Shown: positions 1 to 64,000 of the stretch, in pieces
Position numbering within the stretch: position 1 is the first letter of the stretch
Layout of the letters: each line of letters opens with the position of its first letter
Assembly (NCBI GenBank): GCA_041178425.1
Contig: JBEGVH010000010.1
Span: forward strand, 64,001-128,000
DNA from: Pseudomonadota bacterium
GTDB taxonomy: Bacteria; Bdellovibrionota; Bdellovibrionia; Bdellovibrionales; Bdellovibrionaceae
Length of the DNA: 64,000 bases
Direction: 5' to 3'
Translations under genes and position numbers: made by a program
Notes under the pieces: generated by a model
Database searches by the model: none
The model's input: the letters and a program-made list of their open reading frames with translations, nothing else
Told to the model about the DNA's origin: nothing

Positions 1-574
1 AGAACTCGCGTCAGCGACTTCTCCAGAAAAGCATGATGGTTCTGAGGCTCAAGGCCACGAACGCACTCCTGCAAGTGCAGAGGCTACTGAAACTGAGAAG
101 ACTACAGAAACTGCCGCAAGCCATGAGACCGAAAAGCATAGCGAGAAAGTCGCTGACAAACATAGCGCAAAAACAGCCGAAAAAGCTGTCGTCGAAAAGT
201 CTATTGAAAAGCATGAGAAGCCTGCCGCTAAGACAGCTGAAAAAGCCGTGGAAAAGCCTGTGGAAAAAGTGGTTGAAGCTCCTGCCGCTAAAAAGACGAG
301 TATTCTTGCCAAGGAACTTGCCGCTCAAGGTCTAGGAAAATTCACGATTCAAATCGCATCTTATCCTTCACTCGAAGAAGCAGAAAAGAAAGTGCATGAG
401 CTTAGAGCTTTGAAATTTGAATCCTTCGCAACGGAAGCCAGTGTTAAAGGCCACTCTTGGTACCGCGTAAACGTGGGAATGTTTACAACGGTAAAGGAAG
501 CCCAGGCTCATAAAAATCTTCTCTCCGAACGTGCTAAAGTTTCTACTGCTATCATCCAAAAGATCACTAAGTAA
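1..574 (+). CDS. SPOR-domain cell-division/peptidoglycan-binding protein (FtsN/DedD-like), 5' end outside window
   Basis: Frame is open from base 2. An E/K/A/T-rich low-complexity linker precedes a C-terminal SPOR pattern (FTIQIASY...EAE...WYRVNVGMF...EA). Confidence 0.8.
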   Translation, partial: ELASATSPEKHDGSEAQGHERTPASAEATETEKTTETAASHETEKHSEKVADKHSAKTAEKAVVEKSIEKHEKPAAKTAEKAVEKPVEKVVEAPAAKKTSILAKELAAQGLGKFTIQIASYPSLEEAEKKVHELRALKFESFATEASVKGHSWYRVNVGMFTTVKEAQAHKNLLSERAKVSTAIIQKITK

Positions 575-577
575 CCA

Positions 578-1414
578 ATGTCTGATAATTTTTCAAAAGG
601 CTCGGGGGATTCTGACAAGTCCCCCTACGCTTTAAGTCGAAGCGAAAAAAAAGGCATTGCTGGCTTTCTTGAGACCCTACTGAGAAAATTCAAAACGCTG
701 ATGCAACTAACATTGATCATTCCTCTCTATGGGGTGGCCTCCGTCATTTTAGGTATTTCGATTGTTCCAGGGGTCATCATCGTTCGAGAAGCTCATCTCT
801 TTTCAGCGTCGTACTCTCCACTTATCAGTGCATTCATTATTGGTGCAGCCTTGGTAGCTTCCTTCTTTGCCTGCGGTTTTACAGCAATGATTGTACTACC
901 CATTATCAACAAGCTGTTTGTGGGCAAGCTCAAGCAATGGAAGGGCCCATACTATTCGCTCGAAGCGATTCGCTGGTATATTCATAATGGCATTTTATAC
1001 TTGCTTAGATATTCCTTCTTGGAATTTGTTACGCCTTCGCCGTTTGGGCTTTGGTTTTATACGGCCATGGGAATGAAGGTCGGAAGAAACTCAGTTATTA
1101 ACTCTACGCACATCTCCGATCCCTCTCTCATTCAAATTGGCCATCGAGTCACCATCGGTGGCTCTGCAACGATTGTTGCTCACTATGGGCAAGCAGGGTT
1201 TCTTGTACTTTCTCCAGTTTTGATTGAAGACGATGTCACCATTGGCCTACGAGCCACCGTGATGGGTGGAGTTAAAATCAGAAAAGGCGCAAAAATTTTA
1301 CCCAATTCGGTAGTGATGCCAAAAACTGAAGTGCCTGCGGGAGAAATTTGGGGGGGCGTACCCGCCCACAAACTGGATCTCAAAAAAATGGTATCTCCAG
1401 AACATTCCGAGTGA
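578..1414 (+). CDS. Membrane-anchored hexapeptide-repeat (left-handed beta-helix) acyltransferase-like protein
   Basis: Two N-terminal hydrophobic helices, then GMKVGRNSVI, IQIGHRVTIG, VLIEDDVTIG hexapeptide repeats and a WGGVPA end motif. Confidence 0.75.
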   Translation: MSDNFSKGSGDSDKSPYALSRSEKKGIAGFLETLLRKFKTLMQLTLIIPLYGVASVILGISIVPGVIIVREAHLFSASYSPLISAFIIGAALVASFFACGFTAMIVLPIINKLFVGKLKQWKGPYYSLEAIRWYIHNGILYLLRYSFLEFVTPSPFGLWFYTAMGMKVGRNSVINSTHISDPSLIQIGHRVTIGGSATIVAHYGQAGFLVLSPVLIEDDVTIGLRATVMGGVKIRKGAKILPNSVVMPKTEVPAGEIWGGVPAHKLDLKKMVSPEHSE

Positions 1415-1424
1415 TTAAACTAAT

Positions 1425-2753
1425 TCAAAGAACGGCGCCAGGGAATTGGCCCGTGCCGCTCGTTACGTTGCCATTTCCATCAAAGATTGATGACCACCCG
1501 GAAGTGTCTTCCCAATCATAGAAATCGTGGTTAGGAAAGGAAGGGAAATCAGTTTCGTTACCACTTTTGTTATCTTCGCTAGACGACGGCTCCGTTAAAT
1601 TTTCCACTGCAGTTTTAAGCTCCGAATACGTATTCCATTCTCTGATCTGAAGCTTAATTCTGGCTGTAATTTCGAACGCATGGTCCGCACATAGCATCGT
1701 ATAATAGCGTGGATCTGCATAATTGGCGCGCCATAAATATCCGGGTGGGTAGGCAGAATCATAATAATTCAAAATATCAGAAAAAGCCCTGGGTACCGCA
1801 CCATTTTTATAGGTGGCTAAATAACGGGTGGTGCCTAAACCTTTTGTAATCAGACTGGGAACATCAAAACTGCCAAAATTTTTGGTCGGGGTAGAATCAG
1901 CTAATTTAATTTTGATCCCGTCAAGAATCTCAAGAGGCGATTGAAAGGTATTGTCGTTGTCATTTTTAAACTGACTACCAACTTGTTCTTTCATTCTCCA
2001 AACAAGCACAGCTGGCCAACCTTCGGCATTCAATGGATTGAGACTCATTGCTGGTCCATTGAGGCAATTGCTATGCTTTCCACCCCAATTTTTAGTACTG
2101 AGGGTCTTGGTCGTTATTCCACCGGATTTCACTATTGCTAATTCGGTGTATTCACCCTCGCAGCAATTAGGTCCGTAGGGAGCATAGTTATAGGAGCAGG
2201 TGTATCCACCCTCAATCATTTCGATATAAGGATTGGCTTTCACTTTTCCGGAGTCGTAGTAACCCGCAACAGATGTTGTTCCGGCATCCGTATCTTGATT
2301 GTATTCTACGTAAATGGGCTCAATATGGGGTTTTGCTGGTATAGGATTATCTGCCGAATCATTTCTAGGAGGTTCATACTGAAAAAAATAAGGCGCCATC
2401 GTTGCAGCATAAGGGCACTTAATATGGGCTGGCACATTGTATTCAATATTCATCCCGATGTGCATCAAATCGAGCTCAGTGCTCTCGACGACGCAAGAAA
2501 TATCTCGTTCTGCCGGATTCGTCGAATCTAGATCAACCTTACATTGTTTAGACCAGTCTCCCGATTGGTGAGTGAATCGGAGGGCCCCCGTCTCTGCTTT
2601 GTGATGCAGCCAAAGATAGTTATTAGCGGGTGGGGTATCAACGACTGGCACGTCGGTAGAACCTGTTTCAAAGGTATCCACTGTTTTTTTGGAACAACCA
2701 GCGGCCAAGGCCAAAATAGAAATTGTCGAAATGAACTTGTTTCTTTTTCTCAT
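1425..2753 (-). CDS. Cys-rich lipoprotein of unknown function
   Basis: 442 aa ORF. Basic N-terminus, lipobox LAAG-C, several further Cys including CC. Confidence 0.7.
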   Translation of the reverse strand: MRKRNKFISTISILALAAGCSKKTVDTFETGSTDVPVVDTPPANNYLWLHHKAETGALRFTHQSGDWSKQCKVDLDSTNPAERDISCVVESTELDLMHIGMNIEYNVPAHIKCPYAATMAPYFFQYEPPRNDSADNPIPAKPHIEPIYVEYNQDTDAGTTSVAGYYDSGKVKANPYIEMIEGGYTCSYNYAPYGPNCCEGEYTELAIVKSGGITTKTLSTKNWGGKHSNCLNGPAMSLNPLNAEGWPAVLVWRMKEQVGSQFKNDNDNTFQSPLEILDGIKIKLADSTPTKNFGSFDVPSLITKGLGTTRYLATYKNGAVPRAFSDILNYYDSAYPPGYLWRANYADPRYYTMLCADHAFEITARIKLQIREWNTYSELKTAVENLTEPSSSEDNKSGNETDFPSFPNHDFYDWEDTSGWSSIFDGNGNVTSGTGQFPGAVL

Positions 2754-2922
2754 ATATAAAGTGAAACCTAATCCCAGCTCTTTGGCTAGTCTGGAGATTA
2801 TCTCGACTCATTGAACAAAAAATATTTGGTAAATACTCCTTAACCCTCAGCCACATTAGACCTTGATCTTAGTCTTTAGAATTAGACTCCCCTGACGGTC
2901 GGGAGCCCTTTAACCTATAGTT

Positions 2923-3789
2923 ATGAAGCAAGGACTGCGAGCGTTTTTTATCTTATTATTTTCATTGAGCAATCTTCAATGCGCTAATATTTTGGAGCCC
3001 TTGTCAGAAAAAGACTCCGACAAAATGCTCCTTTATGAAGCTAAAAAAAATATCGATGAACGCGATTTTTCTAAAGCGATAGAAAATCTCGATCAATTGA
3101 GCGACGCCTATAAAAGCCAAAATGACGTTAAGATAACGTATGCGAGTGCTTATGCTGGTGCCTGCGGAATGGAATTTATTCCATTTTTCAACAGCATCTC
3201 GAATGTTGATGGCTCAATGACAATATTTAAATTTCTCCGAAGTTCTTTTACCGATAAGGCCGCTTATCCCGATTCGTGCAAAAATGCAGAAACAAAAATA
3301 AGAGAGATTGGCACTACAGAGGCCCTTCGATTAACCGCCATGAATGGAGCCAAAGACATCAACATGCTCATGGCCCTTGTTTCAATGGCAAAGGTTGGAG
3401 GCCTTCTGAGGAACAAATCAGATGTTGATGGAACGAATTCAAATGGAGATGGCACTACCGACGCTAGTTTTACCGCCTGCGATAGTAACAAAATTTCTGA
3501 TGATGAAATCATCGAAGTGGCCACTGGATTTGGTCTTCTCATCGAGAACCTGCCCTCACTTCTCGGAGCCAGTAACTCAACGTCGACCAATTTAGATTCA
3601 GTCGCGACCGCCATAAATACCCTTTGTGCCCCAGAAACCTGTGTGATTCTCAACGAAAGCGACATTGCTGATAATACTCAACGCACTAAAATTCTTACTA
3701 ACTATCGAAAGCTCCTAGAAAGTACTGATGCTGGTCTGGAAGGATCAAGCGCCTGTACTTTAACGACTCCGCCGGGATGTTGCCCTTGA
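2923..3789 (+). CDS. Putative lipoprotein with TPR-like N-terminal helices
   Basis: Signal peptide ending NLQ-C, helical EAKKNIDERDFSKAIENL...YASAYAG segment, Cys-rich C-terminus (GCCP). Confidence 0.65.
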   Translation: MKQGLRAFFILLFSLSNLQCANILEPLSEKDSDKMLLYEAKKNIDERDFSKAIENLDQLSDAYKSQNDVKITYASAYAGACGMEFIPFFNSISNVDGSMTIFKFLRSSFTDKAAYPDSCKNAETKIREIGTTEALRLTAMNGAKDINMLMALVSMAKVGGLLRNKSDVDGTNSNGDGTTDASFTACDSNKISDDEIIEVATGFGLLIENLPSLLGASNSTSTNLDSVATAINTLCAPETCVILNESDIADNTQRTKILTNYRKLLESTDAGLEGSSACTLTTPPGCCP

Positions 3790-4910
3790 CTAAACCGAGC
3801 CTTTTTTGTTTGATCATCACTAGTTTAATCTCGACGACTGTTAAATCAGCCGAGTTTTTTGAATACGGACAATCCATCCGAGCCCTCGGCATGGGCAATG
3901 CTTACTCAGCTGTTGCCAAAGATGGCGATTCCTTATTTTACAACCCTGCCGGACTGGGGCGATCTTCTGGCATCAACTTAACTCTTCTCAATATGAACCT
4001 CGGCCTAAATGGTGAAAATGCTTATAACACCGTACAAAAGGTTTCTCAGTCGACGGGAACTGGGGTTGATAAATTTTCAGAAATTTTTGGTGAACAGCTT
4101 TGGCTCGGTGCTGGAGGAAAAGTAACCCTGACACTCCCTAATTTCGGAATGGGGATTTATGATTCTGGCAGCTCGGGGATTGAATTAAAAGATCCAATCT
4201 TGCCTTATTTTGATATCAACTATGTGAATGATTATGGAATTGTTGTGGGTAGTGCTTTTAAAATTGGGCCTCATTCGCATTTTGGAATCAATGCAAAAAG
4301 AATCAACAGAACCGGAGGACAGCAAGATTTTGGAATCTCAACCTTTTTGAATGGCGACACGCAAACAATTCAAGATAACATTCAAAAAAAGGGTGTTGGT
4401 TACGGAGCCGACATTGGCTTTAGCTGGGAGATTCCCGCTCCTTTTAATCCTGTTGTCTCAGGTGTTTGGAAAGACATTGGAACGACCACTTTTTTGAAGG
4501 TGGGTGGTTCAGAAAAACCACCAAGAATCCTCGACGATCAGACCATTGGGGTGGCTGCTGGTTTTGATTTAGCACTCTTCGGACTTACCACCGCCATCGA
4601 TATCAAACATATCAATGCGACCTCGGAGCCCTTTGGTAAAAAGCTTCACATGGGACTTGAACTTGATCTTCCTCTCCTTGATCTTCGAGGCGGATTCAGT
4701 CAGGGATATTATTCCATAGGAGCTTCTGTTGATTTGCTCTTAATGCAGCTTGATTTGGCCTATTACGGCGTAGAACTCGGAGAGTATCCTGGACAGGATG
4801 AAGATCGTCGAATCTTGCTCGCCCTCACCATGGATCTCGGATTTGATGCTAATCTTAATTTCTTGGACTTTAATTCGAGCAAAGGTAAAAGGCTCAAGCG
4901 CCGCCGATAA
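3777..4910 (+). CDS. Outer-membrane beta-barrel, TraF/FadL/PorV-like
   Basis: Signal peptide, RALGMGNAYSAVA-DGDSLFYNPAGL signature, alternating beta-strand pattern. Overlaps the upstream lipoprotein gene. Confidence 0.7.
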   Translation: MLPLTKPSLFCLIITSLISTTVKSAEFFEYGQSIRALGMGNAYSAVAKDGDSLFYNPAGLGRSSGINLTLLNMNLGLNGENAYNTVQKVSQSTGTGVDKFSEIFGEQLWLGAGGKVTLTLPNFGMGIYDSGSSGIELKDPILPYFDINYVNDYGIVVGSAFKIGPHSHFGINAKRINRTGGQQDFGISTFLNGDTQTIQDNIQKKGVGYGADIGFSWEIPAPFNPVVSGVWKDIGTTTFLKVGGSEKPPRILDDQTIGVAAGFDLALFGLTTAIDIKHINATSEPFGKKLHMGLELDLPLLDLRGGFSQGYYSIGASVDLLLMQLDLAYYGVELGEYPGQDEDRRILLALTMDLGFDANLNFLDFNSSKGKRLKRRR

Positions 4911-4976
4911 AAAAGTCTATCAGCATCAGCGCCTCGGTCTCTTGATTTTTCAAACAAAACATGAGCTAAGTGAATC

Positions 4977-7619
4977 ATGTTAGAGTTGAAAACCTATCAA
5001 TCACTTCACGATAAAAATTCTTTTCTAAAGTCTCAAGACTTCAGTAAGACCTCCCTTATTGTTTCCGATTTATCTACTAAACTTTTTTGGCAAGACTTCC
5101 TCCTTAAAAAAAATGGATTCATCGCCGGACCGCAAATCCTAAGAGCAGAAGACTTTTGGAAGCTTTTATTGCAACGATCCTCACCCGATATTGAAATCGT
5201 TAGCAAGAGCTGGCTTATTGCCTATTTGAAGAAAACCCTAACGCCGGACTTTTTAAGCCAATATGGCCTCCCGTTCACAAAGCCTGCATCCGTGTTCAAT
5301 GCGATCAATGAGCTGCTTCCCATTTTATGTCATCCCGATTCGAATGAAATAATGTTCCACTGGTTTGGCGAGGTGATGAACAACGACTGTACCTGGGAGT
5401 CTTGGTATCGAATCTCTGCGGCCCTTTGGGAAGATTTTAAAAAACATCAAGTTCTGCTATCTGACTGGGCGTCGGCCTATCTCATCCAGTCTTCTTTTCA
5501 CCATCAGTTTTGGGACAGGAATCTTATCATTGATTTAGGGCCAGAGATTAGAACCATTGAAGTTGAACTGATTAACACTCTGGCCACCAAGCTAAATATT
5601 TGCGTTCTAACCCCTCAACCCAGCTTTATGTCAGAATTTCATTGGATTAAATTTCCTTATGAGGACTTTCACCTTAAAGCTCATCATCGAAGTGAATTGC
5701 CTCAAGCGAAACGCTCCACTCCAGTGCGCCTCTACCGTCGATTCACAAGTCAGTTGGCGGAAGTAAAATTCGTGGTGGGTCAACTACGCACCTGGTTGGA
5801 TCAGGGAATAGCGCTCGAAACCTGCGCAATCGTCGCACCCGATATTGAAGCCTACTGGCCCGTCCTTCGCTGGCACTTGAAAAAAGAAGGACTGGAATTC
5901 AACAAAAAACACACGATCATTGCCAGCACTTTAGGCTCTATTGTTGCCTGGGTTTCAAAAATAAAAAAACTATCAAAAGCCTCCTTAAAATCGGAAGAAC
6001 TTGAACTGGCTGACTTTCACCCGCTCAATCACAGTGATGCAAAATACCTTGAACACCGAAAGCTTTGGTCAAAACGTTTGCCACCAATAGATATCAAAGG
6101 CGATGTGGTTAGTAGTTCGATTGATTGTAATCAATTTATCGACTGGGCTATTAAGTTCGCAACACCAGAACTTTTTTCTAATGGCAAAATAGAAGACCTT
6201 CTGAAGCGTTGGCTTATTGAGAGCCAAAGTTTAGGACTACTCTCATTGCGCCAATGGGTTGAATACCTCGAAGATTATTTGGGTAATACTGAAATCACAT
6301 TAGATAATGAATTGGATTATGGCTTGGGAATCTATTCGCTGATGAATGGAATTCCCGAGGAAAGAGAGAATCTGATTTTTCTTGGCTGTTCCGAATCACA
6401 ATTAAAATCCAGTGCTGGCCTCCTCAAGGGCGCTGAAGTATTGAGTCTTAAGCATCACACAGGCCACCTTCTCCCACATCCAGATAGAGATTTTCGAGAA
6501 TACCAATTAAATATGCTGCTCGCCCATGGCAAGGAACAAGTTTTTTGCTTTCCTGAGTCTACTTTTAGTGGCGCAGAATTAGTGCCTTCTATTTTTTGGT
6601 TGAATGGACGCGAATTGAGTAACGAGGGGCTTAACAAAATTGATGGGTGGAGAAACTCAGCCTGGGAGCAATATCTTCTGCACAGCGAATCAATAGAACA
6701 AAGACCTGTCGAAATTGCGACAAGATTACCATTGGCATTTACTCTTTCACCAGGTTCAGTTCAAAACTATCAAAAATGCCCTTTTTTATTCTTAGCAGAA
6801 AAAGGCCTCCGTCTCGAAGATACTCCGATCGTGGATCTCGACCTCAACCCAAGGACGAAGGGTTCGATTCACCACAGACTCATTGAGCTTTTAGTTGTCG
6901 AGCCATTTGACGCCATTGAAATCGAAAAAAACCTACCAGATTTTGTAGACCTTTGCCTAAAGGAAAATGACCAGTGGTTTTTCTCTGAATCATCGAAGCG
7001 GCTAAGTAAAAAACAATTGGAAGATTTTGGTCGCCGCTTTATAGCTTTCGAAGCTCAGTACAGAAAAGAAAATAAAGATTTTTATACCTTTGCAAAGGAA
7101 GCCTGGTTCAAACGAGAAATAGAAATAAATGGGCAAAAGATTCTGTTTCGTGGAAAAATTGATCGCATTGACATCTCAAAGGACCACAAATATGCCGTCG
7201 TGATAGACTATAAAAACGATTTGGCAAAGCTCCATCACTTTAATAAGTGGTTTGATTTTTTGGAATTTCAGTTGCTCGCGTACACATCCAGTGTTGAACG
7301 GGGTTTTGCGTTGGTCTCCGAGACCGAACCGATGCCCCCAACCACTGTAGTGGCCGCCCACTATATGGGACTCAAAGACTTTTCGCGAAAAGGATTTACG
7401 CTTCAAGACATTCCCGAAGGAATAGTTAGCGGTACTACGACCTCTGCTAGCCTATCTCCAGTCGGGAAAGAAAAACTTTTAGAGGAGTTTGAAACTCTTC
7501 TCCATGACACGGCCATAAAGATTTTAAACGGACATTTTCCTGCAAATCCGCACCCAACAACCCAATGCCAGAATTGTGCATGGAGATACTTGTGTCGAGC
7601 TCAAAATCCGAATTTGTAA
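4977..7619 (+). CDS. addB: AddB/RexB-like subunit with C-terminal PD-(D/E)XK nuclease
   Basis: SPGSVQNYQKCPF, RGKIDRID, IDYK and CQNCAWRYLC (Fe-S cysteines). Directly upstream of a UvrD-type helicase-nuclease. Confidence 0.8.
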   Translation: MLELKTYQSLHDKNSFLKSQDFSKTSLIVSDLSTKLFWQDFLLKKNGFIAGPQILRAEDFWKLLLQRSSPDIEIVSKSWLIAYLKKTLTPDFLSQYGLPFTKPASVFNAINELLPILCHPDSNEIMFHWFGEVMNNDCTWESWYRISAALWEDFKKHQVLLSDWASAYLIQSSFHHQFWDRNLIIDLGPEIRTIEVELINTLATKLNICVLTPQPSFMSEFHWIKFPYEDFHLKAHHRSELPQAKRSTPVRLYRRFTSQLAEVKFVVGQLRTWLDQGIALETCAIVAPDIEAYWPVLRWHLKKEGLEFNKKHTIIASTLGSIVAWVSKIKKLSKASLKSEELELADFHPLNHSDAKYLEHRKLWSKRLPPIDIKGDVVSSSIDCNQFIDWAIKFATPELFSNGKIEDLLKRWLIESQSLGLLSLRQWVEYLEDYLGNTEITLDNELDYGLGIYSLMNGIPEERENLIFLGCSESQLKSSAGLLKGAEVLSLKHHTGHLLPHPDRDFREYQLNMLLAHGKEQVFCFPESTFSGAELVPSIFWLNGRELSNEGLNKIDGWRNSAWEQYLLHSESIEQRPVEIATRLPLAFTLSPGSVQNYQKCPFLFLAEKGLRLEDTPIVDLDLNPRTKGSIHHRLIELLVVEPFDAIEIEKNLPDFVDLCLKENDQWFFSESSKRLSKKQLEDFGRRFIAFEAQYRKENKDFYTFAKEAWFKREIEINGQKILFRGKIDRIDISKDHKYAVVIDYKNDLAKLHHFNKWFDFLEFQLLAYTSSVERGFALVSETEPMPPTTVVAAHYMGLKDFSRKGFTLQDIPEGIVSGTTTSASLSPVGKEKLLEEFETLLHDTAIKILNGHFPANPHPTTQCQNCAWRYLCRAQNPNL

Positions 7620-10600
7620 ACACCATCGTAAAGGCAGGAGCTGGGGCGGGAAAAACCTATGGTCTTATCCATAAAATTGTTGATCTCGTTCGTGAATTCA
7701 CGCAGCAAAATAACGGAGAGCTTCCCCGTTTTGTTGTAACTACTTTTACTCGTAAGGCCACACAAGAGGTACGCGAGAGACTTTTGGCAAAGGCACTTGA
7801 AATTCGTAAAGTAGACCCTATCTTTGGCGATCTCTTTCTGAAATTTTTGAGAACATCAGGACTCCTTCTCGTCTCCACCATTCATGGCGTCCTAAACCAG
7901 TTTCTGCGCGCTCACGGCTCTTTGATCGGCCTTGATCGACAATTTCAAATCGTAAAATCTCATGACCGATTGATCACTGACATTCTCCATCATCAGCTAG
8001 AAAATCAATCCAAAATGGATGATTTGGTCATGGCGTATGGTTGGAGCCAAATCAGGTTTCTTTTTCTCTCCTATCACCGCGCCTCCATGTTTAATCCTAA
8101 TATTTTACAACTATCAAAAAGCTCACTAGAATCATATTGGGACAACCAAATTGGTACCCTTCAGAACCTCACCAACAGCTTGCTCCCTTATGTTTCACAG
8201 TTGGCTCTTTCAAAAAAAACTGAGACTCTCAGAAAACTGGCAGATTCCTTGGAAGCCTTGTCTTCCTGCTTAAATGCCCCCTCTGATCGATGGAGTAAGC
8301 TGCAGGCTCTACCGAGTCTTCAAAAACAAATTCCAACCCGTTTAGGCTCGCTCGCCAACTGGGATGAATCGGCAAAGGCAACTCGTGAAGAACTAATGAA
8401 AACTCTCAAGGATATTTCAGATAACCCCTGGACTGATCTGCAAAAAATTATAGATCACCAGACCTTCGAAAAAGAGGTCATTGAGCTAGCTAGAGATTTT
8501 TCTCATCAATTTATAAAGAAAAAGATAGAACTTGGTGAAATCGAACTCGAAGATCTCGAGTTTTTATCTCTCTACATTATTCGAAATTTTTCACCTCAAA
8601 CAGAAGCGTTTTCCAAAAACTGGAATTACTGGTTTATTGATGAGTACCAAGATACAAGCCCCATTCAAGTTGAAATTCTGCAACGGCTAATCAACGATTG
8701 TCCTCACTACGTCGTTGGAGATCCTCAGCAATCTATTTACTTTTTTAGGGGAGCTCGAAGCAAAGTATTTAACGAAAAAATCGAATCTTTTAGCCAGTCG
8801 ATGGCAAAGGTTGAGATCAAGACGATCAACCGAAGATCCATGACACCAACGCTTCACTTTATCAATGACCTTATGGATGTCGTAAATCGACATCAATTTA
8901 GCGCCATGGATTCCATCGAAAGCAATCATTCCGACCAATTGCTTGTTGGACATTTTTACCTTGTCACCGATGAAGAGAAAAACCGAGGACAGGATGTCTT
9001 AAAAGCCATCGAAAAACTACTTCATAGCGGCGTATTACCGTCTGACATTGCTGTTCTCTGCCGTGAAAACAACGAGATTTTTGAATTATTTAAAGATCTT
9101 AGCGAATCAGGCGTCCCGGTCCAGATTTTTTCTCAAGGTCGCTTTACAGAAGACCGAGAAGTTCGGGACGCTTTATGCCTCTGGCATTTTTTAGTAAATC
9201 CATTTGATAATCAAAATCTTATCGAGCTTTTACGATCTCCGGGATTTCTTGTAAGGACTGAGCTTTTGCTGGAATCTTCAAAACATAAAGACAAAGAACT
9301 CTGGAATTCATTGAAGGGCTCGAATGATCCAGTGATTCAGAGACTGCAAACGGCTCTTGAACAGCTCAATACCATTGGCCACCTTGAGGTTTGGCAAAAA
9401 CAAATTCTCGAATCTAAACTTTTTGAATTATGCAATCACGAAGATCCCACTGGCCGTAAAGAGGGCAATCTTTGGAAGTTAATCACTCATATCCAAGAGC
9501 ACATTCATCAAGGAACTCTCAATTATACCGATCCTCTTTCTTTGAAGGTCAACACTGAAGAGGCAGGAGAGAGCGAAGCTCGCTCTCTCCGCGAATCTAA
9601 TCAGGTTAAATTAATGACCATTCACGCTTCAAAGGGATTAGAATTTGATCATGTATTGATTCCTTATCTCAATCATCAACGAAAAAAAGAATCCGCTGAA
9701 CTACTAACTACTGATTTAGAAAATTCAACCTGGTCTCTCAGTCTATTAGAAAAGGATACCGGAAAAAAAATTCCAAGCTACTTTTCGCAGCAAGTGGCTG
9801 AGGATATTTCACGTCTGTTGAGCGAAGAGGATGAACGACTCTTTTACGTAGCGATCACTAGGGCAAAGAAAACTCTCCATTTTTTTCCTCCGGAGCGATC
9901 CGAGGACACCTCGAATACGGGCTGGGCTCGGCATCTCACCGACTTTACATCAAAGGGGCCAGGACACTATCAATCGAAAACTGCGGGGCACTACGAGTTT
10001 GCCGCAGAACGATCTGCCGATCTCCTTCGCTATGACTGTTCGATTGCTCCAGAAACGTCCCAGAGAGAGCGGCTCCCTTTTATCGTCAGCAAGGAGATCC
10101 TGAAAAAACGGTCAGTGTCCATTACTCAACTTCTCAGAGCAGCTGAATCGACATCTTCAAATACCGGTAACAATCGATTTGATGTTTCGAATATCGTGAA
10201 AGGAACATTTACCCATAAGCAGATGGAAAGTTTTGGAAGCGCACGAACAATAGATATTTTGCCGCCTGAACTAAAACTTTTTATATCGAATTCAGAGATT
10301 CCCTTTCAACGAATTATTGCCAACGGATATGTGGAATGGCCTTTTAGCCTTTGTGACTCCGATCAAGTCATCGAAGGGCAGATAGACCTTTGGGGAAGAG
10401 ATGATCAAAATCAAATTTGGATCATCGATTATAAAACTGGATCTCCGAATTTCGCTGCCAAGGCTTTTGAGCAAATGAAGCTCTATGCTTGGTGCCTGCT
10501 AAAAATGAGACTTATTAATGAGAATGACAGCATCACCCTTACCGTATGCTATCCTTTTGCCAACAGGAGTCTTACCGAGTCAATTAAGGGTAGTGAATTA

Positions 10601-10627
10601 GCTTCGCCTAGTAACAAAAATGACTAA
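7592..10627 (+). CDS. addA: AddA/RexA-like ATP-dependent helicase/nuclease
   Basis: AGAGAGKT, TFTRKA, STIH, DEYQDTS, VGDPQQSIY, TIHASKGLEF, YVAITRAK and a C-terminal GQID...IIDYKTG nuclease. GTG start at 7592 follows GGAG (ORF track start 7565). Confidence 0.88.
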   Translation: MSSSKSEFVNTIVKAGAGAGKTYGLIHKIVDLVREFTQQNNGELPRFVVTTFTRKATQEVRERLLAKALEIRKVDPIFGDLFLKFLRTSGLLLVSTIHGVLNQFLRAHGSLIGLDRQFQIVKSHDRLITDILHHQLENQSKMDDLVMAYGWSQIRFLFLSYHRASMFNPNILQLSKSSLESYWDNQIGTLQNLTNSLLPYVSQLALSKKTETLRKLADSLEALSSCLNAPSDRWSKLQALPSLQKQIPTRLGSLANWDESAKATREELMKTLKDISDNPWTDLQKIIDHQTFEKEVIELARDFSHQFIKKKIELGEIELEDLEFLSLYIIRNFSPQTEAFSKNWNYWFIDEYQDTSPIQVEILQRLINDCPHYVVGDPQQSIYFFRGARSKVFNEKIESFSQSMAKVEIKTINRRSMTPTLHFINDLMDVVNRHQFSAMDSIESNHSDQLLVGHFYLVTDEEKNRGQDVLKAIEKLLHSGVLPSDIAVLCRENNEIFELFKDLSESGVPVQIFSQGRFTEDREVRDALCLWHFLVNPFDNQNLIELLRSPGFLVRTELLLESSKHKDKELWNSLKGSNDPVIQRLQTALEQLNTIGHLEVWQKQILESKLFELCNHEDPTGRKEGNLWKLITHIQEHIHQGTLNYTDPLSLKVNTEEAGESEARSLRESNQVKLMTIHASKGLEFDHVLIPYLNHQRKKESAELLTTDLENSTWSLSLLEKDTGKKIPSYFSQQVAEDISRLLSEEDERLFYVAITRAKKTLHFFPPERSEDTSNTGWARHLTDFTSKGPGHYQSKTAGHYEFAAERSADLLRYDCSIAPETSQRERLPFIVSKEILKKRSVSITQLLRAAESTSSNTGNNRFDVSNIVKGTFTHKQMESFGSARTIDILPPELKLFISNSEIPFQRIIANGYVEWPFSLCDSDQVIEGQIDLWGRDDQNQIWIIDYKTGSPNFAAKAFEQMKLYAWCLLKMRLINENDSITLTVCYPFANRSLTESIKGSELASPSNKND

Positions 10628-11510
10628 GAAAAGAGCCATTATCGAACTCATTCTCGCAGATCTTTTTTGGGGTTTTTCCTTCGTTGCCATTCCTATGGCG
10701 CAAGAGCTATGGACCAGCTCGCAAATAACTTTTTTGCGATTTGCTGGTTCTTCGATTGTCGGTGTTATTTATTTTATTCTTTTGCAAGCAGAGCGACCCA
10801 CGCGCAAAGAACTCTTTTTAGGTTTAGGCCCGGGCCTTATGTTTGTTTTAACGATTTTTTTTCAAACTTTGGGCCTTGAATACACGACCCCATCGAAAAG
10901 TAGTTTTATTACTGTACTCTACGTTCTCATTGTTCCAATGATTGAATCTAAGGTACTTAAGAGACCCCTTGGAACCTCTTTTTGGATGTTTCTGCTGGGC
11001 TCGCTCGTCGGTTTATCACTCCTTTTAAAATTACAATTTAACGATTGGAATTGGGGAGATTCAATCACTCTTATTTGCGCCCTATCAGCCAGTTGGCATA
11101 TTCACCAAGTTGGTCACTTGTCGAAGATCTTCACGAATCCAATTAAATTTAATTTTATTCAGTGTTTCTGGGCCGCTGTCTTTATTTCACCACTGAGCCT
11201 ATCTGAAACAAAGTCATGGATACCCGCATCCCCCAAGATTGCAGGGATTTTTAGTCTACTTATGATTATTTTTGGCGCGACGATAGTGGCTTTTGCAATT
11301 CAGGTGCGGGCCCAGAGAACTCTCTCTTTATCTACAAGCGCTACTCTGTTTTTATTAGAGTCACCATTTGCGATGATTTTCTCTTGGCTTGTTTTGAAAG
11401 AACAAATAACTCTCGTTCAGATTACAGGCGCTGCCGTTATTTTTATCTGCTGTTATGGAGCTATCAGAACAGTGGGAGACAAAGTTGCCTTGCAGGATCT
11501 ACCTAAGTAG
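10620..11510 (+). CDS. DMT/EamA family transporter
   Basis: About 10 TM helices with FWGFSF, QTLGLEYTTPSKSSFIT and ESPFA EamA motifs. Confidence 0.88.
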   Translation: MTKKRAIIELILADLFWGFSFVAIPMAQELWTSSQITFLRFAGSSIVGVIYFILLQAERPTRKELFLGLGPGLMFVLTIFFQTLGLEYTTPSKSSFITVLYVLIVPMIESKVLKRPLGTSFWMFLLGSLVGLSLLLKLQFNDWNWGDSITLICALSASWHIHQVGHLSKIFTNPIKFNFIQCFWAAVFISPLSLSETKSWIPASPKIAGIFSLLMIIFGATIVAFAIQVRAQRTLSLSTSATLFLLESPFAMIFSWLVLKEQITLVQITGAAVIFICCYGAIRTVGDKVALQDLPK

Positions 11511-11515
11511 AGCCT

Positions 11516-12886
11516 TTACGCGGCAACCTTCGTGTTAAGCATTACTCTATTTCTACCGCTTCTTTTGGCTTCATATAATGCCTCATCCGCATTCCCAATC
11601 AGATCGGTAGGAGTTTTACCATGATTAGGGAAAACGCTTAAACCAATACTCGCAGTAATTTTGAGTGGTTTTTCAAGCCCTGGCGCTGGTATGACCATAC
11701 TCTCAATCGCAGCTCTCAACCGCTCGCCAATAGATTGCAATGTCGGCTCATCGAGATTGGGAACTATTATTGCGAACTCTTCGCCACCATATCTTGCGGG
11801 GACGTCGGTCGATCGACAAAATGCTTTAAGACACTGTGCCATCGCTTTTAGAACAATATCACCAACGAGGTGACCGTAGGTATCATTCACTTTCTTAAAG
11901 TGATCGACATCTAACAACATCAACCCAAGGGTTTTTTTACGCTCACCGTGCTCTCTTAGTTCATTCTCCAGACGAACTTTAAAATAACGGTGATTATAAA
12001 GCTCTGTCATTTCGTCGGTCATGGCTTTCTTAAATAATTCACGGTTATCCATCGAAAAGCTCAGCGGCTCGCAGATGGTCTCCAAAAGATTTTCATCTTC
12101 GTAAAGAAACTCAGCCTTTTTAGCAAAAACAAAGAACTTCTGTCGCTCAGAGTCGTCGAGGTAACGGAAGCTCAACCAACTGTACCCACCGACAGTCTGA
12201 TAAGATAGTTCATTGCCCAAAAGGGGTTCCTTAATTAACTCTGATAGATCTCTAATACCACGATGATCTAAATTTCCATTGTCGGAGTAGGCAAGTAGGC
12301 TCGGCTGGGCCCCAGGCTCATCCTGTTTTAAGTAAAGAGCCAAATCCATTTTTAAAATACCAGTTAAATGGCTGAAGAGATTTCTCAACATCACCAAGGG
12401 GTCATCAAAAGTGGTTGTGCGCTCGAGCACATCACGAATAAGAGAAATCTGAAAAAGATGCTGATCGAGAGCCTTAATAGTCTCTTCTTTTTTTTCTAGC
12501 TCTTGATGATATTTTCGATTGAGTACTTCTTCGAGCGATACGTCTTTAAAGTAAAGAATGACTTTATAACTACCAGTGTTCTCACGTACACTTTTCCAAG
12601 TGACCTGCATTCGCCCTTCACGGGTCTTCGTTCGAAAAGGAACTTCTCTGACTGGAGATTCAAGCGATGTTCTCGTTGCTGACTTTACTCGATCCCAGTC
12701 GAATTCTTCAATTTGAAGCAGTTCAAAAACCTTTTTCTTACGAATACTTGCCAAAGAGGTTTCTTCTACGAGATTTGCAAAACTCGGATTAAAATAAACA
12801 GCCTGTAGATCTTCATTGACAATGCAGATTGCATCTACAAAGTTATCGAAAACATCGGGTCTTAGATCAAACTTCACAAAAACCAC
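11516..12886 (-). CDS. Diguanylate cyclase (PAS-like N-terminus, GGEEF domain)
   Basis: TDEMTELYNHR, DVDHFKKVNDTYGHLVGD, RSTD inhibitory site, RYGGEEF, ADEALYEAKRSGRN. Confidence 0.92.
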   Translation of the reverse strand: MVFVKFDLRPDVFDNFVDAICIVNEDLQAVYFNPSFANLVEETSLASIRKKKVFELLQIEEFDWDRVKSATRTSLESPVREVPFRTKTREGRMQVTWKSVRENTGSYKVILYFKDVSLEEVLNRKYHQELEKKEETIKALDQHLFQISLIRDVLERTTTFDDPLVMLRNLFSHLTGILKMDLALYLKQDEPGAQPSLLAYSDNGNLDHRGIRDLSELIKEPLLGNELSYQTVGGYSWLSFRYLDDSERQKFFVFAKKAEFLYEDENLLETICEPLSFSMDNRELFKKAMTDEMTELYNHRYFKVRLENELREHGERKKTLGLMLLDVDHFKKVNDTYGHLVGDIVLKAMAQCLKAFCRSTDVPARYGGEEFAIIVPNLDEPTLQSIGERLRAAIESMVIPAPGLEKPLKITASIGLSVFPNHGKTPTDLIGNADEALYEAKRSGRNRVMLNTKVAA

Positions 12887-12901
12887 CTTACAGTTGTTTT
12901 A

Positions 12902-12929
12902 CTATCGGTAGTTAAAAATTAAAACTCAA
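12902..12929 (-). promoter_or_regulatory. Candidate sigma28 (FliA)-type promoter for the diguanylate cyclase
   Basis: Minus strand reads TTGAG-N15-ACCGATAG, close to TAAAG...GCCGATAA, just upstream of the start codon. Confidence 0.45.
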
Positions 12930-13015
12930 TGGAAGAGCAGGAAAACTAGACCTGGTTTATCTTTCTTAACTGGGGGGATGTCTGTCTTGGCATTCGCCTG
13001 GCCTTAGCTCCAGAT

Positions 13016-14815
13016 TTAACTGGCAGCGTTTTGTCGCTGATTCAAAGCAATACCGGCCGTATTGAACCAATCGACCACACTCGGGTTTAACTCATTTACG
13101 AAAGGCACAATGATATCAAACGTTGTACCCATTCCTACTTTCGACTTTACTGAAAGGCTTCCACCCATGCTTTCAATGTGCTTTAACACGGCTGTTAAAC
13201 CAACGCCTCGTCCAGAAGTTACAGTCGCACTCGATCGAGTTGAAAAGCCCTGATCAAAAATGTGCATAATAACTTGGTCGTCGGACTCATGGGCAGTCTC
13301 AATTCCTCTTTCGGCTAACTTATTCCTAATAGCCTCTGGGTTGATACCGCGACCATCGTCACTAATCGAAATATGAATATTTTGTGTTTTATCTCGCATG
13401 CTTTCGAAAACGGCTAACTGAATAACAATCTTCGCCTGAGGTTCTTTATCAAACGCAACTCTCTCTTCAGACGTCTCGATCCCGTGATCAATAATATTAT
13501 TAAAGATGTGAACCATTTGCTCGAACAGCGCGCTATAAAATTCGGGAATGACCTTAATTTTATGAGTATCAATCACTTTGAATTCGACAGGCTTATCCTG
13601 ACTCAACGACTGCGAATATATACTGGCCTCAATGGGAGCAAAAAGACTTGCAAACGGAACGGCAACAATTTCGTCGACATAGTACTTTAATAAGTCTGTA
13701 AGGCCCATCTTGAGGAGTTCAGCACAAAACTTGTAGATGTTATTTGTAGGAATTTCTTTTGTAATTGATTCTTTGCCTTCGAAATTAAAGATTCTTTTAT
13801 GTTTTTGTAAAAACTCATCCAAAGAAACCTGCATCTCTTGCCCAAGAAAATGAATTAAATTTTCACTCTCAACCAAGTTGCTATTATTCTTACAGTAAGT
13901 GAGTATTTCATCTTCGGTTTGATGAATCTTATATCCAAGAGCATACATAGAAAGCGTGTTCAGCCCACCCTTTAGAGTGTGCAACTGACGAGTGAGATCT
14001 TCGAATTGGGCCCTCATGTCTTCTTGGCTAAAAACCCACGATTTCATTGAGTCTGTTGTCTCACGGTACATTTGAATCATTCGACTAAAATTCGACTTGC
14101 TATTCAGGTACTTTATCACCATGTCAGTAAAAAGCTTTTGTTCCCCAAGCTTACGCTCAGCCTCAGCTTTTTCCGATACGTCGATAAGTATGACCACCAG
14201 TTCTATGACTTTATTATCATCTGGGTTTCGAATTGGCTTGTATTTAATTTCAATTTTTTGATTTTCATGATTCTCATCTTTTGCAGACGGAAGAATTTTT
14301 GGAGCCAGATCAATAAGATCGTCGAATGGAATTATCTCTTCGAAAACCATGTTCATCCACTCGCTAAAAGATTCTTTTTCGTCTGAGGGAATATTTAATA
14401 TATCACTCAAATGCTCGCCTACGGGTTCTCTACCCAAAAAGTTTTTGGCGGCTAAAGATACAACCTGACCACACTTTCCAGCCTTATCGATGACAAGAAA
14501 CCCTTCATCGAGGCTGTTCACCATTGCCGTAATTGCGTTGTTTATGAAGCGAAATCTTTCATTCGCTTCATAAAGTTCTTTTGTCGAAACCTCTAAACTC
14601 CTATTAGCCAATTCCAGCATGGTTTCGTTCTGTGAAAACGAATTGTCAATGCTGTCAAGAAAAGCCCCGAATTGAGAAAATCTCTCAGCCCAGACGGATC
14701 CATCATTGATGGCTGTCCCGGCTTTAAGAGTTTCAACAACCCCGAGGAGTTCACTTTCGAATTCCTCGGTGCCTAGGGTCTTCTTAATTTGTCTTTGGAG
14801 TTTCTTACTTCGCAT
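13016..14815 (-). CDS. CheA-like histidine kinase (FIST-partner N-terminus, PAS-like, Hpt, HATPase; no CheW/P5 domain)
   Basis: N-terminal KLQRQIKK...RSLEVSTKEL, Hpt LHTLKG, NIIDHGIE, DDGRGI, GFST...SGRGVGL. The protein ends shortly after the HATPase domain. Confidence 0.82.
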   Translation of the reverse strand: MRSKKLQRQIKKTLGTEEFESELLGVVETLKAGTAINDGSVWAERFSQFGAFLDSIDNSFSQNETMLELANRSLEVSTKELYEANERFRFINNAITAMVNSLDEGFLVIDKAGKCGQVVSLAAKNFLGREPVGEHLSDILNIPSDEKESFSEWMNMVFEEIIPFDDLIDLAPKILPSAKDENHENQKIEIKYKPIRNPDDNKVIELVVILIDVSEKAEAERKLGEQKLFTDMVIKYLNSKSNFSRMIQMYRETTDSMKSWVFSQEDMRAQFEDLTRQLHTLKGGLNTLSMYALGYKIHQTEDEILTYCKNNSNLVESENLIHFLGQEMQVSLDEFLQKHKRIFNFEGKESITKEIPTNNIYKFCAELLKMGLTDLLKYYVDEIVAVPFASLFAPIEASIYSQSLSQDKPVEFKVIDTHKIKVIPEFYSALFEQMVHIFNNIIDHGIETSEERVAFDKEPQAKIVIQLAVFESMRDKTQNIHISISDDGRGINPEAIRNKLAERGIETAHESDDQVIMHIFDQGFSTRSSATVTSGRGVGLTAVLKHIESMGGSLSVKSKVGMGTTFDIIVPFVNELNPSVVDWFNTAGIALNQRQNAAS

Positions 14816-15963
14816 TAATCCATCTCTGTGTAATAGCTTACTGTCATTGTTTGATTGTGCAGTTTACAGTCTGAGACGAAACCAAATGGGCAAATTTCGC
14901 CGTAAGAGTAAAAGCCAGTTACTGTTCCTTTTTGCATAACAGCTTGAACAGCATCCACTTCTTCCTCGATATCATCTGCCATGACTAGTTTGCGCCCCAC
15001 ACAGCTAACAAGAATTGCAAACGCATCTTGAGGCTTGCCGTCGCCCATGCTGCTTAACGCCCACTGAGCTGCACCCGAAGCTCCGTTGACCAGATTGGCC
15101 GTTTTAGCGCTCATCAAACGAACTATGCTGTTCTCTGGCATATCGCCCGCAAAAGTGAGTGAACCTTCTTTTTCGTCAACAGCCAGAATTGTTCTGATAA
15201 GACCAGTTTGGTCACCATTTTCTTTCAAGATCGCAAATGGGAACAGCAATCCTGAAGCAGGAAGACCCTTCGCGTGGTCACCGAGGTATTTTTTGTAAAG
15301 CTCCAAAGCTGGTTCTCCATCTAAGGTGTAAAGAACATTAGCTTTAGACTTTGTCACACGACGAACTGGTCCAAACGGCTCCCAGCCCCCCATTGATCCA
15401 AAACCAATTTTCACGGCGTTGTCATAAAAACCAATTCCAGCCGCAATGTTTGATCCTACTTTTTCATTACAAAGAACATATGTTTTTTGGAAGGCTCCCG
15501 CGTCGCCAGCAAGTCCACCAGTGATGACTGTTTCGCTGCTCACTTGAGATTTAATGCCCGCGATGAAATCGCTACCATTAACATTAACACCCTGAGAAAG
15601 AACAAATACGCCATTGAGACCTTGTTTAGAAAGGCTACTTGCTAGTTGGCTTCCAGAGTTTCTTGAACCTTCAGCTCCAGTGATTTCGCACCATGCAGCA
15701 CGAATATTTGGTCGCTTAAGATTAACACCTGTCACAACCAATCGGTTGTCATGAACCCCATCATTACCAATTTCTCCGGCTGTAGAACAACCAATAATTT
15801 CCGCCTTAGGAAAAATGGCTTTCAAACGTTGTCCCAAAGATCCATCTTCAAAGTAAGATGGATGACCAAACACTGTAATCCAGCTTGGTTGCTCCGCTTG
15901 AACTTTACTGAGGTCGGCTGCCGTAAAGTCTTTTTTAGTTAGTGTAACCTGACATGTCTTCAT
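14815..15963 (-). CDS. FIST N/C domain sensor protein (NosP-like)
   Basis: IIGCSTAGEI, GGLAGD, GWEPFG, SCVGRKLV, GFYSYGEI, LHNQTMT. AAGGAGG RBS before ATG 15963. Confidence 0.9.
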   Translation of the reverse strand: MKTCQVTLTKKDFTAADLSKVQAEQPSWITVFGHPSYFEDGSLGQRLKAIFPKAEIIGCSTAGEIGNDGVHDNRLVVTGVNLKRPNIRAAWCEITGAEGSRNSGSQLASSLSKQGLNGVFVLSQGVNVNGSDFIAGIKSQVSSETVITGGLAGDAGAFQKTYVLCNEKVGSNIAAGIGFYDNAVKIGFGSMGGWEPFGPVRRVTKSKANVLYTLDGEPALELYKKYLGDHAKGLPASGLLFPFAILKENGDQTGLIRTILAVDEKEGSLTFAGDMPENSIVRLMSAKTANLVNGASGAAQWALSSMGDGKPQDAFAILVSCVGRKLVMADDIEEEVDAVQAVMQKGTVTGFYSYGEICPFGFVSDCKLHNQTMTVSYYTEMD

Positions 15964-15979
15964 CAAATCCTCCTTGGAT

Positions 15980-16489
15980 CTATCGTTTATGTAAAACTAA
16001 TTCAACAATCGCTTCATCGCCATCAAGGTCATAGTTCATTATGAGTTTTTGGCCGCTTAAAGCGTTAACAACTACGTGGTTCTCGCCGATTATTACAACC
16101 GGTAAGCACATTTGGTAATGGTACCCCTGAAGATTCAAATCTTCTTTGGCAATACCATGAATGACATTGGCCAATTCAGCCACGCCGCCAATAACTCTGT
16201 TATCAACGACTGAAAGTTCGTCTCCATAGACACGACTTAAAAGTCGCAATACGGATTCTTGACGAAATCGAATGGCAAGAGTGCCCTCAACCTTATCTTG
16301 AATGAATGCTATAATCCCTGAAATTTCAAATCGATCGCTGATATTTTTATCGGACCGTTCGACATGCTTTAAAATAGGATTGAACCCCATAAACGAGCTG
16401 AAAGTTTCAAGCATCGCCTTATCGATTATTTTTACCATTTCATCATCAAGATGGAGTTGAGCTTCGCTCTTTTTTCTAACAGCACTCAT
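15980..16489 (-). CDS. cheX: CheX-family chemotaxis phosphatase
   Basis: ISGIIAF...GTLAI, GVAELANVIHG (ExxN), LPVVIIG. Confidence 0.8.
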   Translation of the reverse strand: MSAVRKKSEAQLHLDDEMVKIIDKAMLETFSSFMGFNPILKHVERSDKNISDRFEISGIIAFIQDKVEGTLAIRFRQESVLRLLSRVYGDELSVVDNRVIGGVAELANVIHGIAKEDLNLQGYHYQMCLPVVIIGENHVVVNALSGQKLIMNYDLDGDEAIVELVLHKR

Positions 16490-16507
16490 CGAATCGACCC
16501 TCAAATC

Positions 16508-16912
16508 CTAAGCAGCAGACGCTGAAGTTAAAATTCGCTCGATTTTACTTGCTAACTGACGGGGTGAAAAAGGTTTGATTACATAGTCGGAAACACCCGC
16601 TTTTAAGGCCGTCACTACGCTTTTTTGCTCTCGCTCAGCGGTGATCATGATAAAGGGAATATTTTTGAAGTTCTCATCAGCTTTACATTTTTGAACAACT
16701 TCAATCCCAGTCATTTTGGGCATATTCCAGTCGAGGAATACAAGATCAAATGGTTGACCCGCCTCTTTAGCTTTAGAAATTTTATCGAGAGCATCAAGTC
16801 CATCAACAGCCTCTGTAAGATCGGTATAGCCGAGTTGCTTCAATGCTTGTTTTAACAAGGATCGTATCATTTCGAAGTCATCTACTAATAAAATTCTAAG
16901 CTGTTTACTCAT
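16508..16912 (-). CDS. cheY: CheY-like single-domain response regulator
   Basis: ILLVDD, FLDWNMPKMTG, MITAE, YVIKPF. GGAGGA RBS. Confidence 0.85.
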   Translation of the reverse strand: MSKQLRILLVDDFEMIRSLLKQALKQLGYTDLTEAVDGLDALDKISKAKEAGQPFDLVFLDWNMPKMTGIEVVQKCKADENFKNIPFIMITAEREQKSVVTALKAGVSDYVIKPFSPRQLASKIERILTSASAA

Positions 16913-17026
16913 CTATCCTCCAACCTTTAAATCAACTCTTCTCCATGTGAGCAGACTATCACAGTAGAGAGAGCAACAAAGGGCCAATTTACAAAAACCA
17001 ACCAATTGCCAGCAGGCTTTACTCCA

Positions 17027-17041
17027 GTCTTGAATCAAGAC
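17027..17041. promoter_or_regulatory. Perfect 7-1-7 palindrome GTCTTGA-A-TCAAGAC
   Basis: Seen directly in the cheY / beta-barrel divergent intergenic region. Confidence 0.5.
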
Positions 17042-17063
17042 AGTTGAAGTCTGCCGCCCCTTT

Positions 17064-17138
17064 TCTTCGGCGATTCAAAAGGAAACCTTTATAACTTTAT
17101 CAAAAAAAATATTCTTCGGACCCGTGAACATTTCTTGA
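17064..17138 (-). promoter_or_regulatory. Two tandem sigma28 (FliA)-like promoters upstream of cheY
   Basis: Minus strand: TAAAG-N15-GCCGAAGA (17091-17064) and TCAAG-N13-TCCGAAGA (17138-17113). Confidence 0.55.
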
Positions 17139-17201
17139 AACGACCCAAAACTGGCCCATCGTATAGAACTTAAACAACCAAAGAGTCTTTAATCTCAATT
17201 A

Positions 17202-17231
17202 GTCTCAATTTGAGACGGCATTCGCCGTGCA
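17202..17231 (+). promoter_or_regulatory. Palindrome GTCTCAA-T-TTGAGAC abutting a sigma54-like -24/-12 element
   Basis: Palindrome at 17202-17216, followed by GG-CATTCGCCGT-GC (GG 17217-18, GC 17229-30), about 36 nt upstream of ATG 17267. Confidence 0.45.
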
Positions 17232-17266
17232 AGGCTCTCAACTTAAGTTTTGGAGGTCGCGACTCA

Positions 17267-18301
17267 ATGACAAAAAAAGCAATTTTAGTATTTTCACTTT
17301 TGTTCAGCTCTTTGATTGCGCCCTTTTCTTTATTGCACGCTCGCGCAAAGACTAGCTCCAGTAGCCTTGCCAAAGGAGTTACGCCCATCAAAAATGGAAA
17401 AAAGAAGGGTAAACCAAGAAGACTCTACCTCGACTTTTCTGAACAAAACGACAGCCTAAGCAAGCCGACAACAACCAATGAAACTAAAGTAAGCACTCCA
17501 TTGCAGTCCTCTTCTGGCACCTATACCCGCCCTAAGACATTACAAGCAAAAACGCCAATCCAGAGGGTCGGTTTTTCAAATGATTTGCAGATTGGGTACA
17601 GCAATTCGGCCTATCGGTATGCAGGCGAAGACTATCCAGAGAGAAGTATTGGTTTCCTACTTAATCCAGTTTTGGAATCGAGTTGCTTTGATTTTACCTG
17701 CAGATACTACGTGAAAATGACAGGAGAACTGAATCTCAATGATAACTCGAAGGGTGAGATCAGTTTATTTCAGTTTGGAATAAAAATTCCTACGGAAGCA
17801 TGGCTGGGATCTTTTCGCCCAACCTATGCTTTATTTGGTGTGATTCCCACAACCAAAAGACAGCTTCAGGTAGAACAACAATTGTACGGTGTTGGAGCGA
17901 GTTTAGGTCTAACAACCACGCCCTCACTTTTTGACAATAATTTTTTAAAGTTCACTGGCGGTTTAAGCTTTAAAAAGAACGTTAATGAGTCATCTATTGA
18001 TAAAGCGCAGAGCTACGTAGGAAGGCAGTTTCTTATGACTGATTTTATGTTCTCAGAAAATTTTTATGCGGAAGTCATTTTCGGACATATTAATGGAGTC
18101 AGTTATGATGGCTCCGAAAATGAACTCATAGAGATGAGCCAATCCTTGAACTGGCAGGCCACGGAAATCTTCAGTTTTAGCATAGGCCACGGTAATACGG
18201 GCCCCATGTTTAATAATGCCAGTCACAGGCTAGACCCTTCTCTCGTGAGCATCGACAATTCGGTGCTATCGTTCGCTTTGGGAATCACAAATCAATTTTA
18301 A
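17267..18301 (+). CDS. Putative outer-membrane beta-barrel protein
   Basis: GGAGG RBS before ATG 17267, signal peptide ending ARA, disordered K/S/T-rich segment, amphipathic strands, C-terminal Phe (GITNQF). Confidence 0.65.
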   Translation: MTKKAILVFSLLFSSLIAPFSLLHARAKTSSSSLAKGVTPIKNGKKKGKPRRLYLDFSEQNDSLSKPTTTNETKVSTPLQSSSGTYTRPKTLQAKTPIQRVGFSNDLQIGYSNSAYRYAGEDYPERSIGFLLNPVLESSCFDFTCRYYVKMTGELNLNDNSKGEISLFQFGIKIPTEAWLGSFRPTYALFGVIPTTKRQLQVEQQLYGVGASLGLTTTPSLFDNNFLKFTGGLSFKKNVNESSIDKAQSYVGRQFLMTDFMFSENFYAEVIFGHINGVSYDGSENELIEMSQSLNWQATEIFSFSIGHGNTGPMFNNASHRLDPSLVSIDNSVLSFALGITNQF

Positions 18302-18407
18302 ACGGCTTAGACCGCGTTATATCATCTTGATACGCTTTCTTTAATGTACTTTAGCTCTGAACTATTGAGGACTATGATAGGGAAAACGGAAATCCGGGGG
18401 TTTTTCT

Positions 18408-18824
18408 ATGTTTAAAGCATTGTGTTTTTTGTTCACTGTCGCCTTTTCATCGGTTCTCATCGCGGGTTCCGATCAAGCCGTAGATGATGCTATGAGGGAC
18501 ACTCAGGATTTGTTAAAGGACCAAAGCAAGAGGCAAGAATTGTTTAAAAAGGATTCCCGAGCACGATCAGCCGACGATAAGGTACAATCCTTAACCGGAG
18601 GAGATGCGTCTCAATCTCAACAAATATACAATATTTCCTCTGATGCCTTTAGTGCGGTAATGCAAGGTGTAGGCAATGATCCAAACAAAATGATGGAACT
18701 TCTTCAAAAGGCTCAAGGTAACCCTGAGGCTTTTTACAATAGCCTTCCACCGGACATAAAAGACAAGATTCGCGGAGTCGCTAGCGATATTGAAAAGAAA
18801 GGGGCTGCCAAGAACTCGCCCTAA
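18408..18824 (+). CDS. Secreted helical hypothetical protein
   Basis: Signal peptide and an all-helical mature region (DPNKMMELLQKAQGNPEAFYNSLP). Confidence 0.65.
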   Translation: MFKALCFLFTVAFSSVLIAGSDQAVDDAMRDTQDLLKDQSKRQELFKKDSRARSADDKVQSLTGGDASQSQQIYNISSDAFSAVMQGVGNDPNKMMELLQKAQGNPEAFYNSLPPDIKDKIRGVASDIEKKGAAKNSP

Positions 18825-19057
18825 GAGTGAGACTTTTCACCCTACCTCTAAAGCGTTGTAGTTCTCGTCTTTTGGAATTCACTTTAAAGTTTTCTTCACA
18901 AAACTTTGTCGTCGTACAAATTTATGGACCACCTTTGGATTTTTTTCCTTATGTGTGGTTTCGTGTCAATAATCACTAAAAACCGTTTGCCTACATCTAA
19001 AAACTGACTATTTTCTATTAGGGTCAAAAGTTTTCTCTTATCCTCAAAGGAGTTGAT

Positions 19058-19648
19058 ATGCGTTTCATCGTTAATTTATCAGTTATTTTTTTCTCAGCGA
19101 TCCTTACAGTTCAAGCTAAGGCAGAGGGCATTTCTTCGCTTAAGGCGGCAGAAGTCGCTTGTCATCGCATTGAGCGATTGGTTGTACTGAAGAAAATCGA
19201 TAAGGGATTTGTTTCTAAGTTTCAAAAAATGGATTTAGAACTATTGACCGCCGGCGACCCGACCGGGGCCAAATTCGCAGTGACCTCTTTTCAAAATGCA
19301 CCGGCCGATGGATCTCCATTGAGTGTTACTCTATTTGTCGAAGGTTCAGGGAAAGTTTTAAACTATTTAGTCAATCAGGGGGGTACTGCAGGACCTAACG
19401 TCGAATGGACGGGAAAAGACCCTGTTTCACTTGTTGAATCTGCTATGCACTTTGTTCTGGACGAACATGAATCGAATCATCAACTACATCCATTCGCGAT
19501 GGACTTTGAATCTTTGACGATCGAAAAGAAAACTCAAGGTGGCAAGGCATTGGCTGAGCTTTTAATGAGAGCCAAAACAACTACGAATAAATTAGTCTTA
19601 ACATTGGATTTGAACGGTAAAATTCTAAAGAATGAAATCGTTCCTTAA
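19058..19648 (+). CDS. Secreted hypothetical protein, first gene of the cytochrome cluster
   Basis: AAAGGAG RBS and signal peptide ending AKA. Overlaps or abuts the next gene. Confidence 0.7.
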   Translation: MRFIVNLSVIFFSAILTVQAKAEGISSLKAAEVACHRIERLVVLKKIDKGFVSKFQKMDLELLTAGDPTGAKFAVTSFQNAPADGSPLSVTLFVEGSGKVLNYLVNQGGTAGPNVEWTGKDPVSLVESAMHFVLDEHESNHQLHPFAMDFESLTIEKKTQGGKALAELLMRAKTTTNKLVLTLDLNGKILKNEIVP

Positions 19649-20429
19649 GGTAATGAATTCAAGAAATCTAATTTTCATTTTTATCCTTCTTGTGAGTGCC
19701 CAGTTTTTAACAACTGGGTGCTCCTATACTCGCTATAGAAATTCTAACTCAGACCCTAAAAACGGTTCTCCCATTGGTGTGAGTGAGGCCGAAGCCATCG
19801 GTTATGCCCAGGTCTACACCGAAGTCTTTGAACCCTATTGTATCGCTTGCCATCGTGGTGGAAAGTATCCTCTCAACAACTACGTCGAAACTCGAGGGCT
19901 CGCGGATCAAATTAAATCCAGTGTCTTCACACTCGGTAGCATGCCACGAGATCGCGTCTTACCGAGCAAGGAGCGTCGATTATTGCTTGCGTGGCTGGAG
20001 AATGGCCTGCCTGAGTTTGGTAAGCTTCCACCGTCTAAGCCTAAACCGCTTGAACCAACGTTTACATCCATTCGGGATAGAATCTTCAGTGTGCGCTGCG
20101 GAGAGTGTCATGTGCCTACGAGCTCATACTGCCAAAAGGCAACTGACTCACGGGCTACCAAAGTCGATCCTTTGGATGAATATCGCAATCGGGAATCTTG
20201 CCGCATTGAGCTTACGAATTATCAAGAGTTACTTTTCGGAGAGGAAGCGCAATTGAAAGAGTTTGTAATTCCAGGAAACGCAGCCGAGAGTCAACTCATC
20301 CTCGCGATAAAGGGCTCGGAAGATACAAGCCCCTCGATGCCTCCCAAAGAGGACGGTTTTGAATGGCTTTTACCAGAAGAAATTAAGGTCATCGAAGAAT
20401 GGATAAATAAGGGTGCTTTAAATAATTAG
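19632..20429 (+). CDS. Dihaem c-type cytochrome lipoprotein (planctomycete cytochrome c-like)
   Basis: Lipobox LTTG-C, CIACH and CGECH haem motifs each followed by an MP segment, IPGNAAES...MPP...EIKVIEEWINKGA. Alternative start 19653. Confidence 0.82.
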   Translation: MKSFLKVMNSRNLIFIFILLVSAQFLTTGCSYTRYRNSNSDPKNGSPIGVSEAEAIGYAQVYTEVFEPYCIACHRGGKYPLNNYVETRGLADQIKSSVFTLGSMPRDRVLPSKERRLLLAWLENGLPEFGKLPPSKPKPLEPTFTSIRDRIFSVRCGECHVPTSSYCQKATDSRATKVDPLDEYRNRESCRIELTNYQELLFGEEAQLKEFVIPGNAAESQLILAIKGSEDTSPSMPPKEDGFEWLLPEEIKVIEEWINKGALNN

Positions 20430-20450
20430 GTCTCTTTTGGGAGAATTTTT

Positions 20451-21533
20451 TTGAAAACCTATAGCCTACTTTGCTCGTTTTTTTTGGCACTTACTTTACC
20501 ACTTTCGGCTCTGGGATTTCCAGAAACCGCACGACATGGCTATGTGAGTTGTTCTACTTGTCATTTTAGCCCCAGTGGTCGAGGCCTATTAACACCCTAC
20601 GGAAAAACAATTGCAAAAGAACTCTATTCTTCCCTGAGAAACTTAGCGGATTCGCAAGAGACGGAGGCACCAAACTCTCCTTGGCATGTCGGAGGTCAAT
20701 TTCGCTTGCTCCAGTGGTTTTCTCAAACTCCGTCAATCGAGAAGGCTCGTTTTTTTCCTATGCAATCGGAGCTCGAAGGTGCCTATGATCAAAACACTTG
20801 GGCCCTCATTGCTAGCGTCGGAGCCTGGAGGCCAATGGATTCGACTCAGAAGGCTTATAGAGCCTACTCACGAAACCACTTTCTGCTCCTGAGGCCTAGT
20901 GAGGAGTTAATTTTGCGTTTCGGCCATTTTCGCGTGAATCACGGCCTCGGATTACCAGATCACACAATATTAACAACAGAATCACTGGGCTGGACTCATT
21001 CTCATGAGACTTATAATTCAGAATTCACCTATCTTTTGGATGATCTGGTTTTCCAAGCAACTCTTCTTTCTCCGTCGAAGCTTCTTGTTAATGATGAGTC
21101 ATTCGAAGGCTTATCATTGGCCTTTACGAAAGCTTTTAATTCAAAACACAAATTGGGTTTGAATCTTTCTCAGTTTAATCGAGAGGGAATTGCCGAAAAC
21201 CAATTCAACTTGCATGGTATTGCGACTCTCAGCGAATCCTCTTTTTTTCAGGCGGAAGCCGCCTACAGGCATTTTAGAGATAAAACAAAGTCCGAACAGG
21301 CAGCTCTTTTTAGCCGTCTGTCTTATGAACTTCGCCAACGATTGAGACCCTTTGTTCAATTGGAGGCTGCCGCTGTTGAACCTAATAAAAATAACATCAC
21401 TCATCGTGGATCGATTGGATTTGAATGGTTCCCGATAAACTATTTTGATTTGTTTTTTTCTGCGGGAAAGCAGTCTTCGCCGAACGCCGATGACAGTACG
21501 ATCATCACTGCCATCGGACACTTTTACTTTTAA
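20451..21533 (+). CDS. Fused monohaem cytochrome c - beta-barrel porin (Cyc2-like architecture)
   Basis: Signal peptide, FPETARHGYVSCSTCH...LLTPYG at the mature N-terminus, then about 300 aa of amphipathic strands ending HFYF. Confidence 0.7.
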   Translation: MKTYSLLCSFFLALTLPLSALGFPETARHGYVSCSTCHFSPSGRGLLTPYGKTIAKELYSSLRNLADSQETEAPNSPWHVGGQFRLLQWFSQTPSIEKARFFPMQSELEGAYDQNTWALIASVGAWRPMDSTQKAYRAYSRNHFLLLRPSEELILRFGHFRVNHGLGLPDHTILTTESLGWTHSHETYNSEFTYLLDDLVFQATLLSPSKLLVNDESFEGLSLAFTKAFNSKHKLGLNLSQFNREGIAENQFNLHGIATLSESSFFQAEAAYRHFRDKTKSEQAALFSRLSYELRQRLRPFVQLEAAAVEPNKNNITHRGSIGFEWFPINYFDLFFSAGKQSSPNADDSTIITAIGHFYF

Positions 21534-21535
21534 TA

Positions 21536-22420
21536 TTAAGAGACCTTGAGCTTTTTATTGCTCAGGGGGTGACGAGCTTCCATTGTTCGCGCTAGCTGGT
21601 CCATGCTCAGATGCATGTATTTCTCGGTAGAGGCTAAACTAGAGTGACCCATTAATTCTTGAAGAGTACGCAAATTCATTCCAGCCGATACCAAGTGTGT
21701 CGCGTAGCTATGTCGAAGAGCATGCGGGTTAAGGGGTGCCCGCAGTCCCGCCTCTTTTCCCATGTTGCGAATCCATTCAAAGGCTTGCCTAACATTAAGA
21801 GGCTGTTCACCCCAAATAAAATCCCCAGTTCGAGGCAGTACTCTCACTGATTCAATGACCACCTCAGGAAGAGCCACCCACCGCTCCTTGCTTCCTTTAC
21901 CTAAAATACACACCTCGCGGGTGTTCAACCGCCATTTATCCCAACGAACTCCACAGGCCTCTGAAATCCGCAATCCACCGCCGTATAGTAAGCTTAGGAG
22001 TGCCCTGTAGCGGACTTTATTGGGATGCTCAGTTGGCAAACCTCGCACATAGCTAAAGAGACTTAATACTTCATCAAAGGCCAGAAAGTGAGGGATGTTT
22101 CGTGGCACTTTCGGTGCTTCTACCCTCTCGTTAAGTGGAGTGCCAATATAACTATTCACATAGAGCCAATTTAGAAATGCCTTCACCGTAGCAGCTTTTC
22201 GTTGCCGGGTTGATAGCTCCAAAGAGCCCCATCTGATCTGAGCTTCTTTGATTATTCGCAAAAGGAGTGACTCTGTGGGAAGCGCTTGGTTTTTTTGTGA
22301 ACCAAAGGTCTGATGGAGATCTATTCGATAAGCCTTCAAAGTATTGCCACTAAAGTGACCAATTTCGTCCATTTCGCGCAAAAACATTCCCAAAAGCGTC
22401 TCTATTGACTCTGATGCCAT
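21536..22420 (-). CDS. xerC: XerC/XerD-family tyrosine recombinase
   Basis: NTLKAYRIDL SAM-like N-terminus, GLRISE, GKGSKER, HALRHSYATHL, LMGHSSLASTEKY. XerC versus XerD is uncertain. Confidence 0.8.
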   Translation of the reverse strand: MASESIETLLGMFLREMDEIGHFSGNTLKAYRIDLHQTFGSQKNQALPTESLLLRIIKEAQIRWGSLELSTRQRKAATVKAFLNWLYVNSYIGTPLNERVEAPKVPRNIPHFLAFDEVLSLFSYVRGLPTEHPNKVRYRALLSLLYGGGLRISEACGVRWDKWRLNTREVCILGKGSKERWVALPEVVIESVRVLPRTGDFIWGEQPLNVRQAFEWIRNMGKEAGLRAPLNPHALRHSYATHLVSAGMNLRTLQELMGHSSLASTEKYMHLSMDQLARTMEARHPLSNKKLKVS

Positions 22421-22574
22421 CTACAACAGGGTAAACTGATGAAAAACTTTTATGTAGTGCAAAATTTTTCTTGAATTTTTTCTCTACCTGATTATAACTT
22501 GTGCACTAACGCACTGCATTTCTTGCATTGCGTAACATTAGTGTGTGCAATTTCTTCATTGAAAGGTGGAAAGC

Positions 22575-23654
22575 ATGACAACGACGCCCACGAATTCATC
22601 ACCTGTTTTGCCTGGGTCACAAAACCCTTATCAGTCTTACTGGAATCCTACTCAAAGCCAACGTGTTATCGAGCCCAAGACTATGGTCTTTGCCTCAGAG
22701 AGCATGTCCAATTTAATGAAAATGATCGACAAGGTCTCAACCTCTAGCGCTTCTGTACTTATTCTTGGAGAGTCTGGCACGGGCAAAGAGCTTCTTGCTC
22801 ACGCTATTCACGACCGAAGTAATCGTAGAAACAAACCTTTTGTGGCTATCAATTGTGGTGCGCTTCAAGAGGCTCTTTTAGAAAGTGAGCTCTTCGGACA
22901 TGAAAAAGGTTCTTTTACCGGAGCTTATAATCGTAAGATTGGTCTCGCAGAAATGGCAAATGGCGGAACCCTTTTTCTTGATGAAATTGGAGAGCTCACT
23001 CCAGGAATTCAAGCCAAGCTGTTACGCTTTCTACAAGAAGGCGAACTCTACAGAGTCGGTGGAAAAGAACCTATTATGGTTGATGTTCGTATCATCAGTG
23101 CGACCAACCGAAATATCGAAAAAGATGTGACCCAAGGTAAGTTCAGAGAAGATCTATTTTATAGAATCAATACTATTGTATTGAGAACTCCAGCTTTACG
23201 CCAAAGACGTGAAGATATCCCTGTTCTTGTTAATCACTTTTTAAATAATGGTTCACAAGCTTTTCTTGGCCGGGGCCGACAAGTGCATGATGAGGCAATG
23301 AAGATCTTAAGTGATTATGATTGGCCAGGAAACATTCGTGAACTTCAAAACATCTGCGAGAGACTACAAATCCTCTGTGATGGTCACATGATTATGCCAA
23401 ACGACCTACCGGAGCATATCAGAGCTCCTCAACAACGATTATTGCTTACCGAGTATGATGCGAAGCTCACTCTCTATGAACTAGAGAAACGATATATCTT
23501 AAAGGCTTTATTGCACTTTCATGGCAATAAGACCCAAGCTGCTAATGCGCTGGGTATTACGATTAAGACTCTTTATAACAAACTTCATGAATACGGCGAA
23601 TTTGATAAGTTTGCTGTATATCCTAGAGAAGGAAAAGACGGATTTAAAGAATAA
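22575..23654 (+). CDS. Sigma54-dependent activator without receiver domain (AAA+ and Fis-type HTH)
   Basis: GESGTGKE, ESELFGHEKGSFTGA, FLDEIGE, REDLFYR, WPGNIREL, GNKTQAANALGITIKTLYNK. Confidence 0.92.
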   Translation: MTTTPTNSSPVLPGSQNPYQSYWNPTQSQRVIEPKTMVFASESMSNLMKMIDKVSTSSASVLILGESGTGKELLAHAIHDRSNRRNKPFVAINCGALQEALLESELFGHEKGSFTGAYNRKIGLAEMANGGTLFLDEIGELTPGIQAKLLRFLQEGELYRVGGKEPIMVDVRIISATNRNIEKDVTQGKFREDLFYRINTIVLRTPALRQRREDIPVLVNHFLNNGSQAFLGRGRQVHDEAMKILSDYDWPGNIRELQNICERLQILCDGHMIMPNDLPEHIRAPQQRLLLTEYDAKLTLYELEKRYILKALLHFHGNKTQAANALGITIKTLYNKLHEYGEFDKFAVYPREGKDGFKE

Positions 23655-23657
23655 ACT

Positions 23658-23691
23658 AACAAGAAAGGCGCCAAAAGGCGCCTTTCTTGTT
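23658..23691. terminator. Bidirectional intrinsic terminator
   Basis: Perfect 15-bp stem AACAAGAAAGGCGCC-AAAA-GGCGCCTTTCTTGTT between convergent genes. Confidence 0.88.
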
Positions 23692-23701
23692 TTTACCGCA
23701 A

Positions 23702-24478
23702 CTAATCCTTGGCCACCGGATTCGAGCTTAAGATAGCCCTCATCATCAGTGCTCCCGAAATGACCAACATAATCGCAATCCAAAAAGAAACACCAAAACC
23801 TAAAATTAAAGGTCCCCGAGGATCGTCGCGAAGAAGTTCCATAATCATTCGATTGAAACCGTGACCAACAATCCACAGGCAAAAGATAACGCCGGGTCGA
23901 ATTCGGCTTTCTCCTCGTTTCTCAACCAGGAGTAGAACGAGCACCAAAAAAAACTCCAGCCCTGCCGTAATTATTTGAGTAGGGTATCGTCCGAAGGACT
24001 CACCAGAAAATTCTATGTTATGAAAATGAACTCCAAAAATAGAATCAGTTTGTTTTCCGTAGCAACAGCCTTGAAAAAAGCATGCCCAACGGCCCATCGA
24101 ATAGCCCAATCCAATCAGGGGAGCAAAAAGATCCAGCCAGGGCAGTAGAGGTAACCTTTTTTTCTTCAACCATAAAATACCAACACCGATGCCCGCAAGT
24201 ATTCCGGCTAAAAAAACGAATCCACCCTCCCACAATTTGAATATAAAACTAGGATGCCTAAAGTAAAAATCTGGATACTCATATAAAACATGAAATAATC
24301 GGGCACCAATCAAGCCGATGAAAGAACTAAAAAGCCCCACATCTAAAGCTGTTCTTACATCAAGGCCCAGCGACTCGCTTCGAAAACGCAACCATAGAAG
24401 TAACAAGCAAAAGTCGAAGCTAATGACCACGAAGTACGTTGGAATCGACCAAACTCCGAACTCGATTATGGGATACAT
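23702..24478 (-). CDS. lgt: Prolipoprotein diacylglyceryl transferase
   Basis: IGARLFHV, WEGGFVF, MGRWACFFQGCCYG, YPTQ, ELLRDD. Adjacent to lspA. Confidence 0.9.
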   Translation of the reverse strand: MYPIIEFGVWSIPTYFVVISFDFCLLLLWLRFRSESLGLDVRTALDVGLFSSFIGLIGARLFHVLYEYPDFYFRHPSFIFKLWEGGFVFLAGILAGIGVGILWLKKKRLPLLPWLDLFAPLIGLGYSMGRWACFFQGCCYGKQTDSIFGVHFHNIEFSGESFGRYPTQIITAGLEFFLVLVLLLVEKRGESRIRPGVIFCLWIVGHGFNRMIMELLRDDPRGPLILGFGVSFWIAIMLVISGALMMRAILSSNPVAKD

Positions 24479-24490
24479 ATCGATGGAGTC

Positions 24491-24997
24491 CTAAGATTTT
24501 GCTGGTTGTTCAGACTGACTTTTACCTTCAAGCCACATGAGCACCATCAGAATCATTACACCAACGACGATGGCACAGTCGGCGATATTAAACGCAGGCC
24601 AATTATATTTATGGTACAAATGGAAATCGAGAAAATCGATGACGTAACGGAGACGTAAACGATCGATGTAATTTCCGACGGCTCCACCAAAAATGCTACT
24701 CAAAGCGAAAATCTGCCAGCGATCCTTATCGGCCACACCTTTCAGAATCACTAAAATAATAATCATCGCTACCGGAGGAACAGTTAAAAAGAAGGCTTCT
24801 CTGAAATCAGGGTGAGACTCAGCCAAAAAACCAAAGGCTGCACCTGGATTCCGAACGTAAGTGAGATTGAAAAAGTTTTCGATGACTGAAACGGATTCAC
24901 CCAGTTGAAAACGCGTGTGCACATATACTTTAGTAAGCTGATCTAATGCGACGGCAAAAGTAGACCAAGCGATCAAAAAAACATATTTAAATTTCAT
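24491..24997 (-). CDS. lspA: Lipoprotein signal peptidase II
   Basis: LDQLTK, NPGAAFG, GAVGNYIDR, VIDF, WPAFNIAD. Confidence 0.95.
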   Translation of the reverse strand: MKFKYVFLIAWSTFAVALDQLTKVYVHTRFQLGESVSVIENFFNLTYVRNPGAAFGFLAESHPDFREAFFLTVPPVAMIIILVILKGVADKDRWQIFALSSIFGGAVGNYIDRLRLRYVIDFLDFHLYHKYNWPAFNIADCAIVVGVMILMVLMWLEGKSQSEQPAKS

Positions 24998-25064
24998 GTT
25001 GAGCCTCAATATTCTCAGACTCTCTCAAAGTTCTCAAAAAAGTTCAAAGGAAACAGCAAGGTAA

Positions 25065-25688
25065 TTAAAATTGAGAGCGCATTTTTTGATATCCCATAGC
25101 CACAAGCAATCGAATCGCTTCATGCTCCGAGCTTAAATTGAAATGATTTTTAACTTCCTGAATCATTGTCCAACTTCGAGCATCCACCAAATTACGGAGA
25201 TCCGTAATTGTAGGGCTCGAGCTCATGGAGGCGCTGAAAAGTGGGAGACTGGGATCGTTTAGCGGATTTGGCACTCCCCCCAAATAGGAGGCATTGACCA
25301 TGGAACTTGAAGAAGAAACCGGCTGCGGAGAGTTGGAAGAGCTATTTTGAGCGACGAATTGAGAATTTGTAAATCCACCTGGCTGCATGGTTGCAGCTGC
25401 AGTATTGCTGGGTGGATATTTTGTATTCCCCCCCCCAGTTTTATTGGCACTTGGAGATTCTTCAAGATCGCCCATCATACTCGCAAGATTTTTCAGCTCG
25501 GATTTAAAGCCCTGGAGGTTCATTCTACTCAAAGATGTATCACCATGCATTTGGGCGCGCGTATAGAGAGCCACCAACGCTTCGGGAGACTTCGCCAACT
25601 CCTGCACATTGGCGGGCTGTGACCTCAGCCAATTATAGGCCTGAATCAATGTTTCTTTTGTATAAGCCTGTGGTGGCAAATGCATCAT
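25065..25688 (-). CDS. Hypothetical protein (folded ends, S/N/P-rich disordered middle)
   Basis: 207 aa ORF. PPQAYTKETL N-terminus and a helical C-terminus. Confidence 0.65.
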   Translation of the reverse strand: MMHLPPQAYTKETLIQAYNWLRSQPANVQELAKSPEALVALYTRAQMHGDTSLSRMNLQGFKSELKNLASMMGDLEESPSANKTGGGNTKYPPSNTAAATMQPGGFTNSQFVAQNSSSNSPQPVSSSSSMVNASYLGGVPNPLNDPSLPLFSASMSSSPTITDLRNLVDARSWTMIQEVKNHFNLSSEHEAIRLLVAMGYQKMRSQF

Positions 25689-25893
25689 TTGAGTAATTCT
25701 TAATCAAAGTTAAAAGTGGTTGTAAACTTAGGGGTTGTAACGCTCGCCGCAAAGAACAGCAACTAAAAGTCCCTGTACCCCCAAAAACCTCTGGAAACGC
25801 CGTTCCATGCGGCTTTCATAGTTTTAAAGCTCAATCTCAATGTCTACAGAGCTGACCATTTAAATCAGGTACTTACGCCCAATTAGCCTTAAG

Positions 25894-27390
25894 TTAAAGA
25901 TTATAATCTTTGGCGTTAATTCCATATTTCTCTATTTTTCTCAATAGAGTCTTCTTAGGAATATTAGCATGGAGTGCCGTTTGATTGATTCTTCCGTTAA
26001 AGGCTTTTAGAGCCCTAATAATGAACTCCTTCTCAAAAGCTTCCTTTTGCATATTAAAATCGAGAGCCGAGTCTGATGAGAGCGTACCGATGTCCCCGAT
26101 CTCGTTATCGTCTTCTTCAGCCTCTTCGAAAGAGTGACTGTCGAGAGCTGACACCTCTAGGGGTCCATTCTTATCTGTATCTAAAGTTAGATTCTGCCAA
26201 GTTTTGAGATTGACTCCCACGGATTGTAAAACAAATTCGGGCAAGGAACCTAATGTGACTCGCTGAGAATTTTCCATGACAAAAGCATGCTCGATCACAT
26301 TCTCAAGTTCACGAATGTTTCCAGGCCAATCATAGCGGCTCAACACCTGCATGGCCGCAGGATCGACTCCAGTCAATTTTTTACCATGCATCTGATTAAA
26401 TTTACGAACAAAGACATTGATCAAGGTTGGAAGGTCCTCGCGCCTCTCGGCAAGCTGAGGCAAAAATATCGGAATAACATTGAGACGATAAAACAAATCT
26501 TCTCTAAACTTACCCTGTTTAATCATGTCTTCGAGAGGCCGATTCGTTGCTGCAATGATGCGGACATTCGAATGAATCTCTCTCAAAGATCCCACTGGAG
26601 TAAACAGTTTCTCCTGAAGAACCCGAAGTAGTTTTACTTGCATATGCAGTGGCAAGTCTCCCACTTCGTCTAAGAAAAGGGTCCCACCCTCGGCAAATTG
26701 AAATTTACCAATCTTTCTTTGATCAGCCCCGGTGAATGAGCCCTTCTCGTGGCCAAAAAACTCCGATTCAAAAAGGTTCTCCGGTATTGCGGAACAATTC
26801 ACAGCAACGAACTTTTCGTCTTTTCTACCTGAATTAAAATGGATAGCTTTCGCGACCACTTCTTTTCCGGTGCCTGAAGCTCCTCGGATCAGTACTGGGG
26901 TGTCGACTTTTGAGACCCGGTCGATGATATTAAAGACTTTTTGCATCTGTGCTGTATTGCCAATAATTTTGCGACCCTGATCCATGAGCACAGGCGCAGA
27001 AACAGCCACATTCGAAATAAGAGAGTGCGCCTCCAGAGCCTTGTCGAGGATCATTATAAGATCATCACCGCTTACCGGCTTTGCTAGGTAATTATAGGCT
27101 CCATCTTTGACAGCCTGAACGGCACTATCGATAGTGGCAAACGCCGTCATGATTAGTACAATTATTTCTGGATTCTTTGCTTTAATCTGACGAAGGGCCT
27201 CAAGGCCATTCATGCGAGGCATGTCTACGTCGAGAAGGATCACGTCATAGGGTTGCTGTAGGTTTTTTTCAACGGCGTCTATTCCGTCAAAGGCTTCATC
27301 GATCTCAAAACGTCCAGAGCTCTGCAAGATTCCCCGCAGACCTTTTCTAAGACCCTCATCATCATCAACCACTAAAACTCTCAGAGCCAT
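25894..27390 (-). CDS. NtrC-family sigma54-dependent response regulator
   Basis: Receiver (VVDDD, LLDVDMP), AAA+ (GASGTGKE, GSFTGA, WPGNIRELEN), acidic linker, C-terminal HTH. Confidence 0.93.
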   Translation of the reverse strand: MALRVLVVDDDEGLRKGLRGILQSSGRFEIDEAFDGIDAVEKNLQQPYDVILLDVDMPRMNGLEALRQIKAKNPEIIVLIMTAFATIDSAVQAVKDGAYNYLAKPVSGDDLIMILDKALEAHSLISNVAVSAPVLMDQGRKIIGNTAQMQKVFNIIDRVSKVDTPVLIRGASGTGKEVVAKAIHFNSGRKDEKFVAVNCSAIPENLFESEFFGHEKGSFTGADQRKIGKFQFAEGGTLFLDEVGDLPLHMQVKLLRVLQEKLFTPVGSLREIHSNVRIIAATNRPLEDMIKQGKFREDLFYRLNVIPIFLPQLAERREDLPTLINVFVRKFNQMHGKKLTGVDPAAMQVLSRYDWPGNIRELENVIEHAFVMENSQRVTLGSLPEFVLQSVGVNLKTWQNLTLDTDKNGPLEVSALDSHSFEEAEEDDNEIGDIGTLSSDSALDFNMQKEAFEKEFIIRALKAFNGRINQTALHANIPKKTLLRKIEKYGINAKDYNL

Positions 27391-27460
27391 AAATCCCCCG
27401 CTCTTAACCCACTGTTGGGATGGGAGATAAATATCTCAATACCTTAAAATAACAAGAATA

Positions 27461-27488
27461 AAAAAGTTGGGACAAAGCCCAACTTTTT
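27461..27488 (-). terminator. Intrinsic terminator-like hairpin between kinase and regulator genes
   Basis: AAAAAGTTGGG-ACAAAG-CCCAACTTTTT, with a U-tract in both directions. Confidence 0.7.
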
Positions 27489-27571
27489 CTAATGGCGAGA
27501 GCGAATCAAACTGACACTTTTACCTTGAATACGGATCGGCCATGCATTTTTTTCAGCTTTTGTCGTTCAAA

Positions 27572-29449
27572 CTAGGTTAAAACAGGCAGCTCGATCGTAA
27601 ACGTTGAGCCTTTATTTTCGGCACTTATCGCTGATATTTTACCTTTATGAAGCTCCACAAAATATTTTGATAAGTAGAGTCCCAATCCCGAGCCTTTAAC
27701 AGGAGAGTTCTTAGCCTTTCGGCTTCGAAAGAATTTCATGAAAAGGCGAGGCATTTCGTCATCTGGGATGCCGATACCCTGATCAGAAACTTGAATAAGA
27801 ACGCGGTTGTCTTTTTCCTCTGTTCTAATCTTAATTTTTGAATCATTGGGGCTGTACTTGATAGCGTTCTCAATCAAATTGAGAAGCACTTGGCGGATAA
27901 GATCTGCGTCCAATCTCAAGCTAAAAAGTGGTTCCAGCTCTTTTACTATTTTTATTTTTTTCTCTTTGGCCAAATAATCTGTCTTTTGTAGAACTTCTTC
28001 GATGAGAGCATTGATATCTTTGCTCTTTAAATTTAACTGAACCCCTTCACTCTCAATCCGACTGAAGTTCAAAATTGAACTAATAAACCCAAGCAAATCA
28101 TCCGTCGATTTTTGAATCGATTTCAACGCTTGCTTTTGATCATCACTCAAAGGATTTTTATCCCTGAGGACAATTTCTAGCATGCCACTAATTCTTGCTA
28201 GAGGAGTCTTTAGATCATGTGACATCATTCCAATAAAGTTTGATTTAAGCTCCTCCACTTGAGTGAGTAGCTTATTTTTGTGATAGAGCTCCCAACTGCG
28301 ACGATTCTCAACAATAAGGCGATAGGGGATCAAAAAATAGTAGGCCACAAAGATTCCCAGGAGGGGCTGTGCCATGTTCACCCAGTAACCATAGGGCCAA
28401 AATGCAACAAATGTTGCTACCGCAAATAGTAAAACTGACAAGCCAAGAACCATGAGGCCTTTTACTGGAGTCATCGACAAAACGACTTCGACGGTCAGCA
28501 GAACCAAAGTGACAAGCAACAAGATATTAAGCCATTGCGGAACCTTTTGCACACCCGAATTGTGAATCATGGTATTCAACATATTGGCATGAGCCTCGGT
28601 GACTGTCATGGCAGTGACATCGCGGGAGTAAGAGGTGCGGATGTATTCGTGAGTGCTTTCACCCAACTCCGTCCCGATAAAAATGACCTTATTGGTGAAT
28701 TGACCGCTTTCAACCTTACTATTTATGACATCAATAAAATTTGATCGAGAAAAGGATCCCGTGGGAGCCATGTCGATATAGGATTGCTCGCTATCGTAGA
28801 AGTCGAACTTTCCATGAACGGCCTTAATTGAACCTCGCTCGGGAAACAACTGACCTGCCAAGTAGGGATGAAACATCGTTGTACCCTGATAACTTAACAT
28901 CATTCGACGAGTTACACCATCTTGAGCGAGAACTTTAGTATCTGATGTGATCGGACCTGACATAACATGAATTTTATTGAATGGCTCAGGTAAATCTAAT
29001 TTACCTTGTTCGCCTTTCATAGCTAACTCATTAGTAACAAAGTAGACATTTTGCAGACTATCAATCACTGCAACGAAAGCCGCCTTTTCCTCTTCTGTAC
29101 CAACGAGTTCTGCTGGATTCACAACGTAAACAACGGCCTTGGGACCTTCCTCTTTGAGCTTCGAAAGAAGAGCCGTATGATCGGCAATAGTGGGCACTCT
29201 TTTAAGGGCTTCTACAGACGACGGTTCGATCAAGACCAGTTCAATCAAGCCGGTGGTCAGAGGTGCTGATCGAATCACTGTTCGAACGTCATAAAGATAC
29301 GATTCAAAAAAATCGAGGGGTAAGAAAATTATACCGACAGCTAACGCTACGGCCATAAGCCATCGAACGAGTCTGGTCGAAAGTTTCTCTTTAGCATCCA
29401 TACTAATATTTTCAACGCGTCCTTGTGTATTTTCCAAAGTATTACCCAT
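27572..29449 (-). CDS. CHASE2-domain sensor histidine kinase
   Basis: N-terminal TM, periplasmic CHASE2-like region (IELVLIEPSS, DGVTRR, FTNKVIFIG, EAHANML), three TMs, SHDLKTPL, NLIENAIKY, DQGIGI, GSGLGL. Confidence 0.88.
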   Translation of the reverse strand: MGNTLENTQGRVENISMDAKEKLSTRLVRWLMAVALAVGIIFLPLDFFESYLYDVRTVIRSAPLTTGLIELVLIEPSSVEALKRVPTIADHTALLSKLKEEGPKAVVYVVNPAELVGTEEEKAAFVAVIDSLQNVYFVTNELAMKGEQGKLDLPEPFNKIHVMSGPITSDTKVLAQDGVTRRMMLSYQGTTMFHPYLAGQLFPERGSIKAVHGKFDFYDSEQSYIDMAPTGSFSRSNFIDVINSKVESGQFTNKVIFIGTELGESTHEYIRTSYSRDVTAMTVTEAHANMLNTMIHNSGVQKVPQWLNILLLVTLVLLTVEVVLSMTPVKGLMVLGLSVLLFAVATFVAFWPYGYWVNMAQPLLGIFVAYYFLIPYRLIVENRRSWELYHKNKLLTQVEELKSNFIGMMSHDLKTPLARISGMLEIVLRDKNPLSDDQKQALKSIQKSTDDLLGFISSILNFSRIESEGVQLNLKSKDINALIEEVLQKTDYLAKEKKIKIVKELEPLFSLRLDADLIRQVLLNLIENAIKYSPNDSKIKIRTEEKDNRVLIQVSDQGIGIPDDEMPRLFMKFFRSRKAKNSPVKGSGLGLYLSKYFVELHKGKISAISAENKGSTFTIELPVLT

Positions 29450-29481
29450 TCTTAGGTTTACTTGAAAAATAACTAAGAGGC

Positions 29482-29643
29482 CTAATCTCGGTCAATGATA
29501 TTCCCTGTAGGAATGCAACCCAGGCCTTCGGTCGTTGGGATGAAAGTCTTAGCACTCTCTCCTGATTTGATAACCCGACTCGATGAAGGGGTAGCTTTTT
29601 TCTTGCTCGTCAATTTTGGTTTACAAATCTTAATATGCTTCAC
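29482..29643 (-). CDS. Putative RiPP (ranthipeptide-like) precursor peptide, 53 aa: MKHIKICKPKLTSKKKATPSSSRVIKSGESAKTFIPTTEGLGCIPTGNIIDRD
   Basis: GTG start at 29643 with AGGAG RBS 8 nt upstream. Overlaps the radical SAM 3' end by 14 nt. MKHIK N-terminus resembles SCIFF/QhpC leaders. This is the C-terminal half of track ORF 29482..29805. Confidence 0.65.
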   Translation of the reverse strand: MKHIKICKPKLTSKKKATPSSSRVIKSGESAKTFIPTTEGLGCIPTGNIIDRD

Positions 29644-30922
29644 CGTTAAAACTCCTGTATTTTTCATAGTAAATAAATAGTGTTGAGATTGTATTTTTAG
29701 TTCTATCGCAAAAGTCCTGATCGACACGATCTTTGGAATGGGTACCCCGACTATGGATATACTGACACCCTCCGCCACATAGGAAGCGCGCCCAACAGCT
29801 TCCACAGTTCCGACTTTGCAGTTGAGACTGAGCGTATTTTGGGAGATTCACCAAAACACTCTCTCTCTCCTGACCTAAGCTTAATTGCCTATCACTGATC
29901 TCCCAAGGACAACTGAACAAAGAGCCCCTTGCATCCATCGAGAGCATGGACTTTCCGGCACCGCAGAAATTTTCCACCCGCACCTGATCGTCTAATCGCT
30001 GGAAGATCGAATCAAAATGACGAATCTTGCGTAACTCACACTCTCCGCCAATAGCATCGGCCAATGCAGCGACCTCCGACAATTCTTTTGCAAAACTTTT
30101 ACTGGCTTCCGAATCGAAATCCGTATGAGAGAAGTTCAGTTCATAAAAATCGAAGTTCCATCGGCGAAAATAATCATAAGTCTGAACAATCTCGAGATGA
30201 TCCTTATGAAAAACTGCAGACAGTCCTACGCTTGGAAGCTGTTCTTTTATTAATGAGAGTTGTTTAAGGCCAGCCTCGAGGATAGAACTTGAGGGAGTGC
30301 CAGCCTTGGTTGGACGAAACTTATCTTGAACGTGCGGTGGACCATCTACGCTGACTGTGACTGCTATTTTAAACTTTATCAAGAGGGCTAAAACAGAAAC
30401 GTCTAAAAGACGCGTCCCATTCGTCACTACAGCAAACCGAACATTGATTTTATTAGTGGCCCCAAAATCTTGGGCCCATTGCGCCACTTGGCTAATAGTC
30501 TCAGGATAGAGGAGAGGCTCCCCTCCTAAGAAGTTTATTTGAAAACTTGTGCCCTCTTCACATTGGCGGATCAGCCACTCTAATTGCGGAAGTCCTTTTT
30601 TTAAATCAAACTTAACTTGAGGGTCGCCATAGGTGCCGTCACCCCCCGCCGCACAATAGGTGCATTTTAAATTACAGAGTTGGGTTGCATTTACGGTGAT
30701 GGTTCGAATTTTTTGAGCAAGCGTAGAGGTTTTGCAGCTCTCACTAACAGATTCAGACCAAGACTTTAGTTCAGTTAATTCTTCAGATTGCTTACCCGCT
30801 TCAAAGGAATCGACAAGCGAAGGGCTCAAGCGAGCCACCTCAAGATTCACATTGTGAAACCCTACAAATTCATTTGGCCCCGTTTTAAAGATGGAAACAT
30901 TTCCGAATTGAGCTGGTGTCAT
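29630..30922 (-). CDS. Radical SAM/SPASM peptide maturase (CteB/QhpD/anSME-like)
   Basis: CNLKCTYC, FLGGEPLL, VTNGT, SVDG. SPASM cysteines CGAG...C, CGSCWARFLCGGGC...C. About 70-aa N-terminal extension compatible with an RRE. Confidence 0.9.
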   Translation of the reverse strand: MTPAQFGNVSIFKTGPNEFVGFHNVNLEVARLSPSLVDSFEAGKQSEELTELKSWSESVSESCKTSTLAQKIRTITVNATQLCNLKCTYCAAGGDGTYGDPQVKFDLKKGLPQLEWLIRQCEEGTSFQINFLGGEPLLYPETISQVAQWAQDFGATNKINVRFAVVTNGTRLLDVSVLALLIKFKIAVTVSVDGPPHVQDKFRPTKAGTPSSSILEAGLKQLSLIKEQLPSVGLSAVFHKDHLEIVQTYDYFRRWNFDFYELNFSHTDFDSEASKSFAKELSEVAALADAIGGECELRKIRHFDSIFQRLDDQVRVENFCGAGKSMLSMDARGSLFSCPWEISDRQLSLGQERESVLVNLPKYAQSQLQSRNCGSCWARFLCGGGCQYIHSRGTHSKDRVDQDFCDRTKNTISTLFIYYEKYRSFNGEAY

Positions 30923-30964
30923 TTTGACTTCGAATTCCCCTTCTTCATTGCTGCTTTACCAGAA

Positions 30965-30981
30965 TTGCAAAAAGAGTGCCT
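30965..30981 (-). promoter_or_regulatory. Sigma54 -24/-12 promoter upstream of the radical SAM gene
   Basis: Minus strand AGGCACTCTTTTTGCAA: GG-N10-GC with GGCAC and TTGCA, about 43 nt upstream of ATG 30922. Confidence 0.65.
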
Positions 30982-31074
30982 CGCATTTTAGAACAATTGG
31001 CTCCGGGGACTGAGAATATGACCATCAGCCCTGTCTTCATTTCACGAGCCCATGAAAGTATTATCATACAACGA

Positions 31075-31095
31075 AGGGGCAATAGGATTGCCCCT
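31075..31095 (-). terminator. Hairpin/terminator after the 31101-31490 gene
   Basis: AGGGGCAAT-AGG-ATTGCCCCT, a perfect 9-bp stem with a weak U-tract. Confidence 0.6.
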
Positions 31096-31100
31096 GAGTG

Positions 31101-31490
31101 TTAATTCATCTTGGTTTTGACTTTAAAGCTCGCCGAGGAAGAGCAGACATGCCCCTCTGCGCCTGAGGACACACAAGACATCTTACCGCAGTCCATAGAG
31201 ATGATTTTATTGTCTTTATTAAGCTCTTTTAGTTCCTTTTTCCAATCGGCACAGGCTTTTTTCCAAGAGCCGCGGGCTTCCTTAATTAAAACACTCGGAT
31301 CGCCTTCGATCTCTGCGCTTCCGCTGACGATCTCGAACAATCTGTCTCCCTTGGCGACTGAATCGCCCTTTCGAATAGAGATTGTCGTCTCTTCGTTCGT
31401 TGGTATATCGGTTACGGCCGTCTTTTGCGCCAAAGAAAGAGTCGCATTTAAGCTGATTGCAACACAAATCCAAACACTTATTTTTCTCAT
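31101..31490 (-). CDS. Small secreted Cys-containing hypothetical protein
   Basis: Signal peptide ending SLA and four Cys in the mature part (WKKACADWKKE...C..MSC...C). Confidence 0.7.
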   Translation of the reverse strand: MRKISVWICVAISLNATLSLAQKTAVTDIPTNEETTISIRKGDSVAKGDRLFEIVSGSAEIEGDPSVLIKEARGSWKKACADWKKELKELNKDNKIISMDCGKMSCVSSGAEGHVCSSSASFKVKTKMN

Positions 31491-31502
31491 TGAAACTATC
31501 TC

Positions 31503-33818
31503 CTATTTTTTAAAAATCAGGTCGATTTCTTCTGGCTCTTGCGTCTCTTTTTCAGACCAGAAACCTTGGGTTTTTAACTCAGACGTAGAAACTTTTCTTA
31601 ATTCGACTTCGTCGGTCCATGGAAAATCTCTCACCTGATCAAATCTCGTGGCTTCGTTCATAAAGGCCAGCCATGCCGGCAGCGAGCCACTTGCTCCTGT
31701 TAAACCGGTAGACGTATTGTTATCGAACCCAGTCCATACGACAGTTAATAAATCGGGGGTGAAGCCGACAAACCAGGTGTCGCGATTTTCGTTCGTCGTA
31801 CCGGTCTTACCTGCAACAACCTTAGGAAATCCCGATAAGGTAATTCGTCTCGCCGTACCACTAATAGAGGTCTGCTTTAGCATACCAATCAGAGTTTGAG
31901 TTGCTGTCGAAGACAATTTGTTGTCAATGGGACGATCGTTTCCATCCCAAACAATTTTTCCCTCTGGGTCAGTGATATAATCCAAAAAAGTAATATCCAG
32001 ATAACTTCCGAAGCGCGCAATAGTCATGTAAGACTGCAGGAGTTCCAGAGGACGCAACTCAAGGGCCCCCAAACTGAGTGAGGGGACCGCGGGCAGATCC
32101 GACTGTACTCCCAATTCTTTAGCCGTCTCAATAATAGGATTCAGGCCAATATCAACGGCCAGCTGAGCCGTTGCCAGATTGAGACTCTCCTTTAAACCAA
32201 AATACATCGGAACTTTTCCGAAGAATTTATGATCATAATTTGCAGGAGACCACTTTTGTTTTCCATAAGAATAGGTGAACGGCTCGTCCTTTAATTCTGA
32301 AATAGGGCTGAATTTCTCTTCATCCGACTCTAATGCTGTCAAATAGACAATTGGCTTAAAAGTAGAACCGACTTGCCGTTTTGAAGTGAGAATACGGTTA
32401 AACTGGGTAGTTCGATAAGAGCGGCCTCCGACCACGGCGCGCACGCCGCCCGTTTCAATATCCACGGATACCAAGGCGCTCTCTAGGTTTATTTTTTTTG
32501 TTTCTCTCACTTTTTTAATTACGGCGTTTTGACTTTCGATAGATTCAAGACTCTTAACAACAGCCGCCTGAGCCGCTTCTTGCAGTCGCAGATCAAGAGT
32601 GGTGAATAAGCGATAACCGGAGAGATCCGAAATACCTGACTTCTTTGCTTGCTCCACTGCGGCCTGGAGGAAGTAAGGGAGAGTTGTATAAAGTTTAATA
32701 TTTTCATTTTGAGGAAGAGGCTCTCCTTCAGCTTGCTTTTTTTCCTCAGATGAAATTAATTTTTGTTCTTCCATTTTCTCAAGCACAACAGAGCGTCGCG
32801 CCATCGCTTTCTCAGGATTTTTAAATGGACTGTATTGTCCAGGACTGTTGACAATCGCCGCGAGTAGACTGCATTGGCCAAGAGTTAGATCAGAGACTGA
32901 CTTTTGAAAATAATAACGACTGGCGGCTCCATAACCTCGAACCTGATAGGGACCCTGTTGACCCATGTAAATAACATTAAGGTAGGTTTCTAAAATCAAA
33001 TCTTTGTCGAGATGATGCTCTATTAAAAGAGCCATGACAAATTCGAGGGCTTTACGCTTAATTGTTTTCTCAGGTGTTAAGAAGTAGTTTTTGATTAATT
33101 GCTGAGTTAAAGTGCTTCCTCCTTGCGCCTTTCGCCCCTCAACAAGATTAACAAAGACCGCTCTCATGATACCAATCGGACTTACACCCCGATGCTCCAA
33201 AAACTTTGCATCTTCGATGGCAATAATGGCATTCAAGCAGGACACCGGAATCTCGGGAAGACCGTGCTCCTCTCGCAAAATTGGCTCCCCTCCAAGGTAT
33301 TGGGCCACCACCTGGGGAGCAACAATAAAATGCGATCTCGCTTGAGAGGGCTCACCATCAAAAATACCCTTAATGAGATTTGAAGAATCGATCCAAAGTG
33401 TCTCTACCCAAGGTTGACGAAACAACGGATGCTCCCCCTTATCCCAAACCACTCGCAGGCAGTGATCCCCTTCGATGATTTCATGACCTTCAGGTAAATA
33501 GGCCGAGCACTGAGCCCCCTCCAGAAAGGCAAAATCTCCAGGAAAGAGACTTTGCTGGGCCGTTCTTGATCGAAGGGATTTAGCAAGTTGTTCTCTTAAG
33601 GCTTCGATTGGGATTGTATCGCCGACCTTCCAATGTCCTATATGAGAATAGAAGATGGTAGGCTGCAGGAGCTGCTTTTGCTGCATCTTAAGAAGCATGT
33701 CTTGATCTACTTTATAAACAAAGAGACCACCCGCAATGATGATTAGCGTCACTAGAATGAGAAATCCTAGCACCGCGAAAATGACAAAACCTCTCTTGTT
33801 GTTTTTCTGATGAGTCAT
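31503..33818 (-). CDS. mrcB: Bifunctional transglycosylase/transpeptidase PBP1B-like
   Basis: TM anchor, EDAKFLEHRG, QGGSTLTQQL, YLNVIYMG, STFK (SxxK), SLN, KTGT. Start moved to ATG 33818 (track start 33944). Confidence 0.88.
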   Translation of the reverse strand: MTHQKNNKRGFVIFAVLGFLILVTLIIIAGGLFVYKVDQDMLLKMQQKQLLQPTIFYSHIGHWKVGDTIPIEALREQLAKSLRSRTAQQSLFPGDFAFLEGAQCSAYLPEGHEIIEGDHCLRVVWDKGEHPLFRQPWVETLWIDSSNLIKGIFDGEPSQARSHFIVAPQVVAQYLGGEPILREEHGLPEIPVSCLNAIIAIEDAKFLEHRGVSPIGIMRAVFVNLVEGRKAQGGSTLTQQLIKNYFLTPEKTIKRKALEFVMALLIEHHLDKDLILETYLNVIYMGQQGPYQVRGYGAASRYYFQKSVSDLTLGQCSLLAAIVNSPGQYSPFKNPEKAMARRSVVLEKMEEQKLISSEEKKQAEGEPLPQNENIKLYTTLPYFLQAAVEQAKKSGISDLSGYRLFTTLDLRLQEAAQAAVVKSLESIESQNAVIKKVRETKKINLESALVSVDIETGGVRAVVGGRSYRTTQFNRILTSKRQVGSTFKPIVYLTALESDEEKFSPISELKDEPFTYSYGKQKWSPANYDHKFFGKVPMYFGLKESLNLATAQLAVDIGLNPIIETAKELGVQSDLPAVPSLSLGALELRPLELLQSYMTIARFGSYLDITFLDYITDPEGKIVWDGNDRPIDNKLSSTATQTLIGMLKQTSISGTARRITLSGFPKVVAGKTGTTNENRDTWFVGFTPDLLTVVWTGFDNNTSTGLTGASGSLPAWLAFMNEATRFDQVRDFPWTDEVELRKVSTSELKTQGFWSEKETQEPEEIDLIFKK

Positions 33819-33928
33819 GACCTTGACATTAGAAACAGACCCTCGTTTAGTCAAAGCCTTACCCCAAGCAAAATTCACCAAAATAAAACAAATTTGGTGT
33901 TTTGCTCCGAGGAAGCCTAAGGAGTTAT

Positions 33929-34207
33929 ATGAAGCTAACCCCAAATCAAATACAAGCGATCGTAGAAAAGGTTTTCAAACACTGGAAGGTCAAGAATATT
34001 GCAACCTTCAAAGAAGATGAAAAAAAGGTGCTCCTAAGAGGAATTGAGCTCCTCAAGCTTGAACTGCAAAAGGAGTCGGACCTCGACAAAGAGGTCAACA
34101 AAAAACTCGATGAACTGGAACGATCGAACCCAGGTGAGTTTCAACGCCACAAAATGTTTCAACTTGTAAAAACAAAATTGGCAAAAGAAAAAAAGGTGGT
34201 CCTATGA
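33929..34207 (+). CDS. DUF507-like protein
   Basis: AAGGAG RBS, E.DLDKEV.KKL...MFQLVKTKLAKEKKVVL. Tandem with a paralogue. Confidence 0.7.
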   Translation: MKLTPNQIQAIVEKVFKHWKVKNIATFKEDEKKVLLRGIELLKLELQKESDLDKEVNKKLDELERSNPGEFQRHKMFQLVKTKLAKEKKVVL

Positions 34208-34479
34208 TTTTGTCGGAAGAACGCCAACTCCACTTCGCTCGAGTTCTGACTGATGAACTCTGGAATGACGACCTCGTCGATTACTCTGATGATGATCTCG
34301 CACTAAGGGTGGCTCGCCAAGCGATCACTGAATTTGTTAAAGAGGATCTAGAAATCGATCAAAAAGCGAGAGAAAAAGTAGCAAGCTTAAAACGTTCTGT
34401 GATAGAAAGCTCCCCCGAGTGGGAAATCCTATACAAAAAATATTATGAAGAAGAGAGGAATCGTCGTGGCAGCAAATAA
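34204..34479 (+). CDS. DUF507-like protein
   Basis: MILSEER...IDQKAREKVASLKRSVIESSPEWEILYKKYYEEE. ATGA overlap with the upstream gene. Confidence 0.75.
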   Translation: MILSEERQLHFARVLTDELWNDDLVDYSDDDLALRVARQAITEFVKEDLEIDQKAREKVASLKRSVIESSPEWEILYKKYYEEERNRRGSK

Positions 34480-35050
34480 AAAACAAAAAAATAAGCCAGC
34501 AAAAAAAGCAACCCCAAAGAAGGTCACTGCAAAGAAGTCTTCTGCGAAGGTGGCTAAGCCGAAGGCAACCAAAACCAAGATCGTAAAAAAAGTGAGCCCA
34601 GCAAAAAAGGCAAAATCGGCTAAGAAGACAGCGACGAACAAGAAAAAACCGACCAAATCATCTCCCAAAGCTGTCGCTAAAGCGAAAAAATTGACCCCAA
34701 CAAAGACCGCTAGCAAAAAGCCGGCAGCTACTAAACCTACCACCGCCAAAACAAAAGCTTGGATGAAGCCGCTGGATGATCGCCTCTTAGTTGAACTCAT
34801 CGAAGCCGACCAAGTCAGCCAAGGCGGAATCATTCTCGTTGATTCATCAATTCAACCTGAAAATCTTGAGGGCTTTGTCACTGCGATCGGGCGCGGTCAC
34901 CAAAATAAAAAAGGCCGTATTCATCCGATTGAGCTCAAAGTTGGAGATAAAATTATTTTTTCCAAATACGCAGGTGACAAGGTCTCCCATAATGGTGTTA
35001 ATTTTGTAATTATTCGCGAAACTGACGTATTAGGCTTCGCTGCCAATTAA
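34466..35050 (+). CDS. groES: Co-chaperonin GroES with Lys/Ala/Pro-rich N-terminal extension
   Basis: C-terminal MKPLDDRLLV...GGIILVD...VGDKIIFSKYAG...IIRETDVLG. About 100-aa K/A/P/T-rich tail. GTG 34466 follows GAGAGG. Confidence 0.88.
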   Translation: MAANKKQKNKPAKKATPKKVTAKKSSAKVAKPKATKTKIVKKVSPAKKAKSAKKTATNKKKPTKSSPKAVAKAKKLTPTKTASKKPAATKPTTAKTKAWMKPLDDRLLVELIEADQVSQGGIILVDSSIQPENLEGFVTAIGRGHQNKKGRIHPIELKVGDKIIFSKYAGDKVSHNGVNFVIIRETDVLGFAAN

Positions 35051-35078
35051 ATATTGGGTGCTCTAGGGAGGGGTTAGA

Positions 35079-36518
35079 ATGTTTAGAAGATCACTTTTAT
35101 TGATTTCAAGTTCTGTTTTGATGCTTCAACAGTCCGCGATGGGGATGATGCTCGACTGGAAAGGGCAATACCGAATCGAGTATGTTGAGGTGGATAAAAG
35201 TGAAATGACGTCGGGTAGTCGAAAAGGCTACCTTCTCAACAATCTCGTCTTGATGCCTCACATTCTTCCCAGCGATGGAGTGGAAATCGTAGGGAGAATT
35301 CATCTTACCGAAAACTCTGACCCCCGCTATACGAATTCACAGATGGGGTCAGTGTGGGGTAACAGCACTCGCGCCAAGACGGATCCACCATCTTCATCAT
35401 CATATATCGATGACTCAAACGCACTGGCTCAGTTCCGACCAAAAACTCCTCTTGCTGTGAGCCAAATGTATCTCAAGCTTGATCAGGAATGGGGCTCTCT
35501 TGTGGTAGGACGCGCTCCTGTTCAGTTTGGCCTCGGCATTACTCACAATGCAGGCAATGATCCGTTTTCTCATTGGTACGATACTCGCGATATTCTTGCC
35601 TACAAAATGCATATCGGAAACCTTTTCATCATGCCCTCTATTAGCAAGCAATTGGCAGACGACTTTCAACTTGGAAACGAGATTACAAATCAAACCATTC
35701 ACCTGGAATACAAAAATCCCGACACGGGAGATTGGCTAGGTCTTTTCTATGAGACGACAAGAGCCAATCCTAATGCGAATGATATTCCATTGGCGCGCCT
35801 AAATGGCGCTAACCTTAGTGGCTCGATGAGTTTGAATTCGTACAATATTATTCTTGGTAAAGACTTTTCTCAGTTCAACTTTAGAGTCGAAGGTGGTTTT
35901 CAATCGGGATCAACGGGTGCCGTTACTGCTACCGCCAAAGATATTAAAGTTAGTAGCTACGCCGTGGTGAGTGAGTTTAATATTTTTCCTACTGATAGCA
36001 AAAATACTTGGACCGTTAAAGCGGGCTCCGTCAGCGGCGACAACCCCGACACCGAAGACTTTGAGGGCTACCTTCTTGATCGCAATTACGACTTAGCCTT
36101 CGTGCTATTTAACCATGCTGTAGGCAGTAGCACAGATATTTTTAAAACAAAACTTGGCCATGCCGATCCGGGCCCATACACCTTGCGAAACAGCGCTGAT
36201 GATGAATTCGTAAGCAATGTATTGTTCATTGCGCCACAATGGACACGACAGCTTGCCGATCGCTGGAATATGAGAAATACTTTGATCGCTGCGCGCTTGA
36301 ATAATACTCGCATGACTGTTGGAAACTCTGTTGAAGACATTAGTAGCGACGTAGGCTTTGAGTGGGACCTTGGGTTTAGCTTCAAAGCCAGCGACAATAT
36401 GGAGTGGAGATTCAACTCGGGACTCTTGGTGCCTGGAAAGGCTTTCAAGATGGGGTCTGCTGATTTGAAGACTTCAACAATATTAGGTTTAAACACTGCG
36501 GCCGCCATCACATTTTAA
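35079..36518 (+). CDS. Outer-membrane beta-barrel (alginate-export/TIGR04551-like)
   Basis: GGAGG RBS, signal peptide, WGSLVVGRAPVQFGLGITHNAG, DVGFEWD, C-terminal ITF. Confidence 0.7.
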   Translation: MFRRSLLLISSSVLMLQQSAMGMMLDWKGQYRIEYVEVDKSEMTSGSRKGYLLNNLVLMPHILPSDGVEIVGRIHLTENSDPRYTNSQMGSVWGNSTRAKTDPPSSSSYIDDSNALAQFRPKTPLAVSQMYLKLDQEWGSLVVGRAPVQFGLGITHNAGNDPFSHWYDTRDILAYKMHIGNLFIMPSISKQLADDFQLGNEITNQTIHLEYKNPDTGDWLGLFYETTRANPNANDIPLARLNGANLSGSMSLNSYNIILGKDFSQFNFRVEGGFQSGSTGAVTATAKDIKVSSYAVVSEFNIFPTDSKNTWTVKAGSVSGDNPDTEDFEGYLLDRNYDLAFVLFNHAVGSSTDIFKTKLGHADPGPYTLRNSADDEFVSNVLFIAPQWTRQLADRWNMRNTLIAARLNNTRMTVGNSVEDISSDVGFEWDLGFSFKASDNMEWRFNSGLLVPGKAFKMGSADLKTSTILGLNTAAAITF

Positions 36519-36605
36519 AGACATTTTATTTATTCAACTTGATAAGCATCTTTGATAGCAACTTGTTAACAGCTCGTTTGGCGGCCGTTCTTTTCTAGAT
36601 CGACA

Positions 36606-36628
36606 ACGCCCTTGAAGATCAAGGGCGT
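36606..36628. terminator. 10-bp hairpin overlapping the stop codon of the convergent gene
   Basis: ACGCCCTTGA-AGA-TCAAGGGCGT. Confidence 0.5.
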
Positions 36629-37347
36629 ATTGGCTTGTAAAACAATATAAAATCACTCAAGCCATGTTGCTCAACAATTCCAAGCCGAACATTTTCTTTG
36701 GGCGGTTTTTTCCAAAAGACTGATTTGTTTCTGATGGCACAACCCAGTGGACTCTTTCCGGTAAAATCGGCTCCTTCAGCGGAACAGGGAATTCTATTCA
36801 CTTCGGGCTCTCGATCAGACTTTGCCAAAGGAACGGCAGTGACCGAGAGAAATCGAACATCTTCAGGATTATTTTTTAGTCGCTGAATCGGGTTATTCTT
36901 AATGAGCTGCGAAGAATAAACATGAGGAACCACAACTGCGATTCTCTTGTTTTTATACGGATCACTATTCCAAAGTGTCTTCAAAGCCTCTTCTTCCTTT
37001 TTGAGATCAAGAACTTGTTCTTGGAATCCCCAAGGCGCTTTTAGATTCAATCCTTGCTCGATAATAATTTCGTCGAACTTCCATCCAGGTTCTCGCGCTG
37101 CCAAAATAAAATCGCGCCAAATCTCTAGGTGCTCAGGTTCTTCAGGATCCACACCTAAAAAGACAATATTATGATCTTTTATTTCTTGGCGGAGTCGCAT
37201 GAGAATAGATTGACTCACCTCTTGAGCATTTTGAAATTCACTCAACTTAATTTTGGCCAAGGGTTTACCCTGGAGCCCAAGTTGAATAACCCATACAAGA
37301 GCGGCGACAGACACGAGACCAACAAAGGTAATATAAAGGTATTTCAT
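36619..37347 (-). CDS. Membrane-anchored hypothetical protein
   Basis: N-terminal TM (MKYLYITFVGLVSVAALVWV) and a soluble domain of about 220 aa. Confidence 0.65.
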   Translation of the reverse strand: MKYLYITFVGLVSVAALVWVIQLGLQGKPLAKIKLSEFQNAQEVSQSILMRLRQEIKDHNIVFLGVDPEEPEHLEIWRDFILAAREPGWKFDEIIIEQGLNLKAPWGFQEQVLDLKKEEEALKTLWNSDPYKNKRIAVVVPHVYSSQLIKNNPIQRLKNNPEDVRFLSVTAVPLAKSDREPEVNRIPCSAEGADFTGKSPLGCAIRNKSVFWKKPPKENVRLGIVEQHGLSDFILFYKPIRP

Positions 37348-37545
37348 ATGGGCTGTTTGCGCTTTTGGGCTCAAACTGTCAAGAATGGTTCATACCCCAC
37401 CAGCGTTATATTGCTTCCAATTCACTAAAATGACTTGGGATTTAAGCCGCCCCCAAAAAACTCACGATTATCAACCCCGCCCCAAGAAAAGCCCTAGACA
37501 TTTCATCCGTACGCCCTTAAAAGCTCAAAAAAAGGACTTGATCCC

Positions 37546-38286
37546 ATGAGACAGGTACCCACATTTAAATATTTAATCATCGGCAATGGTCGAACCGCTC
37601 ATCATATGCGTTTCTACCTTACTCACCTCGGTCACCTGGTTGAGGGATGGCATTACACCACCCAATCTGTAGACCAATTAAAATATTTAGCAACTTGGAG
37701 TGATCGAACCTTAATCCTTATCAAAGATTCTGCGATGGAGGAGTTCGTTGAACAATTCGCTTTTTTAAGAGCTTCCAAAACCATTCATTTTTCGGGAGCC
37801 CTCGATATTCCTGGTCTTGCTAATGTACACCCACTCATTAGTTTTAGCCACGATCTCTTCGACCTAGAATTTTATAAACGTATTCCCTTTGCTATTTTTG
37901 CAACGAATCCTATCGCCTTGACTACTCTCTTACCAGGCCTTCCCAATCCAAGCTTTATCATTCCAAAAAATCAAAAAGCTCTTTATCACGGTTTGTGTGT
38001 TACTAGTGGGAACTTTACGGTTTTACTTTGGCAAATCATTGGCAAAACCTTTTTGGAGACACTCGGAGTTACTAGTGCCCATCTGGTTCCGTATCTCGAG
38101 AGTGTCACTAGCAATTTGAAAACACAATGGGACAACGCTCTCACGGGCCCAATTGCTCGTCGCGACTCAAAAACACTTTTAAAGAACTACTCGGCAATAA
38201 AAGAAACTCCACTCAAGGAACTTTTTGAGGCCCATGTCAGAATTGCCTGGCCCGAATTTAGTTCAGAACACTTTGACCAACGATAA
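37546..38286 (+). CDS. Rossmann-like/DUF2520 protein, probable PanG-type ketopantoate reductase
   Basis: IIGNGRTA Rossmann motif, HFSGA, HPL, YH, LTGPIARRD. First gene of the pan operon. Confidence 0.75.
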   Translation: MRQVPTFKYLIIGNGRTAHHMRFYLTHLGHLVEGWHYTTQSVDQLKYLATWSDRTLILIKDSAMEEFVEQFAFLRASKTIHFSGALDIPGLANVHPLISFSHDLFDLEFYKRIPFAIFATNPIALTTLLPGLPNPSFIIPKNQKALYHGLCVTSGNFTVLLWQIIGKTFLETLGVTSAHLVPYLESVTSNLKTQWDNALTGPIARRDSKTLLKNYSAIKETPLKELFEAHVRIAWPEFSSEHFDQR

Positions 38287-38299
38287 GGAAAGAAAAATT

Positions 38300-39106
38300 A
38301 TGGCACCCATAAAAGTTAAATCCGTTCTTGATTTTCAACGTAAAAAGCAAGCTCATCAAAAAATCACTATGCTCACTTGCTACGATTCATGGTCAGCCAA
38401 AATTCTTGATGACTCTAAAATCGATTGCCTACTTATCGGCGACAGCGTTGCCATGGTTCAACACGGTCACAAAACTACTATACCAGCCACGAACGATCTG
38501 ATGGCCTTGCATTGTGAAGCTGTTGTTCGCGGCGCTCCCAATCAGTTTCTTATTGGAGATCTGCCCTTCATGAGCTATCGCAAATCGTTTGCCAGCAGTG
38601 TAGAAGCTGCGGAAAAACTGATGAGAACGGGCGTTCATGCTGTTAAACTTGAAGGGGCCGAGGGCAATATTGATCTGGTTAAACACTTGGTACAGTCGGG
38701 TATCCCCGTTATGGGTCACATCGGGCTCACTCCCCAGGCGATTTACCAAATGGGAGGCTTTAGAGTTCAAGGAAAAAGCCCTGAGGCCGCAGAGCAGTTA
38801 AAAAAACAAGCCTTGGCCCTTGAAGAGGCTGGTTGCTTTTCGCTTGTTCTGGAGTGTGTTCCCGCTCAACTTGCTAATCACATAACTCAAAGCTTGAAAA
38901 TTCCAACCATTGGCATAGGTGCTGGCGCTGGGACCGACGGACAGGTTTTGGTTCTCCATGATATGTTGGGCCTCAATAAGGAATTTAGCCCCCGTTTTGT
39001 ACGCAAATATCTCAATGGAGTTGAGCTAATCCAGTCGGCTATTAATGATTTTATTGAAGACGTCGAGACGAATCAGTTTCCTACGGAACAAGAGTCATAC
39101 ACATGA
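38300..39106 (+). CDS. panB: 3-methyl-2-oxobutanoate hydroxymethyltransferase
   Basis: MLTCYD, LIGDS, DLPFMSY, AVKLEG, GHIGLTPQ, IGIGAG, DGQVLV. Confidence 0.96.
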   Translation: MAPIKVKSVLDFQRKKQAHQKITMLTCYDSWSAKILDDSKIDCLLIGDSVAMVQHGHKTTIPATNDLMALHCEAVVRGAPNQFLIGDLPFMSYRKSFASSVEAAEKLMRTGVHAVKLEGAEGNIDLVKHLVQSGIPVMGHIGLTPQAIYQMGGFRVQGKSPEAAEQLKKQALALEEAGCFSLVLECVPAQLANHITQSLKIPTIGIGAGAGTDGQVLVLHDMLGLNKEFSPRFVRKYLNGVELIQSAINDFIEDVETNQFPTEQESYT

Positions 39107-39858
39107 TAAAAATTTTGGAAACAACAAAAGAGCTACAGGACTACCGAAAAACGCTCAACGGTCTCGTCGGGTTTGTTCCAACCATGGGTGCTCTGCACGC
39201 CGGGCATGCTTCATTATTGAAAGAAGCTCGCGAAAAATGTGATCATGTGATTCTCAGTATTTTCGTTAATCCCACCCAATTTAATGACCCAAAAGACCTC
39301 GAAAAATATCCTCGCACTTTTGATGCCGATCGAGATTTAGCAGAAAAAGAAGGTGTTGATGCTATTTTTTATCCGCAAATGGCTGATCTTTATCCCGATG
39401 GCTATCGGTATGAAGTTCGTGAGAAACAATGGAGCCAACACTTTTGCGGCGCCCATAGGGCAGGCCATTTCGAAGGGGTTCTCACGATTGTCTTAAAACT
39501 ATTTAACTTGGTACAACCTGATTTCGCGTTTTTCGGAGAAAAAGATTATCAACAACTCCGTTTGATTCAAGATATGGTGAACGCTTTTTTTCTCCCTCTT
39601 ACTGTTGTGCCTGTTCCCACATTACGCGAATCTGATGGTTTAGCGATGAGCTCTAGAAATACTCGCCTGACTCCCGAAGAGAAAGAACGAGCCCCTCAAC
39701 TCTATAGAATTATCTCCTCGTCCCCATCGGCTCCTCAAGCAAAAAAACTATTAGAGGAAGCCGGCTTTGTTGTAGATTACATCGAGGATTGGGAAGGTCG
39801 AAGGCTAGCCGCAATTCACCTAGGCTCAGTGAGGTTAATTGATAATGTTAAAATCTAG
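39103..39858 (+). CDS. panC: Pantoate-beta-alanine ligase
   Basis: FVPTMGALHAGH, SIFVNPTQF, FGEKDYQQ, GLAMSSRN, RLIDN. Confidence 0.96.
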   Translation: MIKILETTKELQDYRKTLNGLVGFVPTMGALHAGHASLLKEAREKCDHVILSIFVNPTQFNDPKDLEKYPRTFDADRDLAEKEGVDAIFYPQMADLYPDGYRYEVREKQWSQHFCGAHRAGHFEGVLTIVLKLFNLVQPDFAFFGEKDYQQLRLIQDMVNAFFLPLTVVPVPTLRESDGLAMSSRNTRLTPEEKERAPQLYRIISSSPSAPQAKKLLEEAGFVVDYIEDWEGRRLAAIHLGSVRLIDNVKI

Positions 39859-41128
39859 AAATAAACACATTTTATTTTTGATGAGTGGCTCCATTGCTGC
39901 CTACAAAAGCTGTCATGTTATTTCACAGCTCGTTCAAAAGGGCCACCAGGTTCAGGTCGTCACCACGCCTTCGGCGATGAATTTTATTGGTGCTGCCACC
40001 CTCGAGGGGCTGACCGGACGCCCGGTTGTTTGTGATCTTTACGCTCCCAACCACATGATGGAGCACATTCACCTTGCTCGTTGGGCCGATTTAGTAATCC
40101 TTTGCCCAGCGACGGCCAACACCATCAACAAAATGGCCCAAGGAATTGGTGACGATCTCGTTACAAGCTTATTTTTGGCGCATGATTTTAAGAAACCTTT
40201 TCTCATTGCTCCTGCCATGAATACGGCTATGTACGAGCACCCCCTTACCCAGGCATCATTAGAAAAACTGAAGGCCCTTGGGCTTAAAATTCTTGCAACT
40301 GGAGCAGGAGCCCTGGCTTGTGGTGAGGTCGGAGCGGGGCGACTGCTGGAGCCTGAACAAATTATCGATTGCATCACAAGAGAACTGGAGTTCTTACAAT
40401 TGACTGAAAGATTGGAATCTCCCAATTCCTCCAAAACAACAGCTCGAAAAATTCTCATTACCAGTGGGGGCACCCAGGAACCTATCGATGCTATGAGGGT
40501 CATCACCAACCTTAGCACTGGCCAAACGGGCGCATTCTTAGCTGAAGTATTTTATGATTTTGGTTTTGAAGTTTTTTACTTGGGCGCTGCTAACGGCGCT
40601 AGACCCCAGCGCCCATGCCACCAGTTGAGCTTTAAGACTTTTAATGACCTCAACGACCAAGTGAAATCACTCCTTCAATCTCATTCATTTTTTGGAGTCA
40701 TTCATGCTGCTGCAGTGAGTGACTTTCATGTATCTCGACTCACCATTGGAGACGTGACCTCGGAGCCAGTAAACGGCAAATTACCTTCGAATCAAAAACT
40801 AGTCATCGAACTCGAACCAAACTTTAAGATTTTGCCCCGACTGAAAAGTTATTCGATGAACCCTGCCCTGACAATCGTTGGTTTTAAATACACTGCTACC
40901 GAAAACTCTGAAGCGAAGACCAAAGCCGTTCATAAACTCTTTCAAGAAGGAGGAGTTGATTGGGTGGTCCATAATGATCAGGCTGACATCGATAAACAGA
41001 GAGGCCTGCATCGCTTCACCTTACACTCACAGCATCATTCTTTGCCACTACCAAATAAGATGAGCTTGGCGGAATGCCTCTGCGAAAAATTTCAAATTTC
41101 AAGTGAAAACCGGGAGATTAACTTATGA
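39845..41128 (+). CDS. coaBC: Phosphopantothenoylcysteine decarboxylase/synthetase
   Basis: [62 protein letters not shown]. Confidence 0.95.
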
Positions 41129-41904
41129 TATTAGCTCTGGATGTTGGAAACAGCCAAATCTTTGGTGGCGTTGTTCACCAAGATAAAATTATTTTGAGAT
41201 TCAGAAAAACCTCGAAAACCGGTGCTTCTTCTGATGAATACGGCCTCTTTTTGCGATCGGTTTTAAGAGAAAATGGTATCGATCCATCCGATATTACGGA
41301 AATTGCCCTTTGTTCGGTGGTTCCAGAGGTTGTCTATTCACTGAGAGGAGCCTGCCGGAAGTATTTTGAGATCACACCCTTTTCTATTCAGCCAGGAGTT
41401 AAAACGGGCCTGAAAATAAAATACCGAAACCCCATCGAGGTGGGAGCTGATCGTATTGCAAATGCCATCGCAGGAATTCATCTGTACGCTGATCGCCCCC
41501 TCATTATCGTGGATCTCGGCACGGCAACCACATTTTGCGCTATCAACAGCGACAAGGATTATCTTGGTGGCGTGATTATCGCAGGACTAAGACTCTCTAT
41601 GGAAGCGCTAGAAGCTAAAACTGCGAAGTTGCCATCGGTGGAAATTTTGACCATGAGTGAGACTCTTGGCCGATCGACAACAGAATCTCTTCAATCAGGT
41701 CTTTACTATGGTCATATGGGCCAGATTAGAGAAATTACACAACGGTTGACCAGAGAGTGTTTTCCCAATGAAAAGCCCTTTGTCATTGGCACAGGAGGCT
41801 TCGCTGGCCTTTTTGAAAAAGAAAAAGTTTTTGATGTTATTCACCCTGATCTGGTTTTGACGGGCTTAATTCAAGCATTAAAATTAAATTCTCAAGGAGC
41901 TTAA
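41125..41904 (+). CDS. coaX: Type III pantothenate kinase
   Basis: [23 protein letters not shown]. Confidence 0.95.
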
Positions 41905-41905
41905 A

Positions 41906-42265
41906 ATGAACGTAGAAATGTTAAAATGTAAAATTCATCGAGCCACAGTGACGGATGCAGACCTTAACTACGAAGGCTCCATCTCAATTTGCCCAAAACT
42001 AATTAAATCGAGTGGACTCCTTCTCAACGAGAAGGTTGATATCTATAACTGTAATAACGGGGCTCGTTTTTCAACCTACGTTATTCCCGGAAAAAATGGC
42101 GAAATTTGTCTAAATGGTGCCGCTGCTCGACATGTCCATACCGGCGACATTGTCATCATCGTTAGTTATTGCAATATGCCCCTAGAAGAAGCCAAGAAAC
42201 ACGTCCCTACCGTAGTCTTTGTTGATCCTAAAAACCGCCTTAAAACCATTAAAAGCAAGGGCTAA
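41906..42265 (+). CDS. panD: Aspartate 1-decarboxylase proenzyme
   Basis: [13 protein letters not shown] self-cleavage site, [15 protein letters not shown]. Confidence 0.96.
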
Positions 42266-42393
42266 AGACTTTTTACTAAAACGATCGATTAAAGATTCTT
42301 TATTTAGAAGCCGCACACAAATAAGTGCGGTTTCTATGCTTTTTGGCTTATTTATTGCTACTTTCTCCTGCTCACAGTCCGCAGGAGGCCTAC

Positions 42394-44088
42394 TTGAGAA
42401 ACCTATTGGTTCTTTTATCTTTCTTCATTTTCACAGACGCACAGGCGTTTCTCTTCGATAACCAAGAAATCGACATCGACCACACCCGCGGCCCCTATGC
42501 CTGGAAAATCAAAAAAGATCACTGGGACATGTCTGACGAACTTGGCTATGGTCGCTTTGTAACAACTCTTGGTGAAGCTGTTGCTGCGGGCAAGTGCCGT
42601 AACGTCACCGATTGCATGAATTCAACCGCAAATATCTATCGCAGCTCCGATCCAAAAGACCTCATTTTTAAGGCTGATTGCGCTGACTGGACATACCTTC
42701 TGAGAGCTTACTACGCTTGGAAAAACAACCTGCCTTTTGCGGTCACAACAATGATTCCCCATCCGTCCAATCCCGAAAATATGACTGATCTTCGTTATAC
42801 ACCTTTTGGAAATATTGTAAGCGAACGAGTTGATCTGGTCTCGACATTTTGGGGATATCCAGACGCTCGCCAACTTTTTACAGAAATTATTCCAAGCCTC
42901 ATATCTACCGCAAATATTCGCACTCACCAGGACAACGTTGTCGAGAATCTGTGGAGCGACTTCTATCCCATTAGCATCAACTCAAAAAGTCTTCGCCCTG
43001 GCACAACTATTTATGATCCTTTCGGACATGTGGTTGTGGTTTATAGAATTTCGGAGGATGGTCACATTTACTATGTTGATGCTCACACAGACAATAATTT
43101 GACCGTTGGGGTTTTTAACGAGAAATTTGTCAGAACTCATCCCTTAATTGGAGGTGGTTTTAAGAATTGGCGCCCAATCAAACTTGTAGACTACAGCCGT
43201 GATAGCAGTGGGATTTTAAACGGTGGCAAGTTAGTGGCGCTTTCTAATTCTCAGATCAGTGACTTTTCAGAAGTTCAATATTTTGGAAGCAGACAACGCT
43301 CAAACCGAAACTGGAAATTAGCCCAATTTGCAGTAGAAGACAAAAACGTCACATTTTACGAGTATGTTCAAGCTCAGATGAGTTCGGGAGGACTGCATAT
43401 CAACCCCCTCAATGAACTCAAAGACCGTCTTGGGGAAATTTGCCAAACAATGCAGGCTCGCAGTCGGTCAGTAGAATCAGCGCGTGTAAATAAAATCTAC
43501 CTCGCTGAACACCCCGAGAAGCTTCCTTTTAACATCTACGTTGCCAGTGGTGAGTGGGAAACTTATAGCAGCCCCTCTCGAGACACCGTTCTTAGAATTT
43601 TGTATTCAACTCTTTTAGCACGAACTAAGACCTGGATCGAAATGTGGAAAAATCAAAGCAGTCACTTGGTCTATAACGGACAGAATTTAGTGGATGATTT
43701 GAAATCTAATTACATTGCAATTTCAAATCAATGTGTCATTACCTACTATAATAGCAGAGGTAGCAAGAAGAAACTTACTCTTGAGGATGCTCGATTGCGT
43801 TTGCCACAAATGTCTTTCGACGCCTACCATTGTCCTGAACTTCGTTGGGGTGCTACACAGGAAACTAGTGAAGGATCTACTTGCAGCACAAACGCCAATA
43901 AGAATCACTGGTACAAACAAGAGCAATACATCAGAAATCAGTTGGAAAGAAGGTTCGATATAAGAATGGACTATGATGCTGATGAACTCTCACGTTTACC
44001 TCCCGGGGTTGGCTCGCGCAACGTGCCCGAAACGGATATTTTAAAGTATCTGAACTCTTTGAATGAACCACTAGGTGAGCACCTCTAG
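42394..44088 (+). CDS. Secreted protein with putative papain/NlpC-P60-like Cys-His dyad
   Basis: GGAGG RBS before TTG 42394, signal peptide ending AQA, DCAD...YAWKNNLPF and PGTTIYDPFGHVVVV motifs. Confidence 0.65.
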   Translation: MRNLLVLLSFFIFTDAQAFLFDNQEIDIDHTRGPYAWKIKKDHWDMSDELGYGRFVTTLGEAVAAGKCRNVTDCMNSTANIYRSSDPKDLIFKADCADWTYLLRAYYAWKNNLPFAVTTMIPHPSNPENMTDLRYTPFGNIVSERVDLVSTFWGYPDARQLFTEIIPSLISTANIRTHQDNVVENLWSDFYPISINSKSLRPGTTIYDPFGHVVVVYRISEDGHIYYVDAHTDNNLTVGVFNEKFVRTHPLIGGGFKNWRPIKLVDYSRDSSGILNGGKLVALSNSQISDFSEVQYFGSRQRSNRNWKLAQFAVEDKNVTFYEYVQAQMSSGGLHINPLNELKDRLGEICQTMQARSRSVESARVNKIYLAEHPEKLPFNIYVASGEWETYSSPSRDTVLRILYSTLLARTKTWIEMWKNQSSHLVYNGQNLVDDLKSNYIAISNQCVITYYNSRGSKKKLTLEDARLRLPQMSFDAYHCPELRWGATQETSEGSTCSTNANKNHWYKQEQYIRNQLERRFDIRMDYDADELSRLPPGVGSRNVPETDILKYLNSLNEPLGEHL

Positions 44089-44591
44089 GATAATCCCAAT
44101 ACCTTCGGACTCACTGCCCAAATAAGTTTAGCCGATTTGGCGTCGAAACTTTGACTAGTTTCGATTGCCAAGGCGCCACCTTTCTTTAGAGTTATTCGGC
44201 TCTCTCGAGAACCAAAAATAAGCCAACTTGCCAAAATGCTCAGTTGCGGCTCGTGCCCTACCAAGATAACTTTTTTTGCATTTTTAATAACATTACTCCT
44301 ATACCATCGAAGAAACTCCTCTGGTTTTCCATTCGGCATAAGTGCATCGCAAGAGAGTTGTCTTGTTTTTGGATAAAACCCCTTGAGAATTAAGGCCGTC
44401 TCTTGTGCCCTCAGAAAGGGTGAACAGATAATAAAATCTACAGCTCCAATCAGGTCCCTAATTTTTTTTGCCGATCTTCTGAATTTTTTCTTACCGTCTT
44501 TAGTGAGTGGCCGAAGGCTATCGTCGAGACTTTCTAATATAAAGGTTTTACGATCCTCTGCAATTGCATGTCGCACCAAAAATAGTTCCAC
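44085..44591 (-). CDS. sixA: Phosphohistidine phosphatase SixA
   Basis: LVRHAIAE, RPLT, SPFLRAQET, VGHEP, LKKGG. Confidence 0.88.
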   Translation of the reverse strand: MELFLVRHAIAEDRKTFILESLDDSLRPLTKDGKKKFRRSAKKIRDLIGAVDFIICSPFLRAQETALILKGFYPKTRQLSCDALMPNGKPEEFLRWYRSNVIKNAKKVILVGHEPQLSILASWLIFGSRESRITLKKGGALAIETSQSFDAKSAKLIWAVSPKVLGLS

Positions 44592-44754
44592 GGTCCATCC
44601 CTCCATTAACAATTAACTTGTAAACTCATTGTGTTTGATTTGGCAAATGCGCATTGATTATTGTCTCAAATACAACCTCACTAGGCGTGACCATCAGAAT
44701 GCCCCTCCATAAAAGGCCTTGCGCATTTAAGGACGGCCAATCCATAATTGGTTC

Positions 44755-45768
44755 ATGTTAAGAAGTCTAAAAAAATTAAGTCAAATGATTGAAAAGGACC
44801 CTGATCTCCAAGCAATTATTAGATCAGAGGTTCTTTGTGAAATCCCTTATAAAGACCAGTTGTTTCCAATTCACGCCTTCACTCTCGGATCAGAGAACCC
44901 GAAACATCCTGTCTTATTTATCACGGGCGGAATCCACGGGCTTGAACGAATCGGCGTTCAGGTTGTTTGGAGCTTATTGAAAACCACGGTCGACCGGCTT
45001 CGCTGGGACCAATCTCTCAGAGACAACCTTAAAAATATCCGAATCGCTGCGATTCCATTAGTTAATCCAGTTGGCTTCGAACGAGCCTCAAGAAGCAACG
45101 GTAATGATGTTGATCTCATGAGAAATTCACCAATAACGGCGACGACTCGTGTTCCACCATTACTCGGAGGCCATCGCTGGAGCAAACAGCTACCGTGGCA
45201 TCGAGGGGAACCCGGAAAATTAGAATTAGAAAATCAGGCCCTCTATAACTATTTTTTTCAACAAGCTGGGCAAAGCTCTTGTGTTATTTCTGTCGACTTT
45301 CACTCCGGGTTTGGCATGAAAGATAGACTCTGGTTTCCGTATTCACACACCGTTGAACCTTTTGAGTTTCTGCCCGAGATGAATGCCCTAACTCACCTAT
45401 TCGAACAAACGTATCCATACCATATTTATCAAATTGAACCCCAGTCTCAGGGTTATCTAATGAGTGGTGATATGTGGGATTATATGCTCATTGAATTTAT
45501 GAAGTCGAACCCAAATCCCTATCTTCCGCTAACTCTCGAAATGGGATCTTGGACGTGGGTAAGAAAAAACCCTATACAAATGTTCTCGAGAGGCGGCTTT
45601 TTTAATCCTATCAAAGAGCACCGATTAAAGCGAACCTACCGCCGGCACAATCTTTTGTTTGAATTTCTGATGAGAACCTTACGCTCTAAAGAGGCATGGT
45701 TGTTACCCAATGAAAAAGCGCGTCTCTCACAACGACGCAAAGGTCTGGAACGCTGGTATGAAAAATAG
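44755..45768 (+). CDS. M14-family zinc carboxypeptidase/deacylase
   Basis: GGIHGLE (HxxE), VNPVG, DLMRN, DFHSG, LTLEMG. Confidence 0.82.
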   Translation: MLRSLKKLSQMIEKDPDLQAIIRSEVLCEIPYKDQLFPIHAFTLGSENPKHPVLFITGGIHGLERIGVQVVWSLLKTTVDRLRWDQSLRDNLKNIRIAAIPLVNPVGFERASRSNGNDVDLMRNSPITATTRVPPLLGGHRWSKQLPWHRGEPGKLELENQALYNYFFQQAGQSSCVISVDFHSGFGMKDRLWFPYSHTVEPFEFLPEMNALTHLFEQTYPYHIYQIEPQSQGYLMSGDMWDYMLIEFMKSNPNPYLPLTLEMGSWTWVRKNPIQMFSRGGFFNPIKEHRLKRTYRRHNLLFEFLMRTLRSKEAWLLPNEKARLSQRRKGLERWYEK

Positions 45769-46504
45769 ATTTGTTCTTATAAGAGGCTTGGCTCGCGGGA
45801 ATGCCCATTGGGCCGACTTCACAAATAACCTTATTTCAATTCATCCCAATTTAACCATCGAATTGCTGGAAATTCCTGGAAATGGCGATCGTAACAGAGA
45901 AGTGACTCCCATCGATGCCTCGCAAATTATTGAACATTTCCGACGGGACCTCAATTTAGCACAAAGCTGCTCACCGGTGCGACTGATTGGAATTTCATTA
46001 GGAGGTATGCTCGCCCTAAAGTGGGCAGAGCTCTATCCTCAAGATCTTGAATCTGTATTTGTTATCAACTCAAGCCTCCGACAGTTTTCTTCTCCCTTTG
46101 AACGTCTTTCTCCGGGCATCTATACTTTGCTACTAAAGGCTTTGCTTTCCGCAAACCCTAGAAAAAGGGAATCCTTGGTTCTCAAAATGATAGTGAATAA
46201 CCCGCAAATCAGAAAACAATATCTCAATCAATTCACCGAACTTTCGATTCAAAATCCAATAAGCCTCCAAAATTTTATTCGTCAGCTTCTCTTGGCTGCA
46301 TCTATCAATGTTTCTCTTTCACCCACTGTGCCCCTACGAGTTATCACTTCAAAAAAAGATAAGATGGTTCATTTTCGTAGCTCCCTAAAAATCGCACAAG
46401 CCTTCGCTGGAAAACTCCACATTCACCCAACAGCCGGTCATGACATCCCTTTGGACGACCCGGAATGGCTCGCCGAAATTCTCTTAGACGGGTACACCTG
46501 CTAA
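45758..46504 (+). CDS. Alpha/beta hydrolase
   Basis: LIRGL oxyanion segment, GISLGG nucleophile elbow, D and GHD catalytic residues. Confidence 0.85.
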   Translation: MKNRFVLIRGLARGNAHWADFTNNLISIHPNLTIELLEIPGNGDRNREVTPIDASQIIEHFRRDLNLAQSCSPVRLIGISLGGMLALKWAELYPQDLESVFVINSSLRQFSSPFERLSPGIYTLLLKALLSANPRKRESLVLKMIVNNPQIRKQYLNQFTELSIQNPISLQNFIRQLLLAASINVSLSPTVPLRVITSKKDKMVHFRSSLKIAQAFAGKLHIHPTAGHDIPLDDPEWLAEILLDGYTC

Positions 46505-47281
46505 CGAGGGCTTCCTTCTATATGAAGGCGATGACTTTATCTTCGCAGAAGGCGAGAGAATAAATTTTAAGCTCAAATCATCGACGATGGAGTCGCTCCC
46601 ATAAAAACCGAAAGATAGATCCTGGTTTTTAATACTCCTCAAAATAGAGTCCTCTTTGCACTTCGAACTAATGAGCGTTTTCCAAGAAGAAATTTGACGT
46701 CGATGGTGAAGATCGCTATTGGCGAGCATCGGCAACCCGCTTCGAAAGACCTCCTCAAATAGCTGCACTCCACTGGCGACCTCCCAGCAATCGATCCATT
46801 CGCTCAGCACGTTTCTGTCATTCCAGAGCTGGAGCGTTGGAATGTAAGAGGGATCTAGCGTGAAAACAGGATGAGCCGCCACGCTCACGGCTCCCTGCGA
46901 TTTAATGGCTTTCAGTATTTCTCTTATATCTAGATCAGGATCCACCCATTTTCTTACCCCTAGACCTAGAACATGAGCGGAACGCTGAGTTCTGAGCGCA
47001 TTCTTTGTGACTTCAATGCCTGGGATTACAAGCATTCGGTACTGCCGCCAAGCTCGAAAAGCCTCACGTTCAATCTCGGCGATATATTCGTCAAAACGTT
47101 CCTCAGTGAGGGTTCTCTCAAGCCAATGCGCAGCCTTTCCAAGAAAGGACTGTGTCTCACAAACATGATCGGTAATCGCAATAACCCTAAAACCTCGTTC
47201 ACCATAGAGATCAACAACTTCTGAGATTGAATGCCTACCATCACTCCAACGACTATGAATATGCAAATCAGAAAGTAGCAT
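46484..47281 (-). CDS. PHP-family metal-dependent phosphoesterase
   Basis: DLHIHSRWSDG, ITDH, GIEVT, AAHP, NSDLH. Confidence 0.85.
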   Translation of the reverse strand: MLLSDLHIHSRWSDGRHSISEVVDLYGERGFRVIAITDHVCETQSFLGKAAHWLERTLTEERFDEYIAEIEREAFRAWRQYRMLVIPGIEVTKNALRTQRSAHVLGLGVRKWVDPDLDIREILKAIKSQGAVSVAAHPVFTLDPSYIPTLQLWNDRNVLSEWIDCWEVASGVQLFEEVFRSGLPMLANSDLHHRRQISSWKTLISSKCKEDSILRSIKNQDLSFGFYGSDSIVDDLSLKFILSPSAKIKSSPSYRRKPSLAGVPV

Positions 47282-47978
47282 TGGTTGCGCCCTCCCAATT
47301 TAAATTCAACCCGTTGCACCAGCTACGACAGTATTCCATTTCACTAGCAGTGTTCTTTATAAAAATTGGAGGGTGTATTTCGAGACTCGCACTCAACTCT
47401 TTCTGGTTACTTAATTTAAACAAGTGGGTCGGCAGAAAATCGTCATCGATATAGGCAACAGCCCTTGTCGGAGAGTATCTAATTCGGATTGGTTGAATAG
47501 GAATTCCCAGTTCATGGGCAATCTCAAAGCAGCCCCTGCGCCACACCTTCTCTTCTGATGCACTCGTTGTACCTGAGGGGAACAACACTATTTTTTTATT
47601 GGCCTCTTCGAGTTGTTTTTTTATCTCTTGCCGCACTGAACTTCTTGACTCTACAGAACTCCGTTTTACAAAAACCGTCTCGCCCTTCCTCGCGGCAGCA
47701 CCAAAAACCGGCCAATCGGCCACTTCGCTCTTCGAAACGAAAACACATTCGCCATGATGAGACAAGATGAGTGGGATATCGATATAACTAATGTGATTCG
47801 AAACGATGAGCACTGGTCCTTCGCAGATGGGAGCGCCAAATACTTTTACTCTAAACTTTAAAAGCTCGAGGACCTTGTTGGCCCAGGATAATCTTTGATT
47901 TGGTGGCACAATAGAATCATTCTTACGCTTGCGAAGATATTGATATGTTACTGTTAAAATCTGTAAAGCTGGCACCAT
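47268..47978 (-). CDS. PlsC-family acyltransferase, probable lyso-ornithine-lipid O-acyltransferase (OlsA-like)
   Basis: NHISYID (HxxxxD), FVSKSEVADWPVFG, FPSGT. Divergent from arginase and an OlsB-like gene. Confidence 0.8.
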   Translation of the reverse strand: MVPALQILTVTYQYLRKRKNDSIVPPNQRLSWANKVLELLKFRVKVFGAPICEGPVLIVSNHISYIDIPLILSHHGECVFVSKSEVADWPVFGAAARKGETVFVKRSSVESRSSVRQEIKKQLEEANKKIVLFPSGTTSASEEKVWRRGCFEIAHELGIPIQPIRIRYSPTRAVAYIDDDFLPTHLFKLSNQKELSASLEIHPPIFIKNTASEMEYCRSWCNGLNLNWEGATNATF

Positions 47979-48012
47979 GCGGATAGTCTGCCTTTTCTCA
48001 ACGCCATTGTAT

Positions 48013-48098
48013 TGTTAGGTTTGTGTTAAGGTGGTAGGTGGTGCGTTACTACTTTTTTTATTTACCGCAAAAGAAGTCAGCTTAACCAAAAACTAACA
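48013..48098. promoter_or_regulatory. Two oppositely oriented Pho-box-like (OmpR/PhoB family) direct-repeat sites
   Basis: Minus strand 48030-48013 CTTAACACAAACCTAACA and plus strand 48081-48098 CTTAACCAAAAACTAACA. They are 15/18 identical and each has two YTAAC half-sites 11 nt apart. Confidence 0.6.
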
Positions 48099-48118
48099 CG
48101 ACAAATATTTTTTTTTAA

Positions 48119-49093
48119 TTGATGGTATCATCAATGAAGTCACCACCGTGGTCATTCGTAGGACTAAGCACTGAACAGGGACAAGCCCGACCAGGGCTGA
48201 TTGATTCTCCCTTTATTGCTCTTAAGTTTCTCGATGAGCGTTTTAAGTTCAATCAAAAAATTAATATTGAAGATCGCAAGGTGAAAACGAGGATCCCTGA
48301 CGACGGCACTTTAGGCTTTATCAACTGGAGTTTTTATCATGATGCCCATCGGGCCATAAGGGATTTGCTCTTGCGGGGCAACCGAGTGGTTAACTGGGGA
48401 GGTGATCACAGCGTTGGAATGGCGACTGTTTCCGCCTTTTCTAATATTTATACCGATGGCTATATTCTCTGGATTGATGCCCATGCCGACTTAAATACAG
48501 CCGAATCGAGTCTAACCGGTAACTTTCACGGCATGCCGCTATCGATCCTGCTCGGTGTTGGCAATATTCCAAGCGATGAGGTTCGGCCCTACTGGAGCAT
48601 ACTTGATCCAAAGAAACTTATCTATTTTGGCCTGCGCGATGTAGACCCCTTCGAACGAGAAGTAATTGATTCACTTGGAATCACTTCATACTTTAGTAGC
48701 GAAATTAATTTCTCCTCCCTCGATTTTATTCTAAGTGAAATTTTGGAACAAATTGGCACCAATCCTCTCCATATTAGTTTTGATATCGACTCTATCGACC
48801 CCGAATTTGCCCCTAGCACAGGGGTGCCTGCAAGAGATGGTCTAAGTGACCTTCTTATCAATACTCTCGCAAAACACCTAGGCCGACTGACTCAATTGAA
48901 ATCGGTTGATGTCGTTGAGATAAATCCACGCCTTGGATCATTTATAGAGGTCATTAAGACTTATTCTATTGCGTATCATTTCTTAGACCAAATTCTTGAA
49001 TCAAATAAGGAGGGTTATTATGATTCAATACATTGCACAACTAAAAACAAATTACTCGTTTCGCCGTCGTGGAATACACCGTTTTGGCCCTAA
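48119..49093 (+). CDS. rocF: Arginase (ureohydrolase family)
   Basis: GGDHS, DAHADLN, SLTGNFHGMP, GLRDVD, SFDIDSIDP..APSTG, VEINP. Confidence 0.85.
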   Translation: MMVSSMKSPPWSFVGLSTEQGQARPGLIDSPFIALKFLDERFKFNQKINIEDRKVKTRIPDDGTLGFINWSFYHDAHRAIRDLLLRGNRVVNWGGDHSVGMATVSAFSNIYTDGYILWIDAHADLNTAESSLTGNFHGMPLSILLGVGNIPSDEVRPYWSILDPKKLIYFGLRDVDPFEREVIDSLGITSYFSSEINFSSLDFILSEILEQIGTNPLHISFDIDSIDPEFAPSTGVPARDGLSDLLINTLAKHLGRLTQLKSVDVVEINPRLGSFIEVIKTYSIAYHFLDQILESNKEGYYDSIHCTTKNKLLVSPSWNTPFWP

Positions 49094-49880
49094 ATTTTCA
49101 TTAAAATTTGAAGCGGGCCCCTACTTGGTCAAGACCGCTGAAACGAAGGCCGAACTCCTTCAGTGTTTGCGGTTACGCAATGAAGTTTTTAACCGCGAGT
49201 TTCGATCAGTGACTCACCTTGAGTATGATTTCGACGCTTTTGATTCGCATTGCGACCATATTATTATTCTTCATCAGCCGACACAAAAAGTGGTAGGAAC
49301 CTACCGCCTCAACTCAACGCTGTTTTCAAAGAAATTTTACACATTCACTGAATTTGAGATTAAACACTTTCGATCACTATCGGGCCCGGTTCTCGAGCTA
49401 GGAAGAGCTTGCATTCAAAAAGACCATCGAAGAGGAATCGTTATAAGCCTTCTATGGCGAGGGATTGCCGAATATATGAAGATCTCTAACTCAAAAACAC
49501 TGATTGGCTGTTCGAGTATTAAAATTTCAAATAGTCGAGAAGCCGCCCTCGTATATCAGTATTTATCTCATAAAGGTCATCTCGATTTTCGATACTGCGC
49601 TAAACCTAGAGCTAAATATGAAATGGATAGTTTTGCAGTTTGGTATGAGTACATGAAAGAGCATTACAGTGAGCGCCTCGAACAGGAAGCCGAAAGCTTA
49701 CTACCACCTCTTTTAAAATCATACCTCAAGTTTGGATCTAAAATAATAGCAGAGCCAGCTTTTGATGAAGATTTCGATTGCATCGATCTACTGACGGTTC
49801 TCGATAAGGATAACCTCCTTAAGACCTCCGGCAAAAAATTTGTCGGCAATGAGCAGCGCGGCCCCTACGTAGAAGGTTGA
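49020..49880 (+). CDS. GNAT N-acyltransferase, OlsB-like (ornithine N-acyltransferase)
   Basis: AAGGAGG RBS before ATG 49020. LRLRNEVF, DAFDSHCDH, VGTYRL, FYTFTEF, ELGRACI..DHR, LWRGIA, LPPLLKSYLKFG, PAFDEDF. Confidence 0.85.
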   Translation: MIQYIAQLKTNYSFRRRGIHRFGPKFSLKFEAGPYLVKTAETKAELLQCLRLRNEVFNREFRSVTHLEYDFDAFDSHCDHIIILHQPTQKVVGTYRLNSTLFSKKFYTFTEFEIKHFRSLSGPVLELGRACIQKDHRRGIVISLLWRGIAEYMKISNSKTLIGCSSIKISNSREAALVYQYLSHKGHLDFRYCAKPRAKYEMDSFAVWYEYMKEHYSERLEQEAESLLPPLLKSYLKFGSKIIAEPAFDEDFDCIDLLTVLDKDNLLKTSGKKFVGNEQRGPYVEG

Positions 49881-49934
49881 CTTGAATCGTTAGTCGGCAT
49901 TTATTTGTGGCTCTCCAAAAAAAAGGGGGCCACT

Positions 49935-50435
49935 ATGTTAGATTTAAAAACATTTGTTCGTGAAATTCCTGATTTCCCTAAACCCGGAATTCTTTTTCGC
50001 GATATTTCTCCCCTGTTGGCAGATCCCTTGAGGCTTGAGTTTATTGCCCATCGCCTTGTTGCAGACATTGATTTACAGAGCATCGATTGTTTTGCAGGTA
50101 TCGAGAGCCGAGGCTTTATTCTTGCCATGCTCTTGGCGGCCCATTTTAAAAAAGGTTTCATCCCCATTCGCAAGGCCGGAAAGCTTCCCCCTCCAGTAGT
50201 CGCCGAAAGCTACGCGCTAGAATATGGAGAAGCCACTTTAGAAATGCAGCACGGTCAGCAACGAATTGTAATCGTCGATGATGTCTTGGCGACAGGTGGC
50301 ACATTGCAGGCCGCAATTAGCGTATCTCAACGTGCCGGGTACGAAGTGATCGATGTTCTTACTTTGATAAACCTTAAAGATCTAAATAAAATGACTTTTA
50401 AGGGTTCACCTGTGAAGCATCTACTGACTTATTAA
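49935..50435 (+). CDS. apt: Adenine phosphoribosyltransferase
   Basis: PDFPKPGILFRDI, GIESRGF, RKAGKLP, YALEYG, VDDVLATGGT. Confidence 0.96.
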   Translation: MLDLKTFVREIPDFPKPGILFRDISPLLADPLRLEFIAHRLVADIDLQSIDCFAGIESRGFILAMLLAAHFKKGFIPIRKAGKLPPPVVAESYALEYGEATLEMQHGQQRIVIVDDVLATGGTLQAAISVSQRAGYEVIDVLTLINLKDLNKMTFKGSPVKHLLTY

Positions 50436-51939
50436 AATTGCGGCAAGCGGCATCATATTCTTCCCACCAATGCTTGAGTCGATCCATATTTGTGATGCGA
50501 GGTTCATCTCCGGCTCCTGCCAGGTGGAGGTATTCATGCAGTAACGGCCTAAAATAAGGATGAGCACACTTATCGATCATTTCAACGGCTCGTTTCGCTG
50601 GAGATTTGATCTCAGTATTTAAAACAAGCCCCTGCTCGGTAACTACACATTTAATATCGTGTTCGGTATGATCAATGTGGCGAACATAGGGCATCACACA
50701 ACTTACCACACGACCGTCTTTCATGGCCCGTATCGAAGGTGTGTGAACCATACTAATATAGGCATTACGAAGAAAGTCTCCACTCCCGCCAAGGCCATTA
50801 ATAATTTTCGATCCATCGACATGAGTCGAATTGGCGTGCCCATAAATGTCGACTTCCACGGGCGTGTTCATCGCAATTACAAATAATCGCGATATAATTT
50901 CTGGTGAATTGGAAATCCATGTTGGGCGCAGAATCACTTTATCCCGGCATTTATCAAAAAGTTGATAAAACTTTTCCCAGGATTCTTTTGAAAAAGAGAC
51001 GGCGGTGCTCGATGCCACTTCAAATTTATCATCATTTTCTACATAACGAAGCATTCCGTCTTGAAAGACCTCCGTCCAAAAACGAATTCGCTGAAAAGGA
51101 GAGTCATAGAGCTGGCCAACAATGGCATTCGCAATATTACCTACCCCTGATTGTATTGGCGGAATCTTGGGCCCCCAATTATATTTTTTTTGGCAATCAA
51201 CAAGAAATCCCACAACATTCTCAGCAATTTTCTTATCAATTTCGGAGGTTTCTTTAAAACCAACTCCGTAATCTGGGATTCTAGATTCAACAACGGCAAC
51301 CACTTTGTTGAGATCAATTGGAACGTGAAAAGAACCCACTCGATCACCTACATTGGTGATCGGCACTGGCCAGCCAACCCTAGGGTAAACTCGCGGCTGA
51401 GTCATGTCATGAAAACCAGTGTAATCGGGACTCGCCGTATTGATCTCTAAAATGATTTTTTTTGCTTTTACAAGGGCTTCTCCTGAGACACCCACAGAAG
51501 AGGTGAGAACCACTCCGCCGTTGGCAGTGATTCGCGAGGCCTCGACCACGGCCACATCAATGTCGCCATAAAAACCGTACATGAGGTTGCGAGCGAACTG
51601 CGATAAATGAATGTCATTAAACTCCATCGTGTGGTTGAGAATTCGCTTTCTTGCTTCGGGTGAAGACATATAGGGTGCACGCTTACTCACAAAAGGGGCT
51701 ATTTGATTTTCAACATCTTCGGAGAGAGAAGCCCCACTCAATAAGGTGATTCGGTAGTCGGGATGATTTTCCGCGAAGTATTTACCGAGAGCAGGAATGA
51801 ATACCTTAGGCTCGCCAGATTTTGTAAATCCACTGATAGCCATTGTTGCACCATTGGGTATTAATTTGACAGCCTCCTCGACTGGCATGAGTTTTCTGAG
51901 TAATTCTTTACATTCAACACGTTCACTGATCGTCGCCAT
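50398..51939 (-). CDS. Acetyl-CoA hydrolase / succinyl-CoA:acetate CoA-transferase
   Basis: SGFT, QSGVGNIANA, TEVFQD, EVDIYGHANSTHV, NGLGGSGDF, HIDHTEHD, VTEQG. Confidence 0.9.
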   Translation of the reverse strand: MATISERVECKELLRKLMPVEEAVKLIPNGATMAISGFTKSGEPKVFIPALGKYFAENHPDYRITLLSGASLSEDVENQIAPFVSKRAPYMSSPEARKRILNHTMEFNDIHLSQFARNLMYGFYGDIDVAVVEASRITANGGVVLTSSVGVSGEALVKAKKIILEINTASPDYTGFHDMTQPRVYPRVGWPVPITNVGDRVGSFHVPIDLNKVVAVVESRIPDYGVGFKETSEIDKKIAENVVGFLVDCQKKYNWGPKIPPIQSGVGNIANAIVGQLYDSPFQRIRFWTEVFQDGMLRYVENDDKFEVASSTAVSFSKESWEKFYQLFDKCRDKVILRPTWISNSPEIISRLFVIAMNTPVEVDIYGHANSTHVDGSKIINGLGGSGDFLRNAYISMVHTPSIRAMKDGRVVSCVMPYVRHIDHTEHDIKCVVTEQGLVLNTEIKSPAKRAVEMIDKCAHPYFRPLLHEYLHLAGAGDEPRITNMDRLKHWWEEYDAACRNFNKSVDASQVNP

Positions 51940-52157
51940 GACTTGCACTCCAGGGTGATTCAAAAGGGAGTCTCTGTCATACTCCTCTCGATTAAAAACC
52001 ACCCTCTCAAAATAAAAATGGGATGTTTTTTCTTGTCCTCTCCAAGAGGGCTAGCAAAGAAAAAGATAACTCCGCCATCAAGCCCAGTCATTTCAGACAC
52101 TTAGTGGCGTTTTTGAATTTGCCAAAAGTCGGCCAATCGTGGTAATTCTAGCCTTCT

Positions 52158-55100
52158 ATGACAACACAAAAAAATCAAAACCAATCGCCCTATTCTTCCG
52201 TAAAACCAGATGTGAATTTAGCTAAGCAAGAGGAATCGATTCTAGATTTCTGGGATCAAGAGAAAATCTTTGCGCAAACAATGGACCCAAACAAAAAGAC
52301 TTATAGTTTTTACGATGGCCCTCCCTTTGCGACAGGACTTCCTCACTATGGTCACTTGCTTGCGGGGGTTTTGAAAGACGTTGTGCCACGATACTGGTCT
52401 ATGAAGGGCTATAACGTTCCAAGACGTTTTGGTTGGGATTGTCATGGCCTCCCCGTCGAGTATGAAATTAACAAGGCTCACAAAATTGAAAGTCGCAAAG
52501 ACGTTCTTAAAATGGGCGTGGCTCAATACAATGGCCTTTGCCGTTCCATCGTAAAAAGATATTCTGAAGAATGGAAAACAACGGTTCGTCGCGTGGGTCG
52601 CTGGGTAGATATGGAAAACCCCTACTTCACTATGGACGTGAGCTTCATGCAAAGTGTTTGGTGGGTGTTTCAAGAAATGTACAAAAAAGGCCTCATCTAT
52701 GAGGGCTATAAAGTTGTTCCTTACTCAGTTGGCATTTCGACACCGCTTTCCAATTTTGAAGCCAACTTAAATTATAAAATGGTTCAAGACCCTGCGATCA
52801 CAATCCTCTTTGAACTAAACAATAAGCCTAACACTTATATGATGGCCTGGACGACAACTCCTTGGACCCTTCCTTCGAATCTAGGCTTGGCAGTTGGCGA
52901 AGAAATTGATTACGTCACCGTTAAAGAAAAAGCGACTGGTCGACAACTAATTCTTGCGCAAGCACTTCTTGGCTCAAGTTTTAAAAATGCAGAGGCCGAA
53001 GTTGAAATCATCGAAACCGTTAAAGGGAAGCAACTCCTTGGCTTAACTTACAAACCTCTTTTTGATTTCTTCAAAGATAAAGCGACGGAGGGCGCTTTCC
53101 GAGTGATTTCTTCTGATCACGTGACCACCGAAAGCGGTACTGGTGTGGTTCATATGGCACCGGCTTTCGGGGAGGAAGATTACTACGCGTGTTTAAAAGC
53201 TAATATTCCTTTGGTGAACCCAGTTGATGACGATGGGATGTTCACGGCGGAGGTTCCTCCCTATCAAGGAAAGCGAGTTAAAGAAGCCGATAAAGACATT
53301 ATCGCCGATATCAAGAAAAACGGCCTCCTCTTCAAACATGAAACTCTTCAGCATAGTTACCCTTATTGCTATCGATCAGACACTCCGCTCATTTACAAAG
53401 CGGTCTCCAGTTGGTTTGTAGCCGTTGAGAAAATTAAAGATAATCTCGTTAAAAATAATCAAACGACAGCTTGGGTTCCCGATCATTTACGCGATGGCCG
53501 GTTTGGCAATTGGCTTGAGAATGCTCGTGATTGGGCCGTTTCGAGAAATCGCTTCTGGGGAACTCCGATTCCTATTTGGCGAAATGCCGAAGGTGAGATG
53601 ATCTGCATTGGTTCAAAGGCCGAGCTTGAAAAGCTCTCTGGCAAAACAATCAACGATTTACATATCGACGTGGTTGACCAAATTACCATTCCCTCACCTA
53701 CTGGTAAGTCACCATTAAAGCGCATTGAAGGCGTTTTTGATTGCTGGTTTGAATCAGGCTCCATGCCCTATGCACAATGGGGATATCCAGAAGCCAATCA
53801 AGAAGACTTCAAAAAGGCATTCCCTGCTGAATTTATTGCTGAAGGACTCGATCAAACCCGAGGCTGGTTCTATACGCTAATGGTTATTGGAACCGCCTTA
53901 TTCGACAAAGCTCCATTTAAAAACGTCATCGTCAACGGGCTTGTGCTCGCCGAAGACGGCCGCAAGATGTCTAAGAGTTTACGAAACTATCCAGACCCGA
54001 TGGATGTTCTCAATAAACACGGCGCCGATGCCCTTCGACTTTATCTGATTGATTCTCCCGTAGTGAAAGCACAAGAGCTTCGTTTCTCTGAAAAAGGAGT
54101 TTTCGATGTTGTTCGTAAAATCCTTTTACGATGGTGGAACTCTTACTCCTTCTTTACGAACTACGCTAATATCGATGGCTTCATCCCCAAAGGCGACGCT
54201 CAGAACTCACCCAATATTCTCGACCAATGGGTGCTCTCTCGGTTGCATGGCCTCATTGCCAACACCCAAAAAGAAATGGATGCTTACCGCCTCTACAATG
54301 TAGTGCCGCAGCTCTTGCAGTTTATCGAAGACCTCACCAACACCTATATTCGCTTCAATCGAAGTGTTTTCTGGGAAGAGGGGATGCCGGAGTCTAAGCG
54401 TTTCGCCTACGAGACTCTTCACATGGTTTTGGTGACTCTCGCTAAATTGATGGCTCCGTTTGCTCCATTTATGAGTGAAGTAACATACAAGAACCTCAGC
54501 CAGGTCATGGCCAATAAAAAAACATCGGTGCATCTTGAAAACTACCCTGAGGCCGATTTAAAGATGTTACGCCCAGAATTAGAAGAAGCTGTGAAAGCCA
54601 TGGATGCACTCGTGGCACTTGGTCGTAATCACCGCGAAAAAATTCAGGTGAAAGCGAAAATTCCTCTCAAAAAGATTCGAATCATTCATCGCAGCGCCAG
54701 CGTGCTCGAAACTTTGAAACGGTTTGAGCCCTTCTTTGTTGATGAACTCAATTTTAGAGAAGTCGTATACGATGCCAACGAAGATCACTACGTGCAAATC
54801 TCGGCGAAAGCGAACTTTCCGGTCTTAGGTAAACGGCTTGGATCTAAAATGAAATCGGTTGGTGCAGCCATCCAAAAGCTCACCCTCGAAGAAATTATTC
54901 GCCTCGAAAAGGGTGAAACTCTCAAAATCGAGGGCGAAGACATCACTCTCGCTGAAGTTGAAATTCGTCGCTCCGCCAAGGGAGATAATCCTAATTTAAC
55001 AACTCACCAAATTGTGTCGATCGAAGTCGATCCAACGGTCACTCCAGAGCAAGAGCGTGAAGGTTTGGCTCGTGAGGTAATGAGAAAAGTGCAAGCAGCT

Positions 55101-55331
55101 CGCAAATCGGCTGATTTTCGGTTGGATGACAAAATCACTCTAGAGATTGCGTGTTCGTCTGTACTTGCAGAAGCGATCAATGAACATAAGAACACATTGG
55201 TTTCAGAGACCCTGGCAAAATCATTTAGTTTACTCGCTGCCACTGAAGTTCCGAAAGGGTTTCATGTTGAGGAACTCGATATTGACGGAGAAGTTCTCAA
55301 AATTGGTGTGACGGCAGTACCGCGAGCATAG
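52158..55331 (+). CDS. ileS: Isoleucine-tRNA ligase, type 2 (IleRS2)
   Basis: DGPPFATGLPHYGH, GWDCHGLP, WTTTPWTLP, EGLDQTRGWF, KMSKS. C-terminal EGLAREV...RK type-2 domain with no zinc finger. Confidence 0.96.
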   Translation: MTTQKNQNQSPYSSVKPDVNLAKQEESILDFWDQEKIFAQTMDPNKKTYSFYDGPPFATGLPHYGHLLAGVLKDVVPRYWSMKGYNVPRRFGWDCHGLPVEYEINKAHKIESRKDVLKMGVAQYNGLCRSIVKRYSEEWKTTVRRVGRWVDMENPYFTMDVSFMQSVWWVFQEMYKKGLIYEGYKVVPYSVGISTPLSNFEANLNYKMVQDPAITILFELNNKPNTYMMAWTTTPWTLPSNLGLAVGEEIDYVTVKEKATGRQLILAQALLGSSFKNAEAEVEIIETVKGKQLLGLTYKPLFDFFKDKATEGAFRVISSDHVTTESGTGVVHMAPAFGEEDYYACLKANIPLVNPVDDDGMFTAEVPPYQGKRVKEADKDIIADIKKNGLLFKHETLQHSYPYCYRSDTPLIYKAVSSWFVAVEKIKDNLVKNNQTTAWVPDHLRDGRFGNWLENARDWAVSRNRFWGTPIPIWRNAEGEMICIGSKAELEKLSGKTINDLHIDVVDQITIPSPTGKSPLKRIEGVFDCWFESGSMPYAQWGYPEANQEDFKKAFPAEFIAEGLDQTRGWFYTLMVIGTALFDKAPFKNVIVNGLVLAEDGRKMSKSLRNYPDPMDVLNKHGADALRLYLIDSPVVKAQELRFSEKGVFDVVRKILLRWWNSYSFFTNYANIDGFIPKGDAQNSPNILDQWVLSRLHGLIANTQKEMDAYRLYNVVPQLLQFIEDLTNTYIRFNRSVFWEEGMPESKRFAYETLHMVLVTLAKLMAPFAPFMSEVTYKNLSQVMANKKTSVHLENYPEADLKMLRPELEEAVKAMDALVALGRNHREKIQVKAKIPLKKIRIIHRSASVLETLKRFEPFFVDELNFREVVYDANEDHYVQISAKANFPVLGKRLGSKMKSVGAAIQKLTLEEIIRLEKGETLKIEGEDITLAEVEIRRSAKGDNPNLTTHQIVSIEVDPTVTPEQEREGLAREVMRKVQAARKSADFRLDDKITLEIACSSVLAEAINEHKNTLVSETLAKSFSLLAATEVPKGFHVEELDIDGEVLKIGVTAVPRA

Positions 55332-55343
55332 GTTTAAAAGCCC

Positions 55344-56141
55344 GTGATCGATTACTTCTCGACACTCATTAAAAATTCTCTCAGCGGGGGATCAAAGCAA
55401 TCGTTAACGTATTGCTTTGATCCTATTGGTTTTGTCGAGTCTCCTTTCAAAGATAAGTATGGAGTGCCCCGGCAACCTCAACTGGCTTCGTCAGCAAAGG
55501 GAAAAATTAAATTCCGAAATGATCCAGACTTGGTCACGGCGCTCAAAACCTTAGAGCAATTTTCTCACTTGTGGGTGATCTTTGTGTTTCATGATCACGG
55601 TGGTAAAAATTGGAAACCCAGCATTCGCCCCCCTCGCCTTGGCGGAAGAACCAAGGTGGGAGTACTCTCCTCTCGTTCTCCTCATCGCCCTAATCCGATT
55701 GGCATTTCTCCGGTTAAAATTGAGTCCCTCAATATTGAAGCCGATGGCGGAGCAGAGATTCTTATTTCGGGCTTAGACTTGATTGATGGAACCCCCGTTT
55801 TAGATATCAAACCTTATATTCCCTATGCAGATTCGATTCCCTCCGCCCACGCAGGATGGGCCGCCGATGATATTAAAAAATATCCAGTGAGTTTTTCAGA
55901 TGAAGCAAAATCTTTTCTACTATCACTCAACGAACAATACGACGAGTTTTTAAATTTAATGATTCAAGTTCTAGAAATTGATCCAAGACCGGCCTATCAA
56001 AAAAGGGGTGCTCCCATCGACCAATCAGGTTCCGAAGAGCAGACCTATGGGATAGAAATTTCCGGTTTCGAAGTTAAGTACTCGATCAAGGAGGGCGGAA
56101 TTTTAGTCACGAAAATCTACCGCCCCTCGGGCACTAAGTGA
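55344..56141 (+). CDS. trmO: tRNA m6t6A37 methyltransferase
   Basis: GVPRQ, RPPRLGG, RSPHRPNPIG, DLIDGTPVLDIKPY, DPRPAY. Confidence 0.92.
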   Translation: MIDYFSTLIKNSLSGGSKQSLTYCFDPIGFVESPFKDKYGVPRQPQLASSAKGKIKFRNDPDLVTALKTLEQFSHLWVIFVFHDHGGKNWKPSIRPPRLGGRTKVGVLSSRSPHRPNPIGISPVKIESLNIEADGGAEILISGLDLIDGTPVLDIKPYIPYADSIPSAHAGWAADDIKKYPVSFSDEAKSFLLSLNEQYDEFLNLMIQVLEIDPRPAYQKRGAPIDQSGSEEQTYGIEISGFEVKYSIKEGGILVTKIYRPSGTK

Positions 56142-57082
56142 CAAGCCACTGAATGCCCAGATCTAATCTCGCGTAGCACTGGGGTTTCAGCTCTGCAGCG
56201 ATCTATCACTTTTGGACATCGACCCGCAAATCGACAACCATTAACCAAGTTGACTGGTGTCGGAATCTCACCCTGTAGTGGTGGCTGGTTTCTTAACCGC
56301 TCTTTTTCAGGATCGGGCTCCGGATTTGAGCCAATTAAGAGCTGGGTGTAAGGATGCTGAGGATTAAAAAAGACTTCATCGCTTTCACCGAGTTCTACGA
56401 CTGATCCTAGGTACATCACCGCCATTCTATTGCTCACATATCGCACCATAGAAAGATCATGAGCAATAAAAAGAAGCGTTAAACCAAATTTGTTTTTTAA
56501 TTCCGCCAACAAATTAATGATTTGTGCCTGAATAGACACATCAAGAGCCGAAATTGGTTCATCGCAAACCACAAATTTTGGTTCCATCGCTAGGGCCCGT
56601 GCAATACCAATCCTTTGCCTTTGTCCTCCCGAAAATTCATGGGGATATCGGGAGCCATGCTCTGCCGACAAACCTACTCTCTCCAACCACATCTGCACCT
56701 TCGCTGAAATTTCCTCCGCTCTCCATAAGCCTACAAGCTTCGGCCCCTCAGCGATGATTTCACTTACTGTCATTCGAGGATTAAGCGATGAATAGGGATC
56801 TTGAAAAATCATTTGAATCTCGGATGAGAGTCTCGCGAAATCTTTAGGCGAGTATTGTTGTGGCAGTGCCTCACCTTTATAAAGAACTTTGCCCTCTGTT
56901 TTTTCGTAAAGCCCCGCCAGGGTACGACCAAGTGTTGATTTTCCACACCCAGACTCTCCCACCAATCCCACAATTTCATTAGGATAAATAGTCAAGGTGA
57001 CTCCATCTACCGCGTGGAGAGTTTTATTTTTACCGATTTTAAAATGCTTTTTTAGATTAACTATCTCGAGAAGTGGAATCAT
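56117..57082 (-). CDS. oppF: Oligopeptide ABC transporter ATPase
   Basis: [28 protein letters not shown]-terminal CRFAGRC...ACH. Confidence 0.9.
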   Translation of the reverse strand: MIPLLEIVNLKKHFKIGKNKTLHAVDGVTLTIYPNEIVGLVGESGCGKSTLGRTLAGLYEKTEGKVLYKGEALPQQYSPKDFARLSSEIQMIFQDPYSSLNPRMTVSEIIAEGPKLVGLWRAEEISAKVQMWLERVGLSAEHGSRYPHEFSGGQRQRIGIARALAMEPKFVVCDEPISALDVSIQAQIINLLAELKNKFGLTLLFIAHDLSMVRYVSNRMAVMYLGSVVELGESDEVFFNPQHPYTQLLIGSNPEPDPEKERLRNQPPLQGEIPTPVNLVNGCRFAGRCPKVIDRCRAETPVLREIRSGHSVACHLVPEGR

Positions 57083-58062
57083 CACACACCCCCCTTCGCT
57101 TGTGGATGGTGAAGCCAACATCTACCCATGTGCTGACCTTCTTGGTACTCTGGCGGCGAATGCATTTCGCATACTTTCATTGCCTGCTTGCAGCGAGCAT
57201 AAAAGCCACACCCCTTAGGAGGAGCAAAGAGATCTGGTGGCGCTCCTTCGATGGATGTGAGCTGAGCCCGAGTTCGCGAATGAGATGGCAATGCTTGCTT
57301 AAGGCCCAGGGTATAAGGATGGCGGCTCTGATAAAAAACTTCATCAACCGTACCTCTTTCAATCACCTGGCCGGCATACATAACCGCTACTTCGTCAGCC
57401 ATTCTGGCCACCACACCAAGATCATGCGTAATAATGACTAAACCCATTTTATTTTTCTTTTGTAGCTCCCTCAAAACGTTTAGAATTTGAGCCTGAATCG
57501 TAACATCCAAAGCCGTAGTAGGTTCATCGGCAATCAAGAGTTCTGGCTCGCAGGCAATCGCCATAGCAATCATTACCCTTTGGCGCATTCCTCCTGAAAA
57601 TTGAAAAGGATACTGTTTAATTCGATTTTTGGCGTCGGGAATCTGAACCTCTTCGAGAAGCTTTACAGCTTTTGAAAAAGCCTCAGACTCTGAAAGATTA
57701 TCGTGAATTAACAAAGTCTCCATGATTTGGTCGGCAACGGTCATTGTGGGATTTAACGATGTCATCGGATCTTGAAAAATCATTCCGATATGTTTGCCAC
57801 GAATCTTGTTAAGCTGGCTTACCGATGCGCCAATCATTTCTACACCATTGAACTTCGCCGAGCCGCCAACAATTTTCCCTGGAGGAGACGGTATTAGGCC
57901 TAAAATCGACTGAACAGTCACAGACTTACCACAACCCGACTCTCCAACAATGGCAAGAGTCTTCCCTTTTTCTACCTCTAAATTCACACCACGAACGGCT
58001 CTGACTTTTCCACCATAGGTAGAGAATTCAACTTGTAAATCTCGAATATTAAGTAACGACAT
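57082..58062 (-). CDS. oppD: Oligopeptide ABC transporter ATPase
   Basis: [36 protein letters not shown]. Confidence 0.92.
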
Positions 58063-58076
58063 AACCTTCTCCCTCG

Positions 58077-59498
58077 CTATTCGTTCGATCGGAGTTTCGG
58101 ATCAAGAGCATCACGAAGTCCATCGCCAAGTAGGTTGAATGAAAGAACTGTTAAACTGATGACAATCGCAGGTGCAAAAAACTCATAGGGCCGAGTGAGC
58201 AAACTCTGAATTGCATCATTACACATAGCGCCCCAAGAGGTCGCAGGAGCCGCAATTCCTAATCCAATAAAAGACAGAAAGGCCTCAGTAAAAATGGCCG
58301 ATGGAATTTGAAACGTCAGTGTTACGAGAATAACTCCTATGAGATTTGGTAACATATGCCTGGCGATCAAATAACCCGAACTCGCTCCCATCATTCTGGC
58401 CGCCTGAACAAATTCACTATTTCTAAGCTGAAGAATTTGCCCCCGCACTAAGCGGGCCGTACCAGTCCAAGATAGAACCACCAAACTTATGAGCAAGGCA
58501 GTTATTCCCGATTCGCCGGGTCCTACATTAAGAACAACCTTTAAAAGAATCATGAATAATAAAAAAGGAAGGCCGGTAATTAGATCGGTAAGCCGCATTA
58601 GAACGGTATCTATGGATCCACCAAAAAAACCTGCAACACCCCCGAGGGCAATTCCAAAAATCACCGAAAGAACAGACGCAAAAACCCCAATAAAGAGAGA
58701 GACCCGTCCCCCAGACATTAAGCGTGCGAGGATATCGCGTCCTAAGGAATCGGTCCCCAGAGGAGCGGCGGGTAAATCGATAACGGCTCCCAATTTTGCG
58801 TCAGCAACAAACGTACGAGCTGACTCAAGATCTATGGCATTCAAAACCTGCACGGGAATCGTCAAAGCCTTGTCGGTTTCTTCGCCGTTAAAATCTTTTG
58901 TAACGATAGTGTAATAGTAAAGTCGATCTTCTAGGGTTTGAATATCCTCAAAATTAAATTGTTGAGGTGTAGCGATATCTCCAACTGGTACCCCCCAACG
59001 ATCTCCTAGGGGCTCGACCTCATCACGATACACAGTATATCCACCGCCGACACCATTGGGATCCCATTCAAGCAATACTCTTTGTGTGGTCGGAGTGCTA
59101 ATCACACGAAGATTAGAGACCGATGAGATAAGTGTATGGGAATTCGCCGGGACCGTCTCAACTAGTTTAGCCAACTTTGGCTCGAAGGTCGGCGCATCAC
59201 CCACAATTACGGCCTTACGCCCGAGCGTTGGCGGAGTTGAGGGGCTCGTATTATCTTGATAGGTCGGATCAATCGTCCAAAAAAAGGGCCCTACAAAAGA
59301 AAACAAAATGAGGACGTGCGCCAAGGTAAAGGCAAATAGTGATTGTTTATTTGCAACAAAGCGCCTGAAGGCGTCTTGCCAATAGGATAAAGAGGGCCTT
59401 ACGATGCTTAACTTGGAATCTTCTTTAATCGCCGGGCGAAATAATTCGAAGTCTAATTTTGTTATTTCTTGCACCGAAAATGTCTGTTCATTACTCAT
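58077..59498 (-). CDS. oppC: Oligopeptide ABC permease with periplasmic FN3-like insertion
   Basis: SYWQDAFRRF, LGTDSLGRD, EAA loop (EFVQAARMMGA), GDGLRDALDP. About 150 extra residues in the first periplasmic loop. Confidence 0.88.
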   Translation of the reverse strand: MSNEQTFSVQEITKLDFELFRPAIKEDSKLSIVRPSLSYWQDAFRRFVANKQSLFAFTLAHVLILFSFVGPFFWTIDPTYQDNTSPSTPPTLGRKAVIVGDAPTFEPKLAKLVETVPANSHTLISSVSNLRVISTPTTQRVLLEWDPNGVGGGYTVYRDEVEPLGDRWGVPVGDIATPQQFNFEDIQTLEDRLYYYTIVTKDFNGEETDKALTIPVQVLNAIDLESARTFVADAKLGAVIDLPAAPLGTDSLGRDILARLMSGGRVSLFIGVFASVLSVIFGIALGGVAGFFGGSIDTVLMRLTDLITGLPFLLFMILLKVVLNVGPGESGITALLISLVVLSWTGTARLVRGQILQLRNSEFVQAARMMGASSGYLIARHMLPNLIGVILVTLTFQIPSAIFTEAFLSFIGLGIAAPATSWGAMCNDAIQSLLTRPYEFFAPAIVISLTVLSFNLLGDGLRDALDPKLRSNE

Positions 59499-59509
59499 AG
59501 ATTCAGCTC

Positions 59510-60448
59510 CTAAGCTCCAGCAATTCGAATTCGTGGATCAATAAAGCCATAGATTATATCGACAATAATAACTACGATGACGAGATAGGTTCCATAAAAT
59601 ACAGTCAGACCCATAATCACCGTGTAATCGAGCTGCTGAACGGCTTGAACAAAGTACCTCCCTAATCCAGGAATCGCGAAAACAATTTCAGCCACAAATC
59701 CGCCCGTTGTGATCGCAGCTACCGCAGGCCCAAGAAAAGTTATCACCGGCAACACCGCATTTCTGAGTTGGTGTCGAATAAAAATCTTTATCGGAGCGAC
59801 ACCTTTCGCCTTTGCCGTACGGATATAATCTTGATGAACAACTTCGAGCATGGAAGATCTCATAAGCCGAGCCAAGAAGGCCATTGTACCCAAACCGAGA
59901 ATCAGACCAGGAAGTATTAAATGGGCAAGTGTTCCCCATCCAGCCACTGGCAAGATTTCTACACCAAACTTCTTTTTGATCTCTGCAAGACCGACTTGGG
60001 CAAAAGCAGCAAATACGAAGCTAGGCACAGAAACAAAAAGAATAACCAGCGACATAATCGTACGATCAGGCCATTGATTTCTTCTGATAGCTGCCACGGC
60101 TCCACCAACGATACCCCCGAGGGCCGCGGTAATAATGGCTACCAACCCCAGAAGCGCAGACACCGGGAAGTGTTCACGAATGATGTCATTGACTGAACGA
60201 TTCTGTTGAGTGAACGATATTCCGAAATCACCCTTCAGCATATTAGTCAGAAAAGTGACGTACTGAACGAAGAGAGGCTGATTGAGACCATACTTGGTCT
60301 CTAAATTTTGACGAACCACTTCGTTGACGACCTTTGCCCGCATTAATGGGTCCCCCGGAACGGCGTGCATCGCAAAAAAAGTGATTGTAGCAATCGCATA
60401 CACCGTCATGAGTCCAATAAGAATCCGCTTCATAGCATATGAAAACAC
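59510..60448 (-). CDS. oppB: Oligopeptide ABC permease
   Basis: PGDP, YGLNQP, DFGIS, DYIRTAKAKG, DPRIR. Confidence 0.92.
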   Translation of the reverse strand: MFSYAMKRILIGLMTVYAIATITFFAMHAVPGDPLMRAKVVNEVVRQNLETKYGLNQPLFVQYVTFLTNMLKGDFGISFTQQNRSVNDIIREHFPVSALLGLVAIITAALGGIVGGAVAAIRRNQWPDRTIMSLVILFVSVPSFVFAAFAQVGLAEIKKKFGVEILPVAGWGTLAHLILPGLILGLGTMAFLARLMRSSMLEVVHQDYIRTAKAKGVAPIKIFIRHQLRNAVLPVITFLGPAVAAITTGGFVAEIVFAIPGLGRYFVQAVQQLDYTVIMGLTVFYGTYLVIVVIIVDIIYGFIDPRIRIAGA

Positions 60449-60464
60449 AAAGGCTCCCTGCGGA

Positions 60465-62096
60465 TCAGTCCGCTATTTTCACATTGGTTAAGTCTGGATC
60501 CGAACCTACGGCTCTTCGAACCAAACCCTTGATTTTATCCGAGTGTGTATAAATGATAGTTCTCTCGTATGTTGGAATAATCGGGAGTTCTTCTAGAATG
60601 ATTTTTTCTGCCTTAGCCATTTCACCCATTCGAGTTTGAGTATCAACAGTTCCTAATGCATTTCTTATGTGCTGATCATAGTCTTTATTAAACCATTGAC
60701 CCGTATTGTTTCCATTCCACGAAGTAAATAAGTCCACAAAAGTCATTGGGTCTGCGTAATCAGGTCCCCAACCGGCGGAAACAATATCAAAGTCTCCAGC
60801 TCTCATTTTTGCGAGTCGTTGTTTAAAGATTTGCTTATCCACCTTCAGTTGAATTCCTAAAGTCGTCTTCAACAAATTCTGCATATACTCAGCCTCTTTA
60901 GTTGCCGTTGGACTATCTGTTGTGAGCCACACGAGACTTGGTGGGCTCTTCAACTTTAACTCTTTCATGGCAGCAGCCAAATATTGCTTACCCATAGCAA
61001 TGTCATTTTTTACGGCTATCAATGGGAACTCTTTTCGAAATGGCCCATTTACTCCATTGAGCCAAGCGGGAATCAATCCCGTACCTGGAATAGTTCCTGG
61101 GATTCCAACAATTCTACTGACATATTGATTGGCATTAAAAACAGAGCGAATAGCCTTGCGCAAATTTTTGTTTGCTGTGAGATGACCTTCGCGAAAATTA
61201 AAGCTGAAGTAAAACACAGTGCCATCAGTAAACTTCCTTAACTTAAAATGTTCCCTCTGAGCATTTGAGAGGTTTTCCTTATTAAGACCCAAAATATCAA
61301 TTTTTTGAGTCTTGAATAGATTAAAGCGAGCGGTCTCATCCGGAGTAATATAAGGAACATCGATCACATCGACATCTACGTTTTTCTTATTCCAATAAAA
61401 AGGGTTTCTCTCCATTCGAAGACTCGATCCATGAACCCAGGTGGTTAATTTAAACGGTCCGTTAAACAGCATGCTTTCAGGATTCGAAGCATACCGATCT
61501 TTCGTCCTCTGAACTAAATCCTCTCGAATGGGAAAATAGGTGGCAAAAGCTGTTAAGCCGAGAAAATACCCACAGGGCTTTTCAAACGTAACTTCGAGAG
61601 TTCGATCATCTTTAGCCACAGCACCCAGTTGCTCAAGTGGCAACTTTCCTTGATTGATAAGTTCGGCGTTCTTTATTGGATACAAGATGAACGAATATTC
61701 GCTGGCTGTCGCCGGATCCAAAGCTCGTCGCCAAGAAAAAACAAAATCTTTCGCCACCACCGGCTGCCCATCACTCCAACGAGCGTCTGCGCGTAGATAG
61801 AAAACGACGCCTTGCTCAGTTAGCGTCCATCGCTCCGCAACTCCGGGAGCTGTGTTACCATCTTTACCGTAGCGAGTAAGACCCTCCATTGAATGCCCTA
61901 AAACAAAAAAACTCTCAGAGTCTGTTGCGCGACCTGCATCTAAATTAGGAGGCTCGGTTGATAAGGCGAGAGTGACTGTTTTGAGTTTCAACTGAGAATA
62001 ACCAATAGAGGGAAAACCAAGGCAAAAAAGAACCTCGATCATGAGGGCCACTTTGATACCGTATTTTAGATAATTCAACACGCGTGGAAGGGTCAT
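60465..62096 (-). CDS. oppA: Oligopeptide ABC substrate-binding protein
   Basis: EGLTRY, WSDGQPV.AKDF..SW, NGPFKL, GWGPDYADP. Confidence 0.9.
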   Translation of the reverse strand: MTLPRVLNYLKYGIKVALMIEVLFCLGFPSIGYSQLKLKTVTLALSTEPPNLDAGRATDSESFFVLGHSMEGLTRYGKDGNTAPGVAERWTLTEQGVVFYLRADARWSDGQPVVAKDFVFSWRRALDPATASEYSFILYPIKNAELINQGKLPLEQLGAVAKDDRTLEVTFEKPCGYFLGLTAFATYFPIREDLVQRTKDRYASNPESMLFNGPFKLTTWVHGSSLRMERNPFYWNKKNVDVDVIDVPYITPDETARFNLFKTQKIDILGLNKENLSNAQREHFKLRKFTDGTVFYFSFNFREGHLTANKNLRKAIRSVFNANQYVSRIVGIPGTIPGTGLIPAWLNGVNGPFRKEFPLIAVKNDIAMGKQYLAAAMKELKLKSPPSLVWLTTDSPTATKEAEYMQNLLKTTLGIQLKVDKQIFKQRLAKMRAGDFDIVSAGWGPDYADPMTFVDLFTSWNGNNTGQWFNKDYDQHIRNALGTVDTQTRMGEMAKAEKIILEELPIIPTYERTIIYTHSDKIKGLVRRAVGSDPDLTNVKIAD

Positions 62097-62203
62097 CTCA
62101 AATAGCTCCTCATAAATTACAAATAGAGCCGCCACAATGGCTCATGGGGCAGTAATTTGCAATGCTGATGCCATCGTATTCGGAGCCGATTTGACTCCTG
62201 ATT

Positions 62204-62674
62204 TCAAGGCACTGGTTTGGTTTCAGACATGTTAAGGGTGGGTGAAGAATCCTTAAAAGCTTCATTCACAAACGGTGGCAATTCTGAAAAAAAATCCGAT
62301 GACCGGATCACAAACGGACCAGTATTTTCATTCTGAGCCTTCATTTGAAGGTGGTTTTTAAGCTTCTCAATTGGACCGGCAATCGCATGCGAAAGATACA
62401 AAAAGAAAAAGGAATTAAATATTAATAAAATTACGGTTCCAACAACCACGACAATTTTCAAATTAAATTCAATTTGAGAAAAAAAGCCGATCAACGACAT
62501 CGCCGTGTTTTGATCCATCATTTCGATTCGCTCAACGAAAAGCCGAATGAAATACGAATACGCAATGTAGAACAGAAAAACAATCGGCAAAGTGATCGCA
62601 AAAGAGGCAATGAGCATTTTTGTTTGGAATTCAGGATTGATAATATAACTTTTTCTTCTTCCCTTGATTGCCAC
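62204..62674 (-). CDS. Small two-TM membrane protein with HAMP-like tail
   Basis: RRKSYIINPEFQ, two TMs, SHAIAGPI...IRSSDFFSEL. Confidence 0.65.
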   Translation of the reverse strand: MAIKGRRKSYIINPEFQTKMLIASFAITLPIVFLFYIAYSYFIRLFVERIEMMDQNTAMSLIGFFSQIEFNLKIVVVVGTVILLIFNSFFFLYLSHAIAGPIEKLKNHLQMKAQNENTGPFVIRSSDFFSELPPFVNEAFKDSSPTLNMSETKPVP

Positions 62675-62786
62675 GTTATCCCCTTTTCAAAAAATAAACA
62701 GATAACATTAGTTTAGGGTTTTGTGGCTGAGTTCGCAATACCTTATCTTAATTCATTGGTATCACTGTGTGCGGTCCCAATTCGTC

Positions 62787-63659
62787 TTATAAATAGACGA
62801 TCTGTTTACAAGACAACTCTTCAGGCCTTAAGCCTTTAACCCTGGTAGAAAAAGGAGCTGTATCAGCTTTTGTCTTTCCCACAAAACTCACATACAAATC
62901 CACATCGGGCCAACGATGGGAGAGCTCCTTCAAACCCTGATCAGCTTTCTCGTAGTTTTTATAATCATCATCAATAAATATAAATTCCCCACGAATCTTC
63001 TCTCCTCGAGCCTGTCGCCGAACAACCTCTTTCTGAAGTTTGTCCAACACTCGCTCCATCGCAAGGACCTTTAACTTTTCTGTGGGAAATCCAAGTGCTC
63101 GCTGTTCCGGTGATCCAACTGGAAAAATAAATTCTTCGCGGGGGGTATATCGAAAATAACCCTGATTTGAAAGGTGGTCGACCGCTTGGTGCAATTCGCG
63201 GGCAGAATGCCCCCTGGCTGTAATAATCGAGAACCATTTCGCTTGCTCTGGATCATTCAATGACTCGGTTATGATATCCCATGCGGGCCCCTGCCACTGA
63301 TTCGGATCAGCCTGAGAAATGGTTGTTTGAATAGCTTCTAAAACTATATTGCGTTCGGGCGCATCGCTGAACTCTCTAAATGACTTAGAGTCGTCTGGAA
63401 ATCGCAATTCAAATTGCTCGAACTTTCCAGGCTTTCCCAAGCCCTCTCTTACGTGGGCAAAATCAAGAGTACTGACTCCAAGCTCGTTATCCGTCATTTT
63501 GTTATAGATATAGATCTTTGAACTCGTGTGCATGAAGGTATCGTCAAAGTCGACGGATAATGCCCTCAGTTTTTTAACCCCATCTTGAACTTGAGCATCA
63601 CTTCTTGAAGAATTTAGACTGATTAAAAAAATAAGCGAAAAAAGTACAAAGCCGCGCAT
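62787..63659 (-). CDS. Secreted HAD-superfamily phosphatase-like protein
   Basis: AGGAGAGG RBS before ATG 63659, signal peptide, DFDDT (motif I), ITARG (motif II), FIDDD (motif IV). Confidence 0.7.
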   Translation of the reverse strand: MRGFVLFSLIFLISLNSSRSDAQVQDGVKKLRALSVDFDDTFMHTSSKIYIYNKMTDNELGVSTLDFAHVREGLGKPGKFEQFELRFPDDSKSFREFSDAPERNIVLEAIQTTISQADPNQWQGPAWDIITESLNDPEQAKWFSIITARGHSARELHQAVDHLSNQGYFRYTPREEFIFPVGSPEQRALGFPTEKLKVLAMERVLDKLQKEVVRRQARGEKIRGEFIFIDDDYKNYEKADQGLKELSHRWPDVDLYVSFVGKTKADTAPFSTRVKGLRPEELSCKQIVYL

Positions 63660-63809
63660 GCATACCTCTCCTGCGAAAAGAGAAAGCTGCAAGGCGTGTG
63701 CACACATTAAGACTATTATATGGACCTTGGACAAAATCTCGAGTGAATAACTTTTTGACACCTATAGCGCTCCCCGGGCGGACCCAGGGTGCCATCAAAG
63801 ATAAACTCT

Positions 63810-64000
63810 TTACTCTAGATAACCACGTTTTTGTTGATCTCGCTCGATAGATCTAAATAACGCCCCAAAGTTTCCTTCGCCAAAGGAATAATGGTTCTTA
63901 CGCTGAATGATCTCAATAAATATCGGTCCGATAATGTTTTTGGTGAAAATCTGAAGTAAGTATCCTTCTTCATCACCATCAACCAGAACATTAAAGTCCT
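63810..64000 (-). CDS. hppD: 4-hydroxyphenylpyruvate dioxygenase, 3' end only
   Basis: Not in the ORF track. Manual translation gives [62 protein letters not shown], the HPPD C-terminal signature. Confidence 0.9.

Follow-up and report, generated by a model that had tools for sequence, protein, structure and literature searches.

Gene content and transcription of the locus

The window, a 64,000-nucleotide stretch of DNA, carries four co-oriented genes on its minus strand that are conserved across Bdellovibrionaceae-type genomes: a 430-residue radical SAM protein (30922-29630), a 53-residue precursor peptide with a GTG start (29643-29482), a 625-residue CHASE2-HisKA-HATPase kinase identified by Pfam and hydropathy (29449-27572) and a 498-residue NtrC-type REC-AAA+-HTH sigma-54 activator identified by Pfam (27390-25894). 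These are the orthologues of Bd3357, Bd3358, Bd3359 and Bd3360, respectively; in B. bacteriovorus, Bd3357 is mis-annotated as haem biosynthesis. A previous sequence-only reading had described the peptide as translationally coupled to the maturase and the kinase as starting 32 nt downstream of it, and the coordinates agree on both counts: the peptide gene overlaps the maturase stop by 14 nt, with a GGAG 8 nt upstream of the GTG. A candidate second copy of the peptide on another contig was rejected as antisense to a gene.

That reading also treated the four genes as a single unit, which did not hold up in this genome. A strong terminator-like hairpin (27489-27460, minus strand; 12-bp stem, U tail, z -4.3, none of 200 shuffles as good) splits the kinase from the regulator. 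A single transcript covering all four genes is therefore unlikely here, and in this genus the regulator probably has a transcript of its own. A TTGT(T/C)A-N17-TA element at 27455-27427 (minus strand), seen in all three sequences examined (the window and both close relatives with a divergent regulator), is a candidate sigma-70-like promoter for it.

A CteB-like maturase and its peptide

The first gene product combines a radical SAM domain (PF04055) with a SPASM domain, and Cys83, Cys87, Cys90 and the seven SPASM cysteines are invariant in 69 of 69 sequences. Its best PDB match is CteB (E = 1e-48, TM-score 0.80), which it fits over its full length, and residues 9-57 form an RRE-like arrangement of three strands and two helices. 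It falls below every NCBIfam cut-off (best scores 159, 154, 123 and 103 bits against cut-offs of 519, 340, 453 and 425). The radical SAM motif, the seven-Cys SPASM domain, the RRE-like N-terminus and an adjacent precursor that has both a leader and a Cys donor are features it shares with ranthipeptide systems. The earlier assignment as a SPASM maturase beside a small peptide is supported: the enzyme is probably of the thioether type and the peptide has a conserved Cys. CteB and its substrate CteA (SCIFF/thermocellin; PDB 5WGG, 5WHY), PapB and QhpD share the RRE-like N-terminus, seven-Cys SPASM domain and Cys substrate, but the maturase here is encoded with a sensor kinase and a sigma-54 activator. 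When metagenomes were scanned with the distant maturase, the query itself and one weak match were all that came back.

Wherever the 3′ end of the maturase gene is intact (70 of 70 loci), the peptide was found, in 66 cases by pattern and in 4 by eye. It consists of a Lys-rich leader containing HIK and a core with Cys43-Ile-Pro45. The Cys is invariant, and of 64 distinct peptides 60 have a Pro at +2; 27 of the 64 end four residues after the Cys, leaving five-residue C-terminal cores. A resemblance of the leader to that of SCIFF peptides was considered, but searches of Pfam, NCBIfam, PDB and Atlas gave no support for this and no family match for the peptide. Unlike CteA-type peptides, those here have one core Cys rather than six and no conserved Asp, Glu or Thr acceptor; the family alignment shows no conserved acidic acceptor. 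A review places the CteA link between Cys32 and Thr34, two residues on (PMC8326336), the position occupied here by the conserved Pro. SCIFF genes have been described as influencing sporulation and agr expression in clostridia (PMC8102284).

It appears likely that the maturase links the Cys43 thiol to a carbon of a residue lying two, three or four positions further on, which would give a small Pro-containing thioether ring, possibly an unreported Cys-to-Pro thioether. Formylglycine formation or another Cys oxidation is the less probable chemistry. The anaerobic sulfatase maturases of the formylglycine system (anSMEs; PDB 4K36-4K39) are SPASM enzymes that act on Cys in C-x-P-x-R, a motif present exactly in 13 of the 64 peptides. 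The anSMEs have an eight-Cys SPASM domain and a catalytic Asp and lack an RRE, whereas our maturase has seven SPASM cysteines and an RRE-like domain, shows in the alignment neither the additional cluster Cys nor an Asp following the first-cluster Cys, and matches anSME far more weakly than CteB (E = 1e-22 vs. 1e-48).

Neither a dedicated peptidase nor an exporter is encoded at the locus, as had been remarked, and no C39 peptidase-exporter or AgrB was found genome-wide (for AgrB, the search used PF04647, for which control genomes likewise gave nothing over the cut-off). No hydrophobic signal was detected in any of 90 peptides.

Promoter and candidate operator elements

All the features of a sigma-54-dependent two-component system are present: an HisKA kinase, a REC-AAA-HTH activator, rpoN in the genome and a -24/-12 promoter (30981-30966, minus strand). 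Within the window alone, the -24/-12 box is not above chance (6 matches vs. 3.2 expected; 10 of 100 shuffles reach 6). The earlier proposal that it heads the unit is borne out by the orthologues: the box precedes 62 of 70 maturase genes vs. 47 of 3488 random windows (1.3%), 1 of 69 kinase genes, and 0 of 47, 0 of 36 and 0 of 19 copies of other neighbours. In 11 of 60 cases a sigma-54-like box precedes the regulator; these were discarded, as they lie 119-221 nt upstream, mostly within the kinase coding sequence.

A conserved element that the sequence-only reading did not mention is a palindrome of the GGTGTCA-N3-TGACACC class at 30931-30915 (minus strand, at about +33), a candidate operator for the regulator that overlaps the maturase start. 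It scores 13.7 bits with a matrix built only from 29 sites at maturase-less loci, and half of it is the maturase start codon, which can mimic the motif. The palindrome, whose positions also include -42 and +21 to +33, accompanies the kinase–regulator pair even where there is no maturase (38 of 42 such loci), and we therefore regard self-regulation of this two-component system as probable. Assigning the palindrome to an activator has to allow for the 11 activators in the genome, including one paralogue with an HTH nearly identical to that of the regulator. No clear regulon emerged from the 11 intergenic palindromes of at least 13 bits in the genome, 4 of which have a sigma-54 box, and the exact pattern occurs near control levels in five relatives, with one exception. 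Secreted proteins are the products of other sigma-54 genes that have the palindrome. IHF-like sites were found at 20 of 63 loci vs. 105 of 770 random sequences, with none in the window.

A hairpin had also been proposed to insulate the unit from the genes upstream. It is present 3′ of an upstream gene for a 129-aa product (31095-31075, minus strand; 9 bp, -15.5 kcal/mol, z -3.4, 1 of 200 shuffles as good), but its U tail is weak, leaving insulation as a candidate role. The hairpin sits at -127, where relatives carry the palindrome. Its own palindrome score was 7.0 bits with our first matrix and 0.1-1.8 bits with two retrained ones, and its assignment as an enhancer was dropped after this retraining. 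It may be a weak terminator or a degenerate enhancer.

An old kinase–regulator pair and a lineage-specific peptide module

The kinase is laid out as a transmembrane (TM) helix, a periplasmic CHASE2 domain, three more TM helices, HisKA (His411) and HATPase; the regulator has its GSFTGA loop at 217 and an HTH that is almost unchanged throughout the order, as it is at each of 20 distant loci. In the synteny comparison that had been suggested as a check, wherever the flank was long enough, the maturase was linked to the kinase (67 of 67 loci) and to the regulator (59 of 59). The cassette was retained through three rearranged loci and in a distant genome whose maturase is 26% identical. The maturase–kinase gap is 70-393 nt in 68 loci, whereas the gap upstream exceeds 600 nt in 37 of 43, reflecting insertions in the flank; gene order in the region is generally conserved. 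The peptide module occurs in 55 of 56 family genomes and is inherited together with the kinase–regulator pair (identity correlation 0.79); a tree of 101 loci shows seven or more changes in the state of the module. Seven distant loci without a kinase or regulator (L072, L073, L075, L077-L080) were excluded from all counts.

The pair itself is found phylum-wide, with a CHASE2 match in 221 of 301 genomes, often without maturase or peptide. Both the maturase and a convincing peptide were absent from 20 of 20 distant kinase–regulator loci, and no such peptide was seen in 35 of 42 maturase-less loci of the order. CHASE2 must therefore have another or older input. CHASE2 ligands have been described as unknown (PMC5192318). 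We found no ligand-specific CHASE2 residues separating peptide-bearing from peptide-less groups and no clear PDB match in a fold search with the CHASE2 model (best Z 5.7), and prediction of a complex between the domain and the C-terminal 30 residues of the peptide gave no verdict either way (0.02).

A sister system with an ATP-grasp ligase

At seven loci that lack the maturase, the same promoter precedes a Lys-rich, Cys-less peptide ending in [S/T/K]-x-P-x(1-2)-[D/E], adjoined by an MvdC/D-like ATP-grasp ligase. Such an ending is found on 8 of 670 small ORFs in the ATP-grasp loci. The ligase is a strong match in 9 of 301 genomes of the order, all in families without a maturase at the locus; its best NCBIfam matches are MvdC and MvdD (E = 1e-36 to 1e-41 in 5 of 5, below cut-off). 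The sister peptides resemble microviridin-type graspetides in pairing a Ser, Thr or Lys donor with an Asp or Glu acceptor, residues described as those of lactone and lactam links (PMC8939145), and differ from MvdC/MvdD systems in having one possible ring and a tie to a CHASE2 kinase. The main text of the same graspetide survey mentions neither Bdellovibrio nor CHASE (PMC8939145).

Two of these loci, L139 and L145, have flanks that are 96% and 95% identical in DNA on the two sides; their kinase domains are 99% and their regulators 100% identical, whereas their CHASE2 domains are only 37% identical and their peptides unrelated. Ligase, peptide and CHASE2 ectodomain thus form a divergent island that ends inside the kinase gene, at the TM–kinase boundary. 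Each of three types of peptide goes with its own type of CHASE2 (57-74% identity within types, 35-51% between). The island is confined to the ATP-grasp branch, in six assembled genomes, and adjacency by itself is enough to make peptide and ectodomain move together; the identity of the ligase does not track peptide type A. Where a peptide is present, CHASE2 diverges faster relative to the kinase–regulator core (23 vs. 9 disjoint pairs, p 0.006), and among 10 discordant cases the peptide followed CHASE2 seven times and the core once.

In the radical SAM branch, by contrast, the co-variation is not specific and does not beat controls. Across 30 disjoint pairs, peptide change correlated with CHASE2 change at r 0.47, compared with 0.44 for TM, 0.54 for maturase and 0.44 for PBP; after control, the peptide–CHASE2 correlation was -0.26 for PBP (n 15) and 0.14 for maturase, and the CHASE2/PBP ratio was not raised (1.10, n 14, vs. 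1.26, n 3). A partial Mantel test over all pairs (r 0.34, 0 of 500 permutations) was not relied on, since related loci are not independent of one another and the specificity vanished under the disjoint-pair controls. The sister system lends indirect support to a role for the peptide as a CHASE2 ligand.

Expression and fitness in B. bacteriovorus

Bd3357-60 are all listed in the predatosome, their flanks are not, and they are induced on prey entry (PMC2797640 supplement). In a pooled transposon library, maturase insertions gave W values of 0.57-0.80, compared with 1.43-1.50 for intergenic controls, whereas kinase insertions lay above neutral (2.05-2.45) in what is a noisy data set with n 3 (PMC6561027 Data Set S2). 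The maturase mutants thus have about half of neutral fitness (PMC6561027), and since their defect persists in a pool, their neighbours do not rescue them. A Tn-seq row named HemY is another gene. The regulator is absent from the essential-gene list and has no fitness value.

The agr-like loop originally proposed, in which the modified peptide is sensed by the kinase and the regulator re-activates the operon, therefore stands in part. Linkage, the sigma-54 promoter, the thioether-type maturase, probable self-regulation and joint induction agree with it, but the opposite signs of the maturase and kinase insertions argue against a simple positive loop.

A probable private peptide signal, and the alternatives

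On balance we lean towards a cyclised peptide that acts privately on its own CHASE2 kinase, a lineage-specific module plugged into an older, self-regulated sigma-54 two-component system. On prey entry, phosphorylated regulator would fire the sigma-54 promoter, a step suggested by sequence, with induction shown in B. bacteriovorus. The maturase would bind the Lys-rich leader and form the ring on Cys43, and the core would reach the periplasm by a route not encoded at the locus, bind the CHASE2 domain of its own kinase and shift the kinase/phosphatase balance. Such a signal would stay private to the cell or its bdelloplast, a cue to confinement or timing more than to a crowd. Activation and dampening seem about as likely as each other; going by the Tn-seq pattern, the costly state is that of a kinase lacking mature peptide.

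The two-component system could instead have the modified peptide as its output, encoded first in the self-regulated operon and serving a separate function, with the kinase sensing an unrelated envelope or prey cue. We give this a minor but real chance, given that the kinase–regulator pair predates the peptide module and is more widespread, that co-variation in the radical SAM branch is unspecific, that maturase and kinase mutants differ in sign and that secreted proteins are encoded by further sigma-54 genes carrying the palindrome. It leaves unexplained why the boundary of the island falls within the kinase gene, between TM and kinase parts, why three ectodomain alleles match three peptide types and why two unrelated ring-forming enzymes occupy the same slot; moreover, loss of the kinase should then cut peptide supply and fitness, which the Tn-seq does not show. 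Acting on prey remains, on the predator growth machinery or on rival predators are possible functions.

Small feedback proteins of the MgrB type act on other two-component systems, and by similar logic the peptide might stay in the cytoplasm or inner membrane and dampen the kinase or regulator. The missing signal sequence and exporter, the cell-autonomous defect, the opposite Tn-seq signs and palindrome positions of -42 and +21 to +33, which suit repression, would fit; we nevertheless judge it improbable, as it is the periplasmic domain that changes with the peptide while the cytoplasmic kinase is 99% identical. That a small RiPP cluster merely sits on a convenient promoter, linked to the kinase by co-transcription only, would suit the many insertions upstream of the kinase and the generally conserved gene order, but is very improbable for a module that is in 55 of 56 family genomes, inherited with the pair (0.79), retained across rearrangements, substituted at the same site by a different cyclase and costly to lose.

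More tentatively, the private peptide signal may belong to a Bdellovibrionales peptide-pheromone system with dialects, in which Pro-centred radical SAM or ATP-grasp rings are read by CHASE2 and a sigma-54 switch informs the cell that it is enclosed in prey, or that it shares the prey with kin or a rival. If true, this would be the first CHASE2 ligand class and, for a periplasmic predator, the first signal of its own making, and we have not found such a system described in print. It bears on the long-standing question of how Bdellovibrio senses being inside prey and switches to growth. The ligand, receptor, activator, promoter and operator now have named candidates in a genetically tractable strain (Bd3357-60), the natural peptide/receptor allele pairs could serve specificity tests, and the maturase is a candidate for a new radical SAM reaction.

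Comparison with peptide-pheromone loci

The peptide-pheromone loci comQXPA of Bacillus and agr of staphylococci and clostridia have the order maturase, peptide, kinase, regulator. Ours differs from them in its diderm host, in a radical SAM or ATP-grasp enzyme in place of ComQ or AgrB, in a CHASE2 HisKA receptor that also occurs without the peptide, in a sigma-54 activator in place of a LytTR or NarL type and in having no exporter. The genome has no PF04647 match, the kinase and regulator are CHASE2-HisKA and REC-AAA-HTH rather than AgrC and LytTR, the maturase is a radical SAM enzyme and not the prenyltransferase ComQ, and the peptides have no conserved Trp in the family alignment. It shares with both the gene order, probable self-regulation and, in many peptides, the five-residue C-terminal core, and in the ATP-grasp sister branch only, it also resembles comQXPA in that maturase, peptide and one half of the sensor form a hypervariable island while the flanks are conserved.

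Conservation of the four-gene unit

Re-analysis of the window confirmed the layout described in the sequence-only reading: four ORFs on the minus strand encoding a radical SAM maturase (30922-29630), a 53-aa peptide (29643-29482), a CHASE2 kinase (29449-27572) and an NtrC-type sigma-54 regulator (27390-25894), together with their spacing, a -24/-12 box and a hairpin upstream of the unit. Judged within the window alone, the box is no better than chance; among orthologues it lies upstream of 62 of 70 maturases versus 1.3% of random windows, and before the other neighbour genes tested it was found 0-1 times each. A strong terminator-like hairpin separates the window's kinase and regulator genes, and 3′ of it lies a sigma-70-like element common to the two closest relatives with a divergent regulator. 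In loci labelled Bdellovibrio these two genes overlap (negative gaps in 21/57).

A scan of species genomes yielded 80 loci, of which 73 Bdellovibrionales-type orthologues were analysed and 7 distant loci excluded. The proposed linkage of the two-component genes to the radical SAM gene extends to these relatives: a CHASE2 kinase follows in 67/67 cases where 700 nt of downstream sequence is available, and the regulator in 59/59 where 2.6 kb is. Maturase and kinase genes stay 70-393 nt apart, whereas insertions occur in both flanks, and all four genes are kept in three rearranged loci (L007, L010, L055). The maturase was detected in 72 of 401 phylum genomes; it is present in 55/56 genomes of the window's family, patchy within the order and nearly absent outside it. 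A distant genome (L111) repeats this layout: its maturase is 26% identical, its peptide has one Cys, and its CHASE2 gene is truncated by the contig end. Multihaem cytochrome genes surround this cassette (G006:C81), and a nucleotidyltransferase-like gene separates the peptide from the CHASE2 gene. A typical Bdellovibrio locus (L050) comes from a record labelled Bacillota, probably a mis-binned contig.

Near the unit, a sigma-54 activator without a receiver domain (22566-23654, 2.2 kb away) is another candidate activator. A 207-aa protein of unknown function (25065-25688) trails the regulator throughout the order, whether or not a maturase is present; its Atlas clusters are Bdellovibrionota hypotheticals, with a weak MatP lead. 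The product of 34445-35050, which from its sequence we take to be GroES-like, has a long Lys/Ala-rich, histone-like N-terminal extension, and similar proteins occur in L134 and L147.

The maturase and its peptide

A peptide was found at all 70 loci whose maturase gene has an intact end. The family spans 27-58 aa, with a mean charge of +5 and an HIKK(V/I)KP-like leader; its Cys is invariant, residue +2 is Pro in 60 of 64 distinct sequences (Glu in 3, Val in 1), and 3-12 residues follow the Cys. In the window's peptide the leader contains an additional Cys (Cys7, codon 7, 29623-29625), which L001, L007 and L010 share and the wider family lacks. In two loci (L027:3473-3704 and L037:9220-9545), a tandem pair of diverged peptide genes separates the maturase from the kinase.

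All 69 maturase sequences retain the 3 radical SAM and 7 SPASM cysteines. The best PDB match of the maturase profile is CteB (E 1e-48; anSME, E 1e-22), and the predicted structure (pLDDT 92) fits CteB along its length with a TM-score of 0.80. No curated family cut-off was reached, so the enzyme is ranthipeptide-like, yet outside the curated families. In CteB, an open site on one auxiliary cluster binds the substrate Cys, and the link is given as Cys32-Thr34 (PMC8326336). Given this match and this link, a thioether from Cys43 to residue +2 (Pro), +3 or +4 would be the best inference. A rival is formylglycine formation, in favour of which the peptides lack a conserved acidic acceptor and 13 of 64 contain C-x-P-x-R.

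An older kinase-regulator pair and its palindrome

The kinase-regulator pair predates the peptide module. Matches to CHASE2 occur in 149/201 order genomes (weak ones included) and 221/301 phylum genomes, and the maturase is absent from 43 of 60 additional kinase loci of the order. The 20 loci sampled from other classes all have the same regulator HTH, and none has a maturase or a convincing peptide. When 101 non-redundant loci are placed on a tree of the pair, the maturase switches between present and absent at least 7 times; its identity tracks that of the kinase-regulator core (rho 0.79, 43 loci). Together these results indicate that the maturase was inherited and repeatedly lost. Some genomes are represented in two or more locus sets, and duplicates were removed from trees and pairs.

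A de novo motif search ahead of the maturase promoters yielded a palindrome (log-likelihood 184 versus ~31 in shuffles). The same palindrome precedes the kinase in 38/42 loci that lack the maturase, against 7.8% of random windows, and in 10/20 distant loci. A matrix retrained on maturase-less sites matches 44/63 maturase promoters versus 5.2% at random, at about -128, -97, -42 and +21 to +33; in the window the match lies at 30931-30915. The palindrome therefore belongs to the kinase-regulator pair, and it fits a candidate operator by which the pair may regulate itself. An alternative candidate binder is a paralogous activator with nearly the same HTH, which makes cross-regulation possible; it lies in the window's genome beside a paralogous CHASE2 kinase (G000:C14:7562-10955), without maturase or peptide. 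The window's CHASE2 domain (28547-29320) is confidently modelled (pLDDT 94); no solved structure matches it clearly, and it is a target for structure determination.

A sister system with an ATP-grasp ligase

In seven maturase-less loci (L139, L141, L142, L145, L163, L200, L201), the stretch from the sigma-54 box to the kinase holds an ORF for a Lys-rich peptide without Cys. All seven peptides end in [S/T/K]-x-P-x(1-2)-[D/E], a motif containing the ring donor and acceptor residues of graspetides (PMC8939145). Each locus also has a divergent ATP-grasp gene whose product matches MvdC/MvdD-type peptide ligases best (the L141 copy runs off its contig and resumes on another one). Across 238 loci, matches to the ATP-grasp profile are confined to the sister group; strong matches occur in 9/301 order genomes, all in three families without a radical SAM gene at this locus. 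These pairs suggest one slot filled by two unrelated ring-forming enzymes, each with a fitting Pro-centred core. Peptide ORFs in L130 and L149 lack the motif, and no ligase lies within the fetched loci; that of L130 (7728-7856), from the sole family genome without a maturase, encodes 42 aa with no Cys, repeats the motif KPPF and is preceded by a sigma-54 box and palindrome.

The L139 and L145 loci are 96% identical over 4.45 kb of one flank and 95% over 5.45 kb of the other, and their kinases (99%) and regulators (100%) are nearly the same, but CHASE2 is 37% and the ligase 52% identical, and the peptides are unrelated; the jump in identity falls at the TM-kinase boundary. In six assembled genomes, three peptide types pair with three CHASE2 types, although the events are few and peptide and CHASE2 adjacent. 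Ligase identity does not follow peptide type A. The unit is often immediately preceded by a second CHASE2-type kinase (L130, L139, L149, L201-L205, L207). In L201 the unit itself has a type A peptide and receptor, yet the ectodomain of this second kinase shares 65% identity with the type-B receptor; eavesdropping or a relic of a swap could account for this.

Co-variation is weaker in the radical SAM branch, where peptide change tracks CHASE2 no more closely than it does control proteins. The CHASE2/core branch-length ratio is 4.06 with the maturase, 3.22 with no peptide and 5.87 with peptide only; disjoint pairs agree (p 0.006), but not when PBP is the clock. In 10 discordant, non-independent cases among 73 loci, the peptide followed CHASE2 seven times and the core once, with two ties.

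Expression, fitness and a possible mechanism

In Bdellovibrio bacteriovorus, the HD100 protein CAE78160 (427 aa, annotated 'heme biosynthesis') falls in the same 90% cluster as the L039 maturase. Its gene, Bd3357 (1284 nt), is followed by Bd3358 (117 nt; 38 aa, like the L039 peptide), the kinase Bd3359 and the regulator Bd3360. All four are listed as up at prey entry and not in host-independent growth, by 1.6-, 2.2-, 2.2- and 3.0-fold, with flanking genes at 0.68 and 1.06 (PMC2797640). In a second dataset their RPKM rise from 0.7, 2.6, 1.3 and 4.4 to 41, 26, 34 and 88 in growth phase, from low counts; only Bd3360 is called expressed, and Bd3361 also rises (PMC3627812). Bd3359 is among listed predator-shared genes (PMC3526173). 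In Tn-seq data, with genes matched by order and annotation, W is 0.80, 0.57, 0.70 and 0.62 for the maturase and 2.29, 2.15, 2.45 and 2.05 for the kinase, with intergenic controls at 1.43-1.50 and no data for the regulator (n=3, many neighbours noisy; PMC6561027).

From this pattern we infer that the maturase defect is neither rescued by neighbouring cells nor simple polarity on the kinase. The opposite signs do not fit the agr-like loop first proposed, a shared, purely positive autoinducer; what fits is a private ligand that either dampens the kinase or raises its phosphatase activity. In the mechanism we favour, the modified peptide would act from outside on its own CHASE2 kinase. Beyond the observed genes, motifs and conservation, and the induction and mutant fitness in the model strain, we consider this outside action somewhat probable; that the peptide activates its kinase is a tentative proposal, and that it dampens it an equally tentative one. 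Rather unlikely is that the peptide is an output of the two-component system and has another job, a reading that the age of the pair favours and the matched peptide and CHASE2 types do not. An intracellular feedback regulator is less probable still, even with no hydrophobic signal stretch in any of 90 peptides and, as previously claimed for the locus, no dedicated exporter (neither C39 exporter nor AgrB was found in the genome). That the peptide cluster is a passenger is scarcely credible beside its linkage. A private external ligand would make the unit work like comQXPA and agr, but the unit is a member of neither.

The claim that the system is new agrees with a full-text search, assessed by titles and abstract openings and with subscription journals and bioRxiv supplements outside its scope, which found no description. 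Main texts of the searched literature do not mention Bd3357 or Bd3358, and Bd3359 and Bd3360 appear only in gene lists; a term search of the available text of a 2026 review returned neither two-component nor quorum signalling (PMC13689555).

Elsewhere in the window (59510-62173, minus strand), genes for an oligopeptide-type ABC binding protein and permease follow a sigma-54 box, and the palindrome scores 8.8 bits at -42 with the first matrix; these genes are a possible regulon member and peptide-uptake route. Of the genome's 155 intergenic sigma-54-type boxes, many lie ahead of proteins whose N-termini resemble signal peptides, and RpoN may run a large secretion programme there.

Follow-up and report, generated by a model that had tools for sequence, protein, structure and literature searches.

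Does the short frame that begins inside the last codons of a radical SAM gene in a Bdellovibrionaceae genome encode a substrate of that enzyme, and what would the enzyme make of it? The locus lies in a stretch of 64,000 nucleotides (the window), in which a first-pass annotation had proposed a hidden 53-aa precursor of a new ranthipeptide subfamily with a SCIFF- or QhpC-type leader. The 53-aa ORF is a real gene. Bdellovibrio-type predators keep a one-cysteine peptide whose adjacent enzyme probably closes it to a very small ring, with a neighbouring proline as the favoured acceptor.

The letters are exactly as first claimed: AGGAG, eight nucleotides and GTG stand in the final codons of the radical SAM gene (stop codon 29632-29630), whose last 14 nt are overlapped by the 5' end of the precursor ORF, and the frame closes with TAG at 29484-29482 (Table 1). 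The peptide contains two cysteines (Cys7 and Cys43), nine lysines and two arginines, and its EGLGC is flanked on both sides by IPT. Initiation at an ATG that lies in frame eight codons further 5', or use of the 107-aa ORF, was rejected, as the ATG of close relatives stands at the exact position of the GTG. The gene may be called hidden with respect to the ORF list, which gives the frame only as part of that 107-aa ORF, but not in every genome, since the copy of B. bacteriovorus HD100 is already annotated as a hypothetical protein (Bd3358/Q6MI21).

Table 1. Features of the precursor locus and its putative operon (positions in the window).
Feature	Position	Strand	Remark
NtrC-type sigma-54-dependent response regulator	25894..27390	-	homologue Bd3360
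Membrane histidine kinase with CHASE2 sensor domain	27572..29449	-	homologue Bd3359
Precursor peptide gene, 53 aa	29482..29643	-	GTG start; homologue HD100 Bd3358
Core Cys43-Ile-Pro45-Thr46	29506..29517	-	Cys in 90/90 (the anchor that defined the alignment rows), Pro at +2 in 85/90
Leader motif K-H-I-K-I-C-K-P	29617..29640	-	family consensus KHIKKVKP; modelled beta-strand on RRE
Radical SAM/SPASM maturase, 430 aa	29630..30922	-	homologue Bd3357
Shine-Dalgarno AGGAG	29652..29656	-	GTG (29643-29641) 8 nt further on
Sigma-54 -24/-12 promoter-like site GG-N10-GC	30967..30980	-	45 nt before the ATG of the radical SAM gene
Inverted repeat	31076..31094		may bind the activator (weak, 6.2 bits) or terminate the gene upstream

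A homologous peptide is found 3' of a radical SAM/SPASM gene in 100 of 100 loci, corresponding to 90 distinct peptides. A strict pattern running from the leader to C(x)P and the stop codon, derived from the same sequences in which it was counted, adjoins the stop of the radical SAM gene in 91 of the 100 loci, compared with 0 antisense hits and 1.5 in shuffled sequence. For the 75 peptides without overlap with the enzyme gene, the leader block has nucleotide identities of 0.77, 0.88 and 0.45 at the first, second and third codon positions, and the core block has 0.77, 0.81 and 0.39. A start codon with a Shine-Dalgarno-like word lies at most 16 codons 5' of the leader His in 83/90 peptides, and the frame is maintained across length changes among loci. 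Bd3358 is absent from proteome tables that do contain Bd3357, Bd3359 and Bd3360, and one RNA-seq table lists 1 and 3 reads for it, which would suit a spurious frame in intergenic or overlapping sequence; against the conservation at all loci, the third-position variation, the start signals and the preserved frame such an artefact is hardly conceivable. We regard the ORF with high confidence as a true precursor bound by the adjacent enzyme, as had been claimed. The peptide profile matches the source genome once. A SCIFF precursor was not detected there (no match to TIGR03973). A lipoprotein reading, suggested by the resemblance of LGC to a lipobox and by lspA and lgt nearby, was rejected, as a hydrophobic segment is lacking and Gly at -1 occurs in only 43/90 peptides.

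Across the 90 peptides only the HIKKVKP leader and Cys-x-Pro are conserved. The SCIFF-like KHI of the leader is borne out by the residue counts (His in 71, Ile in 82 and Lys in 77 of the 90), but a literal MKH[I/V]K start occurs in just 16/90. A single donor, Cys43, agrees with the one Cys present from the leader His onward in 84/90 peptides; across the family the donor lies 17-47 residues from that His. The sole other conserved core residue is Pro45, which the first-pass annotation had overlooked; position +2 is Pro in 85, Glu in 3 and Val in 2 peptides, and thus offers an sp3 C-gamma-H in 90/90. The same group is found at +1 in 86/90, at +3 in 68/90, at -3 in 18/90 and at -4 in 58/90, and a C-beta is present at +1 in 90/90 and at +3 in 89/90. 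Four of the five peptides without Pro at +2 carry Pro at +1. Gly stands at -3 in 59/90, and -1 is variable. Residue +3, here Thr46, is Val, Thr, Ser, Leu or Ile across the family; the shortest tail has exactly three residues, so that no peptide stops before +3.

The acceptors first suggested fare poorly by the same comparison. Glu at -4 (Glu39) occurs in 7/90 peptides and Asp at +8 (Asp51) in 12/90, and in 32/90 the tail beyond the Cys is only four residues long. A threonine acceptor is available in the source peptide, but Thr46 is only weakly possible, with Thr at +3 in 20/90. The IPT repeat around EGLGC is present as described, but private to the source genome (1/90), and Cys7 occupies a Val/Ile position of the family and is found only in five peptides of the same genus. 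Glu39, Asp51, the IPT repeat and Cys7 were rejected as functional features because they are unconserved. Among NCBIfam and Pfam families none matched 60 peptide members at E below 0.07, the peptide profile gave nothing credible against PDB, Pfam and NCBIfam, and the best score of an ESM Atlas search (0.84) was within chance. Together with the lack of a description of the cassette in the literature searched, this agrees with the proposal of an undescribed family.

The partner enzyme carries an N-terminal RRE, modelled as three strands plus helices, a CxxxCxxC motif at 83/87/90 and seven invariant SPASM cysteines (320, 338, 373, 376, 382, 386 and 405), six of which align with Cys of CteB. Auxiliary cluster I would have three Cys and, as we infer from this pattern, an open site. 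CteB is the best match by sequence and by fold (E 1.8e-23; TM 0.79) and the nearest solved structure, as expected for the RRE/radical SAM/SPASM partner proposed earlier. The enzyme occurs in 34/36 genomes of the family, being nearly a core gene, and scores under every NCBIfam cut-off; the database label of Bd3357, heme biosynthesis, is a mislabel. A quick tree places the maturase family in a separate clade. Only one of the six residues near the catalytic site (A-L-V-S-P-W) matches CteB (F-F-T-S-H-Q), so that the chemistry may differ from that of CteB; the same position mapping returns FFTSHQ for the SCIFF maturase of locus L109. Positions 5-6 hold Pro-Trp or x-Trp, with His, Arg or Lys in 0/114 loci, whereas known ranthisynthases carry a His-Gln or His-Arg pair there (His-Arg in PapB-family members above the cut-off). 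The absence of His, Arg and Lys fits a non-acidic acceptor. Co-variation of the subgroup with a C-P-E core with its enzymes was rejected, as the two columns that differ (294 and 307) do not gain a compensating basic residue.

Structure prediction of the enzyme with the peptide, which the first-pass annotation had suggested, docks the leader on the RRE with a complex score of 0.90 against 0.02 for the best control, a score which may echo the memorised solved CteB-CteA leader complex; the mark used for this score is reached by 116/157 solved pairs and 2/215 mismatched pairs. Contact agreement between runs was at least 57% and partner pLDDT at least 46. In the model, peptide residues 1-11 pack against 28-33 and 47-55 of the RRE; peptide residues 39-46 lie in the active site, touching 166, 318-321, 339-340 and 386. 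The peptide's own fold is uncertain in the complex, and the residue facing SAM is not given by the model output.

The locus has the layout of the ranthipeptide class, an RRE-bearing radical SAM/SPASM enzyme adjoining a Cys-containing precursor, and the peptide is a candidate ranthipeptide (sulfur to a non-alpha carbon), a class label that is unproven because the chemistry is only predicted. From the conservation pattern a single thioether from Cys43 is likely, and Pro45 is a tentative choice of acceptor, not quite an even bet; that the ORF is a one-crosslink RiPP precursor, substrate of the adjacent enzyme, with a Cys43-Pro45 link, we judge evenly balanced. The KHIKxxKP leader would add a beta-strand to the RRE, as modelled, and the variable linker would allow the core to reach the active site. 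There the Cys43 thiolate would ligate the iron left free in auxiliary cluster I, to judge from the seven-Cys SPASM pattern common with CteB, the 5'-deoxyadenosyl radical would abstract a hydrogen from Pro45, two residues downstream, and one C-S bond would close a ring of 9 or 10 members that is fused with the pyrrolidine. On Pro45, C-gamma would be preferred by analogy with CteA, whose in-vivo link is Cys32-Thr34 at C-gamma according to two reviews (PMC8172795, PMC8326336) and has the same i+2 register. If true, the Cys-Pro thioether is a fused bicyclic link, for which a limited literature search for proline acceptors found no precedent. In this reading the small macrocycle first envisaged keeps its donor Cys43, but Pro45 would replace Glu39 and Asp51.

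Since +1 and +3 are also chemically able and no tail is shorter than +3, the proline may only form a turn. A rival reading, which we hold to be unlikely, links the same Cys to +3, with Pro as turn former, or, by an alpha-carbon bond, to +1, +2, -1 or Gly-3: the minimal tail of three residues, the C-beta at +3 and the frequent Gly-3 are in its favour, and so are the alpha-thioethers of GggB and QmpB, enzymes which resemble ranthisynthases (PMC10288494), and of KgrC, with one intervening residue in the QmpB rings (PMC13361665), whereas +3, -1 and -3 are chemically mixed and +2 is almost invariant. An enteropeptin-like variant was rejected, because the enteropeptin Cys bonds the preceding residue (MKGOCPPS), and -1 is variable here. 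A link to Glu39 or Asp51 in the fashion of PapB or QhpD, as originally proposed, has very little to commend it beyond the presence of both residues in the source peptide, the position of Glu39 within the modelled interface and the PapB and QhpD profiles among the top maturase matches; the residue counts, with Asp or Glu at +4 in 4/90, the lack of His and Arg at catalytic positions 5-6, and the Cys-x3-Asp and acceptor carboxylate that PapB requires all speak against it. It is also rather improbable that the enzyme performs a non-thioether reaction (anSME-like Cys oxidation, Pro desaturation or release of a small product of cofactor type), or that the peptide is a non-turnover ligand which makes the Fe-S protein an iron, redox or SAM sensor for the two-component system. 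The divergent catalytic site and separate clade, a core of two conserved residues, the lack of export or cleavage genes and the unequal fitness of enzyme and kinase mutants would suit this reading, but the combination of RRE, leader, three-Cys auxiliary cluster I and invariant substrate Cys is typical of thioether synthases, and anSME-type enzymes match more weakly.

With a Cys43-Pro45 thioether as the preferred reading, the closest known system is SCIFF/thermocellin (CteA, CteB; TIGR03973/TIGR03974; PDB 5WGG, 5WHY). Both have a KHI-type leader (KKHIR in L109, MKHIKK in rows of the thermocellin group), an RRE-rSAM-SPASM enzyme with seven SPASM Cys and, here as proposed, a single i+2 link, and the His-to-donor spacing of 29 in the L109 SCIFF falls inside the range given above. 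However, a SCIFF precursor carries six Cys within some 45 residues (TIGR03973) and CteA has Thr at +2, whereas the peptides here have one core Cys and Pro at +2, so that the claimed difference from SCIFF stands. In addition, the precursor gene lies downstream of the enzyme, the cassette of these Gram-negative predators shares its operon with two-component genes, and the maturase reaches 102.5 bits against TIGR03974 (cut-off 425; best of 10 family members 151). PapB/freyrasin and QhpD/QhpC belong to the same broad maturase group, with the Cys donor N-terminal to the acceptor and leader-RRE recognition; the bit scores are 153.9 for NF047865 (PapB, cut-off 340) and 122.9 for TIGR03906 (QhpD, cut-off 453). 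Unlike in PapB, Cys-x3-Asp, a conserved acidic acceptor and the enzyme's His-Arg are missing here. The QhpC leader starts with MKH[I/L]K, but the 53-aa peptide lacks Trp, required for CTQ, and the locus lacks neighbouring amine-dehydrogenase genes, in contrast to the CTQ Trp, Cys-Asp/Glu pairs and qhp operon of that system. Very small Cys rings are also made by sactionine synthases, QmpB (suisactin), GggB (streptosactin) and KgrC (enteropeptin), with the same i+2 spacing in QmpB. Their clusters are likewise tied to a signalling system and are under streptococcal Rgg/SHP control; the maturase scores 44.8 bits with the GggB profile (cut-off 650), and a Pro acceptor of these enzymes was not found in the literature searched.

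The cassette is part of a probable sigma-54 operon with kinase and activator genes, overlooked by the first-pass annotation. The kinase gene is directly 3' of the cassette in 97/100 loci and the regulator gene follows in 54/57; the genes remain together after rearrangement (L037, L040, L085), and in the source genome PBP1B, kinase and regulator are the neighbours. A sigma-54-like site, by a scored pattern used in place of a stricter initial one that matched only 19/96, precedes 83/97 loci (2 antisense, 0 inside the gene), and IHF-like sites are conserved as well; a scan for sigma-70 promoters and terminators stayed at chance level. Enzyme, peptide, kinase and activator would be transcribed from one promoter, probably self-activated; RNA contigs give a weak hint of co-transcription. 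In HD100, Bd3358 and operon transcripts rise about 2-fold on prey entry. The CHASE2 domain, by its topology probably periplasmic, has no match in the PDB by sequence or fold and hence gives no ligand hint.

An agr-type quorum-sensing operon joins precursor, modifying enzyme, membrane kinase and regulator under autoregulation. The gene layout here is similar and autoregulation probable, so that the modified peptide, whatever its chemistry, might be exported and perceived as an autoinducer by the CHASE2 kinase, in a positive loop reporting confinement inside the prey cell. The persistent linkage, the conserved promoter sites, joint induction upon prey entry, pherotype-like variable core flanks and the title of one paper that ties SCIFF-derived ranthipeptides to quorum sensing point this way, yet we think it unlikely. 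In 20 of 62 genomes with the kinase a radical SAM match is missing, and at 16/16 such loci inspected the kinase-regulator pair is accompanied by neither enzyme nor peptide; at 10 of them a sigma-54 site immediately precedes the kinase. The peptide has no signal peptide, the operon no protease or exporter gene and the source genome no C39 peptidase; the sigma-54/NtrC output and the CHASE2 sensor also set the system apart from the agr type. In Tn-seq data kinase insertions are fit (W 2.05-2.45) and insertions in the radical SAM gene mildly low (0.57-0.80). As the pair occurs without the peptide, the latter most likely serves the two-component circuit as output or modulator, not as the obligate ligand of the kinase, and the genomic evidence speaks against it as the kinase's only input. 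A more far-reaching version, in which the new-clade enzyme forms a Cys-Pro thioether whose product, a confinement signal that accumulates within the closed prey cell, adjusts the sigma-54 two-component switch for intraperiplasmic growth, and in which the cassette joined a kinase-activator operon that was older and autoregulated, must be called improbable.

From the rebuilt active site of the enzyme and the Cys-x-Pro core of the peptide, a thioether to proline is the predicted product. A function class can now be offered for Bd3357 and Bd3358 of the model predator, which both go up upon prey invasion, and the operon offers a concrete small-molecule candidate for what Bdellovibrio senses within prey. 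The response regulator is entered as 'ND' in the Tn-seq table. In a regulon scan of the source genome 8/418 sigma-54-like sites passed, most of them inside genes.

The radical SAM (rSAM) maturase gene and the ORF that follows it were compared with the homologous loci. The first-pass annotation had described a 53-residue ORF that is read from the GTG of an AGGAG-N8-GTG inside the last codons of the rSAM gene, and the sequence is as described. The enzyme is matched in 34 of the 36 other genomes of the family, in 43/44 genomes of one genus and, at the phylum level, in 44 of 301 genomes (42 from the order); its named relatives are Bdellovibrionales. Searches in the family and among the named relatives gathered 110 loci, of which ten were excluded (three without the enzyme 3' end and seven with distant enzymes from other phyla). 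The 100 analysed loci include the window itself and duplicates shared by both searches. A peptide with leader and Cys was found by script in 97 of them and identified by eye in the remaining three, thus the ORF is kept beside the maturase homologues in all 100 loci, a check that the annotation had proposed. It also stands beside the enzyme in 29/29 further loci of a search in one genus and in 16 of 18 loci of another set, where the misses are one truncated contig and one enzyme outside the clade. After removal of a false row (L081) and addition of a second copy in L067, 90 distinct peptides were obtained.

Features of the maturase region and its surroundings
Feature	Position	Strand	Remark
Shine-Dalgarno AGGAG	29656-29652	-	8 nt ahead of GTG
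Peptide start GTG	29643-29641	-	within final codons of 430-aa rSAM gene (30922-29630)
Peptide stop TAG	29482	-	closes 53-residue frame
CHASE2 histidine kinase	27572-29449	-	begins 32 nt after peptide gene; then NtrC-type sigma-54 regulator
Sigma-54 site	30980-30967	-	upstream of enzyme gene
Gene, 207 aa	25065-25688	-	no assigned function; follows regulator in many loci
129-aa protein	31101-31490	-	between PBP1B and rSAM promoter; signal-peptide-like start; four Cys
201-aa ORF	34445-35050	+	long Lys/Ala-rich N-terminal extension

The strict peptide pattern, which was built from the same data, occurs in 91/100 loci versus none antisense and 1.5 in shuffled sequences. In the 75 peptides without enzyme overlap the third codon position is variable (identity 0.39-0.45) and the first and second are conserved (0.77-0.88), and 83 of the 90 peptides have a start codon with a Shine-Dalgarno-like word. 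As the kin are not independent, the conservation counts overstate significance. Two tandem precursor copies with differing cores follow the rSAM gene in L011, L057 and L067. The records L080 ('Bacillota bacterium') and L084 ('bacterium') hold the full Bdellovibrio-type operon; these contigs are probably mislabelled or misbinned.

The leader is conserved as H (71 of 90), I (82), K (77), K (79), V/I (74), K (63) and P (74). The claimed likeness to SCIFF leaders stands: thermocellin-group precursors begin MKHIKK (listed in the PMC10288494 supplement), and the SCIFF peptide of L109 begins KKHIR. A literal MKH[I/V]K start is present in 16/90 peptides. Between His and Cys lies an unconserved linker of 17-47 residues with abundant K, T, S, G, A and P. 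In the core the Cys, the alignment anchor, is found in all 90 peptides, Ile/Val at +1 in 60 and Pro at +2 in 85, the exceptions being Glu (3) and Val (2); V/T/S/L/I occupies +3 in 80 and Gly -3 in 59. The tail has 3-20 residues, and 32 of the 90 peptides stop four residues past the Cys. In L089, L096, L099, L170 and L173 Cys-Pro-Glu replaces Cys-x-Pro and the linker is longer and helix-like; this subgroup is a natural experiment on the register of the crosslink.

In sequence (E 1.8e-23) and in fold (TM 0.79; enzyme model pLDDT 91.9) the nearest solved structure is the SCIFF maturase CteB. The N-terminus, suspected to be an RRE, is predicted to have the three strands and helices of this domain, and the seven SPASM cysteines are invariant in the family. 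The enzyme stays below the cut-off of every NCBIfam model (score/cut-off: Nif11-type 159/519, PapB 154/340, QhpD 123/453, SCIFF 102/425), like 10/10 family members examined, and the system falls outside the SCIFF, PapB and QhpD families. In a quick, midpoint-rooted tree of 75 proteins the family, with 35 rows, groups on a single branch (SH-aLRT 99), separate from SCIFF-, Nif11- and PapB-like rows. The database names 'heme biosynthesis protein' and 'SCIFF peptide maturase' (P0028, P0031, Bd3357) lack profile-score backing. Of the six catalytic-site residues defined in PMC10288494, CteB has F-F-T-S-H-Q. The mapping recovers the identical set in the SCIFF maturase of L109; in this enzyme the six read A-L-V-S-P-W. 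In the 114 family loci His, Arg or Lys is never found at positions 5-6, and Trp occupies position 6 in 110. PapB-family members above the cut-off carry a His-Arg pair there, the Arg of which presumably grips the acceptor carboxylate. PapB depends on this carboxylate according to a review (PMC8172795). Nif11-leader-like peptides lie by distant rSAM relatives with the catalytic residues Y-F-T-S-H-R in L102 (upstream) and L105 (downstream of the match).

The model of the complex (enzyme, peptide, SAM and three clusters) scored 0.90 and the best control 0.02; the mark used was reached by 116/157 solved complexes and 2/215 mismatched pairs, rates that apply only roughly here. Runs share at least 57% of contacts, with a partner pLDDT of at least 46. 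The modelled peptide pairs through residues 3-7 with strand 28-33 of the enzyme and places residues 39-46 against the active-site region, where Cys320, Pro339-Trp340 and Cys386 are among the contacts; the model does not single out an acceptor. The pass may mirror likeness to CteB, because CteB with leader has already been solved.

The pair is predicted to work like a CteB-type thioether RiPP system. In the model the leader binds the RRE; Cys43 would ligate the open iron, the adenosyl radical would activate a nearby C-H and a single thioether would result. In CteB the open iron of one auxiliary cluster takes the substrate Cys (reviews PMC8172795, PMC8326336). The acceptor would be expected among the residues available in every family member. 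While the annotated gene, KHI-type leader and CteB-like partner were borne out, the acceptors suggested with them mostly were not: Glu is found at -4 (Glu39) in just 7/90 peptides, Asp at +8 (Asp51) in 12/90 and Thr at +3 in 20/90. The IPT repeat, taken as a core feature, occurs in one of the 90, and Cys7 is limited to five same-genus peptides, at the family Val/Ile position. Position +2 offers a gamma C-H in 90/90 peptides, nearly always from Pro. CteA produced in E. coli is reported to carry Cys32-Thr34 at C-gamma, the same register as Cys43-Pro45, although in-vitro work gave Thr37 (PMC8172795, PMC8326336). Because of this universal gamma C-H, the shared register and a pocket that is now hydrophobic and aromatic, we favour a Cys43-Pro45 link, to which we give slightly less than an even chance.

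An acceptor at +1 or +3 is chemically possible instead, and Pro45 could merely set a turn; the enzymes of the Cys-Pro-Glu subgroup show no compensating change, which counts against the Pro45 link. By analogy, an alpha-carbon-linked small ring would also have precedent in the products of the ranthisynthase-like GggB and QmpB (PMC10288494, PMC13361665), therefore the class name is left to chemistry. In the literature on Bdellovibrio radical SAM/RiPP, ranthipeptides, sactipeptides, SPASM proteins and proline acceptors outside subscription journals and bioRxiv supplements (covered in part, including PMC3593177, PMC12395415, PMC3526173, PMC13642348 and PMC13692751), neither topic nor locus-tag searches returned an account of this system. 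Bdellovibrio, Oligoflex and Q6MI22 have no entry in the rSAM-RiPP compendium supplement (PMC10288494), which is accession-based, so that other strains could escape.

In 97/100 loci the kinase lies downstream, and the regulator follows in 54 of the 57 whose sequence reaches far enough. A sigma-54 site precedes the operon in 83/97 loci, versus 2 antisense and 0 internal. An IHF-like word is found in 36/77 promoters, 27 times at the same position, versus 13 in shuffles, and a candidate activator site, its motif trained on the same set, in 50/77 versus 0.8; in this genome it is only weak. From these three sites self-activation of the operon appears plausible. Rearranged operons occur in L037 (and L004) and in L040, L003 and L085: both kinase and regulator, or just the latter, are found on the other strand upstream and are transcribed away from the rSAM gene, but remain its neighbours. 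Elsewhere in this genome, intergenic sigma-54-like sites with the activator motif at C17:53462 (+) and C11:13913 (-) each directly precede a gene for a small protein whose N-terminus is signal-peptide-like; these genes are possible regulator targets.

The kinase could read the modified peptide in an autoinducer loop. However, of the 62/301 genomes with a kinase match 20 have no enzyme match, and in all 16 of these examined kinase and regulator stand without enzyme or peptide upstream, ten with a sigma-54 site immediately before the kinase. Moreover, the operon has no exporter or protease and the genome no C39 peptidase. The data are read most simply as an autoregulated two-component operon in which, within one branch of the order, the cassette of enzyme and peptide rides as cargo or serves as a modulator. 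The 207-aa gene, also present in 13 of the 16 cassette-free loci, may be part of the two-component unit. The CHASE2 domain is modelled with confidence (pLDDT 93), but neither by sequence nor with Foldseek did it match a solved structure; the invariant residues D-x(10)-R-R, Gly and Gln are candidates for a ligand site.

The 38-aa peptide of L069 is identical to Q6MI21/CAE78161.1 of B. bacteriovorus HD100, Bd3358, a 117-nt gene between Bd3357 (Q6MI22) and Bd3359 (Q6MI20) (PMC3627812 supplement). Upon prey entry Bd3357, Bd3358, Bd3359 and the regulator Bd3360 are 1.6-, 2.2-, 2.2- and 3.0-fold up on the microarray, and all are listed in the 'predatosome' sheet (PMC2797640 supplement). The proteome contains 18 peptides of the enzyme, 29 of the kinase and 27 of the regulator (log2FC 1.96 at 3 h); 'Bd3358' gave no match as a locus tag in the part of this supplement searched (PMC12546842). 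Tn-seq of strain 109J in a host-independent background, with genes paired by order and name, lists W of 0.57-0.80 for rSAM and 2.05-2.45 for kinase insertions (regulator ND; PMC6561027 supplement). Since the neighbouring genes themselves vary from under 0.2 to over 3 and the paper counts hits at W<0.1, any effect is at most mild. RNA contigs of four studies span the operon in L069. In two, one contig from 4001 or 4003 crosses enzyme, peptide, kinase and regulator, beginning 6-8 nt beyond the transcription start that the sigma-54 site (3970-3983) predicts; the third begins at 4040 and the fourth extends further upstream. These ends are a weak hint of a sigma-54 start and co-transcription.

The 129-aa protein has no family match, and homologues were found in same-genus loci only. 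The C-terminal half of the 201-aa ORF appears to resemble GroES, and Lys-rich ORFs of this kind are also found opposite PBP1B in L190 and L192.
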